Shown here one piece after another: positions 1-38,835 of a stretch of 38,835 nucleotides of DNA; position 1 is the first letter of the stretch, and each line of letters begins with the position of its first letter. The position numbers and the translations under genes were made by a program. This DNA comes from a virus (taxonomy: Duplodnaviria > Caudoviricetes), in the IMG/VR virus record IMGVR_UViG_3300012682_000010, positions 1 to 38,835 of that record, one strand, 5' to 3'. The notes under the pieces are model-generated. The model was not told the origin of the DNA and did not search any database. It saw only the letters and a list, made by a program, of their open reading frames with translations.

Positions 1-369
1 ACGACTCGCTCCGTGTATCTCCAGGCTGTTGGCAGTGGGCGCAATCGAGGCGGTCGTATGGTAATCCCCCGGCGGGAAGAACAGCCGCCCGCCGCCTGGA
101 AGCAACGCGAGCGCCGCCGTCCATGCGGCGTTGTTGGTCGGGGAGCTCGTTGAGGACACGCCTCCAACCACGCCGCCGACCCTCGGGTCAAGGAAGGAGA
201 GCGCCACCTCGTTTACACGAACGACGGGCTGCCCCTTGTATTTGAGGCCGCCGGTGGTCGTGAAGTCCTTCGCGCCGGTGACAGTCGAGTCGTCGGCCTT
301 GGCCACCACACCGACTGCGGACAGGGCGGCGACATCCGCCGGGGACAACTCGCTCAGCTTCGTGGGCAC
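1..369 (-). CDS. Tailspike/depolymerase-like receptor-binding protein, N-terminal part (runs off the window edge)
   Basis: Not in the ORF track; translated by hand from GTG 369 (GGAG upstream): MPTKLSELSPADVAAL...NNAAWTAALALLPGGGRLFFPPGDY...LEIHGASR. The GGxLFFPPGxY segment is typical of pectate-lyase-3-like beta-helix starts. Lies directly after the minor tail gene. Confidence 0.75.
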   Translation of the reverse strand, partial: MPTKLSELSPADVAALSAVGVVAKADDSTVTGAKDFTTTGGLKYKGQPVVRVNEVALSFLDPRVGGVVGGVSSTSSPTNNAAWTAALALLPGGGRLFFPPGDYHTTASIAPTANSLEIHGASR

Positions 370-388
370 AATCAGGCTCCCGTCACGG

Positions 389-2362
389 TCATAGGACTTC
401 CAACGGTTCGAGCCGCCACTCGACCGACCACGTCCGTCTGCGGCCGGTCATGCTGGCGGTCTCGGTGATCCCGGCGATCCTGCAGACAGCGGTGAGCGTC
501 TGGGGTTGCGCCGGATGCTTCCGCATCACGGTCACCACGTCATCAATGTCGAGGGTGAGAACGGTGCCGGTAACCGCGTCATCACCGAGCGGGTGGAGCA
601 CCAGCGGGTCGAGTGCAACCTTCGGGGCCTTCCCGTTGTCGACAACCCACCGGGCGAAATCGAGCGCCTGATCGTCGGTCGAGAAGAGCAGGTCTCCCAG
701 TTCGCCTTCGGGCGGACCGCGCCGCCCGAACCGGTCAACGTAGGACACGGCCGTTCCGGGGACAAGGTCGGTTGCGGCCGCCTCTTGCACCGACCCTTCA
801 ACGTTCTTGACCCGGACGACCGTCACGACGTTCTGGTGGGAGGTGTCGGTGCTCACCGACTGGTAGGGCATGTCGCCAGCCCACGCCTCTGTCATGACCG
901 GGTCGCCCGTCTCTGTGGTGACCGGGTCGCCCGACTGAGTCAGCACCGGTGCCGACGGCGTACCCGGACGGTTCCCGAACGTCGCCCGGCTGGCTCGCAT
1001 CGCCGCCAGGTCCGCGCCGCTCCGAAGGAGAATGTTCCCGGTGACTGTGTCGAGCATCCGGCCCCGGGCGGCCCGGGCCAGCCGGTGGAAGTAGGTGAGC
1101 GCCTTCCCCCCCAGCTGGGTGCGGCCCAGCACCGCGGGACTGTTCGCGCCGTAGGACATGCGGGACGCCGGGAGGCTCGCCGCAGCGACGACCCGGTCGA
1201 AGCGTGCGTTGACACTATCTCCCGCCCACGGCTTCACCATGGCGTTATTCACCGTCGTCGCCTCGGCCGCCGTGATCGCCCGATCCCACGCCACCACCTC
1301 GTCGAGCTCGGTCGGTTCTGCCTCGTTGACGTACCGGGTTCCCATGACAAGCGACGTCGGGGACGACACGGTGACGTTGGTGGTAAAAGTCACCGGAGCG
1401 ACGAAGACGTCGTCGAAATAGACGACGACACCCGTCGCATTGCGGACGAGGGTGATTACAAACCAGTCGGCACGGATCGCCCCCGGAAAGAAAATCTCGT
1501 AGGGCGGCAGGCGGTCAACGAAGATGAGCGAGAAGTTGAAGGGGACGTTGCCGGTCAACTTGAAGTTGATCTCGTTGCGCCAGTACCCGGCCGTGTCAAC
1601 CTGGTTGGTGTGGATCAGCTCAAACGGGGCGGTGGCGGAGACGCCGTCATTCGCCGAGATGGGGTACGTCTTGTAGACGCCGGGCTGACTCGGTCTCGTC
1701 ATGTCGAGCTTGCAGACAGCGGAGATGGTCCACTGCGCAGAGCCGTAGACCACCGACTGGAAGGCGTAGGCGTAAGCGGTCACCGGGTCGAGCCGGCGAG
1801 CGCCCCCGGGGATCATCGCCGCTCCCTCTGTCCGAGTGGACGGCCCAACGACAATCATGTCGGTCCCCGCGGACCCCGCATCATCGATGGTGGTGACCGG
1901 CTCCGGGTCGTCCATCCTCCACCAGTTCCTCGGCGTCGTGCCCTTGACCGTCGTCTCCCACACGGAGCCGGGCAGGTCAACGTCTGCGAGGTTGGCGAGC
2001 CGGCCGAGGGCGGTGAATGTGGCGACCTCGTCGGCGAAGTCGGTCCACTCGGTGGGGAGCAGATCGAGGAGACCCTCGAAGCGGGGGTAGGTGACGCCGT
2101 TCCAGTCGGTCACCCAGCGGCACGGGCGGCGAGGCTCGACGTTCGGGTAGTACGGCGACGCCGGGTTCTGCATGCTGAACCGGCCGTCACGGTTGTCGAG
2201 GCGTGCGGTGAGCCGGCTGGCCCGGTTGACGGCGTCCCTCGGCTGCCGGCCCCGTTCCCGGCCGATCGTGAGAAGCCACGGGGTGCAGTCGACCCACACG
2301 GGCGCCGGGGCCCACGGTGTCGCTGTCCATGCGACCTCGAACCTGTCGCGGGGGAGGGCCAT
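389..2362 (-). CDS. Minor tail protein (hub/baseplate-type) with a LamG/concanavalin-like insertion
   Basis: Follows the tape measure gene. N-terminal RGRQ...LDNRDGRFS...SPYYP motif of actinophage minor tails; central WWRMDD...LDEVVAWDRAITAAE LamG-like segment. Confidence 0.8.
   Translation of the reverse strand: MALPRDRFEVAWTATPWAPAPVWVDCTPWLLTIGRERGRQPRDAVNRASRLTARLDNRDGRFSMQNPASPYYPNVEPRRPCRWVTDWNGVTYPRFEGLLDLLPTEWTDFADEVATFTALGRLANLADVDLPGSVWETTVKGTTPRNWWRMDDPEPVTTIDDAGSAGTDMIVVGPSTRTEGAAMIPGGARRLDPVTAYAYAFQSVVYGSAQWTISAVCKLDMTRPSQPGVYKTYPISANDGVSATAPFELIHTNQVDTAGYWRNEINFKLTGNVPFNFSLIFVDRLPPYEIFFPGAIRADWFVITLVRNATGVVVYFDDVFVAPVTFTTNVTVSSPTSLVMGTRYVNEAEPTELDEVVAWDRAITAAEATTVNNAMVKPWAGDSVNARFDRVVAAASLPASRMSYGANSPAVLGRTQLGGKALTYFHRLARAARGRMLDTVTGNILLRSGADLAAMRASRATFGNRPGTPSAPVLTQSGDPVTTETGDPVMTEAWAGDMPYQSVSTDTSHQNVVTVVRVKNVEGSVQEAAATDLVPGTAVSYVDRFGRRGPPEGELGDLLFSTDDQALDFARWVVDNGKAPKVALDPLVLHPLGDDAVTGTVLTLDIDDVVTVMRKHPAQPQTLTAVCRIAGITETASMTGRRRTWSVEWRLEPLEVL
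887..933. repeat. Two 24-bp-period copies encoding TQSGDPVT/TETGDPVMTE in the minor tail protein
   Basis: ctctgtcatgaccgggtcgcccg at 887-909 and ctctgtggtgaccgggtcgcccg at 911-933. Confidence 0.7.
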
Positions 2363-4951
2363 CTAGCCGAGGGCGGTGGCGAAGGCGTTGCTGCCACCGT
2401 CCTCGATGAACAGGACCCGCATCCGCTTCTTCATCTCCGACATGGTCAGCACCGACCCGTCTGGCAGCTGGAACACGTTCGGTGCCGCCGCGGCGCTAGC
2501 GGAGGCGCTGGCGGCTGTGGACGAGGATGCGAACGAGGGGCGGACCACACCGGATGGTGAACCGGGGGTGGCCGCCGCTGCCATGGCGTCCGAGGCGGCG
2601 GAGACCCGGCCGGTGGACGCGAGGATGCCGGCGCCGAGCCCCTCGCCGATCCACCGGCCCTTCTGTGCCATCACCTTCGACGGCGACCCGAAGTCGAACA
2701 CGGCGTCGAGCACGTTCGACACGGCGTTACGTGCGAAGTTTCTGACCCGGTCGGCCAGCCAGTCCTGCAGTCCGCTGATGCCGTTCCACAGCCCGACGAT
2801 CAGATCCTTACCGACCCCAGCGAGACTGCCGATCGCGTCGACGACCATCCCGGGAAGGTCGAAGAACAGGCGGGCCACACCTCTGATGCCGTCGAGGACA
2901 GCGTCGGTGATCGCCGGCACCGCCGTGCCGAACCACCAGCCGACCACCCGGGGGCCGAACTCGACGAGGGCTTCGACGACCCACCTGGGCATGTCCATAA
3001 ACAGCTGCGCCAGGGCCATGATGCCCTCGACGAACTTGCCGATCAGCCACGGCAGGGCAGTGTCGATGAACCAGGCGGCCACCTTCGGGGCGAACTCGAC
3101 GACGGCGTCCAACGTCCACTGGGCCAGGTCTAACCACTTGTCGGCAAGCCACTTGATGCCCTCCCACAACGTCTGCCCAATCCACGGGAGGGCGGTACCC
3201 CACAGCCACTCACCAACCACGACGGCGAAGCCGCCGACAGCCTCGATCACCTTCGGGGCGAACTCGAGGAACTTGTCGGCCAGCCACTGGACGGCGTTGG
3301 CGGCCATCCCGGGCAGCTGCTCGAAGAACCCGCCAACGGCGGCCATGACCGTGTTGAACAGTTCGGGGAGCCGCTCCCAGTTCTGGTAGATCAGGTAGGC
3401 GGCGGCAGCGAGCGCTGCGATGCCGATGACGATCAGCGCGATTGGCGACACCAGGAAGGCGAAGGCGCCGCCGAGGGCGGGGAGGATCGTGAACGCCAAC
3501 CCGTAGAGGGCGGGGCCGATGGCAGCGAGGATTCCCACCACCACGCCGACCGTCTTGAACGCCATGAACCCCACGGCGAGCGCCGTCAGCACCCCCGTCG
3601 GGACAGCGTTCAGCACGTCTGTGAGCGAGGACAGCACGATGAGGAGAGGTCCAGCGTCGCCGGCCGTGCCGATCATGGCGGTAGCCAGACGGATCATCGG
3701 CTCAATGAGCGGTACAAGCGCCGGCAGCAGCGCCAGCAGCGCCCCCTGCGCCAAGTTGGTCAGCGCTGGGAGGAGAGGCAGGACGGCGTCGAGCATCTGA
3801 GCGAACAAGGGGGCAACCGCAGACAGGGTCGACGCCAGCGCGCCCCCCAGGTTGACGGCGACCATCCCGATCGCGTCGCCGACCTGCGGCATGATCGGCG
3901 CCAACGCCTTGAACACCTCGAGGAAAGCGCCGCCCAGGTTCTCAGCGACAATAGCTATCAGTGGCGCCGCCGCCGATAGGGCGGGGCCGAGGGCGGCAAA
4001 CAGGCCCCCGACGACCTGGGCGATCGTCCCGACCAGCGGCGCGATCACCGGCAGCAACCCTGCGAGCATGCCCACCGCACCCGTCATCAGCGTCGAGATC
4101 TGCGGCCCGATCGACTTCAACGTGTCACCGATCGTTGACGTGATCAGCGGCATCGTCTTCTTGATCTCCTGCACCGCCGGCTTCATCATGTCGCCGAGGC
4201 CCTGCAACGCCGTGTCCTTCAACGTCGAGACCATCCCGGTGAGCGACGCCGACTGGGCGTCCATCATCCCCTTGACGCGGCCCATCGCCGGTCCCGCCTG
4301 CGTCTCCAACGCCTTGAACAGGTCGTTCACGTTGCCCTGACCGGCGGACACCTTCTTCTGCGCCTCAGCGACAGACACGCCCATGACGGTGGCCAGGGCG
4401 TCCCATGCGGGGACGCCCGCCTCGGCTAGTTGCAGCATCTCCTCGCCGGTGATCTTCCCCTTCACCTGCATCTGCGTCAGAGCCGTCACCGCCCGGTCGA
4501 TGCCCTCAGCACCCGTGCCCATCGCCGACGTCGAGTCGCCCACGGCCCGCATGATCGGGATCACCTTCGACGCCTCAGTGCCCGTGGCCAGCAGCCTCGA
4601 GGCGGCGTCCTTCAGCCCGGGCAGCTCGAACGGTGTCTCCGCCGCGAACGTGCTGAGATCAGCGAGGAACGTCTTCGCCTTCCCGGCGTCACCCATGATC
4701 GAAGTAAACGCGATCTCCGACTGCTCGGCCTGAGCCGCCGCCGCTAGCCCGAGGCCGCCCATCGCGGCGGCGCCCGCACCGACGGCAACAGCCATTAGCC
4801 CGGCCGCCTTCGCCGCACCGCCCCCGAGCTTCCCGATCCACGAGCCGCCCTTGGACTCGTCCGACAGGTCGTTCAGCTTCCGGTCAGCCTCACTGGTGTC
4901 AGCGTCCACGGCGACCGTCAGCCGTTCCAGCACACGTCCAAGGCTCGGCAT
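2363..4951 (-). CDS. Tape measure protein
   Basis: Ala/Gly-rich helical protein with a tape-measure N-terminal domain (FAAETPFELPGL...GKITGEEMLQLAEAGVPAW), Trp-periodic repeats and C-terminal GSPSKVMAQKGRWIGEGL. Start re-called to ATG 4951 after AGGAGGTGA. Confidence 0.95.
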   Translation of the reverse strand: MPSLGRVLERLTVAVDADTSEADRKLNDLSDESKGGSWIGKLGGGAAKAAGLMAVAVGAGAAAMGGLGLAAAAQAEQSEIAFTSIMGDAGKAKTFLADLSTFAAETPFELPGLKDAASRLLATGTEASKVIPIMRAVGDSTSAMGTGAEGIDRAVTALTQMQVKGKITGEEMLQLAEAGVPAWDALATVMGVSVAEAQKKVSAGQGNVNDLFKALETQAGPAMGRVKGMMDAQSASLTGMVSTLKDTALQGLGDMMKPAVQEIKKTMPLITSTIGDTLKSIGPQISTLMTGAVGMLAGLLPVIAPLVGTIAQVVGGLFAALGPALSAAAPLIAIVAENLGGAFLEVFKALAPIMPQVGDAIGMVAVNLGGALASTLSAVAPLFAQMLDAVLPLLPALTNLAQGALLALLPALVPLIEPMIRLATAMIGTAGDAGPLLIVLSSLTDVLNAVPTGVLTALAVGFMAFKTVGVVVGILAAIGPALYGLAFTILPALGGAFAFLVSPIALIVIGIAALAAAAYLIYQNWERLPELFNTVMAAVGGFFEQLPGMAANAVQWLADKFLEFAPKVIEAVGGFAVVVGEWLWGTALPWIGQTLWEGIKWLADKWLDLAQWTLDAVVEFAPKVAAWFIDTALPWLIGKFVEGIMALAQLFMDMPRWVVEALVEFGPRVVGWWFGTAVPAITDAVLDGIRGVARLFFDLPGMVVDAIGSLAGVGKDLIVGLWNGISGLQDWLADRVRNFARNAVSNVLDAVFDFGSPSKVMAQKGRWIGEGLGAGILASTGRVSAASDAMAAAATPGSPSGVVRPSFASSSTAASASASAAAAPNVFQLPDGSVLTMSEMKKRMRVLFIEDGGSNAFATALG

Positions 4952-4955
4952 CAGG

Positions 4956-5198
4956 TCACCTCCTCCTCGACTCCTGATGCTTCTGAACGGCCCGTTCCGC
5001 ACCGGCCCGGGCACGGGCAAGCAGCTGGGCACGAACCACCGTCTGCCACCGCCACCCCTCGACCGTCTCCGGCGACTGCCCGTACCGTTCCGCCACCTCG
5101 TGGACCGTCACCCACGTAGGCGGAACGAAGTCGTCCTCCGGCTCGAAGCCGAGAGCGTCACAGATCAGCCAGCGCCGGAGACGCCGTTCGCCCCCCCC
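4956..5198 (-). CDS. -1 frameshift extension of the tail assembly chaperone (gpGT-type)
   Basis: Start-less open frame GERRLRRWLICDALGFEPEDDFVPPTWVTVHEVAERYGQSPETVEGWRW...ESRRR* in the -1 frame after a G8 run at 5191-5198; ends just before the tape measure gene. Confidence 0.75.
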   Translation of the reverse strand, partial: GGGERRLRRWLICDALGFEPEDDFVPPTWVTVHEVAERYGQSPETVEGWRWQTVVRAQLLARARAGAERAVQKHQESRRR

Positions 5199-5554
5199 GA
5201 CGCATCAACCTCCGCCGCCTTCTGCAAAGCGGTGCGGGCCGCCAACAGGAACTCGATAGGGAGGAGCAGCATGTCGTCGTAGGTGCGGAACATCATCGTT
5301 TCCTCGTCGTCGAGCCACATGTTCCACTCGACGACGACCCGCTCCAACGTCCTCGCAGCATCAGCGATAAACGCCTGCGTGCGGGCCGCCTTCTCCACGT
5401 CCGACTCGTCGGCCACCTCGGTCAGGTCAGCCGACACGACCTCGCCGACGGTGACACCCGACATCGTCACCCGCATCACGATCTCGTCGCCGCCCCAGTC
5501 GAACCGGGCGGTACGAACCGGGCCACCCTCGATGATGCTCTTCAGCGACGGCAC
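5165..5554 (-). CDS. Tail assembly chaperone (gpG-type)
   Basis: Between major tail and tape measure; GTG 5554 overlaps the major tail TAG; VVEWNM motif; slippery G run near the 3' end. Confidence 0.8.
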   Translation of the reverse strand: MPSLKSIIEGGPVRTARFDWGGDEIVMRVTMSGVTVGEVVSADLTEVADESDVEKAARTQAFIADAARTLERVVVEWNMWLDDEETMMFRTYDDMLLLPIEFLLAARTALQKAAEVDASGGANGVSGAG

Positions 5555-6603
5555 TACAGGGCGGCCGTGTTGTTGACCAACGTCAGCCGTTCCGAGTAGC
5601 CGAGGGTGGCGTCGTAGACGATGCGCATCGGCCACGCACCACCTATCACCCCGTCCTGGTCTTCGATCGGGGCCATCTCCCGCACCTTGCACGCAATGTC
5701 GTGCCGGAACAGGAACGAAGCGTTACCGGTGATCGTCGCACCGCCCCCGATCTTCCACCCGGCGGCGGTCGTCGCCAACTGCGGGCCCTTCGCCTCAACC
5801 CGGATGAACACGGTCGACCCGGCCCGCAGGTTCGTCAACAGGCCCATGCCGGAGGCGTCCGCCTGGACTGTCAGCGTCAGCGACGCGTCGGGCTTCGCCT
5901 CGACGGCGTCAACCCATGACGGCTTCGCCGAGTCCAAGATCCAGTAGTCGGCGAACTTGCCCGTCCTCGCCCACTCGACCTTCGACGACCGGGCCAGCTT
6001 CGTCGTGCCGACCGTCGCCGCCGTCGCGTTCAGGTAGATGTCGATCTGCGGTGACTGGACGGGGGTGGCGACCACCTGCGTTGGCGCCGCCGTGAGGGTG
6101 ACTCCGTCCTCGATCCGTTGGCCGATGAGAGCACCCGTGATCGCAGGCGCACCACCACGGCGTCCCAACGTGTAACCGAGGTCCTTCACGACGCCGCCGC
6201 CGGCCCGGAACGCCCGGTAGGCGGAACCACGCTCGATCGTCAACGTCTTGGGGACGTCGAGCGTCGACTGGGTGGCCGTCCACTCGTACCCGAAGGCGCC
6301 GGTCACAGCTACTCCGCCAGCGTCGGTGATGGCACGCGAAGTGGCGACGCCGTAGTGGGCGGACAGGAGGTACGCGAACTCGTCGTAGGTGAGCCTGCCC
6401 TCGATGGCAGCTTCCGACCACTCGGCCACCTCGGTGACCAGCGTGACGTCCTTCTGGCCTTCCGGGGCGAACTCGTCGGTCTCCGCCATCGGGTTCAGCC
6501 GGATCGTCGTAGCGGACAGCCGCTTGTTGGCGGCGACGAGGGTGCCGAGGGTGGCCTCTAGGCCAACCTGGACGGCCTCGACGACGGATGCGCGCTCAGC
6601 CAT
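5554..6603 (-). CDS. Major tail (tube) protein
   Basis: 349 aa; N-terminal VQVGLEATLGT, PKTLTIERGS; position between tail terminator and chaperone. Confidence 0.85.
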   Translation of the reverse strand: MAERASVVEAVQVGLEATLGTLVAANKRLSATTIRLNPMAETDEFAPEGQKDVTLVTEVAEWSEAAIEGRLTYDEFAYLLSAHYGVATSRAITDAGGVAVTGAFGYEWTATQSTLDVPKTLTIERGSAYRAFRAGGGVVKDLGYTLGRRGGAPAITGALIGQRIEDGVTLTAAPTQVVATPVQSPQIDIYLNATAATVGTTKLARSSKVEWARTGKFADYWILDSAKPSWVDAVEAKPDASLTLTVQADASGMGLLTNLRAGSTVFIRVEAKGPQLATTAAGWKIGGGATITGNASFLFRHDIACKVREMAPIEDQDGVIGGAWPMRIVYDATLGYSERLTLVNNTAAL

Positions 6604-6775
6604 TGGCGGTCACCTCCCCGGTGGTCGGCTCATCAACGGGCTTCCCGTCGGGCCGGTAGTCGTGGTGACGCGTCACAGCGTCGGCGTCCTCGGCCTCGGC
6701 GTAGGGCCGCTCCGGGTAGGCGCCGATCTTGGCCGGCTTGTCGGCCTGATCCTTCGGCTTGGCACTGGCGGGCAT
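6596..6775 (-). CDS. Small hypothetical protein (59 aa)
   Basis: Hand translation MPASAKPKDQADKPAKIGAYPERPY...EVTANG*; AAGGAGG RBS; stop overlaps the major tail start. Confidence 0.7.
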   Translation of the reverse strand: MPASAKPKDQADKPAKIGAYPERPYAEAEDADAVTRHHDYRPDGKPVDEPTTGEVTANG

Positions 6776-6797
6776 AGCGGGCCTCCTTGGAGGGTGG

Positions 6798-7256
6798 TCA
6801 GATGATGTGGGCGGTGATGTCGTACTGGCCGCCGCGGTGCCACCAGTGGTGACCGTCAGCCGTCTCCAACTGCTCGACCGTCACCTCCGCCCAGTCGCAG
6901 ACGAAATGATGACCGTCGAAGTCACCGGAGATGCCGGCCAGCGCTTCGATGCGACGCAGAACGGGGCGTAGGCGGAGACTGTCACGGCCGGCGCCTACCG
7001 CTTTCACCTGGTAGCGGCGGGTGACCTGCACCGTCGACCCGACCCCGGTGAGCAGAACCCGGCCGGCGTCAGCGACAGCCACGAAGTCGAACACGACGTA
7101 GGCGGTCGCCTTACCGGCAACGTCGAGGGTCCCGCCGGGTAGTAGTTCGTCGGGGGCGGCGCTGTTGTAGATGTTCTGCCCGACGAGGGCGGCGAGGGCG
7201 GTGTCGGCGCGGAGGGTGGCGAGGAGCCAGCCGTTGGCGAGGTCGGCGTAGATCAC
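6798..7256 (-). CDS. Tail terminator/completion protein
   Basis: LRADTALAALVGQNIYNSAAP...AYVVF motif; neck gene position. Confidence 0.75.
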   Translation of the reverse strand: MIYADLANGWLLATLRADTALAALVGQNIYNSAAPDELLPGGTLDVAGKATAYVVFDFVAVADAGRVLLTGVGSTVQVTRRYQVKAVGAGRDSLRLRPVLRRIEALAGISGDFDGHHFVCDWAEVTVEQLETADGHHWWHRGGQYDITAHII

Positions 7257-7579
7257 ATGGCCTCCTCGATGCTTCGGGCCACGGCGTTACGGGATGCGAG
7301 TAGTGCGGGAACGAGGAACGGGTAGGCGGCGGCGTGCCGGGCGCCGGATTCGGCGATGTGGGAGGCGTGGTGGGTGCCGACGATGAACCACACGCCCGGC
7401 CCCATCCGCATCCCCTCGATCCCGTCAGCAATCCGCCTCGAGTAGCCGGCGACGTTGGACTGCGCCAACCGGACGATGCCGGGGACAGCGTTGGCGATGC
7501 CGGCGTCGACGGCCTGTTCCACCCGGGTGATGGCCAGCCTGGTGTTGTTCTCGGTGACTCTCACCTTCACCCGGATCAC
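7253..7579 (-). CDS. HK97 gp10-like neck/tail-completion protein
   Basis: C-terminal HIAESGARHAAAYPFLVPAL resembles the gp10 ExGT...A.PFL.PA motif; start re-called to GTG 7579 (GTGA overlap). Confidence 0.7.
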   Translation of the reverse strand: MIRVKVRVTENNTRLAITRVEQAVDAGIANAVPGIVRLAQSNVAGYSRRIADGIEGMRMGPGVWFIVGTHHASHIAESGARHAAAYPFLVPALLASRNAVARSIEEAM

Positions 7580-7902
7580 GGCGTTACCTCCTTGAGAGTG
7601 ACCTCCCAATGGTGCGGGCCACGGGGCGTGCGGGCCAGGTACGGCGACCCTTCAACCTCGAACGTGCGACCGTCCTTCACCACCCGATCACTGCCGTCGA
7701 GGACCACGTCGGGGGGGAGGTACAGGCGGAGCGTCGTCGCCCGCCGGTCACCCTCCGTCTCATCATCGGACGTCCTCGACTGCGCCAGCCGGCACATCAG
7801 CTCCACCTGCGTGGTGGTAGCCGTCGGGTTGCCCTCAGCGTCAGGCACCGCAGACGACGTCCTCACGAGGGTCGCCGACTCCGTCAGGAACCGGCCGATC
7901 AT
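7576..7902 (-). CDS. Head-to-tail stopper
   Basis: PDAEGNP...DRVVKDGRTFEVEGSP...HHWEVTLKEV pattern; position. Confidence 0.8.
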   Translation of the reverse strand: MIGRFLTESATLVRTSSAVPDAEGNPTATTTQVELMCRLAQSRTSDDETEGDRRATTLRLYLPPDVVLDGSDRVVKDGRTFEVEGSPYLARTPRGPHHWEVTLKEVTP

Positions 7903-8489
7903 GCGCCGGTCAGCACGATCGAACCGACAGCCGACCGGCGGTACGGGGCGAGCCGCTTACGGTCCACGAGACCGCCGGAGGAGGACTGCGGCCCGTACGA
8001 CTCGGAGTAGTCACCTAGCGTCATCGAACGCAACCCGTCGGACGCGGCGGCGCGCAGGTGGGATGCGACCGCCTCAGCGATGAGCAGAACGAGCGGCGAC
8101 CCGGCTGCCGGCTGCCCGTGCGAGTAGGTGACCGTCACCGTCGACCCCCAACCCCAACCCCACTCTGGGCCGTTAGCCGACGGGACGTCGGCCGACAACG
8201 TCAGCACACCCTTCGCACTTACCGACCACAGCGAAGCGGCCAGCGCCACCCCGTTCACAGACACGGCCAACACTGCCGTCACCGGGTAGCGGGGCAGGTA
8301 CAGGGTCTCCCCGTGCCTGGCGGTCACCGTCACCGTCTCCGACGACACCGGCTCCAGGTCGTACCCGGGGAGATGAACGAGCACCTCCGCCTCGACCAGG
8401 TCAAGGACCCGGTACACGACGCCCAGCTCGGCGTCGGTGAGTTGGCGGACGAGGGCGGCCTCGACGTCTTCGGTGGTGGTGACCGACAC
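7899..8489 (-). CDS. Head-to-tail adaptor
   Basis: TTEDVEAAL, LYLPRYPVTAV, VTVTYSHG and SMTLGDYSESY motifs; ends LAPYRR. Confidence 0.8.
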   Translation of the reverse strand: MSVTTTEDVEAALVRQLTDAELGVVYRVLDLVEAEVLVHLPGYDLEPVSSETVTVTARHGETLYLPRYPVTAVLAVSVNGVALAASLWSVSAKGVLTLSADVPSANGPEWGWGWGSTVTVTYSHGQPAAGSPLVLLIAEAVASHLRAAASDGLRSMTLGDYSESYGPQSSSGGLVDRKRLAPYRRSAVGSIVLTGA

Positions 8490-8492
8490 CGG

Positions 8493-8723
8493 CTAGCCGC
8501 CGTCGGCGACGTCGACCTGCGGCAACCGTCCTGTCGGCCCGACCGTCGGGGCGTCAGGCCCCGACTCGAGGCTGTACGCCGAGTTGGGCAGCGGGTCGAC
8601 CTTGACCCCCCGGTAGCCCTGGTCTGTTTCCTCGTCGACCGCCTCCTGCCCCTGCGGGTCGGCGTCCTGCGCCGCCTCCGGTGCGGGCTGGCTGTCCTTG
8701 CGGTCATTGCGGCTGAATGCCAT
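8493..8723 (-). CDS. Small acidic head-associated hypothetical protein
   Basis: ATG 8723 after GAGGAG; VDEETDQGYRGVKVDPLPNSAYSL. Confidence 0.65.
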   Translation of the reverse strand: MAFSRNDRKDSQPAPEAAQDADPQGQEAVDEETDQGYRGVKVDPLPNSAYSLESGPDAPTVGPTGRLPQVDVADGG

Positions 8724-8737
8724 GCTGCGTCTTCTCC

Positions 8738-9139
8738 TCAGTTCCGGGCCCGCTGAAGCGAGCTGGTCGATGTCGTCAGGTTCGTGATCCGGGCCGGGGT
8801 GACCGTGCCGGCGTTCGCCGCCGTCACGCTGTACCCCTCCGACTCGATGTCGGTCTCCGGCGACCATCCGATGAAGCCGTAGTCGCCCCCCCCGGTGCCC
8901 GTACCAACGGACGCCGTGACCGTCCCGGTCGCCGTAGCTGCGGCGCTGAGTGTGGCCGCCGCCCCGGACGACGCCCCGGCAGCGGCGAGCGTCGCCCCGA
9001 CCGGGATGCCGGTCCCAGTGATACCCCGGCCGGCATCCTCCTCGTTGAACGACCCGGCCGGGCCGGTAAGCGCCGTGCTCGTAGCGGTGGTCCCCACAGC
9101 AGCGACGGTGCGCTGCTCCGGGGTGCGGCCGACAGCCAC
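8738..9139 (-). CDS. Putative capsid decoration/accessory virion protein
   Basis: GTG overlaps the capsid TAG; Thr/Ala/Gly-rich with GITGTGIPVGATL...TLSAAATATGT, a pattern common in virion surface proteins. Confidence 0.55.
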   Translation of the reverse strand: MAVGRTPEQRTVAAVGTTATSTALTGPAGSFNEEDAGRGITGTGIPVGATLAAAGASSGAAATLSAAATATGTVTASVGTGTGGGDYGFIGWSPETDIESEGYSVTAANAGTVTPARITNLTTSTSSLQRARN

Positions 9140-10089
9140 TAGAACACCAGGCGGGCGGCAGGGTACCGGGAAGCCTCCACCGCCTGGTCGTAGTTGATGA
9201 GGTTGGACACCTGCCATCCGACTCGGAACGTGAGACGGACAGCGGTCATGTCCTGCTGCGCCAGGTTGTAGATGATCGTCCCGGTGTTGTCCTGGATGAC
9301 GGCTTCGGTGAGGATCTTCAGGGTGATGTCCTGGCGGACCCCGAGAACGAACTCGTCCCAGTCGCCGACGAACAGGCGGACGTTGGTGCCGGCAGCACCA
9401 CCGGACGGGAACAGGCCGCGCATCGGGTAGACGACGGGGAGCCCGTCGACCTCCGACAGCGTCCCGTTGATCCGCTGACCGTCGAGCCGGTCACCCTGAC
9501 TGTTCCGCGATGTGCGGATGCGCCCACGAGCGGATCGGGCGGCGACGAACCCGGTGGCGTTGAACCCGTCCGCCTCGAGCAGCCCGAGCGCAGAGTCGAT
9601 GTCGCCCATGAACCCGCCCTGAGCGGCGGTGGCGACCTCGGTGAAGCTGTTGCCGGCGGCGGCGGCGGCAGCCGACACGTTGACCGGCCAGCTGGCGGGG
9701 GCGTTCGTCCCGAAGAACACGGCGGCGTCAAGCGCCCGGCCGACGGCCTCGGCGAGGTACGGCTCCGCCTCGTCCCACACGTTCGTCTCAATGTCGGCGA
9801 CGACAGCGTCCGGGATCGGCATGATCGTCGCGATCTCCTCGACGTTGAGGAACTTGTTCGCCCAGTTGATCTCGGTCGTCTGCTTCAGCCCGGTGTCGCC
9901 GGTCACGAAGTAGGCGACGGGCATGGCGGACATCACGGGGAACCGGGTCTGACCGCGGGACACGGGCACCCGGCGGAACAGCTGGAGGGCGGCCGAGTCG
10001 TCGGCGACCCGGTCAACCATCGCCCGGGACACCTCCTCGGGGATCTCAGCGGCCGCGTCGGTGCGGCTCACGATGTTGTTGTACGGCAT
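9139..10089 (-). CDS. Major capsid protein (HK97 fold)
   Basis: IPEEVSRAM, AYFVTG...KQTT, EEIATIMPIP, LDAAVFFG, GDW, NLAQQDMTAVR; GAAGGAG RBS. Confidence 0.95.
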   Translation of the reverse strand: MPYNNIVSRTDAAAEIPEEVSRAMVDRVADDSAALQLFRRVPVSRGQTRFPVMSAMPVAYFVTGDTGLKQTTEINWANKFLNVEEIATIMPIPDAVVADIETNVWDEAEPYLAEAVGRALDAAVFFGTNAPASWPVNVSAAAAAAGNSFTEVATAAQGGFMGDIDSALGLLEADGFNATGFVAARSARGRIRTSRNSQGDRLDGQRINGTLSEVDGLPVVYPMRGLFPSGGAAGTNVRLFVGDWDEFVLGVRQDITLKILTEAVIQDNTGTIIYNLAQQDMTAVRLTFRVGWQVSNLINYDQAVEASRYPAARLVF

Positions 10090-10145
10090 GGGGGTGTGGC
10101 TCCTTCAGGGTCACGTAGTCCCCACGGTGGGGCCTACAGGTGGCG

Positions 10146-10661
10146 TTACCGGTGGCCTGCCGCGGCGCGGATCAGGTCGTTCATGTTCGGACCGGCCGGG
10201 TTAGCGGCGGGGACGGCTCCGGGCCGCATCCGCTCCTTCGGTCTGCCGGGGGGCGCCACCTGGGCTGGTACTGCCGGTGCTGCGGGGAACGATGTGAGAA
10301 GGTCGTCGGCGTCAGCTTCCAACTCTTCACGGGTCGACCCGACAAGCCGTTTCGCCTGCGACGGGGTCAGCCCCTTCTCGTAGGCGACGGTCACCCGGAG
10401 TGTTGCCGCTTCGGCGTCAGCCGCCCGCCGTTCGGCGGCGTTCAGCTTCTCGGCTGTCCGTTCCTCGGCGGTCTTGCGGGCGTCGTCCTGTTCCTGGGCC
10501 TTCCGGGCGAGCGGTTCCAGTTCCTTCAGCCGTTTCCGTAGGCCGGCGGCTTCACTGTTCGCCTTGCTGATCTTCGCTTTGGCCCGTTCGGCGTCGAAAG
10601 CGTCGTCGCCGTCCTGGTCGCCGTCCTGATCGGCGGCCGGCGGGGGTGTTTCGTCTGCCAT
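10146..10661 (-). CDS. Capsid scaffolding protein
   Basis: Acidic N-terminus, coiled coil, KGLT...RLVGSTREELEADADDL, C-terminal MNDLIR; directly upstream of the capsid gene. Confidence 0.85.
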   Translation of the reverse strand: MADETPPPAADQDGDQDGDDAFDAERAKAKISKANSEAAGLRKRLKELEPLARKAQEQDDARKTAEERTAEKLNAAERRAADAEAATLRVTVAYEKGLTPSQAKRLVGSTREELEADADDLLTSFPAAPAVPAQVAPPGRPKERMRPGAVPAANPAGPNMNDLIRAAAGHR

Positions 10662-10704
10662 GAACCCTCCTGGGGTCTGTTGTGACCGCCCTCCTGGGGG
10701 CGGC
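10662..10704 (-). promoter_or_regulatory. Tandem RBS hairpins with (C)CAGGA loops upstream of the scaffold gene
   Basis: mRNA GGCCGCCC-CCAGGA-GGGCGGUC and GACCC-CAGGA-GGGUU immediately before the AUG. Confidence 0.5.
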
Positions 10705-10710
10705 CGGTGG

Positions 10711-11460
10711 TTACCGGCCTTCGATGGCTCGGCGGAAAGCGACAGCGGGCGTCAACCCGTCCTCGCTCCGGGCGGTCCGTTTCGCCTGCTTCCACAGGTC
10801 AGCGAACTCGCGGCCCCGGCCAGGCCACGGCTGATCCCGGGTGAACACCGGCTCCGACGTGCAACCGCATGCCCGGTGGTACTTGGCACCGTCACGGGCC
10901 ACGGTGGCCCGAGCGTTGGAACGGTAGACGGGGCCCCGGCTGGCGAGCATGGCGCAGAAAGCGCACGGCTTACCGTCCGTCACCCTGGCGTACCCGAGGG
11001 CGGTGGGGTCACGGTCGATCGAGCCGAGGATCGTCTCACGGCCACCGTTCAGAACCTGCCGGGACACGTCGCCGCTGACGTTCGTCAACGCCACCACGGC
11101 GGCGTCAGGACGGGCGAGGGCAACCAGGCGGCCGGCGGCGGCCGGGCCGACGATACGCAGCGACGTGACCACCTCAGCCGCAGGGGGTGGAGGGACCACG
11201 GCAGGCGTAAGCGGCCCCGTGACCCCCTCAGCCTCCCGGAACTGGCCGTAGTAAGCGGCAGCCAACCCGGCCGACACCGCCCAGCGGGCCTGGATCAGCG
11301 CCACCAGCGCCGTCTCCACCATCGGCCAGGTACCGGCAATGTCGCCGATCTGGAAGGCACGCCAGATGGTCAGCAGGTCTTTGAGCGTGGCGGCACGCAG
11401 TGCGAGCTGCTGGCGGCGGTGACGCTCCGTGAGCGTGACCCCCGCGGCGGTCGATGCCAC
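10711..11460 (-). CDS. MuF-like/VG15-type capsid maturation (minor head) protein
   Basis: GYARVTDGKPCAFCAMLASRGPVY...YHRACGCTSEPVF motif; between portal and scaffold; start re-called to GTG 11460. Confidence 0.8.
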   Translation of the reverse strand: MASTAAGVTLTERHRRQQLALRAATLKDLLTIWRAFQIGDIAGTWPMVETALVALIQARWAVSAGLAAAYYGQFREAEGVTGPLTPAVVPPPPAAEVVTSLRIVGPAAAGRLVALARPDAAVVALTNVSGDVSRQVLNGGRETILGSIDRDPTALGYARVTDGKPCAFCAMLASRGPVYRSNARATVARDGAKYHRACGCTSEPVFTRDQPWPGRGREFADLWKQAKRTARSEDGLTPAVAFRRAIEGR

Positions 11461-11461
11461 G

Positions 11462-12925
11462 TCAGCGGTCCTCGATGCCCGCCGCTTCACCCTCGGGCAG
11501 ACGCAAAGACACGGGAACGGCACCGGTAAAGTCGAGCCCGGCCAGGCCAACCTGAGCGGCGGCCGACTCCGGCGACACCCCGGCCCGGATCAGGACTCCC
11601 AACGCGTCGGCCTTCGCCTTCGCCTCAGATGGGTCAACACTCCCCATCTGCCGGTCCAGCATGTCGGTCAGACCGGCCAGCGAGTCGCCGCCGGCCGCCG
11701 TCGCCTTCCACCGCTCCACGTCCTGCTGAGACACCCCGGGCACCCGTTCCCACAGTTCCTGGGGCGGGATGCCAAGCATCGTCGCCATCTTCCCGAGAGC
11801 GTCGACTACCTGAGCGAGCGACCGGGCCTCAGTGTCCCGCCACCGCACCTGCGCCGAATCGTCCACCTCGAGCCCGGCCATCCGGCCGGCGAGGTTCAGG
11901 TACTGCTCGAACGACTCACCCTGCCCGGTCTCCCTCTCCCCGATCTTCCGCCGCTGCCCCGCCTCCGCCGCCGCCAACGCCTCAGCGGCAAGGTTCGCCA
12001 TCTCACCAAGCAGGCTGTGCGGCGGCGTCTGGCTGACGATCCCCATAAACTTCACGGTCGACTCACGGGAGTCGAGGTACCCGGACAGGTCCACCTGGCC
12101 GAACTCGCCGATCTTGATGTCCGGGTCATCGAACGTCAACATCCTCGACGCCGCCGCCCGCTGCTTCTCGTTCTCATCATCCGACGTCCACCCGATGATG
12201 TACCGCTGACGGAACGCCTGATAGTGCTGCGCCACGAGCAACCCGAACGTCGTGATGTCCATCTGGTCCTACATCGGCATCAGAGCTTCGATCTCACCCG
12301 GAGAGTCGTCGTCCAAGTCCTCGGTGTTGCGGAACCGGACGACCGGGCACACCCCGGCCCCGTGCTCGTCTACCCCTTCCAGCGACGTAGGGGTCCTGCC
12401 CCGGCCCCCGTCGAGGTAGTAGACGGCCTCGTCGTCGTACAGGCGGTACCGGGCCGGTCCGGGCCCGTCGACCTCGATCGCATACCGGGGCCAGTCCGGG
12501 TCGTCGCCGTACATCGCAGTCAGGCGGCGGGGTGACACGCCACGCATCACCGGGGCCGTATCCCCGGGGAGGACCACCCCGTACGCGGTGCCGTAAGCCA
12601 ACGTCGACCGGATGATCCCCGACTGGCGGGCGTCCATCTTGTTCGCCTGCCAGATCGCCCAAGGCGCCGCGTCCTCACCGTCCTTCGGCCGGCGGAACCC
12701 GTCGATCGCCATCGACTGCGCCATCACGTCAACCACAAGACCCATCAGGTTGATCCGGCACATCCCGGCCAACCGTCGGACCTCCTCCGGCACCCCCGAA
12801 GGGACCAGCGGGTACGACTGCCGGCCCCGCCAATACGCCCAGATGACATCCAGTTCCCGCAGCTCCGACGACCGGACCTTCAGGAGCGCCTGGGCTTGCT
12901 TCAACGCCTCCTCTTCGGTCAGCAC
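11462..12925 (-). pseudogene. Portal protein (SPP1 gp6-like) interrupted by an in-frame TAG at 12269-12271
   Basis: ORFs 12269..12925 and 11462..12262 are in the same frame: ...GEIEALMPM TAG DQMDITTFGLLVAQHYQAFRQR. Joined they give one portal of about 487 aa. Confidence 0.85.
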
Positions 12926-12942
12926 CAGGCCCCTCCTCAGGG

Positions 12943-14706
12943 TTAGAGGAACGAGGCTCGGCCCGTCCGTTCACGCTTCTTGACCGCCCGGTTCAACACG
13001 TCCCGCCGGGCCATCCGAGCGCCGACCATGCACACGGCAAGGTCAATCTTCCGGGGCGACTCACGGCCCGGCTTCCGCAGGCTGACCCCGTACCCGCCCA
13101 GGTGCCGGAGGGCGTTGCGAACGTGAATCCGCAACCGGCTGTCGCCATCCCAAGTGAGATCCCCGTCGGGCCCCTCAATGTCAGCGGTGCACCGCATCGC
13201 CGCCAGGGTGAACGCTTCCGTCCTGGCCGGCGAGGACATGTCCCACATGATCGAATGGCCACCGGCGCCAGGCTTCGCCCACACCGACAGGCGGTCCTTG
13301 AAACGGCGGTGCCACTCGTCGATCAGACCGTCCCAGTAGGCCTCCTGGGTCACGTCGTCCTTCGTGTGGCTCGGGTCGGCGTAGAACGCCACCGGGCGGT
13401 ACCGGTCGAAGACCTGCTCCACCGCCAGGTTCACCTCGGCACGGGGGACCACCCACAGCTTGCCCCGCTCCCCCGGTGGCCGCTGCCACATCCCGAGAGT
13501 GACGACGTGACCGTCGCTGAGCCTGCAACCCACCAGCGCCGTGGCATCGTCGCTCTTCGAGCCGTCGAAGAACACCGCCAGCTCGTCCTGGTCAGCGACG
13601 AGGATGTCAGGGCGGGCCCGGGCGTCGAACTTCTGCGGGTCAACCCAGGCGTCCTCTTCCGCGGTGATCTGGTTGTACCAAAACCGCCTCGACCGTTCGG
13701 GCGGGTTCCGGGTGTCGAGGATGCTCTTCACGATCCGCTCAGTGTTCAGCCACGTCGAGTCCCCCCGGATCGACGCCACGACCGCAGGCGCCGCCTCGGC
13801 GGTGAGGGGCGCCTCCGGTGGCGCCTCCAACGAGTCGTACAGAATCCCCGTCGTCAACGACCGTCCCGCCGCCTGCTCCTCGAACGCCTCCCGGTCATGC
13901 TGTGCGACCGAGTCCTCCGCCGGCTGGTAGGCGTTCGTTATCGCCAACGTCCGGGCGGCGCCGCCCTCAGACTTGGTGGCGTTCCGCTCGATCACGTCGG
14001 CCATGGCGTGACCGTCGTTCCCCTTCAACCAGTGCTGAGTCTCATTCTTGAGGACAACACTGGCCCGGGCCCCCTCGAGCGTCGCCGGGCTCGAGGTCAC
14101 CGCCTGAATCAGCCGCTCGTCCCCCATCGCGTGGATGAGCTCCTTGCCGACCTGGACCCGGTAGAACGCCTTTGCCTCGGGGGTAATCAGCGCCGGCATC
14201 AGGCGCATCGTGTTCTTCGTCTGCTCGAGCGACGTCGCCGCCGTCTGCGCCCACGCCTCCGGGTTGTCGACCGCTACGGGCTCGTCGTTCACCATCCCGG
14301 CGACCCGGCACGGGCCAAGCATCTCCACATACAGCAGACAGGCGCCGATCGGGTCCTTCCCCCAACCCTTCAGACGTTGCAGCACCCCGTCTCGGAACAG
14401 CCACTGGCCGGCATCGTCAACCGCGAACCACCACAGGATGAACCGGGCCTGCTCAAGCGTGAACCGCCACGGGCGCCGCCGGTGCTGCAGCTCCGTCCCG
14501 CACCAGCCGAGGACATCCCAGCCGAGCGTGGCCGCCGGCAGAACCCATGCGTCACCGGCGGTCTGCCACGTCGGCCCGATCCGCAGCGGCTCCCACCCAC
14601 AGCCCACCCACGGGAAGACGGCCGGAACAGCCAGCGTGTCCCGGTACCAGCGGACCACCTCACCATGCTCATCGCCGAGGCGAACCTCAGCGACCCTACG
14701 CGCCAC
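12943..14706 (-). CDS. terL: Terminase large subunit
   Basis: FTLEQARFILWW, Walker A-like QRLKGWGKDP, NETQHW, nuclease FDGSKSDDATAL and RKIDLAVC; start re-called to GTG 14706. Confidence 0.95.
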   Translation of the reverse strand: MARRVAEVRLGDEHGEVVRWYRDTLAVPAVFPWVGCGWEPLRIGPTWQTAGDAWVLPAATLGWDVLGWCGTELQHRRRPWRFTLEQARFILWWFAVDDAGQWLFRDGVLQRLKGWGKDPIGACLLYVEMLGPCRVAGMVNDEPVAVDNPEAWAQTAATSLEQTKNTMRLMPALITPEAKAFYRVQVGKELIHAMGDERLIQAVTSSPATLEGARASVVLKNETQHWLKGNDGHAMADVIERNATKSEGGAARTLAITNAYQPAEDSVAQHDREAFEEQAAGRSLTTGILYDSLEAPPEAPLTAEAAPAVVASIRGDSTWLNTERIVKSILDTRNPPERSRRFWYNQITAEEDAWVDPQKFDARARPDILVADQDELAVFFDGSKSDDATALVGCRLSDGHVVTLGMWQRPPGERGKLWVVPRAEVNLAVEQVFDRYRPVAFYADPSHTKDDVTQEAYWDGLIDEWHRRFKDRLSVWAKPGAGGHSIMWDMSSPARTEAFTLAAMRCTADIEGPDGDLTWDGDSRLRIHVRNALRHLGGYGVSLRKPGRESPRKIDLAVCMVGARMARRDVLNRAVKKRERTGRASFL

Positions 14707-15058
14707 GCTTCCAGCGGGCGTTCGCCACGTCACGCATCGTCGCCGACCGCTTCACCCGCTCGGCCTCAGCCGACTCGGCGTCCTCCGGCAGCTTCAGCGA
14801 CTGCAGCAACCGTGCCACCACAGTGCGGTGCTGACGGATCTCGGTGATGAGAGGGGAAGCGACCGGCTGGCCCTGCGAACCCTCCACCATCAGCCCAGAC
14901 TTGGCCACCTCCGCCTCGAGCCGATCGACCAGGTCGCCCTCACGGCACGCGTCCTCGAGTACGCGCAACTCGTCCTCCCTGAGGTTGAACGCCGTGGTCG
15001 TCTCCGTCCACAACTTGCGAGCCTTGCCGCTCAGCTTCGACGGGGGCTTGGTTGCCAT
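14696..15058 (-). CDS. terS: Terminase small subunit
   Basis: ATG 15058 after AGGAGG; PPSKLSGKARKLW...LEDACREGD...GSQGQPVASPLITEIRQHR...ANARW. Confidence 0.88.
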   Translation of the reverse strand: MATKPPSKLSGKARKLWTETTTAFNLREDELRVLEDACREGDLVDRLEAEVAKSGLMVEGSQGQPVASPLITEIRQHRTVVARLLQSLKLPEDAESAEAERVKRSATMRDVANARWKRGA

Positions 15059-15074
15059 GTCGGCCCTCCTGGGG

Positions 15075-15280
15075 CATCGGGCCGCTCCCTGGCGGCGGTT
15101 GGAAGGTCGGCATCGGTCGACCACATCGTCCCGTTGGCACATGGCGGCGAGCACAGCGGCGCCTGTTGGCGGCCTGACCCTTGGCAGACTGCCGATAGCG
15201 GCGCCGCACCTCGGGCGTCGAGCGAAGCAGAACCGGCTGCCTCGACGAACGGCAGAGCCGCACACTTCACAGGATGCCAA
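15075..15280. pseudogene. Rearranged HNH endonuclease remnant
   Basis: Minus strand CEVCG...RFC and RRYRQSAKGQAANRRR in different frames; plus strand 15107-15157 reads SASVDHIVPLAHGGEHS, an HNH core. Confidence 0.55.
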
Positions 15281-15289
15281 AAGAGGAGC

Positions 15290-15375
15290 CTCTCGTACGC
15301 AGATGGTGTCCTGCTACCCTTCCCGGTTCCCTGGGGCCTTTCATGTTTGGGGGGGTCCCCACCCGGGGTGAGCCT
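15290..15375. other. Candidate packaging (cos) region
   Basis: Between HNH and terS, with G/C runs (CCCCGGGTGGGGACCCCCCC on the minus strand), the usual place for cohesive ends in HNH-terminase phages. Positional inference only. Confidence 0.35.
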
Positions 15376-15658
15376 CGGGGGTCCGCTGTCGTTGCGCTTT
15401 TCGTTCGGCGCGTGCCGCGTTGCCTTCGGCGGACGACTTGCGGGCGTGGTGGGGGGCGCAGAGTGAGCGGAGGTTGGAGGGGTGGTCACCGCCGCCGCGC
15501 CGGATGTGGTCGACGTCGGTGGCGGGCTTACCGCAGGTGCCGCTGTCGGTGTGCCACTGGCAGCGGCCTTGGTCCCGGCGGATGATGGCAGCTCGGATGC
15601 CGGGCCAGTTGGGGGGGAGGGTGCGGCGCCGGGTGCTGCCTGCCCATTGGCCGGTCAT
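15341..15658 (-). CDS. HNH endonuclease (terminase-associated, HK97 gp74-like)
   Basis: WAGSTRRRTLPPNW...RDQGRCQ...ATDVDHI...NLRSLCAPHHARKS...HPG. Confidence 0.9.
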   Translation of the reverse strand: MTGQWAGSTRRRTLPPNWPGIRAAIIRRDQGRCQWHTDSGTCGKPATDVDHIRRGGGDHPSNLRSLCAPHHARKSSAEGNAARAERKAQRQRTPEAHPGWGPPQT

Positions 15659-15769
15659 CTGTGTTCCGGGTGGCGGGGCACTTCACCCATCCCACCTGAG
15701 TCGTAAGTGGTAGCACATCTTGGCGGGGTAGTGGGTCATGGTCTGGCGGCGCATCGGGTGCGAGGGCGC

Positions 15770-15982
15770 CTAGCCACGGTGCCCGCCCCTGGCGACGAGG
15801 TCGTAGACGCCCTGGCGGGACAGCCCGGTGAGGTGCATCAGGTCGCCGACGCTGACCTGAGCCTCGCGGGCCTCGGTCAGCAGCGGGACCAGGGCAGCTG
15901 TAGCTTCCGCCTCTGCCGCCCTGGCTCGCTGACGGGCCTGTCCGACTCTCGCCAGCCGGGAGCGGAGAGCGTCCTGGCTCAC
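15770..15982 (-). CDS. Small HTH DNA-binding protein
   Basis: VSVGDLMHLTGLSRQGVYDLV HTH; GTGA-coupled to the upstream gene. Confidence 0.8.
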   Translation of the reverse strand: MSQDALRSRLARVGQARQRARAAEAEATAALVPLLTEAREAQVSVGDLMHLTGLSRQGVYDLVARGGHRG

Positions 15983-16347
15983 GCCAGCATCCCGAGGCGA
16001 GCGGACCGGGCCACCTCGGCGCCCCGCACGGAGTCGGCGGCGAGGAACCCCCGCCCGCCCTGGACTGACGGGCCCCGGACTGATGCGAGTGCGTGCGGTG
16101 AGCCATCTGCGTGCAGGCTGACCGTGGCCCCGTACTCACCGCAGCAGGTCCGGTGGTGCTGGGCGCAGAGCCATTCCAGGTAGGCGCCCCGGTCCTCGGC
16201 CGACAGGTCGGCGGCGAGCACGGCCGAGATCTCGGCGGCGACGTCCGTCGTCACCTGATGCGAGCTGCGGGTGGTGCCTCGTTGCCAGCCGGGGTGGCCT
16301 TGCTCTATCTCGGCGGTGAAGGAGTAGGTCGTCGTCGTCGTGTCCAT
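15979..16347 (-). CDS. Hypothetical protein, probably from a leaderless mRNA
   Basis: MDTTTTTYSFTAEIEQGH...; the ATG lies 7 nt after a putative -10 box and has no SD. Confidence 0.6.
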   Translation of the reverse strand: MDTTTTTYSFTAEIEQGHPGWQRGTTRSSHQVTTDVAAEISAVLAADLSAEDRGAYLEWLCAQHHRTCCGEYGATVSLHADGSPHALASVRGPSVQGGRGFLAADSVRGAEVARSARLGMLA

Positions 16348-16383
16348 GTCCACTAGTAGACACCATCCCGGCGTTCGTGTCAA
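16347..16383 (-). promoter_or_regulatory. SigA-type promoter with an overlapping 16-bp operator palindrome
   Basis: TTGACA (16383-16378), 17-nt spacer, TCTACT, 7 nt, ATG. TGTCCACTAGTAGACA (16347-16362) is palindromic with one mismatched pair. Confidence 0.65.
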
Positions 16384-16403
16384 GAGGTGGGGGACCGGCT
16401 CGG

Positions 16404-17125
16404 TCATCGTCTGCCTGCCTTCCGTTTGGCCCGCTGCCTGGTTCGTCGCCGTTCGGCTTCCCGGTCGAGTCGGTCCATGAGTGCCCGGGTGACGCGCCGG
16501 TTCTGGTGGTGGGCGCAGACGAGTTCGGCGTCGGGGTTGCGGCCGATGGCTCGGGCGGTGTCGTAGCACCAGCGGCAGAGGCCTCGCATGCCGGGTCCGG
16601 CTTCGGTGTGGTGGCCGTGGGTGAGGCAGTTGGTGCAGGCCGGCGGGTTCTCGAGGCGGAGCTTCCGGCGGTCGTAGGACTTGGGCATGGTGCCTTGGAC
16701 GAGGCTGAGTGCCCGGTCGAGTCCGTGCCGTGCGTCACGGATGATGTCGGCGGCGTCCTGGTCGTCGGCTCGCTGGGCGCGCGAGAGGTCGTGGTGGGCG
16801 TTCGGATGTGGTCGGCGGCTTGGTCGAGCTTGCCGGCGTGCCCCCGTTTGGTGCGGCCGGTGTCGCCCCAGTCTGCTTCGACGAGGGCGGCGACGGGGTC
16901 GGCGTGGCCGCCTGAGCTTCGGTGGGGTTGCAGGCTGGGTGAGCAGAGCCCGTCGCCACGGTTGGTGATGGCTTGGGCTCGGGGGAGCCAGTGGGCGAGT
17001 TGGGTGGTGGTGTGTTCGATCCGGTTGAGGTCTGCGGTCAGGTCGGGGTGGGTGTGGTGGAGGCGTTCGGTGAGGGTTCGGATCTGGTCGAGGGCCTGGT
17101 CGAGCGGCTGGCGGCGGACGGTCAT
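16404..17125 (-). pseudogene. Frameshifted gene for a Zn-finger protein (possible late regulator)
   Basis: N-half MTVRRQPLDQ...DQAADHIR (from ATG 17125) continues in another frame as NAHHDLSRAQR...CTNC...CRWC...; the break is at CGAAC near 16800. Confidence 0.65.
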
Positions 17126-17874
17126 CGGCTGGCGGTCCGGTGGACGGCGGCGAGCAGGGCGGCTGGCTTACGTGGGGGGTCGTCGGCCTCCATGAGCCAC
17201 CCGATCTGCTCGTCAACGATGCGCCAGTCAACCCGGCCGAGGGTCTCGGCGACGACCCGGTTGCACTCGAGGAGGTCCGGGTAGCTGGTGGCGTCCTTGA
17301 GGCGCAGGGCGAGGTTGCGGCGTCGCATCTTGCCGTCGGGGGACTCGTTGGGCCCGGTGGCCTCGGGGTTCCCCCAGCCGTCCGGCCCTAGTCGTTCGGC
17401 GTCAGCCGTTCCCGGGGTTGGCTCGCCCTCACCAGTCTTGGAACCCCGGGAAGAAGAGTTACCACCTAAGGACGGGACGGGACGGGACGGGGCAGTGTTA
17501 CTAACGCCGTCGCTAACGCCGTTAGTAACGGCCCGCTCCTTCCACTTCCGCTGACGCTCGGCGGTGGCTGCGCGCTCGGCGGTGGCCTGCCGGGCGGATG
17601 GTTGGTAGACGAGGTAGTCGTGGATGCGGTAGCCGCCCTCGGCCTCATCCCATACCGCTGAGGTCTGGTGTGGCTGCACGGCCAGCACCTCCTTGAGGAA
17701 GGCGGGCTTGTAGCGGAGGATGAGCCCGCCGACCTCGCATGCGGGGATGAAGCCGTCGGTGAGGTACCGGGACGACCAGCAAAGGGCAGCAAGGTGGAGG
17801 CAGATGGCGCCGTGGCTGAGGGCCCGCACCTTGGGGTGGCCCATGAAGCCGTCGTCGAGCTTGACCCAGGTCAT
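17122..17874 (-). CDS. Phage replication initiator/replisome organizer
   Basis: MTWVKLDDGFMGHPKV...LTDGFIP...GYRIHDYLVYQPS N-terminus typical of actinophage Rep-like proteins; coupled to DnaB; carries internal repeats. Confidence 0.75.
   Translation of the reverse strand: MTWVKLDDGFMGHPKVRALSHGAICLHLAALCWSSRYLTDGFIPACEVGGLILRYKPAFLKEVLAVQPHQTSAVWDEAEGGYRIHDYLVYQPSARQATAERAATAERQRKWKERAVTNGVSDGVSNTAPSRPVPSLGGNSSSRGSKTGEGEPTPGTADAERLGPDGWGNPEATGPNESPDGKMRRRNLALRLKDATSYPDLLECNRVVAETLGRVDWRIVDEQIGWLMEADDPPRKPAALLAAVHRTASR
17470..17530. repeat. Candidate origin of replication (iteron-like repeats within the initiator gene)
   Basis: GGACG x4 (17470-17489); CTAACGCCGT x2 at 12-bp spacing; perfect inverted repeat GTTACTAACG (17497-17506) / CGTTAGTAAC (17520-17529). 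Confidence 0.55.
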
Positions 17875-19295
17875 AGCGGTCCTCCGTGGTGTGCGGCTTC
17901 GAACTCGTTCAGGTCGCGGATGCGGCCCCACGCCGGCTGGTAGGCGAGCTTCACGACGCCCACGCCGCCGTTCCGCTGCTTTGGGCAGATCACCTCGAGC
18001 ACCCCGGCGTCACGGCTGCCGGCGCCGTTGTAGACCTCGTCGCGGTACAGGAACAGGACGTTGGAGGCGTCCTGTTCGAGGGCGCCGGAGTCGCGCAGGT
18101 CGGACAGCATCGGCCGCTTGTCGCCCCTCGACTCGACGCTCCGGTTGAGCTGGGAGAGGAGCAGGACGTGGCAGCCGAGGTCGCCGGCCAGCACCTTGAT
18201 GGCCCGGGAGACGTCGGCCACCTGGTCGTTCCGGTTGGCGTCTCGCCGACTGTGTGGGGTGACGAGTTGGGCGTAGTCGATGATGACGAGGCCGCCGTCC
18301 ATGCCGATGCGCCGTCCGGCGTGGCCGATGGCGGCGATGTTGGCGCCGTAGTTGTCGAGGACGTGGAGGGGGACGCCAGCGAAGGTGGACACCGACCCTT
18401 CGACCCGGGCCCATTCGAGCGCGTCGAGGGTGGCTGAGCGGATGTTGTGGAGGCGGACCTGGGCGACGGTCCCGAGCCACCGTTTGCCGATCTCCTCAGC
18501 CTTCATCTCGAGGCTGGCGAACAGGACGGGGCGGCCGGCGAGGGCGACCTGCCAGCCGAGCACGACGGCGAACTGCGACTTACCCATAGCCGGCCTGGCG
18601 CCGACGATGGTGATGTCGCCGGGTGAGAGGCCGAGCAGGAGGTTGTCGAGGTCGGCCCAGCCGGTAGGGATGCCGTCGATGATGTCGCCCTTCTCGGCCC
18701 GGTCAGCGAGCCGTTCGAGGACGGCGTGTATGACGCTGTCGAGTCGGCGGGTGGTGGCGCCCTTCGTGCGGCGAAGGCTGTAGATGAGCTGTTCGACTTG
18801 GGCTACGGCGCCGTCGGTGTCCTCGGGGGTGGTGTAGGCGAGCGCGGTCATGGTGTTGGCGGCGTGGATGACGGCCCGGTAGGTGTGCATCTCCTCGACG
18901 ATGCGGGCGTACCGGCCGGCGTTGCCTGTGGCTGGGGTGGCGGCCTGGAGGGCGACGAGGGTGCCGGCGCCGCCGGCCTGTTCGAGGGTGCCTTGGCGGG
19001 TGAGGGCGTCGGTGACGGTGAGGGCGTCGACCGGTTCTCCTCGGCCGTGGAGGGCTTGTATGGCGGCGAAGACGTGGGCGTGGGCGGGCTTGTAGAACTC
19101 GTCACCGGTGAGCACTTCGAGGCCGGCGTCCACGGCGGCGCGGCTGAGGAGCATCGCCCCGAGGAGCGACTCTTCGGCTTCGAGGTTCTGGGGCGGTTGG
19201 GGGTCCCTGTTGCGGCGGCGCGCGGCGCTGAGGTCGATGGGTGCGGTGTCGTCGGCCGGCGGCGCGTTGTGGTCGTCGTGCGGGGGGGCGCTCAT
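17871..19295 (-). CDS. dnaB: Replicative DNA helicase, DnaB family
   Basis: PPQNLEAEESLLGAML, GARPAMGKS, IIDYAQL, LSQLNRSVESRGDKRPMLSDLRDSGALEQDA, KQRNG; start ATG 19295. Confidence 0.97.
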   Translation of the reverse strand: MSAPPHDDHNAPPADDTAPIDLSAARRRNRDPQPPQNLEAEESLLGAMLLSRAAVDAGLEVLTGDEFYKPAHAHVFAAIQALHGRGEPVDALTVTDALTRQGTLEQAGGAGTLVALQAATPATGNAGRYARIVEEMHTYRAVIHAANTMTALAYTTPEDTDGAVAQVEQLIYSLRRTKGATTRRLDSVIHAVLERLADRAEKGDIIDGIPTGWADLDNLLLGLSPGDITIVGARPAMGKSQFAVVLGWQVALAGRPVLFASLEMKAEEIGKRWLGTVAQVRLHNIRSATLDALEWARVEGSVSTFAGVPLHVLDNYGANIAAIGHAGRRIGMDGGLVIIDYAQLVTPHSRRDANRNDQVADVSRAIKVLAGDLGCHVLLLSQLNRSVESRGDKRPMLSDLRDSGALEQDASNVLFLYRDEVYNGAGSRDAGVLEVICPKQRNGGVGVVKLAYQPAWGRIRDLNEFEAAHHGGPL

Positions 19296-20302
19296 GGGGC
19301 CTCGCCGAACAGGGTGGGTGTGTCGTGGAGGCAGCCGGGTGAGAACCACAGCGTCTCCTTGTGCCGATTGACGCTGTTCTGGCCGCCGCCGGCCGTGGTG
19401 CCGTAGCCGAGCGACGCCGAGTAGCGGTGGCGCCGCCAGCCGGGTGGGATGATGTGGTCGTGTTCGTCGACGTAGCCGGCGAGGACGATTCTCAGGCGCG
19501 GGTTGTTGCCGTGGTCGACGGCCCACCGTGCCACCTCGGTGCTGATCGTGTGGTCGTCGACGGCGTACAGGTCTGCGGTGCGGACGTCGCCGAGGTAGGG
19601 CGGGTCGAGGAACACCCCTACGGTGCCGCCATAGTTGAGTGCCCCGTTGGTGACGACCCGTGACCAGTCGCCGCAGCAGACCCGGACTCTGCGGAGCCGG
19701 TCGGCGAGCGCACGCATGTACCCGTAGACGGGTGGTTCCCGCCCGGCGTTGCCGAGGTGGGGGAGCTGGCGGTTCACGCCCCGCCCGGCGTTGCCGAGGT
19801 GGGGGCGCTGGCGGTTCACGCCCCGCCCGGCGTTGCCGAGGTGGGGGCGCTTGCCTTCTTCGTCGGCAATCCAGGGTCCGGTGCCGGAGCACCACCCGGA
19901 CCCGATCCACGCGTTGATGCCCCACACCCACCAGCCGGCGACCTTCACGTCGTAGAAGTCGGGGTCCGCTTCCAGCCCGGCGATCCGGGCCTTGCCCTCG
20001 TTGACGAGCCACAGGTGGCGGGAGAACAGGTCTGCCTCGTTCACCGGCCAGTCGGCATGGAACGCCACCCCGTCTGGGTCGGCGGCAAGCGCCCGCCAGA
20101 AGTTGGTCAGGTGCAGGTCGGCGTCGTTGACCGTCTCAGCCCGGCCCCGGTGCCAGGAGGGCCTTGCGAGGAGCGCGGCGAGGCTGCCGGCGAACGGTTC
20201 GACGTAGTTGTCGACGTCGCCGAGCGCAGACCAGACGAGGGGGGCGACGCGCCGTTTCCCGCCGAACCAGATGAACGGGGCCTTGAGGCCAGCCGCGCTC
20301 AC
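19292..20302 (-). CDS. DNA adenine methyltransferase (Dam/D12-like, alpha order)
   Basis: PFIWFGGKRR, YVEPFAGS, ETVND, FLDPPY. Confidence 0.9.
   Translation of the reverse strand: MSAAGLKAPFIWFGGKRRVAPLVWSALGDVDNYVEPFAGSLAALLARPSWHRGRAETVNDADLHLTNFWRALAADPDGVAFHADWPVNEADLFSRHLWLVNEGKARIAGLEADPDFYDVKVAGWWVWGINAWIGSGWCSGTGPWIADEEGKRPHLGNAGRGVNRQRPHLGNAGRGVNRQLPHLGNAGREPPVYGYMRALADRLRRVRVCCGDWSRVVTNGALNYGGTVGVFLDPPYLGDVRTADLYAVDDHTISTEVARWAVDHGNNPRLRIVLAGYVDEHDHIIPPGWRRHRYSASLGYGTTAGGGQNSVNRHKETLWFSPGCLHDTPTLFGEAP
19740..19851. repeat. 42-bp tandem repeat (about 2.7 copies) encoding RPHLGNAGRGVNRQ inside the methyltransferase
   Basis: gcccggcgttgccgaggtggggg recurs at 19741, 19783 and 19825. 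Confidence 0.9.
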
Positions 20303-20493
20303 TCGTCGAGGAACGGCCAGGCCCGCTCGGTGGCCTTGGCGGCGTGCATCTGGGCGCCGAGGATGAGTCGGACGGCGGGACCGACCCGGCCGTTGTCGGC
20401 CAGGTCGATGGCGGCGCGGGCCATGTTGATGGCGCAGGCGGCGTGGGCGGCGGCGAGCGCTTCCTGGTGGTCGTGGTCGGCGCGGGCGGTCAT
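20299..20493 (-). CDS. Hypothetical protein (64 aa)
   Basis: 4-bp overlaps on both sides; Ala-rich helical. Confidence 0.65.
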   Translation of the reverse strand: MTARADHDHQEALAAAHAACAINMARAAIDLADNGRVGPAVRLILGAQMHAAKATERAWPFLDE

Positions 20494-21008
20494 CGGATCA
20501 CCCGATGGAGCCGGGAGCGGGCCCGGTGCATGGCCAGTCCCCGCTCTGTCTTGAACCGCACCCCGCAGTCACAGACGGCAGGGTGGGCGGCGAGGTCTGT
20601 GGCGGCGTCTAGGGCCAGGATCATGGGGATCGCCTTGCGGTGGTCCCAGTAGTCCCGCACCTTCTGCCCGATGTGCCGCCCGAGCGAAACCCCCGAGTCC
20701 CGGTGGGAGCCGTAGCCGAACATGCGCCAAGCGGCGCAGGCGTCCCGTAGGGCGTGGGCTGCGTCCTCTACGTCCTGGTAGGTGAAGAACAGTCCAGCCG
20801 GCTTGCTGTGGGTCTCGTTCTCGCCGGCCGAGACGAGGGTGAGGTTCTGGGGGGAACAGGCGGGGGTGACGGGGATAATGGCCGGCTCGCGGTCGGGGTA
20901 GACGAGCACGACGAAGGCGACGTGCGGGTCGCCGTGCCGGCCTACGGCCAGGTCGGTGGCGAACGTCTCGAACCGGCGGACGAGGGGCGTGCGCAGATCG
21001 TCGGTCAT
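20490..21008 (-). CDS. Hypothetical protein with a C-terminal C2H2-like Zn finger
   Basis: Start re-called to ATG 21008 (GGAG upstream); CDCGVRFKTERGLAMHRARSRLH. Confidence 0.65.
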   Translation of the reverse strand: MTDDLRTPLVRRFETFATDLAVGRHGDPHVAFVVLVYPDREPAIIPVTPACSPQNLTLVSAGENETHSKPAGLFFTYQDVEDAAHALRDACAAWRMFGYGSHRDSGVSLGRHIGQKVRDYWDHRKAIPMILALDAATDLAAHPAVCDCGVRFKTERGLAMHRARSRLHRVIR

Positions 21009-21143
21009 CGGGTCAGCTCCCATCGGTGGAGGGCGTCTCGGGCTTCGGCGATGGCGTGCCGCCGGTCGATGGCGCGGCCGTTCAGGGCGTCGAGGATGCG
21101 GCGGAGGGCGGCGGCGAGCCTCGACGGCCGGGTCGGGGGTCAC
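21005..21143 (-). pseudogene. Small gene with an apparent frameshift near 21120
   Basis: The GTG 21143 frame reads MTPDPAVE. The +1 frame reads LAAALRRILDALNGRAIDRRHAIAEARDALHRWELTR*, with GC3-rich codons and a stop overlapping ATG 21008, but has no start of its own. Confidence 0.55.
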
Positions 21144-22510
21144 GGGTTGGCCGCCGTGGTGAGGTGGTCAACAACCGAAAGCGGGAACATGCCGAGGCGG
21201 TCGCGGGCCAGGTTGATGTTGCGGCGGTCGAGGTCGATGCCGATGGCTGAGCGGCCTTGGCCGAGGGCGGCGTCGAGGACTGTGCCGCTGCCGGCGAACG
21301 GGTCGAGGACCACGCCAGGGCGCCAGGTGGCGTGGCCGCAGTCGGTCCAGGTGTGCTCCCGTGTGACGTTCGTGGACATGACGAACTCACGGAAATACCC
21401 GCCGAGCACCTCTTTCGCTTCGGTGGCAAGCCGGGTGACGCGCTCGGTGTTGTGGCCGAAGCCGTTGTTGGTGACCTGCGCCTTGCCGGCGTCACTGGTG
21501 CCGAAGGCGCGGACCGCCAGGATGTGCTCGTCGGTCAGCCCTGCGGCGTCAGCGAGGGCAACGGCTCGCATCGTCTGCGGTCGGTCGGTGGCCCGGTAGG
21601 AGTCGAGGGTGAACTGGCCTGTGATCCGCCGTGACGGCTTCCCGCACTCCCGGCAGACACGTTCGGGGCACATCGCCCGGATCGGTGGGATGCACAGGGC
21701 GGCGGGAAACACGGCGTAGTGGCTGCCGGCGTACCCTTTCGGGCTGATCTTCCACCAGTCGAGCAACGGAGCGCCTGCAGGGTTGCCGCCTACGTGGTGG
21801 CCGTTGCCTCGTGCGTCACCGCCGGTCAGTCCGGTCGTGGCCCGGAAGTGGCCCATCGTCCGGCCCATCTCGTCGGGGTCGCTCTGGTGCGGCCCGCGGG
21901 TGGCGTCCTGGTCGAAGTAGCGGTCGGATGCTTTGCAGACAACGACCATCTCCGACGTGGCCGGCCGCCACTTGTCGCCCAACGCACCGACGGGCGGGTT
22001 GGGGTGCACCCAGCGGATCACGTTGCGTGCCCGCCACCGTGGGGTTTCCCGGCCGGTGAGCGGGTTGTGGCCGTAGACGAGGGCGACGCGGAACAGTTCG
22101 GGGATGAGGCACAGGCTCTTCGCCAGCGGCCTGCCTCTGTCGTCCCCGCCGGGGGTCCTCAGCCGGGCTGCCGAGCCATCGAACGCCGGCTGCCCCTCCC
22201 GTAGGCCCGCCGGCCCGTAGTCGCCACCCGCGCCACCGGACCCGCTGTAGGTGTCGCCCAGCTCGAAGCACATCGACCCGTGCGGCGCCAACACCCGGGC
22301 GCACGCCTCCACCACGTCGAGGAGGGCGTCCAAGAACGCGCCCGGCGTCGGTTCGCTGCCCATCTCGAACGGTTTCGCCGGGTCATCTGCCGGCAGGTAT
22401 GACCTGAGCGCCAGGAACGGCGGCGAGGTGACCACCAGGTCGACCGAGGCCGGCTCGAGGGTGGCGAGGACGGTGCGGGTGTCGCCCACGTGCCAGGTGA
22501 GGTCAGCCAC
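21140..22510 (-). CDS. Site-specific DNA methyltransferase (N4-C/N6-A, beta order) with an inserted domain
   Basis: GDTRTVL...VDLVVTSPPF, HYAVFPAAL, VLDPFAGSGT...GRSAIGIDL; start re-called to GTG 22510. Confidence 0.9.
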   Translation of the reverse strand: MADLTWHVGDTRTVLATLEPASVDLVVTSPPFLALRSYLPADDPAKPFEMGSEPTPGAFLDALLDVVEACARVLAPHGSMCFELGDTYSGSGGAGGDYGPAGLREGQPAFDGSAARLRTPGGDDRGRPLAKSLCLIPELFRVALVYGHNPLTGRETPRWRARNVIRWVHPNPPVGALGDKWRPATSEMVVVCKASDRYFDQDATRGPHQSDPDEMGRTMGHFRATTGLTGGDARGNGHHVGGNPAGAPLLDWWKISPKGYAGSHYAVFPAALCIPPIRAMCPERVCRECGKPSRRITGQFTLDSYRATDRPQTMRAVALADAAGLTDEHILAVRAFGTSDAGKAQVTNNGFGHNTERVTRLATEAKEVLGGYFREFVMSTNVTREHTWTDCGHATWRPGVVLDPFAGSGTVLDAALGQGRSAIGIDLDRRNINLARDRLGMFPLSVVDHLTTAANP

Positions 22511-22766
22511 GGTTGAGCCAGCCGCCCGGCACGTCCCAGTCGGGTTCGACGTCGACCAGCTCGCCATCGTCGATGTAGGCGACGTCCGTGCTGTCCTCGG
22601 CGAGCCACAGGCACAGCAGTGATGCGGCCTCATCCTTGTCGTCGTCGCTGGGCAGCGCCTCCCCTATCCGGCGCCACAGGTCAGCGAACCTGCCTTCGGG
22701 CGGCCAGGCGTAGACGTGGAGGCCGTCGTCGGCGACATGCCGGCCCGGTTCGGTGAGGTCGCTCAC
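22503..22766 (-). CDS. Acidic hypothetical protein
   Basis: GTG 22766 overlaps the WhiB stop; MSDLTEPGRHV... Confidence 0.6.
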   Translation of the reverse strand: MSDLTEPGRHVADDGLHVYAWPPEGRFADLWRRIGEALPSDDDKDEAASLLCLWLAEDSTDVAYIDDGELVDVEPDWDVPGGWLNRG

Positions 22767-23107
22767 GACGCCACCCGCCGGCCGCGCCCGCGGCGGAGGC
22801 GCTTCCGCTGCTTCTCGCTGAGCCCGCCCCACACGCCGAACCGCACCCCGGTGTCGAGCGCGTAGGTGAGGCAGGCGTCACGGACGGGGCAGCCGGCGCA
22901 CACCTTCTTCGCCGTCCCGGTGTCGTAGCCCCGGTCGGTGAAGAACAGGTCGGGCGGCATGCCCCGGCAGGCGGCCTGTTGGCGCCATGACGGGTCCGCC
23001 TCGCGGGCGCGGACGTCGACCCGTTCGGCCCGGCTGACCGGGTCGACAAGACCGGCGGCCTTCCGTGCCCGGTAGTCGCGCATCTGGTCTGCCCGGCTGG
23101 CACTCAC
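22763..23107 (-). CDS. whiB: WhiB family transcription factor
   Basis: WRQQAACRGMPPDLFF...AKKVCAGCPVRDACLTYAL...GVWGGLSEKQR: four Cys plus GVWGG; start GTG 23107. Confidence 0.95.
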   Translation of the reverse strand: MSASRADQMRDYRARKAAGLVDPVSRAERVDVRAREADPSWRQQAACRGMPPDLFFTDRGYDTGTAKKVCAGCPVRDACLTYALDTGVRFGVWGGLSEKQRKRLRRGRGRRVAS

Positions 23108-23628
23108 GGCGCCACCATCGGCGTTTCCCAGGTGACTGCGGCCAAACAGGCGGCCCGCATCGGGGTGAGGTGGTCGACGCCGCCGAGGAGGTGGTGGCCG
23201 ATGAGGGCGAGCCCCCAGGCGTCGGCTTCGTCGTCTTGCCGCCCGGTGTAGCCGACGGTTTGGGCGGCGGCGATCATCTGGTGTTTGTCGGCGTCGCCCC
23301 GCCCGGCCAAATGCTTTTTGAGGGTGCTGGTGGTGACGTAGGCGACGGGGCAGGTGTCGCCGAGCCGGTCGAGTACGACGGCGTGGAGCATGTTCAGGTC
23401 TCTTCCTGTTTTGCGGTTGGTGCCGGCGAACGGTGCTTCGATGACGGCGAGGACCGGCCAGAAGTCGCCGGTGATCGTGTCGATCCGGTCGGCGATGACG
23501 GTGCGCCGCCGGATGTCGGACCAGCCGGTGTGGGCGGTCAGGTTGGTGCGGATTCGGCCGGCGGCGCCGCCCCACACGGCCCAGCCGGTTGAGCGGACGC
23601 TGAGATCGAGCCCGAGCGGCGTTGTCAT
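23104..23628 (-). CDS. RuvC-like Holliday junction resolvase
   Basis: LGLDLSVRSTGWA, VIEAPF, LKKHLAGRGDADK, DDEADAWGLA; start ATG 23628. Confidence 0.88.
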   Translation of the reverse strand: MTTPLGLDLSVRSTGWAVWGGAAGRIRTNLTAHTGWSDIRRRTVIADRIDTITGDFWPVLAVIEAPFAGTNRKTGRDLNMLHAVVLDRLGDTCPVAYVTTSTLKKHLAGRGDADKHQMIAAAQTVGYTGRQDDEADAWGLALIGHHLLGGVDHLTPMRAACLAAVTWETPMVAP

Positions 23629-24137
23629 GCGCGCCTCCACCGCAGGATCGCCGCCATAAGCCACACGGGCTTCTGTGTTGGGTGGACGGTTGGCTCTCCG
23701 CTCTCTGTGGCCCGGAGGAGTCCCATCCAACGATGCCGGATCAGACGAGCGGGGCCGCCGAGATTCGACCACGCCATCTCCGCGTCGGCGTTGTCATTGA
23801 AGCCGATCGTTCGCTTGCCGGTTAGCCCATCGAGCTTGTCCCACACGATCCACGACGGGGACGGCGGTAGGCGGTCCGCGTAGTGGTTGGCACCGAACAG
23901 CACCACGCGGGGGAAGGTCAGGCAGGGCGCCGGATCGAACGGGGCGTCGTCCCCATAGACGGCCGGAAAATCTCGGCTCAGGCCGAGGCACGTCCTCCCG
24001 GCCGCGCCCCTCGCCGTCCGTTCGTTCACCCCGTAGGGCGGGTCGGTGAGGACGAGGTCCGCGCGAAGGTCAGGTAGCAGATCCCGACAGTCGCCGTGGT
24101 AGATGGTGATGCCGCCCTCGTCGTAGTACGGGGTCAC
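23625..24137 (-). pseudogene. C-terminally truncated N6/N4 DNA methyltransferase (lacks the SAM-binding motif I)
   Basis: PYYDEGGITIYHGDCRD, LTDPPYG, IVWDK, HPTQKPVWLM, then a stop; no DPFxGSGT motif follows. Confidence 0.75.
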
Positions 24138-25591
24138 GCCGCCTCCCCGCTGTCGGCGGCCTGGCCGCACGTCCGCTCGATCCGGGCGTCGGTCACGTGA
24201 GCGAAGCGGACCCGGACCGGTTCGGGCATGTCGTCGACGACGGCGTACCCGACGCCGGGCGTGTGCTCCGAGATGTTGTCGGCTCGTGCCCCACGGTCGC
24301 GGGCGCCTACCCCGAGGACAAGGTCGACCTGCCCGGCTTCCGCGGCCCGCAACGCCACCCGTGTCGGGAACAGGTCACGCATCCCCAACGTCTCCTTCCG
24401 GGCGTCCTGGGTGGCGCAGATCACGCTGTACCCGACCGCCCGACCCTGGCTCAACAGCATGCTGAGGGCGTTGCCGAGCTGTCGTCTCAGCGCCGGGTCC
24501 TGCACGTACGCGGTGAGACTGGCGATCTCGTCTACGACGATGACGATCAGCGGGTCGGCGACCGACGGGACCAGCTCGCGTGTCTTGCCTCGGAGCCGGT
24601 CGGCCCGGCGTTGCATGCCGGCGACGGCGGCGTCGAGCGCCGCCGCTATCTCCTCCGGCGGCCCGTGCACGAACTTGTGGAACAGCGGCTGCCCCAAGGC
24701 CAGTTCCATGCCGCCCTTCGGGTCGATGGCGAGCACCTTGACGGTGCCGGCCCGGATGGCGGGGGCCAGGCCTAGCAACAGCGACCAAATGACGGAGCCC
24801 TTGCCTGACCCGGTGAGCCCGGCGATCAGCAGATGCGAGTAGAGAACCCGGAGGGTGAACGGCGTCCCGTCCTCACGCATCCCCACTTCGATGGCTGACA
24901 GGTCAACCTCGGCCGGGCCGGCCGCCGGTCTCACGGGGACGTCGAGGGCGTCGGCGGTGAAGACGAGCAGGTCGAGTAGGTGGGCGCGTCGTGGCACGGT
25001 GCGGACCCGTACCTCGCGGGCGTCGAACGTTTGAGCGAGCCGTTCGGCCGCCTTCCCGTAGTCGCCGGCTGTCTGCCCGGGGCGCATCCGCAGGCGGATC
25101 ACGTCGTGGCCGTCGTCGGTGGTGACGCCGAGGAGGGTGGGCAGCATCTCCTGCCCGCGGTCTTGCTGGGTGAGCCCGGCGAACTTCATGGCGTTACGCC
25201 AGTCGCGGCGGTATGTGACGGCGGCCCGGACAACGGTGCGGAGCGCCGGCCGGGGTGTGCCGTCGTCGGTGTCGGCGAGGTGCCGTCGGCCGGCGGCGAG
25301 GAGTAGGACGGTGACGGCGGCGGCGGCGGGCGCCACGATCAGCCAGCCGTAGTCGTCGGCGGAGGCGACGAGTGCCCGCCACGCCCCGAAGACGAGGAGC
25401 ACACCGAGCGCCGTTTTCGGGTGACGGACAGCCCACACGGCCGCCAGCCACACGAACTTCAGGGAGAGGGCGGCGACGTAGAGGCCCCACGGGATTCGGA
25501 CGTGCGGGGTCCGGACGAGCGAGCCGCCTTTCCGTCCGCCGTGGACGGCGCGGTGGAGGGTGACGTCGAGTTTCGGGTCGTAGCGGGGCAC
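24134..25591 (-). CDS. FtsK/SpoIIIE DNA translocase of the actinomycete conjugative element (TraB/TraSA-like) type
   Basis: N-terminal TM segments; Walker A HLLIAGLTGSGKGS; IDPKGGMEL; Walker B IVVDEIASL; LSQGRAVG...ATQDARKE...RDLFPTRVALR; TPGVGY...PVRVR. Confidence 0.9.
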   Translation of the reverse strand: MPRYDPKLDVTLHRAVHGGRKGGSLVRTPHVRIPWGLYVAALSLKFVWLAAVWAVRHPKTALGVLLVFGAWRALVASADDYGWLIVAPAAAAVTVLLLAAGRRHLADTDDGTPRPALRTVVRAAVTYRRDWRNAMKFAGLTQQDRGQEMLPTLLGVTTDDGHDVIRLRMRPGQTAGDYGKAAERLAQTFDAREVRVRTVPRRAHLLDLLVFTADALDVPVRPAAGPAEVDLSAIEVGMREDGTPFTLRVLYSHLLIAGLTGSGKGSVIWSLLLGLAPAIRAGTVKVLAIDPKGGMELALGQPLFHKFVHGPPEEIAAALDAAVAGMQRRADRLRGKTRELVPSVADPLIVIVVDEIASLTAYVQDPALRRQLGNALSMLLSQGRAVGYSVICATQDARKETLGMRDLFPTRVALRAAEAGQVDLVLGVGARDRGARADNISEHTPGVGYAVVDDMPEPVRVRFAHVTDARIERTCGQAADSGEAA

Positions 25592-25782
25592 TAGGTGTTC
25601 GCCGTGTCAGGCTCGGCGTCGCGGGCGGGATCGGCAGCCCGGAGTGCGGCGACGTGCCTGCGGTCATGCCAGGCGAACACGACCACGACGAGCACCTGCA
25701 CGGCGAACACCACACCGAAGACGGCGGCGGCGACCACGACGGCGCCCGAGGGAGGGCCAGCCAGGAGCGACCCGGCAGTCAT
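25591..25782 (-). CDS. Small single-pass membrane protein
   Basis: ATG 25782; AVVVAAAVFGVVFAVQVLVVVVFAW; stop overlaps the FtsK start. Confidence 0.65.
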   Translation of the reverse strand: MTAGSLLAGPPSGAVVVAAAVFGVVFAVQVLVVVVFAWHDRRHVAALRAADPARDAEPDTANT

Positions 25783-25913
25783 CACTCGGGGACCCGTCCG
25801 GTCTCGGCGAACAGGCGGTAGAGGACGGGGCCGACCAGTTGGAGGAGGTCGATGATTCGGTCGGCGGCGAAGTTGGCCAGGAGCTCCCAGACGGCGGCGA
25901 GGGCGGCGGTCAC
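25782..25913 (-). CDS. Small amphipathic protein (43 aa)
   Basis: Hand translation MTAALAAVWELLANFAADRIIDLLQLVGPVLYRLFAETGRVPE*; overlaps both neighbours. Confidence 0.6.
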   Translation of the reverse strand: MTAALAAVWELLANFAADRIIDLLQLVGPVLYRLFAETGRVPE

Positions 25914-26122
25914 TTCGACGCCTCCAAGCACTGGGTGATCCGCCGGGCGAGCATCCGGGCGTCAGCACGGGACAGCCGTACGATCACCGTCCGGTCGGCT
26001 CTGAACAGCGTCAGGTCCACCAGGCGGCCGTCGGGGGCGACGGTGTTCACGTCACCGTTGCGGAGGCCGCCCGGGTGGTCCTCCCGCCAGAAGCGGAACG
26101 CGGCCGGGTAGTGGTGGACCAT
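25910..26122 (-). CDS. Hypothetical protein (70 aa)
   Basis: Coupled on both sides; LSRADARMLARRITQCLE helix. Confidence 0.65.
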   Translation of the reverse strand: MVHHYPAAFRFWREDHPGGLRNGDVNTVAPDGRLVDLTLFRADRTVIVRLSRADARMLARRITQCLEASK

Positions 26123-26496
26123 CAGCCGGCCTGCCCGTAGAGCCGGTCGAGTTCCTCGGCCAGGGCGGCGGAGTCAGCGAACCCGGTGCCGTCACAGACG
26201 ATGCAGTGCGCCCGCCAGTCCGGGCTCTCCCCGGCGCAGAACGGGCACGGGTCGGTGAGGGTGGCCCCGTCGTCGAGGAGGTGCCACAGGAGCAGCTGCT
26301 CGGCCGTCCCCGACCAGGTGAACGTGTCGCCCCACACGTCGTCGCCCCGCCCGAACCACCAGCCGATCTGGTCGTCCCAGCCGGCAGTGGCGACGGTCTG
26401 GTCGCCGTGGAGGGTGATGGTCCGCCCGTCGAGGACGGCGGTCGTCTCCCCGGTGTAGCCGTTGACGACCGGGGTCACGGCGGCGTGGGTCACCAT
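26122..26496 (-). CDS. Hypothetical protein with a DnaJ-like Zn-finger motif
   Basis: CPFCAG...CIVCDGTG; start overlaps the stop of the Gly-repeat gene. Confidence 0.65.
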   Translation of the reverse strand: MVTHAAVTPVVNGYTGETTAVLDGRTITLHGDQTVATAGWDDQIGWWFGRGDDVWGDTFTWSGTAEQLLLWHLLDDGATLTDPCPFCAGESPDWRAHCIVCDGTGFADSAALAEELDRLYGQAG

Positions 26497-26879
26497 CCGT
26501 TTCCGTTTCCGTTTCCGTATCCGTTTCCGTCTCCGTCTCCGTATCCGTCTCCGTATCCGTATCCGTCTCCGTATCCGTTTCCGTATCCGTTTCCGTATCC
26601 GTTTCCGTCTCCGTCTCCGTCTCCGTATCCGTTTCCGTCTCCGTATCCGTATCCGTCTCCGTCTCCGTCTCCGTCTCCGTCTCCGTCTCCGTATCCGTTT
26701 CCGTCTCCGTCTCCGTATCCGTATCCGTATCCGTATCCGTCTCCGTTTCCGTCTCCGTTTCCGTCTCCGTTTCCGTTTCCGTATCCGTCTCCGTTTCCGT
26801 ATCCGTATCCGTATCCGTCTCCGTATCCGTGCGTGGTCTGGCTGTTCTCCCCGAGCGACGCGACGAGACCTACCGCCAC
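26490..26879 (-). CDS. Gly-X (X = Tyr/Asp/Asn) repeat protein
   Basis: 17-aa leader MAVGLVASLGENSQTTH, then 55 G-[YDN] dipeptides, then GW; overlaps both the upstream stop and the downstream start. Confidence 0.75.
   Translation of the reverse strand: MAVGLVASLGENSQTTHGYGDGYGYGYGNGDGYGNGNGDGNGDGNGDGYGYGYGYGDGDGNGYGDGDGDGDGDGDGYGYGDGNGYGDGDGDGNGYGNGYGNGYGDGYGYGDGYGDGDGNGYGNGNGNGW
26496..26828. repeat. Hexamer array GGA[T/G/A]AC x55 (minus strand)
   Basis: 333 bp; five of six positions invariant; the variable base is T in 20, G in 21, A in 14 units and never C (counted from the translation). Confidence 0.97.
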
Positions 26880-27169
26880 GACCCGGGCTCGCAGTCGAAC
26901 GAGGCGACCGCCGTCAAAACGTGGAAGTGGACCGTGCCGGCCGGGTCCACGGTCGTCCCCGACTTCGGGCCTCCCACCAACTCACCGAGGCCCTTGCTGG
27001 TCCCCCACCGGCGGATCACCTTGGCGTCGGTGAGGGTGCAGTCGTCGCCGTCACGGTGCCAGCGGCCGACCATCACCCAGCCTCGCTGAAGGATGACGAT
27101 CCGCGTCTCGGCGGGTTCTTTGACGGGCCGGTACGCGGTGCCGTTGATGATGAGGTCGGGTGTGGTCAT
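26870..27169 (-). CDS. Small beta-rich (SH3/Sm-like) protein; partner of the Gly-X repeat gene
   Basis: ATG 27169 after AAGGAGA; RIVILQRGWVMVGRW...TLTDAKVIRRWGTSKGLGEL. From memory it resembles DUF6948-type phage proteins (unverified). Confidence 0.75.
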   Translation of the reverse strand: MTTPDLIINGTAYRPVKEPAETRIVILQRGWVMVGRWHRDGDDCTLTDAKVIRRWGTSKGLGELVGGPKSGTTVDPAGTVHFHVLTAVASFDCEPGSWR

Positions 27170-27186
27170 GGTGTCTCCTTGTTGGG

Positions 27187-27309
27187 TCACGGGTGGTCCT
27201 GTCGGTTGTGGTGCCGGTCGGTACGGTGGCGGGCGTCCAGGTCGGCGCCGACTGCGAGGATCAGCCAGACGACGGCGGCCGCCACCGGGCAGGCGAGGAG
27301 GGCGGTCAC
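27187..27309 (-). CDS. Small membrane peptide (40 aa)
   Basis: Hand translation MTALLACPVAAAVVWLILAVGADLDARHR...DHP*; GTGA overlap. Confidence 0.55.
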   Translation of the reverse strand: MTALLACPVAAAVVWLILAVGADLDARHRTDRHHNRQDHP

Positions 27310-27632
27310 CGGAGCGACTCCTCAAGGTCGACGACGGCCGCCCACCGTTCCCGGTGCCGGTCGGCGAGGTGGGCGAGGAGACGCTGGCAGGTGTCCGGCC
27401 ACGGGTGGGCGGCCCACCGTTTCGCCCCGGTGCCTGCGACCGTGACGGCGAGGCCCATGCTGACGAGCGTTTCGGCGGTGGCGTACACGCTGGTGCGGGG
27501 CACGCCCGACTCGACGGCCAGCGTGGTGCTGTCCGCCGGCCCGTCCCGTTCGACGAGGGCGATGAGCACGTCCGCCTGGTAGCGGGTGAGGCCAACCTTG
27601 AAGAGGGTCGTCTCTGGGTCGACGTTGGTCAC
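27306..27632 (-). CDS. TrmB-type winged-helix DNA-binding protein
   Basis: LFKVGLTRYQADVLIAL...LAVESGVPRTSVYATAETLVSMGL; start GTG 27632. Confidence 0.8.
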   Translation of the reverse strand: MTNVDPETTLFKVGLTRYQADVLIALVERDGPADSTTLAVESGVPRTSVYATAETLVSMGLAVTVAGTGAKRWAAHPWPDTCQRLLAHLADRHRERWAAVVDLEESLR

Positions 27633-28090
27633 GACGCCTCCCAGAGGGTGCGGGCGACGCCGCATGTCCCCTTGTCCAGGCGGGGGCGGGACGGGCAGTC
27701 CCAGCCACCACGGGCGGGGCGTTCCCCGATGACCCGCCACCCGGCTGCCCGCAGACTGGCGCCGCTCTCCCCCTCCTGTGTGTAGGTCAGGAGGCGCCCC
27801 CATCCGAGCGCCTTGGCTGCCTGCCACGCTGCGCCATAGAGACAGCTGTTCGCGTTCATGGTGCCGTCGGTGGCGGACCGGATGACCTCTAGCGTTCGGC
27901 CGTCCATGAGGTGCCGGGCGACCGGGTGGCTGGTGATGACGACGCCCCGGAGGATGCCGTCCTCTGTGGTCACGACTCCCTGGCTGTAGCGGTGCCCGTT
28001 TGGTGGGGCGTGGTGGCGGTGGTGGCCGTCGACGAAAGCGCAGGCTTCCCGCCAGGTGACTGGGACGATGGTGAGGCGCGGGCCCTTCAC
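27629..28090 (-). CDS. XF1762 family (Mom-like GNAT) protein, putative DNA modification
   Basis: EACAFVDGHHRHH, PVARHLMDGRTLEVIR..TDGT.NANS.LYGAAW.AAKALG...TYTQEGESGASLRAAGW. Confidence 0.8.
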   Translation of the reverse strand: MKGPRLTIVPVTWREACAFVDGHHRHHAPPNGHRYSQGVVTTEDGILRGVVITSHPVARHLMDGRTLEVIRSATDGTMNANSCLYGAAWQAAKALGWGRLLTYTQEGESGASLRAAGWRVIGERPARGGWDCPSRPRLDKGTCGVARTLWEAS

Positions 28091-29220
28091 GGCGCCGCCT
28101 CGTGGTCGCTGAGCCATGAGGACAGGGCCGCTTCGTCCTCGGAACCTTCGGGCAGCTTGGAGAGGACGGCCCTGACGAACCCGGCCGGGTCGCCGGAGCA
28201 GTTGCGGGCCCAGGTGGCGACCTTCGTCAGCTCGTGCGGTTCGACCTCGGCGGCGTTGGTGGTCCGGCCGCCGGTGGCCTTGGCGATCACGGCGAGGTGG
28301 AGCGGCGGTTCGATGCCGGCTTCTTCGAGGATTCCGGCGGCGTCCATGCCCCGCTGCGGGCGAGGGTGATCGTCCCGCCCGTTGTCGTCGAGCATGGTCG
28401 GCTGCGCCACCTCGGCGGTGTCCGGGTCGGGCGGGACGACGATGGCCGGGTCGAGGGCGGGCGGCGGGTCGTGCTCGATGATGGCCATCACACCGTCCGG
28501 GCGCTCCTGCATGGTGATGGTGGCGCCCTCGGCGTGCAGCGCCCGCTCGGCCACGACCGTCATGGGCAGGCCGTAGGCGCCGGCCGCAGCCCGGATGGCG
28601 CTCTTGGCCGCCATCGCCGGGTAGTCCGTCTTCCAGGCCGGACCGTCCTGGCCACGGTGGCGGCGACGTTCGATCTCGGGGAGGTCGATCACCACGAAGT
28701 CACGGCTGCCACCCGGGTAGTTCCACCGGCAGTAGGCGTGGGTCAGCTCCCCGCGCTCCCCGGCGGCAGGCGTGTGTTCGAGCAGGTCCGGCTCGTAGGA
28801 GTAGGCGAAGTGGTCGTGCTCGAACACCGGGCGGGCCACGACCGACACGACCTCGGGTGAGCGGCGCGCCAGCCGCAGGATGCCTTTGTATCCGAGCACG
28901 AACGTGCAGACCTTGCCGTAGGGGACGAGCCACGCCTCACCGGAGACGGACCCGAGTTCGAGTTCGGCTCGTGCGACTTCGAGGCAGGCGCCGACGATCG
29001 ACTCGACCGAGCAAAGGGCCAGTTTCGGCACCCGTTCGATCTGGACCATGACGGAGGCGGCCATTCGTTTGGCGTCGACGTGGTCGCCGGGCATGACGGC
29101 TTCGATGCGCTTGAGCCGCTGCTGGATGCCTTGGCTGATCTGCTGCTCAGCGGTGACGTTGCCACCCCCCTCCTGGCGGCGTTCGGCGGCGCCGGCAACC
29201 TGCTGTGCGAGGCCGCTCAT
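28087..29220 (-). CDS. recT: RecT family single-strand annealing protein
   Basis: PKLALCSVESIVGA, GEAWLVPY, FVLGYKGILRLARRS, PAWKTDYPAMAAKSAIR; start ATG 29220. Confidence 0.92.
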   Translation of the reverse strand: MSGLAQQVAGAAERRQEGGGNVTAEQQISQGIQQRLKRIEAVMPGDHVDAKRMAASVMVQIERVPKLALCSVESIVGACLEVARAELELGSVSGEAWLVPYGKVCTFVLGYKGILRLARRSPEVVSVVARPVFEHDHFAYSYEPDLLEHTPAAGERGELTHAYCRWNYPGGSRDFVVIDLPEIERRRHRGQDGPAWKTDYPAMAAKSAIRAAAGAYGLPMTVVAERALHAEGATITMQERPDGVMAIIEHDPPPALDPAIVVPPDPDTAEVAQPTMLDDNGRDDHPRPQRGMDAAGILEEAGIEPPLHLAVIAKATGGRTTNAAEVEPHELTKVATWARNCSGDPAGFVRAVLSKLPEGSEDEAALSSWLSDHEAAP

Positions 29221-29396
29221 CTTCGGCCGGCCCAGGTTTGGCAGGCGCCGCACCAGCCGATCCGGTTGTGCCGGGCCCGGTTGGGGCAGGCTTCGTCGCG
29301 GGGCGGGTCGTCGACGTGTTCGGCGGTGAGGGTGCGGGCCTCGTCCCGTTCGGCGGCTAGCACCGGGTTGGTGCAGTCGGCGGCGTCGGTAGGCAT
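29217..29396 (-). CDS. Small Cys/His protein (59 aa)
   Basis: Hand translation MPTDAADCTNP...CPNRARHNRIGWCGACQTWAGRR*; overlaps both neighbours. Confidence 0.6.
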   Translation of the reverse strand: MPTDAADCTNPVLAAERDEARTLTAEHVDDPPRDEACPNRARHNRIGWCGACQTWAGRR

Positions 29397-29680
29397 CAGG
29401 CGCCCCCCTCCTTCTTGAGGCGGCGCGCCTTGGCCGAGGCGAGGGCCAGCTTGGCCATGTGCGCCTTGCGCAAGTGCTCTGCCCGGCGGGCCCGCTCCTC
29501 GGGCGGCAGGATGCCGTCGGGGTCGGCCTGCTTCTCGAACCGGGCGGTCCTGGCGGTGCGGTCGGTGGTGTTCGCCCAGCTGGTGTGGGCGGCGGCCTGG
29601 GCTCTGAGTCGGCGCTCATCCGCCGACAGGCCAGTCCGGTCGTCCAGTGACGGGTCAGGCCTGGGGTTGGCGGCGATCAC
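29396..29680 (-). CDS. Conserved actinobacterial mobile-element hypothetical protein
   Basis: AAHTSWANTTDRTARTA...RFEKQADPDG.LPPEERARRAE..RKAHM.KLAL.SAKARR, a motif recognised from actinobacterial prophages. Confidence 0.75.
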   Translation of the reverse strand: MIAANPRPDPSLDDRTGLSADERRLRAQAAAHTSWANTTDRTARTARFEKQADPDGILPPEERARRAEHLRKAHMAKLALASAKARRLKKEGGA

Positions 29681-29862
29681 GCCGGCACGAACCCGGGGTC
29701 GGCGACAGGGATGGTGGCCTTCAGGTCGCGGAGGGCGGCGTCGACGAGGAGGGCGACGCCGACCATCCGCCGGCCGGCCTCCTCGTTCAGCCAGGCGGCC
29801 AGGTCGGCGTCGATGCTGACGGACACCTGCTTGCGGGCAGGCTTCGGTGTGCTGGGCATCAT
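29677..29862 (-). CDS. Ribbon-helix-helix (CopG/Arc-like) DNA-binding protein
   Basis: RKQVSVSIDADLAAWLNEEAGRRMVGVALLVDAALRD; AAGGAGA RBS. Confidence 0.75.
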   Translation of the reverse strand: MMPSTPKPARKQVSVSIDADLAAWLNEEAGRRMVGVALLVDAALRDLKATIPVADPGFVPA

Positions 29863-30044
29863 GTCTCCTTGGGTTGGTTGAGCAGGGGCCAGTCGGGGGG
29901 AGGTGAGACCGAGGCGACGCCGGGGCGGGCGCAGCAGAAGCACGGGTCGTCGCCGCGCCAGGACACCTCGCAGGGAACGCACCACCGCTGCGGCGAGAAG
30001 GCCCGCAACGCGGCGCCCACCTCGGGGGCGTCGTTGGCGTTCAC
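29859..30044 (-). CDS. Small Zn-ribbon protein
   Basis: CVPCEVSW...CFCC; coupled on both sides. Confidence 0.6.
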   Translation of the reverse strand: MNANDAPEVGAALRAFSPQRWCVPCEVSWRGDDPCFCCARPGVASVSPPPDWPLLNQPKET

Positions 30045-30391
30045 GAGATCACCCGGCTGAGGCCGAGCGGGATGCGCGGCCCGTCGTGCGCCTCGTTGGC
30101 GGCGTCGACATCTTGGAACTGGAAGTCGACGGGCAGGCCCGTTGCCTGCCGTGCCCAGATCGAGAGGGCGACGTTCAGGGCGGTGAGCCGCTGGTTATCG
30201 CCTCCCGTCAGGGCGTCGAACCTGTCGACGTCGAGCATGAGCCGCAGGTCAACGTCCCGCCAGTCCTCGTCCCGGGCAACGGACCCGACCAGGTAGGGCG
30301 GCTCACCGAAGGCCTCGTAGACCTGGGCACACCATCCGTTCAAGAGGAACATCTCGGGTGGGCTGAGGCTCGACGCTCGCCGGGCGCTCAC
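30041..30391 (-). CDS. Minimal nucleotidyltransferase (Pol-beta superfamily)
   Basis: YLVGSV...WRDVDLRL (GS + DxD) and LPVDFQFQ (third Asp); start GTG 30391. Confidence 0.75.
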   Translation of the reverse strand: MSARRASSLSPPEMFLLNGWCAQVYEAFGEPPYLVGSVARDEDWRDVDLRLMLDVDRFDALTGGDNQRLTALNVALSIWARQATGLPVDFQFQDVDAANEAHDGPRIPLGLSRVIS

Positions 30392-31482
30392 GGCGCCGCC
30401 TCGGCCTTGTGCTTGCTGGTCATGTGCCCTTCGACGTCCTGCGCCCGCAGCGCCGCCGTGCAATGCGGGCACGGGGAACGCACATCCAGGCGGCGCTGGT
30501 GCGACTCGACCGTGTATTGGGCGGCGATCTGCGACTCGTTCGCCCGTAACGCCACCAGGTCGACGTTCCGCACCGTCGACCGCTTCCAGGTGACCAGCGG
30601 GCGGACATCACCCGGGGCGACCTCAACCAGGCCGACCTCAGCCTCAGCGAGCGTCGCCTTCACCACGTTCTCCAGGTCGCAGATCTGCTCGTCGAGCGCC
30701 TTCCGTTCCCGCTTCAGGTAGCGGATCGAGCCGAGCTGCTCGGCGGCGCCGTCGTGCTCGTCGCCCAGGTCGATCTCGCCGCCGCCGCCTTCGCCGTAGG
30801 CCCGGGCCAACGCGTCCGCTGTCGCCTGCTGGTTGCCGCCGTCCAAGGCGGGGGGGACGTTGGCGAGGACGTGGTCGTGCCAGAAGGCCCGGCCGGCGTC
30901 GAGTAGGGCCGCCTCGTCGTCACGGTCGCGGGCCAGCTCGTACACCCGGAAGCTGCCGCGGGGGTGGAGGGTGGCGACCCAGCTGGTCGGCCAGTCGCCG
31001 GCCAGCATCTCCCACGACACCTGCGCCTTCAACCAGGGGGGGAGGTTGTCGCCGGGGCAGACCTTGTGGGTGCCGCCGCAGTCGCACCACGGCGGGTCGG
31101 ACGTGTATTTCAACTGCACCGGGCCGAGGGCGTCGTCGACCGTGGAGTCGTCGTCGACCTCGACGGCGAGGCCGTCGATGGTGGCCCGCACCCACGACAT
31201 CTCGCGGTGGCTCACCATCATCTGCTCGGCGGCGATGTAGAGGCCGGTGTCCTCCTCGAAGAAGCGGGCGAGCGTCGGTTCCAAGCGGAGGCCCATCAGC
31301 TGTGCGTCGCTGGCTTTCGACCCGTCGGGGGGGAGGAGGCCGGTCTTGGCCGCCCAGATCTCCCAGCGGGACCCCCATCTGCCGATGCCGCAGACGGCCG
31401 CGATCTCGCTGGCACCTATGCCCGTGCTGCGCGCCTTCCACCATGCCGGGCTGTGCGTCTCGGGGGCGGTGGTGGTGCTCAC
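30388..31482 (-). CDS. YqaJ-like (RecE-type) exonuclease with a C-terminal C2H2-like finger
   Basis: WWKARSTGIGASEIAAVCG, WAAKTG, G.RLEP, RATIDG, QVSWEM, FWHDHVLANVPP; ends CPHC...HMTSKH; start GTG 31482. Confidence 0.9.
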   Translation of the reverse strand: MSTTTAPETHSPAWWKARSTGIGASEIAAVCGIGRWGSRWEIWAAKTGLLPPDGSKASDAQLMGLRLEPTLARFFEEDTGLYIAAEQMMVSHREMSWVRATIDGLAVEVDDDSTVDDALGPVQLKYTSDPPWCDCGGTHKVCPGDNLPPWLKAQVSWEMLAGDWPTSWVATLHPRGSFRVYELARDRDDEAALLDAGRAFWHDHVLANVPPALDGGNQQATADALARAYGEGGGGEIDLGDEHDGAAEQLGSIRYLKRERKALDEQICDLENVVKATLAEAEVGLVEVAPGDVRPLVTWKRSTVRNVDLVALRANESQIAAQYTVESHQRRLDVRSPCPHCTAALRAQDVEGHMTSKHKAEAAP

Positions 31483-31715
31483 GTCGCCGCTCCGGGGTCG
31501 ATGCCGTCGAGGACGGTCCACCGGTCACCGCGGTCCGACATGAGCCCCAGGACAGAGCCGGCCAGCTGGACCCAGATGCCAGGGACCCGGCCGACGAAGA
31601 TCACGTCGTGTTCCGATCCGACGGTCAGGCCGTGCTTGTCGAGGTCGGCGCCGACGGCGGTGATGCGAATGCGGTCGCCGACCTTGGTGGTCGCCATCCC
31701 TCGGGTGTCAGCCAT
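31479..31715 (-). CDS. Small SH3-like hypothetical protein
   Basis: KVGDRIRITAV...LTVGSEHDV pattern; coupled. Confidence 0.6.
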   Translation of the reverse strand: MADTRGMATTKVGDRIRITAVGADLDKHGLTVGSEHDVIFVGRVPGIWVQLAGSVLGLMSDRGDRWTVLDGIDPGAAT

Positions 31716-31914
31716 CGTCGAGCGCCGCCTCGGCGTCGGCTATGGCGAGCTGGTCGGCGTAGGACCATTGGCTGCTGAAGCCGGGCGCGGGGTCGAACTC
31801 GTCGCAGTCGTAGTCGGCCCAGTCGGGGTCGGGGCGGAACCCGGTGCCCGTGCTCGTGGCGTGGACCCGGAGGCGCTGCACGAGCCGCAGGACGTGGGGT
31901 CGCAGGTCGCTCAC
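31708..31914 (-). CDS. Hypothetical protein (68 aa)
   Basis: Coupled ORF, acidic. Confidence 0.6.
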   Translation of the reverse strand: MSDLRPHVLRLVQRLRVHATSTGTGFRPDPDWADYDCDEFDPAPGFSSQWSYADQLAIADAEAALDDG

Positions 31915-32126
31915 GGCTGCGGGTCCAACGGTGTGCCGGCGGCGTCAGCGACAACCCACCATCGGTTCGGGTTCAGCCTCCCGGTGTTACGGACGATCGC
32001 GGACCGCTTCGCGGCGTGGACGTTGACGTAGGCGTGCCTCTGTCCGTCCTCGACCGGCCCGTCCTCGTCGCGTCTGAGGACCAGGTACTCGGTCGGCGGG
32101 GTCGCCGAAGTTGTGGGCGTGTCCAT
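31911..32126 (-). CDS. Hypothetical protein (71 aa)
   Basis: ATG 32126 after AGGAG. Confidence 0.6.
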   Translation of the reverse strand: MDTPTTSATPPTEYLVLRRDEDGPVEDGQRHAYVNVHAAKRSAIVRNTGRLNPNRWWVVADAAGTPLDPQP

Positions 32127-32134
32127 GCGGGCTC

Positions 32135-32662
32135 CTAACGGTCGGACTGGGCGGGCGGGTGTGGTGCAGCCCGGGAGACGCCGGCGATTGCGTCTCCCGG
32201 GCCACAAGCGGCGCCGGAGGTTGCCGTGGGGGCACGGGTCCGTCCGGGGACGCCGCCACCACCGGGGTGCAGGGCCCCGGTGGGATCGTTGGCGAGGTAG
32301 CGCTCCCTGAGCGCAGCCACGTCGGTCGTGTCCTCGTAGGGTTCGCCGGTGGCGACACGGCGCTGGTACTCCGCCACCGCCGACCGGATCTTCTCATCGG
32401 TGTCGGCCCGCTCCCTTACATCCGCCAGGAACCGGCGGGCGGCGGCCTGGTCGCCGCCGGGGAAGGTGTCGGGCTCCACCGCGTAGTAGGTGCGGGCCCG
32501 GTCCTGGTCGTAGGGCCGGGCGATGGGGTGGACGTGGGAGCGGGGCGGCCCGTGGGGTTGGAGGCGCTGGGTGGCCCGGTCGGCGATGTTCTGGCCGCGG
32601 GCGGCGATGTAGCCGGCGGCGAACACGAGGGCGCAGACGAGGATGGCCATGCCGGCGGTCAT
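32135..32662 (-). CDS. Membrane-anchored hypothetical protein
   Basis: ATG 32662 (ATGA overlap); N-terminal TM MAILVCALVFAAGYIAA. Confidence 0.6.
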   Translation of the reverse strand: MTAGMAILVCALVFAAGYIAARGQNIADRATQRLQPHGPPRSHVHPIARPYDQDRARTYYAVEPDTFPGGDQAAARRFLADVRERADTDEKIRSAVAEYQRRVATGEPYEDTTDVAALRERYLANDPTGALHPGGGGVPGRTRAPTATSGAACGPGDAIAGVSRAAPHPPAQSDR

Positions 32663-32865
32663 GCCGGCGCCCGCTCGGTCGCTCCGGGCCGGTGGCGGCG
32701 GACCGTCCCCTTCCAGTCGTGGACTGTCCCGGTCCCGTCGGTGTAGGTGACCCGGACTTCGCGGGGGGCGAGCCGGTCGACGTCGGCGACGGTCCGCTCG
32801 GCGTGGTCGTGGTGGACGATGTCGCCGGGGTGGAGGTGGCAGGCGAGGGCGAGCCGGGCGGTCAT
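32659..32865 (-). CDS. Small beta-rich hypothetical protein
   Basis: LHPGDIV...TVADV...VRVTYTDGT; coupled. Confidence 0.6.
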   Translation of the reverse strand: MTARLALACHLHPGDIVHHDHAERTVADVDRLAPREVRVTYTDGTGTVHDWKGTVRRHRPGATERAPA

Positions 32866-32951
32866 GCCACACCCGAGACGTGGAGGATGAGCAGGCCGAC
32901 GAGGCAGCCGACGGTGAACGCGGCGGCGCAGGAGAGCAGGTCTCGGGTCAT
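32862..32951 (-). CDS. Small membrane peptide (29 aa)
   Basis: MTRDLLSCAAAFTVGCLVGLLILHVSGVA; ATGA overlaps at both ends. Confidence 0.55.
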   Translation of the reverse strand: MTRDLLSCAAAFTVGCLVGLLILHVSGVA

Positions 32952-33178
32952 GCCGACCCGGCCAGGTCGAACAGGGTGGGGGCGTCGTCTGGCTCGGTCC
33001 ACCCGTCGTCGGTTTGCTCCCAGCAGTCGGGGCAGTGGGTGCCGGCGTGGCCGGGGGCGTCGACTGTGCCGCAGACGACGCAAACCGGCGGGTCTGGCTC
33101 GTCCGGGGCGGGGGCGGCCTCGAAGAAGTCGGTGAGGGCGGCGCTGGCCTTGGCCTCCTTGGCGTGGGTGAGGCTCAT
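32948..33178 (-). CDS. Small Zn-finger protein
   Basis: CVVCG...HCPDCW. Confidence 0.65.
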   Translation of the reverse strand: MSLTHAKEAKASAALTDFFEAAPAPDEPDPPVCVVCGTVDAPGHAGTHCPDCWEQTDDGWTEPDDAPTLFDLAGSA

Positions 33179-33381
33179 GCCGTCGTGGCCTTCGGCTCTG
33201 CGTCGAGGTCAGCGCACCAGCGGCGGACCGTCTCGGCCGACACGGTGAACGCGTGCGAGGTCAGGAGCCAGCGGGCGATGGTCTCGAACGACTCACCAGC
33301 CCCCCGGCGGGCACGGAGCTGGGCGGCCAGGTCGCCGCCGGCCGCAAGGTCGGCCTCGGGGAACGTGGACGGTCGGGGCAC
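33175..33381 (-). CDS. HTH DNA-binding protein, first early gene (Cro-like position)
   Basis: GESFETIARWL...VSAETVRRWC; begins 7 nt after a putative -10 box (leaderless). Confidence 0.7.
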   Translation of the reverse strand: MPRPSTFPEADLAAGGDLAAQLRARRGAGESFETIARWLLTSHAFTVSAETVRRWCADLDAEPKATTA

Positions 33382-33418
33382 GGGACGTAGCGTGCCACAC
33401 GACGGCTAACCGTGTCAA
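33382..33418 (-). promoter_or_regulatory. Early promoter (SigA-type)
   Basis: TTGACA (33418-33413), 18-nt spacer, CACGCT, 7 nt, GTG start. Confidence 0.6.
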
Positions 33419-33443
33419 GGTATTCCCGCGGTACGTAGTGGGG

Positions 33444-33503
33444 ATGGACGTGGAACGGCTGCGGGCGGCGGTCGACGGCCGGCGCTGGCTCGACGCCGCC
33501 TGA
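33444..33503 (+). pseudogene. Possible stump of an immunity repressor (19 aa)
   Basis: MDVERLRAAVDGRRWLDAA*, divergent from the Cro-like HTH; resembles the helix that precedes an XRE HTH. Confidence 0.35.
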
Positions 33504-33537
33504 ACACGCCACGCCTGGTTCGTGGCAGGATGCGCGG

Positions 33538-33789
33538 ATGGCGCAGCAGGTTCCTCCCGGCATGTACGTGGCGAGCGACGGCAACCTCTACCCGATCCAG
33601 CCGGCATCGTCGCCGGCCCAGCCAGGCCAGCGACCGCGGGTTGTCTACTCGACCGAGCTGAACAAGAAGTCGCTGAACATGACCTGGTTCGAGCGGACGC
33701 TGAACAGCAAGGCCGCTGAGGGGTGGCGGCTGGCTCACGTGTTCGAGCAGGACGGGAACACGGTGATAGTGTTCGAGCGTCCCGCCTGA
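33538..33789 (+). CDS. DUF4177-like protein, the only clear plus-strand gene
   Basis: FERTLNSKAAEGWRLAHVF...IVFERP matches the LN..G.EGWEL...F.R pattern; AGGA upstream; ends at the convergent terminator. Confidence 0.75.
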   Translation: MAQQVPPGMYVASDGNLYPIQPASSPAQPGQRPRVVYSTELNKKSLNMTWFERTLNSKAAEGWRLAHVFEQDGNTVIVFERPA

Positions 33790-33799
33790 CCCGGGACGC

Positions 33800-33827
33800 G
33801 AAGAAGGCCGCCCCCGGAGGGGCGGCC
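33800..33827 (-). terminator. Intrinsic terminator between convergent transcripts
   Basis: Perfect 9-bp stem GGCCGCCCC/GGGGCGGCC (33806-33827). On the minus strand the loop is c(UCCG)g, a UNCG tetraloop, followed by UUCUUC. Confidence 0.8.
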
Positions 33828-33844
33828 GGAGCGAAGGTGGGGTG

Positions 33845-34153
33845 CTACCGGGGGCAGACGATGGTGAGGTCTTGCTCGAAGATGTTCGTCGTCCCGGACG
33901 GTGTGAACCGGGTTGTCAGCCGGTATTCGCCTCGGGTGACGACGCCGGCCCGTATCCGCTGCTGGATCTTCGTGCCGGCGACCCCGGCGGCGTCGGCGAG
34001 GGTGACGGCGGCGCCGTCCTTGGTGAGGGCGGCGGCGGCCAGTGTCACCGTCTGCGCCCCGGTGAGGAGGGCTGCTACATCGACTCCCCAGACGATGTCC
34101 TCGGTGGAGGCTTGGGCGACGGTCGCCGGGCTGGTGCTCAGTGCTGTGCTCAT
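33845..34153 (-). CDS. Putative tail-fibre adaptor/minor tail protein
   Basis: ATG 34153; EDIVWGVDVAALL...GEYRLTTRFT...EQDLTIVC beta-sandwich pattern; last gene of the late operon. Confidence 0.55.
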   Translation of the reverse strand: MSTALSTSPATVAQASTEDIVWGVDVAALLTGAQTVTLAAAALTKDGAAVTLADAAGVAGTKIQQRIRAGVVTRGEYRLTTRFTPSGTTNIFEQDLTIVCPR

Positions 34154-34539
34154 CGGTCGGCCTCCACTGTGATGGTGCGGTCGGTGGCAGCCGACCCCGG
34201 TCGGGTCTTCGTCGTGGTGCCGGTGACTCGGCCGGCTGATGTTGTGCCCAACGGCCGGGTGCGGGCCGCCGGTGCTGCCTGTGCGGCAGCTGCGACAGTC
34301 ACGAGGCGGGCGTCTGCGGCAGTGGTGAGCGTTCGGGACTGGGCGGCGGTGACGGTCGGCCGGGAGTCGCAGACGAGGCTGAGGGTCCTGTCGGCGGAGA
34401 CTGCGCCTACGGTCCTCGGGTCGACGGTGAGGGTGAGCGTTCGGGGTTGGGCTGCGACTGCCCGGAAGATCGTGACCGGCCCGGCCGGTGTGCCGCCCCA
34501 CCCGGCCAGCCAGTGTGAGACGGTCGCCCACCCGGCCAC
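34150..34539 (-). CDS. Putative virion protein with RT-hydrophobic repeats of roughly 9-aa period
   Basis: Start re-called to GTG 34539; PRTLTL, PRTVGA, DRTLSL, SRTLTT, DRTITV. Confidence 0.5.
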   Translation of the reverse strand: MAGWATVSHWLAGWGGTPAGPVTIFRAVAAQPRTLTLTVDPRTVGAVSADRTLSLVCDSRPTVTAAQSRTLTTAADARLVTVAAAAQAAPAARTRPLGTTSAGRVTGTTTKTRPGSAATDRTITVEADR

Positions 34540-34549
34540 AGTTAGCCGG

Positions 34550-34933
34550 TCACGAGTTGTCGGCCACCTGGTAGCGGACGCCGACGGTAAATGTGTCTCC
34601 GGCCTGCACGCCGATGCCGGCGGTGCGGACCGAGCGGGAGATGACGTCGGTGCGGGTCGCACCTTTCAGCATTCCGATGGTGCGGATGCTGAGGCCGGTG
34701 AACTCGGTGGTCCCGTTGACGCTCATCGCGCAGTCGAGCGTGTCGAAGGCGACCACGGTGAACGTGGCCGTCTTGATGAGGTTCGTGCCGGCGGTCGGGT
34801 CGATGGCGGTCTGCGCGGCGGCGAAGGCGTCGGACGCGGTGGAGATGCCAACGTGGGTGACCGCGTTGCCGGCCACACCTCGGATGGCGTCCCGCAGGTT
34901 CGTCTTGCCGATGTCGAGAATGGCCGCGGGCAT
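34550..34933 (-). CDS. Putative minor tail/structural protein
   Basis: GGAG RBS; VTHVGIST...IRTIGM...GDTFTVGVRYQV beta-rich pattern of tail-fibre N-terminal-like domains. Confidence 0.6.
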   Translation of the reverse strand: MPAAILDIGKTNLRDAIRGVAGNAVTHVGISTASDAFAAAQTAIDPTAGTNLIKTATFTVVAFDTLDCAMSVNGTTEFTGLSIRTIGMLKGATRTDVISRSVRTAGIGVQAGDTFTVGVRYQVADNS

Positions 34934-34943
34934 TTGGCTGCTC

Positions 34944-35768
34944 CTATGGGGTCATGGTGTGGGCGGCTGTGACTGTTACTTCGATGGCGTCGCATGCGAC
35001 GTTCTCTGCGGCTGAGGCGGCGAAGAACGACGCGACGAACCGGGTCCGCAAGGCGGCGATCTTGCCCCAGTCTCCGGCGACGGCGGCGGTGATGTCGAAC
35101 ACCTGGGGGGTTCCGATGACCCGGCCGGGGGCGAGGTTACCGAGGGCGGTGAACGTCGCCCCGCCGTCCAACGAGTACGACAGGGCGGCGGTCGTGAGAG
35201 CCAGCGTGAGCGACGTGCCCACGTAGAACGAGAGGGTGACCTGGGTGATCGTCAGGTCGGCCCGGTTCGCCTGTCCGGGGTAGGACAGGACGAGTGTGGC
35301 TACGTGTCCGAGGGCGTTGCCGCCGGCCGCCGCGCTCGCCCCGCTGGCTCGGCCGTCTGTGCCGTCAATGCTGTTCGCCGGGGTGACCCACCCGGTCGAG
35401 GTGACCACCACACTCCCGCCCCGCCGGTGGGTCACGTCGAACTGGATTCGGGTCACCTTCGCCGCCGGCACCTCGGGGGCGGAACTGCCCGCCAGGTTGT
35501 AGACGGACCGCAGGGCCAGCGCTGGGACCGTATCGACTCGTGCGGCGCCGCTGTTCACCGTGGTGAGGGCGAGAGCGGGTGTCTGCCGGGTGAGGAGTGT
35601 GGCCCGTGCGGCGTCGAGGGTTACGCCGGGCACGGCGACCGGCTTCGCAGCGGTCCCGCTGTTGACGGTGGTGAGGGTTAGCGCCGGCTTCTGAGAGGCG
35701 AGGAAGTTGGCGGCCCCGCTGACCACCGCAGCAGCCGCCCGCCTCACCGTGACCGGAAAGATCCTCAC
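34944..35768 (-). CDS. Putative virion structural/carbohydrate-binding protein
   Basis: Thr/Ala-rich with duplicated PAL(T/A)LTTVNSG; YSLDGGATF Asp-box-like motif. Confidence 0.55.
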   Translation of the reverse strand: MRIFPVTVRRAAAAVVSGAANFLASQKPALTLTTVNSGTAAKPVAVPGVTLDAARATLLTRQTPALALTTVNSGAARVDTVPALALRSVYNLAGSSAPEVPAAKVTRIQFDVTHRRGGSVVVTSTGWVTPANSIDGTDGRASGASAAAGGNALGHVATLVLSYPGQANRADLTITQVTLSFYVGTSLTLALTTAALSYSLDGGATFTALGNLAPGRVIGTPQVFDITAAVAGDWGKIAALRTRFVASFFAASAAENVACDAIEVTVTAAHTMTP

Positions 35769-36352
35769 GCCCTGGACGACCCGGCGACGCTGACGACCAT
35801 GCCAGCGGGGGCGAACACGCGCACGACGGTCGCCACGACCGCCAGGTAGGTGGGGGCGTCGTCGGGGCAGCGGAACCCCTGGGTGGCCGACGGTGTGCCG
35901 CCGAACGGGTCGGCACGGGCCACCTGGCTGGCGCCGACCGCGTGGACGACGATCAGGTTGCGGGGGGCTGAGAACGTGAACGTGAGGACGGCCCCGGCCC
36001 CGGTCTGGTCAGGCAGGCACTCACCGCCCTGGAAGTCGTCGGCCACCCCAACCTTGGCCGCCCGTAGTTGGGCGTCGGTGAGCGGCCCGGTGACGGCCAC
36101 GGTGGCCAGGGCGGCCAGCACTGCGGCCAGGGTGGTCTGGCTGGCCAGGGTGGTGAGCAGGCTCGTCAGTTGGCCGTTGACGTCGAGCGCCACCGGCAGG
36201 CCCGACCCGACCACAACCAACGTCCCGTCGGGGTGGGCGAGACTGTCGACCTCCTGATGCGTGTCGGCCGGCTGCGCCGCCCCCCCGGTGAGGGTCCGCA
36301 GCTTCTTGCCGCCCGCCTCGTCGGGGGGGAGCCCTATCGAGCCTTCAGCCAC
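35765..36352 (-). CDS. Putative virion structural protein
   Basis: GAAGGAG RBS; LPPDEAGGKKLRT...HQEV N-terminal motif; VTGPLTDAQLRA. Confidence 0.55.
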   Translation of the reverse strand: MAEGSIGLPPDEAGGKKLRTLTGGAAQPADTHQEVDSLAHPDGTLVVVGSGLPVALDVNGQLTSLLTTLASQTTLAAVLAALATVAVTGPLTDAQLRAAKVGVADDFQGGECLPDQTGAGAVLTFTFSAPRNLIVVHAVGASQVARADPFGGTPSATQGFRCPDDAPTYLAVVATVVRVFAPAGMVVSVAGSSRA

Positions 36353-36377
36353 GGCACTCCTTCGATGGGATCGGCGG

Positions 36378-37028
36378 TCATCCGCGGGCCAGGGTCAGGG
36401 CGACGCTGACCATCGCCGAGAACATGGCGAGCAGCACGCCGACGACGACGGCGGCGCGCTGCTTGGCGGCGTCCTTCCGGTCGGCCTCCTGCCGCTCCAC
36501 GAACCGTTGGAAACCGACGACGGTCAGCGAATCCTTCGCCTGAAGGTCGAGGGCGGCGATCCGCTCGGTGAGCGCGACGACCCTGACGGACAGAGCGTTG
36601 ATCTCGGCCGTCGCCTCGGTTCGGGACACAAAGGTGGTGGCCTGGTCGGCCAGCTGGGAGCGGAACGCGTTCACACTGCTAAACCGTGCCTCGGTCGCCG
36701 CATCGGACTTCCCGATGGCCTTCTCCCCCGCTATCCGTAAGGCGTCGGCTTCCCGCCGCAGCGACTCAACCCGTTCCCTCTGGAGGAGTTCGTTGGCTTT
36801 CAGCTCGGCGAGCGCCAGGAACTGCTGCGCCGCCTGGTCCCGCACCTCGTCCGTCTCACGGCGCAACTGCTGGACACGCTCAACCTGCAGGCGTTCGACA
36901 GCGGTGACCTCGACCTTGGTCTGCTCGGTGCGGAGCTTGATGGCTTCTTCTTGCGCCTCGAACCGCTGTTCGTACCGGCGGTCGACGTCGGCGAGCAGCT
37001 TGCTTAGGACGTCAAGGTCGACCGTCAC
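36378..37028 (-). CDS. Coiled-coil protein with a C-terminal TM helix (lysis accessory/holin candidate)
   Basis: GTG 37028 overlaps the lysin stop; long heptad-rich region and AAVVVGVLLAMFSAMVSVALTL. Confidence 0.6.
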   Translation of the reverse strand: MTVDLDVLSKLLADVDRRYEQRFEAQEEAIKLRTEQTKVEVTAVERLQVERVQQLRRETDEVRDQAAQQFLALAELKANELLQRERVESLRREADALRIAGEKAIGKSDAATEARFSSVNAFRSQLADQATTFVSRTEATAEINALSVRVVALTERIAALDLQAKDSLTVVGFQRFVERQEADRKDAAKQRAAVVVGVLLAMFSAMVSVALTLARG

Positions 37029-38377
37029 CCGGCCGCCGGCCACGCCTCGGCCCACGCACCCCAGGCGGCACCGTCCCAGGACCGCCGCCACATCTCCCCG
37101 TCGGCACCGACCGCGACCACGTCGACCCGCCCGCCGGACCGGGCGGCAGCACCCGGCGCGCCGGACAGCAGGCCGCCCAGGCGGTCCCAGGTCCACGCCC
37201 GGCCGTCCCACGCCGCCCGCCACAGTTGGCGGTCCTCACCTCGGGCGAACACGTCGAGCCGGTCGGGTGCGGTCGACACGGCCGCCGGTGCCGACGTGAT
37301 AGCGCCTCCGAGCGTCTGCCAACCCGACCACGACTTCCCGTCCCACCACACATGCCACAGGGCGGAGTCCGCGCCCCGGGTGAACACGTCGACCCGGTTC
37401 GGCCCCCACGACACGGCGGCCGGCGCCGATCCGAGCTGCCCGCCCAGGCTGGCCCACGCCCCCCACTGCTCACCGGTCCACGGCCGATGCCACAGGCCGG
37501 CGCCGTCACCGCGGCAGAACACGTCGAGCCGGTCGGGACCCCATGAGGCGACCGCCGGCGACGAGGTGACCTGGCCGGCGAGGCTCTCCCAGCCGGCCCA
37601 CGTCGCGCCGTCCGCCCAGCGGTGCCAGAGGGCGCCGTCGGCGCCTCGGGCGAACACGTCCAGCCGGTTGCCACCCCAGGACACCGCAGCCGGCTCCGAC
37701 GTCACCGTCCCCCCCAGGTCATCCCAGCCGGCGCCGTCGGCCGCACGGGCCCGTAGCGCCCCGTCGTCGGCCCGGGTCAGCACGGTCAGCAGATCACCAC
37801 GAGCGGCGACAGCCGGCCCCGACGGGGCCAACGGCAGGACGGCGGCGACCGGCTTGGCCATGACCCCGGCCACCCGGCGGCGGAAGGCGGACATGTCGAA
37901 GTTCGGGTCCGGCTTCCGACCCCGAGGAAGGGCGAACTCCTTGTGACCGCACGCCCACGAGGAATCCCGGCCGATGCGGCGCAGGATGGCGGCCACCCCC
38001 CGGGCGTAGGCGTCCACCTGCACAGCCGGCCACGACGCCGTCCCCGTCGCCTCCGCCTCAATGCCAAGGAACCGGCCGTTCCCGTCCGTGACCCCGTTCC
38101 AGTTGCCGGCGCCGGCATGGTTCGCCCGGCCGGACGCCACCACGTAGAACGTCCCGTCCCGGCCCAACACCAGCTGCGACAGCGGGCCGGCCAGATCGGA
38201 GCGGCCGTAGGTGACGATGTTCAGGCTCGGGGCGTTACCGGCGGCGGGGCCCGCCGTGTGGTGGCAGACGACTCCCTGCACGGCCGTCATCTCCCGGCCA
38301 CGGGTTGGCCACCCCGGCTGTTCAGCGACCCGCAGGCCGGCGGCTCGCAGCACCACGGCCAGCCAATCGGCCCTCAT
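37025..38377 (-). CDS. Endolysin: Amidase_2 domain plus a six-repeat PLL/fucose-lectin-like beta-propeller
   Basis: VCHHTAG, ANHAG, LGIEAE, GHKE..PRGRKPDP; six repeats of PA.vSWG.nRlDVF.RG.D.aLWH..W.G..W..W.sLGG. Confidence 0.92.
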   Translation of the reverse strand: MRADWLAVVLRAAGLRVAEQPGWPTRGREMTAVQGVVCHHTAGPAAGNAPSLNIVTYGRSDLAGPLSQLVLGRDGTFYVVASGRANHAGAGNWNGVTDGNGRFLGIEAEATGTASWPAVQVDAYARGVAAILRRIGRDSSWACGHKEFALPRGRKPDPNFDMSAFRRRVAGVMAKPVAAVLPLAPSGPAVAARGDLLTVLTRADDGALRARAADGAGWDDLGGTVTSEPAAVSWGGNRLDVFARGADGALWHRWADGATWAGWESLAGQVTSSPAVASWGPDRLDVFCRGDGAGLWHRPWTGEQWGAWASLGGQLGSAPAAVSWGPNRVDVFTRGADSALWHVWWDGKSWSGWQTLGGAITSAPAAVSTAPDRLDVFARGEDRQLWRAAWDGRAWTWDRLGGLLSGAPGAAARSGGRVDVVAVGADGEMWRRSWDGAAWGAWAEAWPAAG

Positions 38378-38514
38378 GTCGGCACCGGCAGGTCGTCGTC
38401 AGGGGTGGCCTCGCCGTCGTCGAGCACCACGTCGCAGGCGTCCAGCTCGGCCTCAAGCTCACGGCGGATCTTCTCCGGCATCTCGCTCTGGGACGCGTGG
38501 GGGTCGGTGCTCAT
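38374..38514 (-). CDS. Small acidic protein upstream of the lysin (46 aa)
   Basis: ATG 38514 after AGGAGG; ATGA overlap with the lysin. Confidence 0.65.
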   Translation of the reverse strand: MSTDPHASQSEMPEKIRRELEAELDACDVVLDDGEATPDDDLPVPT

Positions 38515-38603
38515 GGTGCCTCCTGTGGTTGATGGGCCGGGTCGGTTTTGAGCGGCGGCCATGGAACGCGCCGGCCACGTAAGACAGGCAGCGCCTTCGT
38601 CTC

Positions 38604-38835
38604 CTAGGCCGCCGTTCCATTGGCGTCACGCCAGACCGTGCCGTCCGACCAAAGCGGCTTCGCTAACGTCGTATCGAAGTAGACCTCTCCGATTCTGACG
38701 CCGGTGGCCGCAGGGCGCCCGGCGGTAAGTCCCTTCCCGGCGCCGCCGAGGCTTATGAGGTTCGAGGAGTTCGTCCACGTCACACCCGTGCCGGCGTTCA
38801 TCCCAATCGCCTGCGCCTCGGCGCCGTTCAGTTGC
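38604..38835 (-). CDS. Tailspike/tail-fibre protein, C-terminal part (runs off the window edge)
   Basis: Frame open to the edge (QLNGAEAQAIGMNAG...); ends TAGRPAA...GEVYFDTTLAKPLWSDGTVWRDANG, a common tail-fibre/tailspike C-terminal motif. Confidence 0.75.
   Translation of the reverse strand, partial: QLNGAEAQAIGMNAGTGVTWTNSSNLISLGGAGKGLTAGRPAATGVRIGEVYFDTTLAKPLWSDGTVWRDANGTAA

What the first reader, a model, noticed from the sequence alone, without database searches (positions are those of the whole stretch)
26490..27169. Coupled two-gene module: small SH3/Sm-like protein plus a (Gly-Tyr/Asp/Asn)55 polymer written in a three-letter hexamer code
Seen in sequence: a 99-aa beta-rich ORF with a strong RBS overlaps an ORF made of a 17-aa leader plus 55 G-X dipeptides. 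Every Gly is GGA, an uncommon Gly codon in this GC-rich genome, and X is only TAC, GAC or AAC (20 Y, 21 D, 14 N). The order is aperiodic, with recurring sub-blocks such as DDNY and NY. One position varies, the other five are fixed, and C (His) is excluded. Inference: slippage homogenises the array while selection filters the allowed residues. Candidate roles are an acidic/aromatic low-complexity polymer (condensate, amyloid or polyglycine-II sheet; metal chelator; nucleic-acid mimic or decoy against host defence) whose leader is bound or processed by the partner. I recall this gene pair in other phages but know of no characterised function, which makes it the best candidate for an undescribed system here.
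Basis: partly seen in the sequence, partly recalled or inferred. Interest (0 to 1): 0.85.

Follow-up and report, generated by a model that had tools for sequence, protein, structure and literature searches.

The report
Phage Sm-like protein with Gly-X polymer
This phage carries a widespread, apparently undescribed gene pair: a small protein predicted to have the Sm/Hfq RNA-chaperone fold, and an overlapping gene for a fast-changing, randomly ordered glycine-(tyrosine/aspartate/asparagine) polymer that likely works as that protein's detached sticky tail, although binding and function are untested.

Summary
A 99-aa gene overlaps a 129-aa gene made of a 17-aa leader, 55 Gly-(Tyr20/Asp21/Asn14) units and Gly-Trp. 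The first protein is a DUF6948-related family with a predicted Sm/LSm fold. A Gly-X gene follows it in 79 of 79 viral loci and 44 of 52 genome loci. Selection acts on the peptide's composition, not on its order or RNA sequence: wobble bases switch array-wide between lineages (GGA is a local quirk), His is nearly absent, and near-identical isolates carry reshuffled arrays. A second Sm-fold family pairs with a basic Ser-(Trp/Arg/Gly) polymer, and some Gly-X arrays are fused to cargo domains. Best reading (30%): a split Sm oligomer plus an in-trans low-complexity tail, forming a multivalent assembly that acts on host RNA-binding or defence factors. The main rival is a toxin-antidote pair (20%). 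One point is unexplained: wobble bases stay uniform while one codon position stays randomised, and plain slippage did not reproduce this in toy simulations. My searches found no paper on it. This scan has already noted both cassettes on other genomes.

The parts
27175..27180 (-). Ribosome-binding site (AAGGAG) of the Sm-like gene
   Evidence: Seen in sequence, 5 nt before the ATG at 27169
26870..27169 (-). Sm/LSm-fold protein, 99 aa, DUF6948-related subfamily; invariant Q28-R29-G30-W31, G35, G56, G60 and W98, nearly invariant R53, W55, T57
   Evidence: 249 homologues; alignments; AF2 pLDDT 89.8; VIA Z 8.6 to Lsm 6ppv_A, rmsd 2.3, 63 aligned; BFVD DUF6948 hit E 1.6e-7
26870..26879 (-). 10-nt overlap: the GTG start of the polymer gene lies in the codon of the partner's invariant terminal Trp
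   Evidence: same arrangement in 63 of 80 loci (79 viral plus the window), and a start at the partner's stop in 15 more
26829..26879 (-). 17-aa leader of the polymer protein, with the conserved acidic-polar motif (consensus GExSQ)
   Evidence: Alignment A5; motif in 61 of 80 leaders
26499..26828 (-). 55 hexamer units GGA-(T/G/A)AC encoding Gly-(Tyr/Asp/Asn) in random order
26490..26498 (-). Terminal Gly-Trp-stop, overlapping the ATG of the next ORF (26496-26122)
   Evidence: arrays end in GY (34) or GW (18) in 52 of 69 complete arrays

Best explanation
The two overlapping genes encode a protein predicted to have the Sm/Hfq fold and a randomly ordered Gly-(Tyr/Asp/Asn) polymer that likely acts as its detached low-complexity tail, and the two would co-assemble into a multivalent complex that likely ties up host RNA-binding or defence factors early in infection. 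Shown by sequence comparison: the pairing, the start codon inside or at the end of the partner gene, selection on peptide composition rather than order or RNA sequence, and rapid reshuffling of the array. Predicted: the Sm fold. Inferred: roughly 1:1 coupled translation; an oligomer (ring) whose conserved loop-2 and loop-4 residues (QRGW, RxWGT) form the ligand site; binding of the polymer through its leader and its Tyr 'stickers', with Gly as spacer and Asp/Asn/Ser keeping it soluble; and use of the same tag to bring fused cargo domains onto the Sm scaffold. The host target is a guess from genomic position.
For: Pairing: 79 of 79 viral loci with downstream sequence, two of them cut after 3-4 units; 44 of 52 genome loci; 14 of 15 canonical DUF6948 loci. 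Reverse test: 50 of 59 mixed GGC arrays and 20 of 25 mixed GGA arrays have a detectable partner upstream, and one more has Pfam DUF6948 over the cut-off. No conserved third gene in 138 loci. Independent start: an SD-like motif precedes the NTG in 35 of 63 loci, against 10.2 of 80 control windows; slippery heptamers 5 vs 5. Protein-level selection: all four Gly codons and both NAC and NAT serve as array-wide states, with at least 27 switches on the partner tree. The variable base has mean heterozygosity 0.56 against 0.03 and 0.06 at the two wobble sites; Tyr and Asp occur in 92 of 92 arrays; His makes up 17 of 2478 units. Predicted RNA folding energy varies from -18 to -63 kcal/mol per 120 nt by codon type. 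Oligomer hint: 24 of the best 150 profile hits have two tandem domains. Sister cassette: a second Sm-fold family (Z 9.1) is followed by Ser-(Trp/Arg/Gly)n in 67 of 80 loci. There Ser is encoded by TCN or AGY, and the partner is more acidic (median net -2, against +1 for type I). Six of 123 complete arrays carry a C-terminal domain over 100 aa, with weak DUF7666 and DUF6745 hits in two. Precedents for Sm cores with functional or repeat-derived disordered tails: Acinetobacter Hfq GGFGGQ (PMC11617691, abstract) and Borg Sm proteins (PMC9879509, passages).
Against: No experiment shows translation, binding, ring formation or any effect on a host. Z 8.4-8.6 is only just above the level the tool calls common; Foldseek found no PDB hit at E<=0.001 (best 2.2e-3), and a profile search of PDB sequences found no Sm protein. 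The window's own GTG has no clear SD motif. The leader differs between subfamilies and is only 4 residues in Eggerthella phage PMBT5, so it is not a universal docking motif. Partner charge does not track the Asp fraction of its array (rho -0.05, p=0.69, n=75). Nine of 59 mixed GGC arrays had no detectable partner, and one genome locus (L128) has a partner without an array. PADLOC gave no hit. The anti-defence role rests on position alone (among Mom-like, methylase, RecT/YqaJ and RuvC genes).
Confidence: 0.3

Rival explanations
1. Toxin-antidote or exclusion cassette: the polymer is toxic (aggregating Gly-Tyr strands here, Arg/Trp-rich strands in the sister cassette) and the upstream Sm-fold protein neutralises it. 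This would give abortive infection, superinfection exclusion or selfish maintenance.
For: The gene order and coupling resemble type II toxin-antitoxin pairs (recalled). In four Pectobacterium phage genomes the pair is a free-standing insert, reversed between a tail-fibre gene and a membrane gene; the one scanned (L252) has a sigma-70-like promoter match, at chance level in shuffles. There is no third gene. The basic polymer has a more acidic partner.
Against: Extra polymer genes occur in tandem behind one partner (L070; L315, L323, L386), which is the wrong stoichiometry for an antidote. Arrays fused to cargo domains look like tags. PADLOC gave no hit.
Confidence: 0.2
2. The polymer is itself the effector: a single-stranded nucleic-acid mimic or a silk/amyloid-like beta-sheet decoy, with the Sm-fold protein serving only as a chaperone or nucleator.
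For: Strict two-residue period over 15 or more units in 92 arrays; aromatic residue always present; order indifferent. A dipeptide has six backbone atoms, like one nucleotide (established chemistry).
Against: Acidity is dispensable (Asp fraction 0-0.64), unlike known DNA mimics such as Ocr (recalled). Degenerate arrays with broken period but the same composition exist (L023, L025, L118, L140). The sister polymer is basic.
Confidence: 0.15
3. The repeat works as RNA or DNA: a CsrA/RsmA sponge (ACGGA motifs), binding sites for the Sm ring on its own mRNA, or a G-quadruplex.
For: The window array repeats ACGGA 55 times. Wobble bases are uniform within arrays, and GGC is used far above background in low-GC loci (0.82 vs 0.19).
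Against: GGA dominates only 2 of 78 arrays. No Rfam hit at E<=1. Folding energy is not conserved. The sister cassette keeps Ser across TCN and AGY codons. Start, leader and in-frame stop are conserved.
Confidence: 0.05
4. A cis-acting translation sensor: the Tyr/Asn/Asp codons are read by queuosine tRNAs, so ribosome stalling on the array would report tRNA damage and tune the downstream genes.
For: TAC, GAC and AAC are three of the four Q-tRNA codon boxes (recalled). The array's stop overlaps the next start codon in the window.
Against: His, the fourth Q codon and a transition neighbour of Tyr, is nearly excluded (17 of 2478), while Ser is present in 28 of 92 arrays and usually takes the place of Asn. 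Downstream genes are not conserved, and some cassettes end in a terminator-like hairpin.
Confidence: 0.05
5. A programmed -1 frameshift fuses the polymer to the Sm domain, giving an Hfq- or SmD-like tailed protein.
For: The array is in the -1 frame in 67 of 80 loci. One database protein (P0244) ends in a short G-X tail.
Against: 13 of 80 loci use the other frame with a fresh ATG. Slippery heptamers are not enriched (5 vs 5), while SD motifs before the NTG are.
Confidence: 0.04
6. A neutral microsatellite or an assembly artefact behind an unrelated gene.
For: Contigs often break inside the array.
Against: Present in finished genomes of cultured phages. Frame, leader, stop and a mixed alphabet are kept across hosts of many phyla.
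Confidence: 0.03

Closest known systems
Pfam DUF6948 (PF22253)
   Same: Close homologues score 24-27 bits against it. The predicted structure matches DUF6948 proteins. Canonical members are also followed by G-X genes (14 of 15 loci).
   Different: The window protein has no Pfam hit at E<=0.1, so it is a divergent subfamily. The family has no function, and no paper in the library names it.
Hfq of Acinetobacter baumannii with (GGFGGQ)n tail and acidic tip (PMC11617691; abstract and opening read)
   Same: Sm core plus a Gly/aromatic low-complexity repeat whose copy number matters for function
   Different: There the tail is fused and has a fixed hexapeptide. Here it is a separate coupled gene, a random three-letter dipeptide copolymer, in phages, and the partner has no detectable sequence similarity to Hfq or Sm.
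Borg Sm ribonucleoproteins with amino-acid tandem repeats (PMC9879509; passages read)
   Same: Mobile-element Sm proteins linked to fast-evolving, repeat-derived disordered regions
   Different: Borg repeats are fused N-terminally, have units of 4-17 aa, and keep the Sm1/Sm2 motifs. Here the repeat is a separate gene of dipeptide units.
[quoted passage not shown]
   Same: Phage-type Sm fold without the N-terminal helix; Z 8.4, rmsd 2.6, 68 aligned
   Different: 15% identity; no partner polymer is mentioned in the passages I read; function unknown.
Phage contingency loci (PMC12633550; start of abstract and two passages read)
   Same: Slippage-prone repeats that vary among near-identical phages
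   Different: Those cause reversible frameshifts. Here all changes are in-frame hexamer indels or swaps at one codon position.
Eukaryotic SmB/D1/D3 and LSm4 with RG-dipeptide tails; FUS-type [G/S]Y[G/S] domains (RG tails mentioned in PMC3710371; FUS recalled)
   Same: Sm fold beside dipeptide repeats; Tyr flanked by Gly
   Different: Fused, eukaryotic and methylation-controlled; no homology was tested or is claimed.

Membership tests
Sm/LSm/Hfq | Bent five-stranded antiparallel Sm barrel | tested here: met
   On a predicted model: VIA Z 8.6, rmsd 2.3, 63 aligned to Lsm 6ppv_A, with the top rows nearly all Sm/LSm
Sm/LSm/Hfq | Recognisable Sm1/Sm2 sequence motifs (Pfam LSM/Hfq or similarity to solved members) | tested here: not met
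   No Pfam, PHROG or NCBIfam hit; no Sm protein in a PDB profile search at E<=10. File as Sm-like fold, not as an Hfq/LSm member.
Sm/LSm/Hfq | Cyclic oligomer through beta4-beta5' pairing | tested here: inconclusive
   Only indirect: 24 of the best 150 hits are tandem two-domain proteins; the ring was not modelled.
Sm/LSm/Hfq | Single-stranded RNA binding | not testable with these tools
DUF6948 (PF22253) | HMM score over the 27-bit cut-off | tested here: inconclusive
   The window protein has no hit; 6 of 7 homologues tested score 24.3-26.9 bits; structural hit E 1.6e-7.
DUF6948 (PF22253) | Shared neighbourhood with canonical members (downstream G-X gene) | tested here: met
   L237 (107 bits) and 13 of 13 viral loci; the weak 21-bit hit L238 lacks it.
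Diversity-generating retroelement | Adenine-specific randomisation of the variable repeat | tested here: not met
   The A of GGA is invariant in 56 of 56 codons and the middle A of the X codon is constant.
Diversity-generating retroelement | Linked reverse transcriptase and template repeat | tested here: inconclusive
   No conserved third gene in 138 loci and no RT among the window ORFs scanned (not all ORFs were scanned, and the record is about 56% complete).
CsrB/RsmY/RsmZ sponge RNAs | Conserved GGA motifs in hairpin loops; Rfam match | tested here: not met
   GGA dominant in 2 of 78 arrays; no Rfam hit.
Phage contingency loci | Repeat-length change switches the reading frame | tested here: not met
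   All variants among 20 Barba isolates are in-frame.
Type II toxin-antitoxin systems | Toxicity of the downstream product, relieved by the upstream one | not testable with these tools
   Gene order fits; no PADLOC hit.

The most novel reading that the evidence does not exclude
Phages encode a family of orthogonal 'Sm ring plus random copolymer' systems, acidic Gly-(Tyr/Asp/Asn/Ser) and basic Ser-(Trp/Arg/Gly), in which each dipeptide stands in for one nucleotide. The polymer is a genetically encoded, random-sequence mimic of single-stranded RNA, threaded on or displayed by the ring as a decoy or cargo tag, and its one variable codon position is kept randomised by a sub-unit exchange process that ordinary slippage does not explain.
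Probability: 0.12. Interest if true: 0.9.

Novelty: categorically new. Interest (0 to 1): 0.66.

Why it matters
The partner family alone has 1533 clusters at 50% identity and occurs in contigs assigned to many bacterial phyla, yet my searches found nothing in print. The cassette is self-contained, present in cultured phages with tractable hosts (Rheinheimera Barba phages, Rhodobacter RcapNL), and comes in an acidic and a basic version, so cognate binding, toxicity and anti-defence activity can be tested directly. It would assign a role to DUF6948. It would also give a prokaryotic, genetically simple case of an Sm-fold scaffold with a low-complexity partner in trans, and a natural model of a coding repeat selected for composition with random order.

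Tried and rejected
Complex prediction (two copies of partner residues 16-99 plus the first 57 aa of the polymer, both as 63-row alignments): no verdict, score 0.01 against a mark of 0.32, no controls run; it says nothing either way. Pfam TrAA12 (E 6e-9, over cut-off) and NCBIfam ser_rich_anae_1 (27 bits against a cut-off of 650) on the polymer were rejected as low-complexity matches. Profile-profile comparison of the type I and type II partners was not significant (probability 1.2%), so their kinship rests on predicted folds only. The search for longer fused forms gave 2 hits, neither with a G-X tail. Sequencing runs: only X1 holds the region; X7, X23 and X3 gave short unrelated matches or none, so there is no expression evidence. 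No promoter, terminator or Rfam match at 25900-27700. The atlas and PHROG searches on the cargo domain of L318 gave only unnamed viral clusters. PF22253 in 401 genomes gave 2 matches. Homopolymeric GGA-GAC or GGA-AAC runs from the DNA pattern scan are mostly unrelated (2 of 52 with a partner) and were set aside. Toy simulations (arbitrary rates and composition limits): slippage alone or with whole-unit conversion did not give uniform wobbles with frequent array-wide switches and random order, while single-site exchange or randomisation of the variable base came close; the two could not be told apart. Literature searches without a relevant paper: 0 papers; listings only, none on this cassette.

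Full report
Observation. The two ORFs are as described: 27169-26870 (99 aa, AAGGAG before the ATG) and 26879-26490 (GTG start, 17-aa leader, 55 Gly-X units with Tyr 20, Asp 21 and Asn 14, then Gly-Trp-stop). All 56 Gly codons are GGA, against 8 of 193 in seven neighbouring ORFs. Shuffles of the window never give more than 2 such units in a row. The unit order is statistically random, and the claimed sub-blocks are at chance level. The likely source run covers both flanks exactly, but the tool skips the repeat, so this contig's exact unit order is unverified. The window is a 38.8-kb, roughly 56% complete, GC-rich tailed-phage record with WhiB. The pair sits among early accessory genes: Mom-like, methylases, RecT/YqaJ and RuvC.

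The partner. It has 249 close homologues and 1533 clusters at 50% identity by profile. It has no family hit itself, but 6 of 7 homologues tested score just under the DUF6948 cut-off, and the atlas and BFVD point to DUF6948. The AF2 model (pLDDT 89.8) matches Sm/LSm proteins best: Z 8.6, rmsd 2.3, 63 aligned to 6ppv_A, and Z 8.4 to the cyanophage-type 3by7; Foldseek's top PDB rows are Sm proteins but only at E about 2e-3. No Sm sequence similarity is detectable. The invariant QRGW lies in the beta1-beta2 loop and RxWGT-GLGE in the long beta3-beta4 loop. In Sm rings these loops face the lumen and the distal face (PMC3710371, passages); that they form a ligand site here is inference. Twenty-four of the best 150 profile hits are tandem two-domain proteins, which hints at oligomerisation.

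The pairing. Of the best 80 of 277 viral loci, one ends at the partner; the other 79 all have a G-X frame directly downstream, two cut after 3-4 units. In genome contigs 44 of 52 do, two of them degenerate. The 8 misses are 3 contig ends, 1 N-gap, 2 broken partners, 1 short degenerate array and 1 clear absence. Canonical DUF6948 loci behave the same (14 of 15), as do cultured Rheinheimera, Rhodobacter, Eggerthella, Pectobacterium and Iodobacter phages. In the reverse direction I scanned for the DNA repeat (about 1100 GGC-type and about 121 GGA-type stretches estimated, 120 of each fetched). Among mixed arrays with at least 400 nt upstream, 50 of 59 and 20 of 25 have a partner by my HMMs, and one more by Pfam. 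No third gene is conserved. The polymer's start codon lies in the partner's terminal Trp codon in 63 of 80 loci and at its stop in 15. SD-like motifs are enriched there (35 of 63 against 10.2 of 80) and slippery sites are not, so two coupled genes are likelier than a frameshift fusion. In four Pectobacterium phages the pair is a reversed stand-alone insert.

What selection keeps. Each array uses one Gly codon almost throughout, but which one varies: GGC 64, GGG 9, GGT 3 and GGA 2 of 78. The X wobble is likewise all C or all T. The partner tree needs at least 27 such switches (123 rows, 86 columns, many weak forks; well-supported branches alone force at least 8 for NAT and 5 for GGG), and the window's nearest relative uses GGC. 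In 92 clean arrays the first base of the X codon has mean heterozygosity 0.56, against 0.03 and 0.06 at the wobbles. Tyr and Asp occur in all 92, Asn in 64, Ser in 28, and His in only 17 of 2478 units. The aromatic fraction never falls below 0.14, while Asp runs from 0 to 0.64; length is 10-56 units; 52 of 69 complete arrays end in GY or GW. RNA folding energy is not conserved and Rfam is silent. The conserved thing is therefore a peptide of mixed aromatic and small polar composition.

Hypervariability. I fetched 20 of 115 Barba isolates, choosing half of them for being variant, so these are not frequencies. They show 9 array alleles, with no difference in 167 nt upstream and 140 nt downstream among the 14 compared: single-unit gains, two Asn-to-Tyr swaps, one Tyr/Asn exchange, and a wholly different order in 19A and 31A, where 19A's partner region differs at 1 of 322 nt. 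Pectobacterium phages with 3 differences in 610 flanking nt have unrelated arrays. Across the family, neighbouring units are identical no more often than chance (908 against 933), though 35 of 92 arrays have excess repeated 5-unit blocks. Uniform wobbles across all residue classes (80 of 92), frequent array-wide switches and random order did not arise together in toy models of slippage or whole-unit conversion; single-site exchange or randomisation of the variable base came close. This is unexplained. A DGR is excluded because the adenine of GGA never varies.

A wider family. A second protein family found beside some cassettes has the same predicted topology and Z 9.1 to Lsm and SmAP, with no significant profile similarity to the first. 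It is followed by Ser-(Trp/Arg/Gly)n in 67 of the best 80 of 380 loci. In 46 clean arrays Ser is TCG 19, TCT 11, AGC 8, TCA 7 and AGT 1, and Arg is AGG only in 27 or CGG only in 14, which again points to the peptide. Both alphabets pair an aromatic, a charged and a small residue. Six of 123 complete G-X arrays continue into domains over 100 aa, two with weak DUF7666 or DUF6745 hits, which suggests the array can serve as a tag.

Mechanism. I commit, at 30%, to a split Sm oligomer with an in-trans low-complexity tail. The products would be made in step, bind through the leader and the Tyr stickers, and form a multivalent assembly that holds host RNA-binding or defence factors or fused cargo. Pairing, coupling signals, protein-level selection and reshuffling are shown; the fold is predicted; binding, ring formation and target are inferred. 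The analogies are the fused GGFGGQ tail of Acinetobacter Hfq (PMC11617691, abstract and opening) and the repeat-bearing Borg Sm proteins (PMC9879509, passages); both papers came as leads from earlier scan notes. Against this reading stand the variable, sometimes minimal leader, the lack of charge covariation and the orphans on both sides. The rivals are a toxin-antidote cassette (20%), a polymer that is itself a nucleic-acid mimic or beta-sheet decoy (15%), and RNA-level, tRNA-sensor, frameshift and neutral readings (5% or less each).

Novelty. Searches for DUF6948, for the peptide words, for phage plus Sm-like plus dipeptide repeat, and for DUF7666/DUF6745/PF22253 returned 0 papers. The library lacks most subscription papers and I read no supplements, where the genes may be listed as hypothetical. 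Phage contingency loci (PMC12633550, start of abstract and two passages) are frameshifting repeats and differ. This scan has reported both cassettes on other genomes; those notes agree with my reading but are not independent evidence, and I reached the same description before opening them. No described system matches the pair, so I rate it categorically new as a system, built from a known fold, with its function open; interest 0.66.

Noticed in passing
L070:927-1800, L046:3051-3540, L122:770-1349; L147 and L158-L236: Sister cassette: an Sm-fold protein with no Pfam family followed by Ser-(Trp/Arg/Gly)n genes (67 of 80 loci), sometimes with two polymer genes and sometimes next to a G-X cassette.
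   Followed up: yes
L318, L280, L414, L400, L385, L432, L290: G-X arrays fused to globular cargo domains: an unnamed viral domain, DUF6745-like and DUF7666-like. A related unnamed domain lies directly upstream of G-X genes in L296 and L386.
   Followed up: partly
P0123-P0131 and 15 more of the best 150 hits: Tandem two-domain versions of the partner; their gene neighbourhoods were not seen.
   Followed up: partly
window 25898-27303 and 26836-27082 (run X1): More abundant contigs join 25898 or 25901 to 27303, suggesting relatives without this 1.4-kb stretch (weak: 85% likeness setting, short sides). A second strain differs at 31 sites in the partner gene and also stops at the array.
   Followed up: no
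L256:1176-1406 approx. (PhiPLPE) and L094:1130-1370 approx. (MW202566): The G-X gene is unannotated in PhiPLPE and annotated in the wrong (Val-Met) frame in MW202566; elsewhere it is mislabelled 'lamprin' or 'adsorption protein'.
   Followed up: partly
window 20490-31521: Early region with WhiB (likely actinobacterial host), RuvC, FtsK-like ATPase, two DNA methyltransferases, a Mom-like modification protein (27629-28117), TrmB-type HTH, RecT and YqaJ; DnaB, portal, capsid, tape measure and amidase lie elsewhere in the window.
   Followed up: partly
window 19738-19851: 42-bp tandem repeat, 2.7 copies, 98% match, inside the long DnaB ORF and an overlapping methyltransferase ORF.
   Followed up: no
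L105:1536-2270, L115:86-500, L145:5074-5259, L027: Other low-complexity phage proteins near the cassette: an Ala-(Asn/Tyr/Ile/Asp) tail, Ala-rich repeats, pentapeptide repeats and DUF6745.
   Followed up: no
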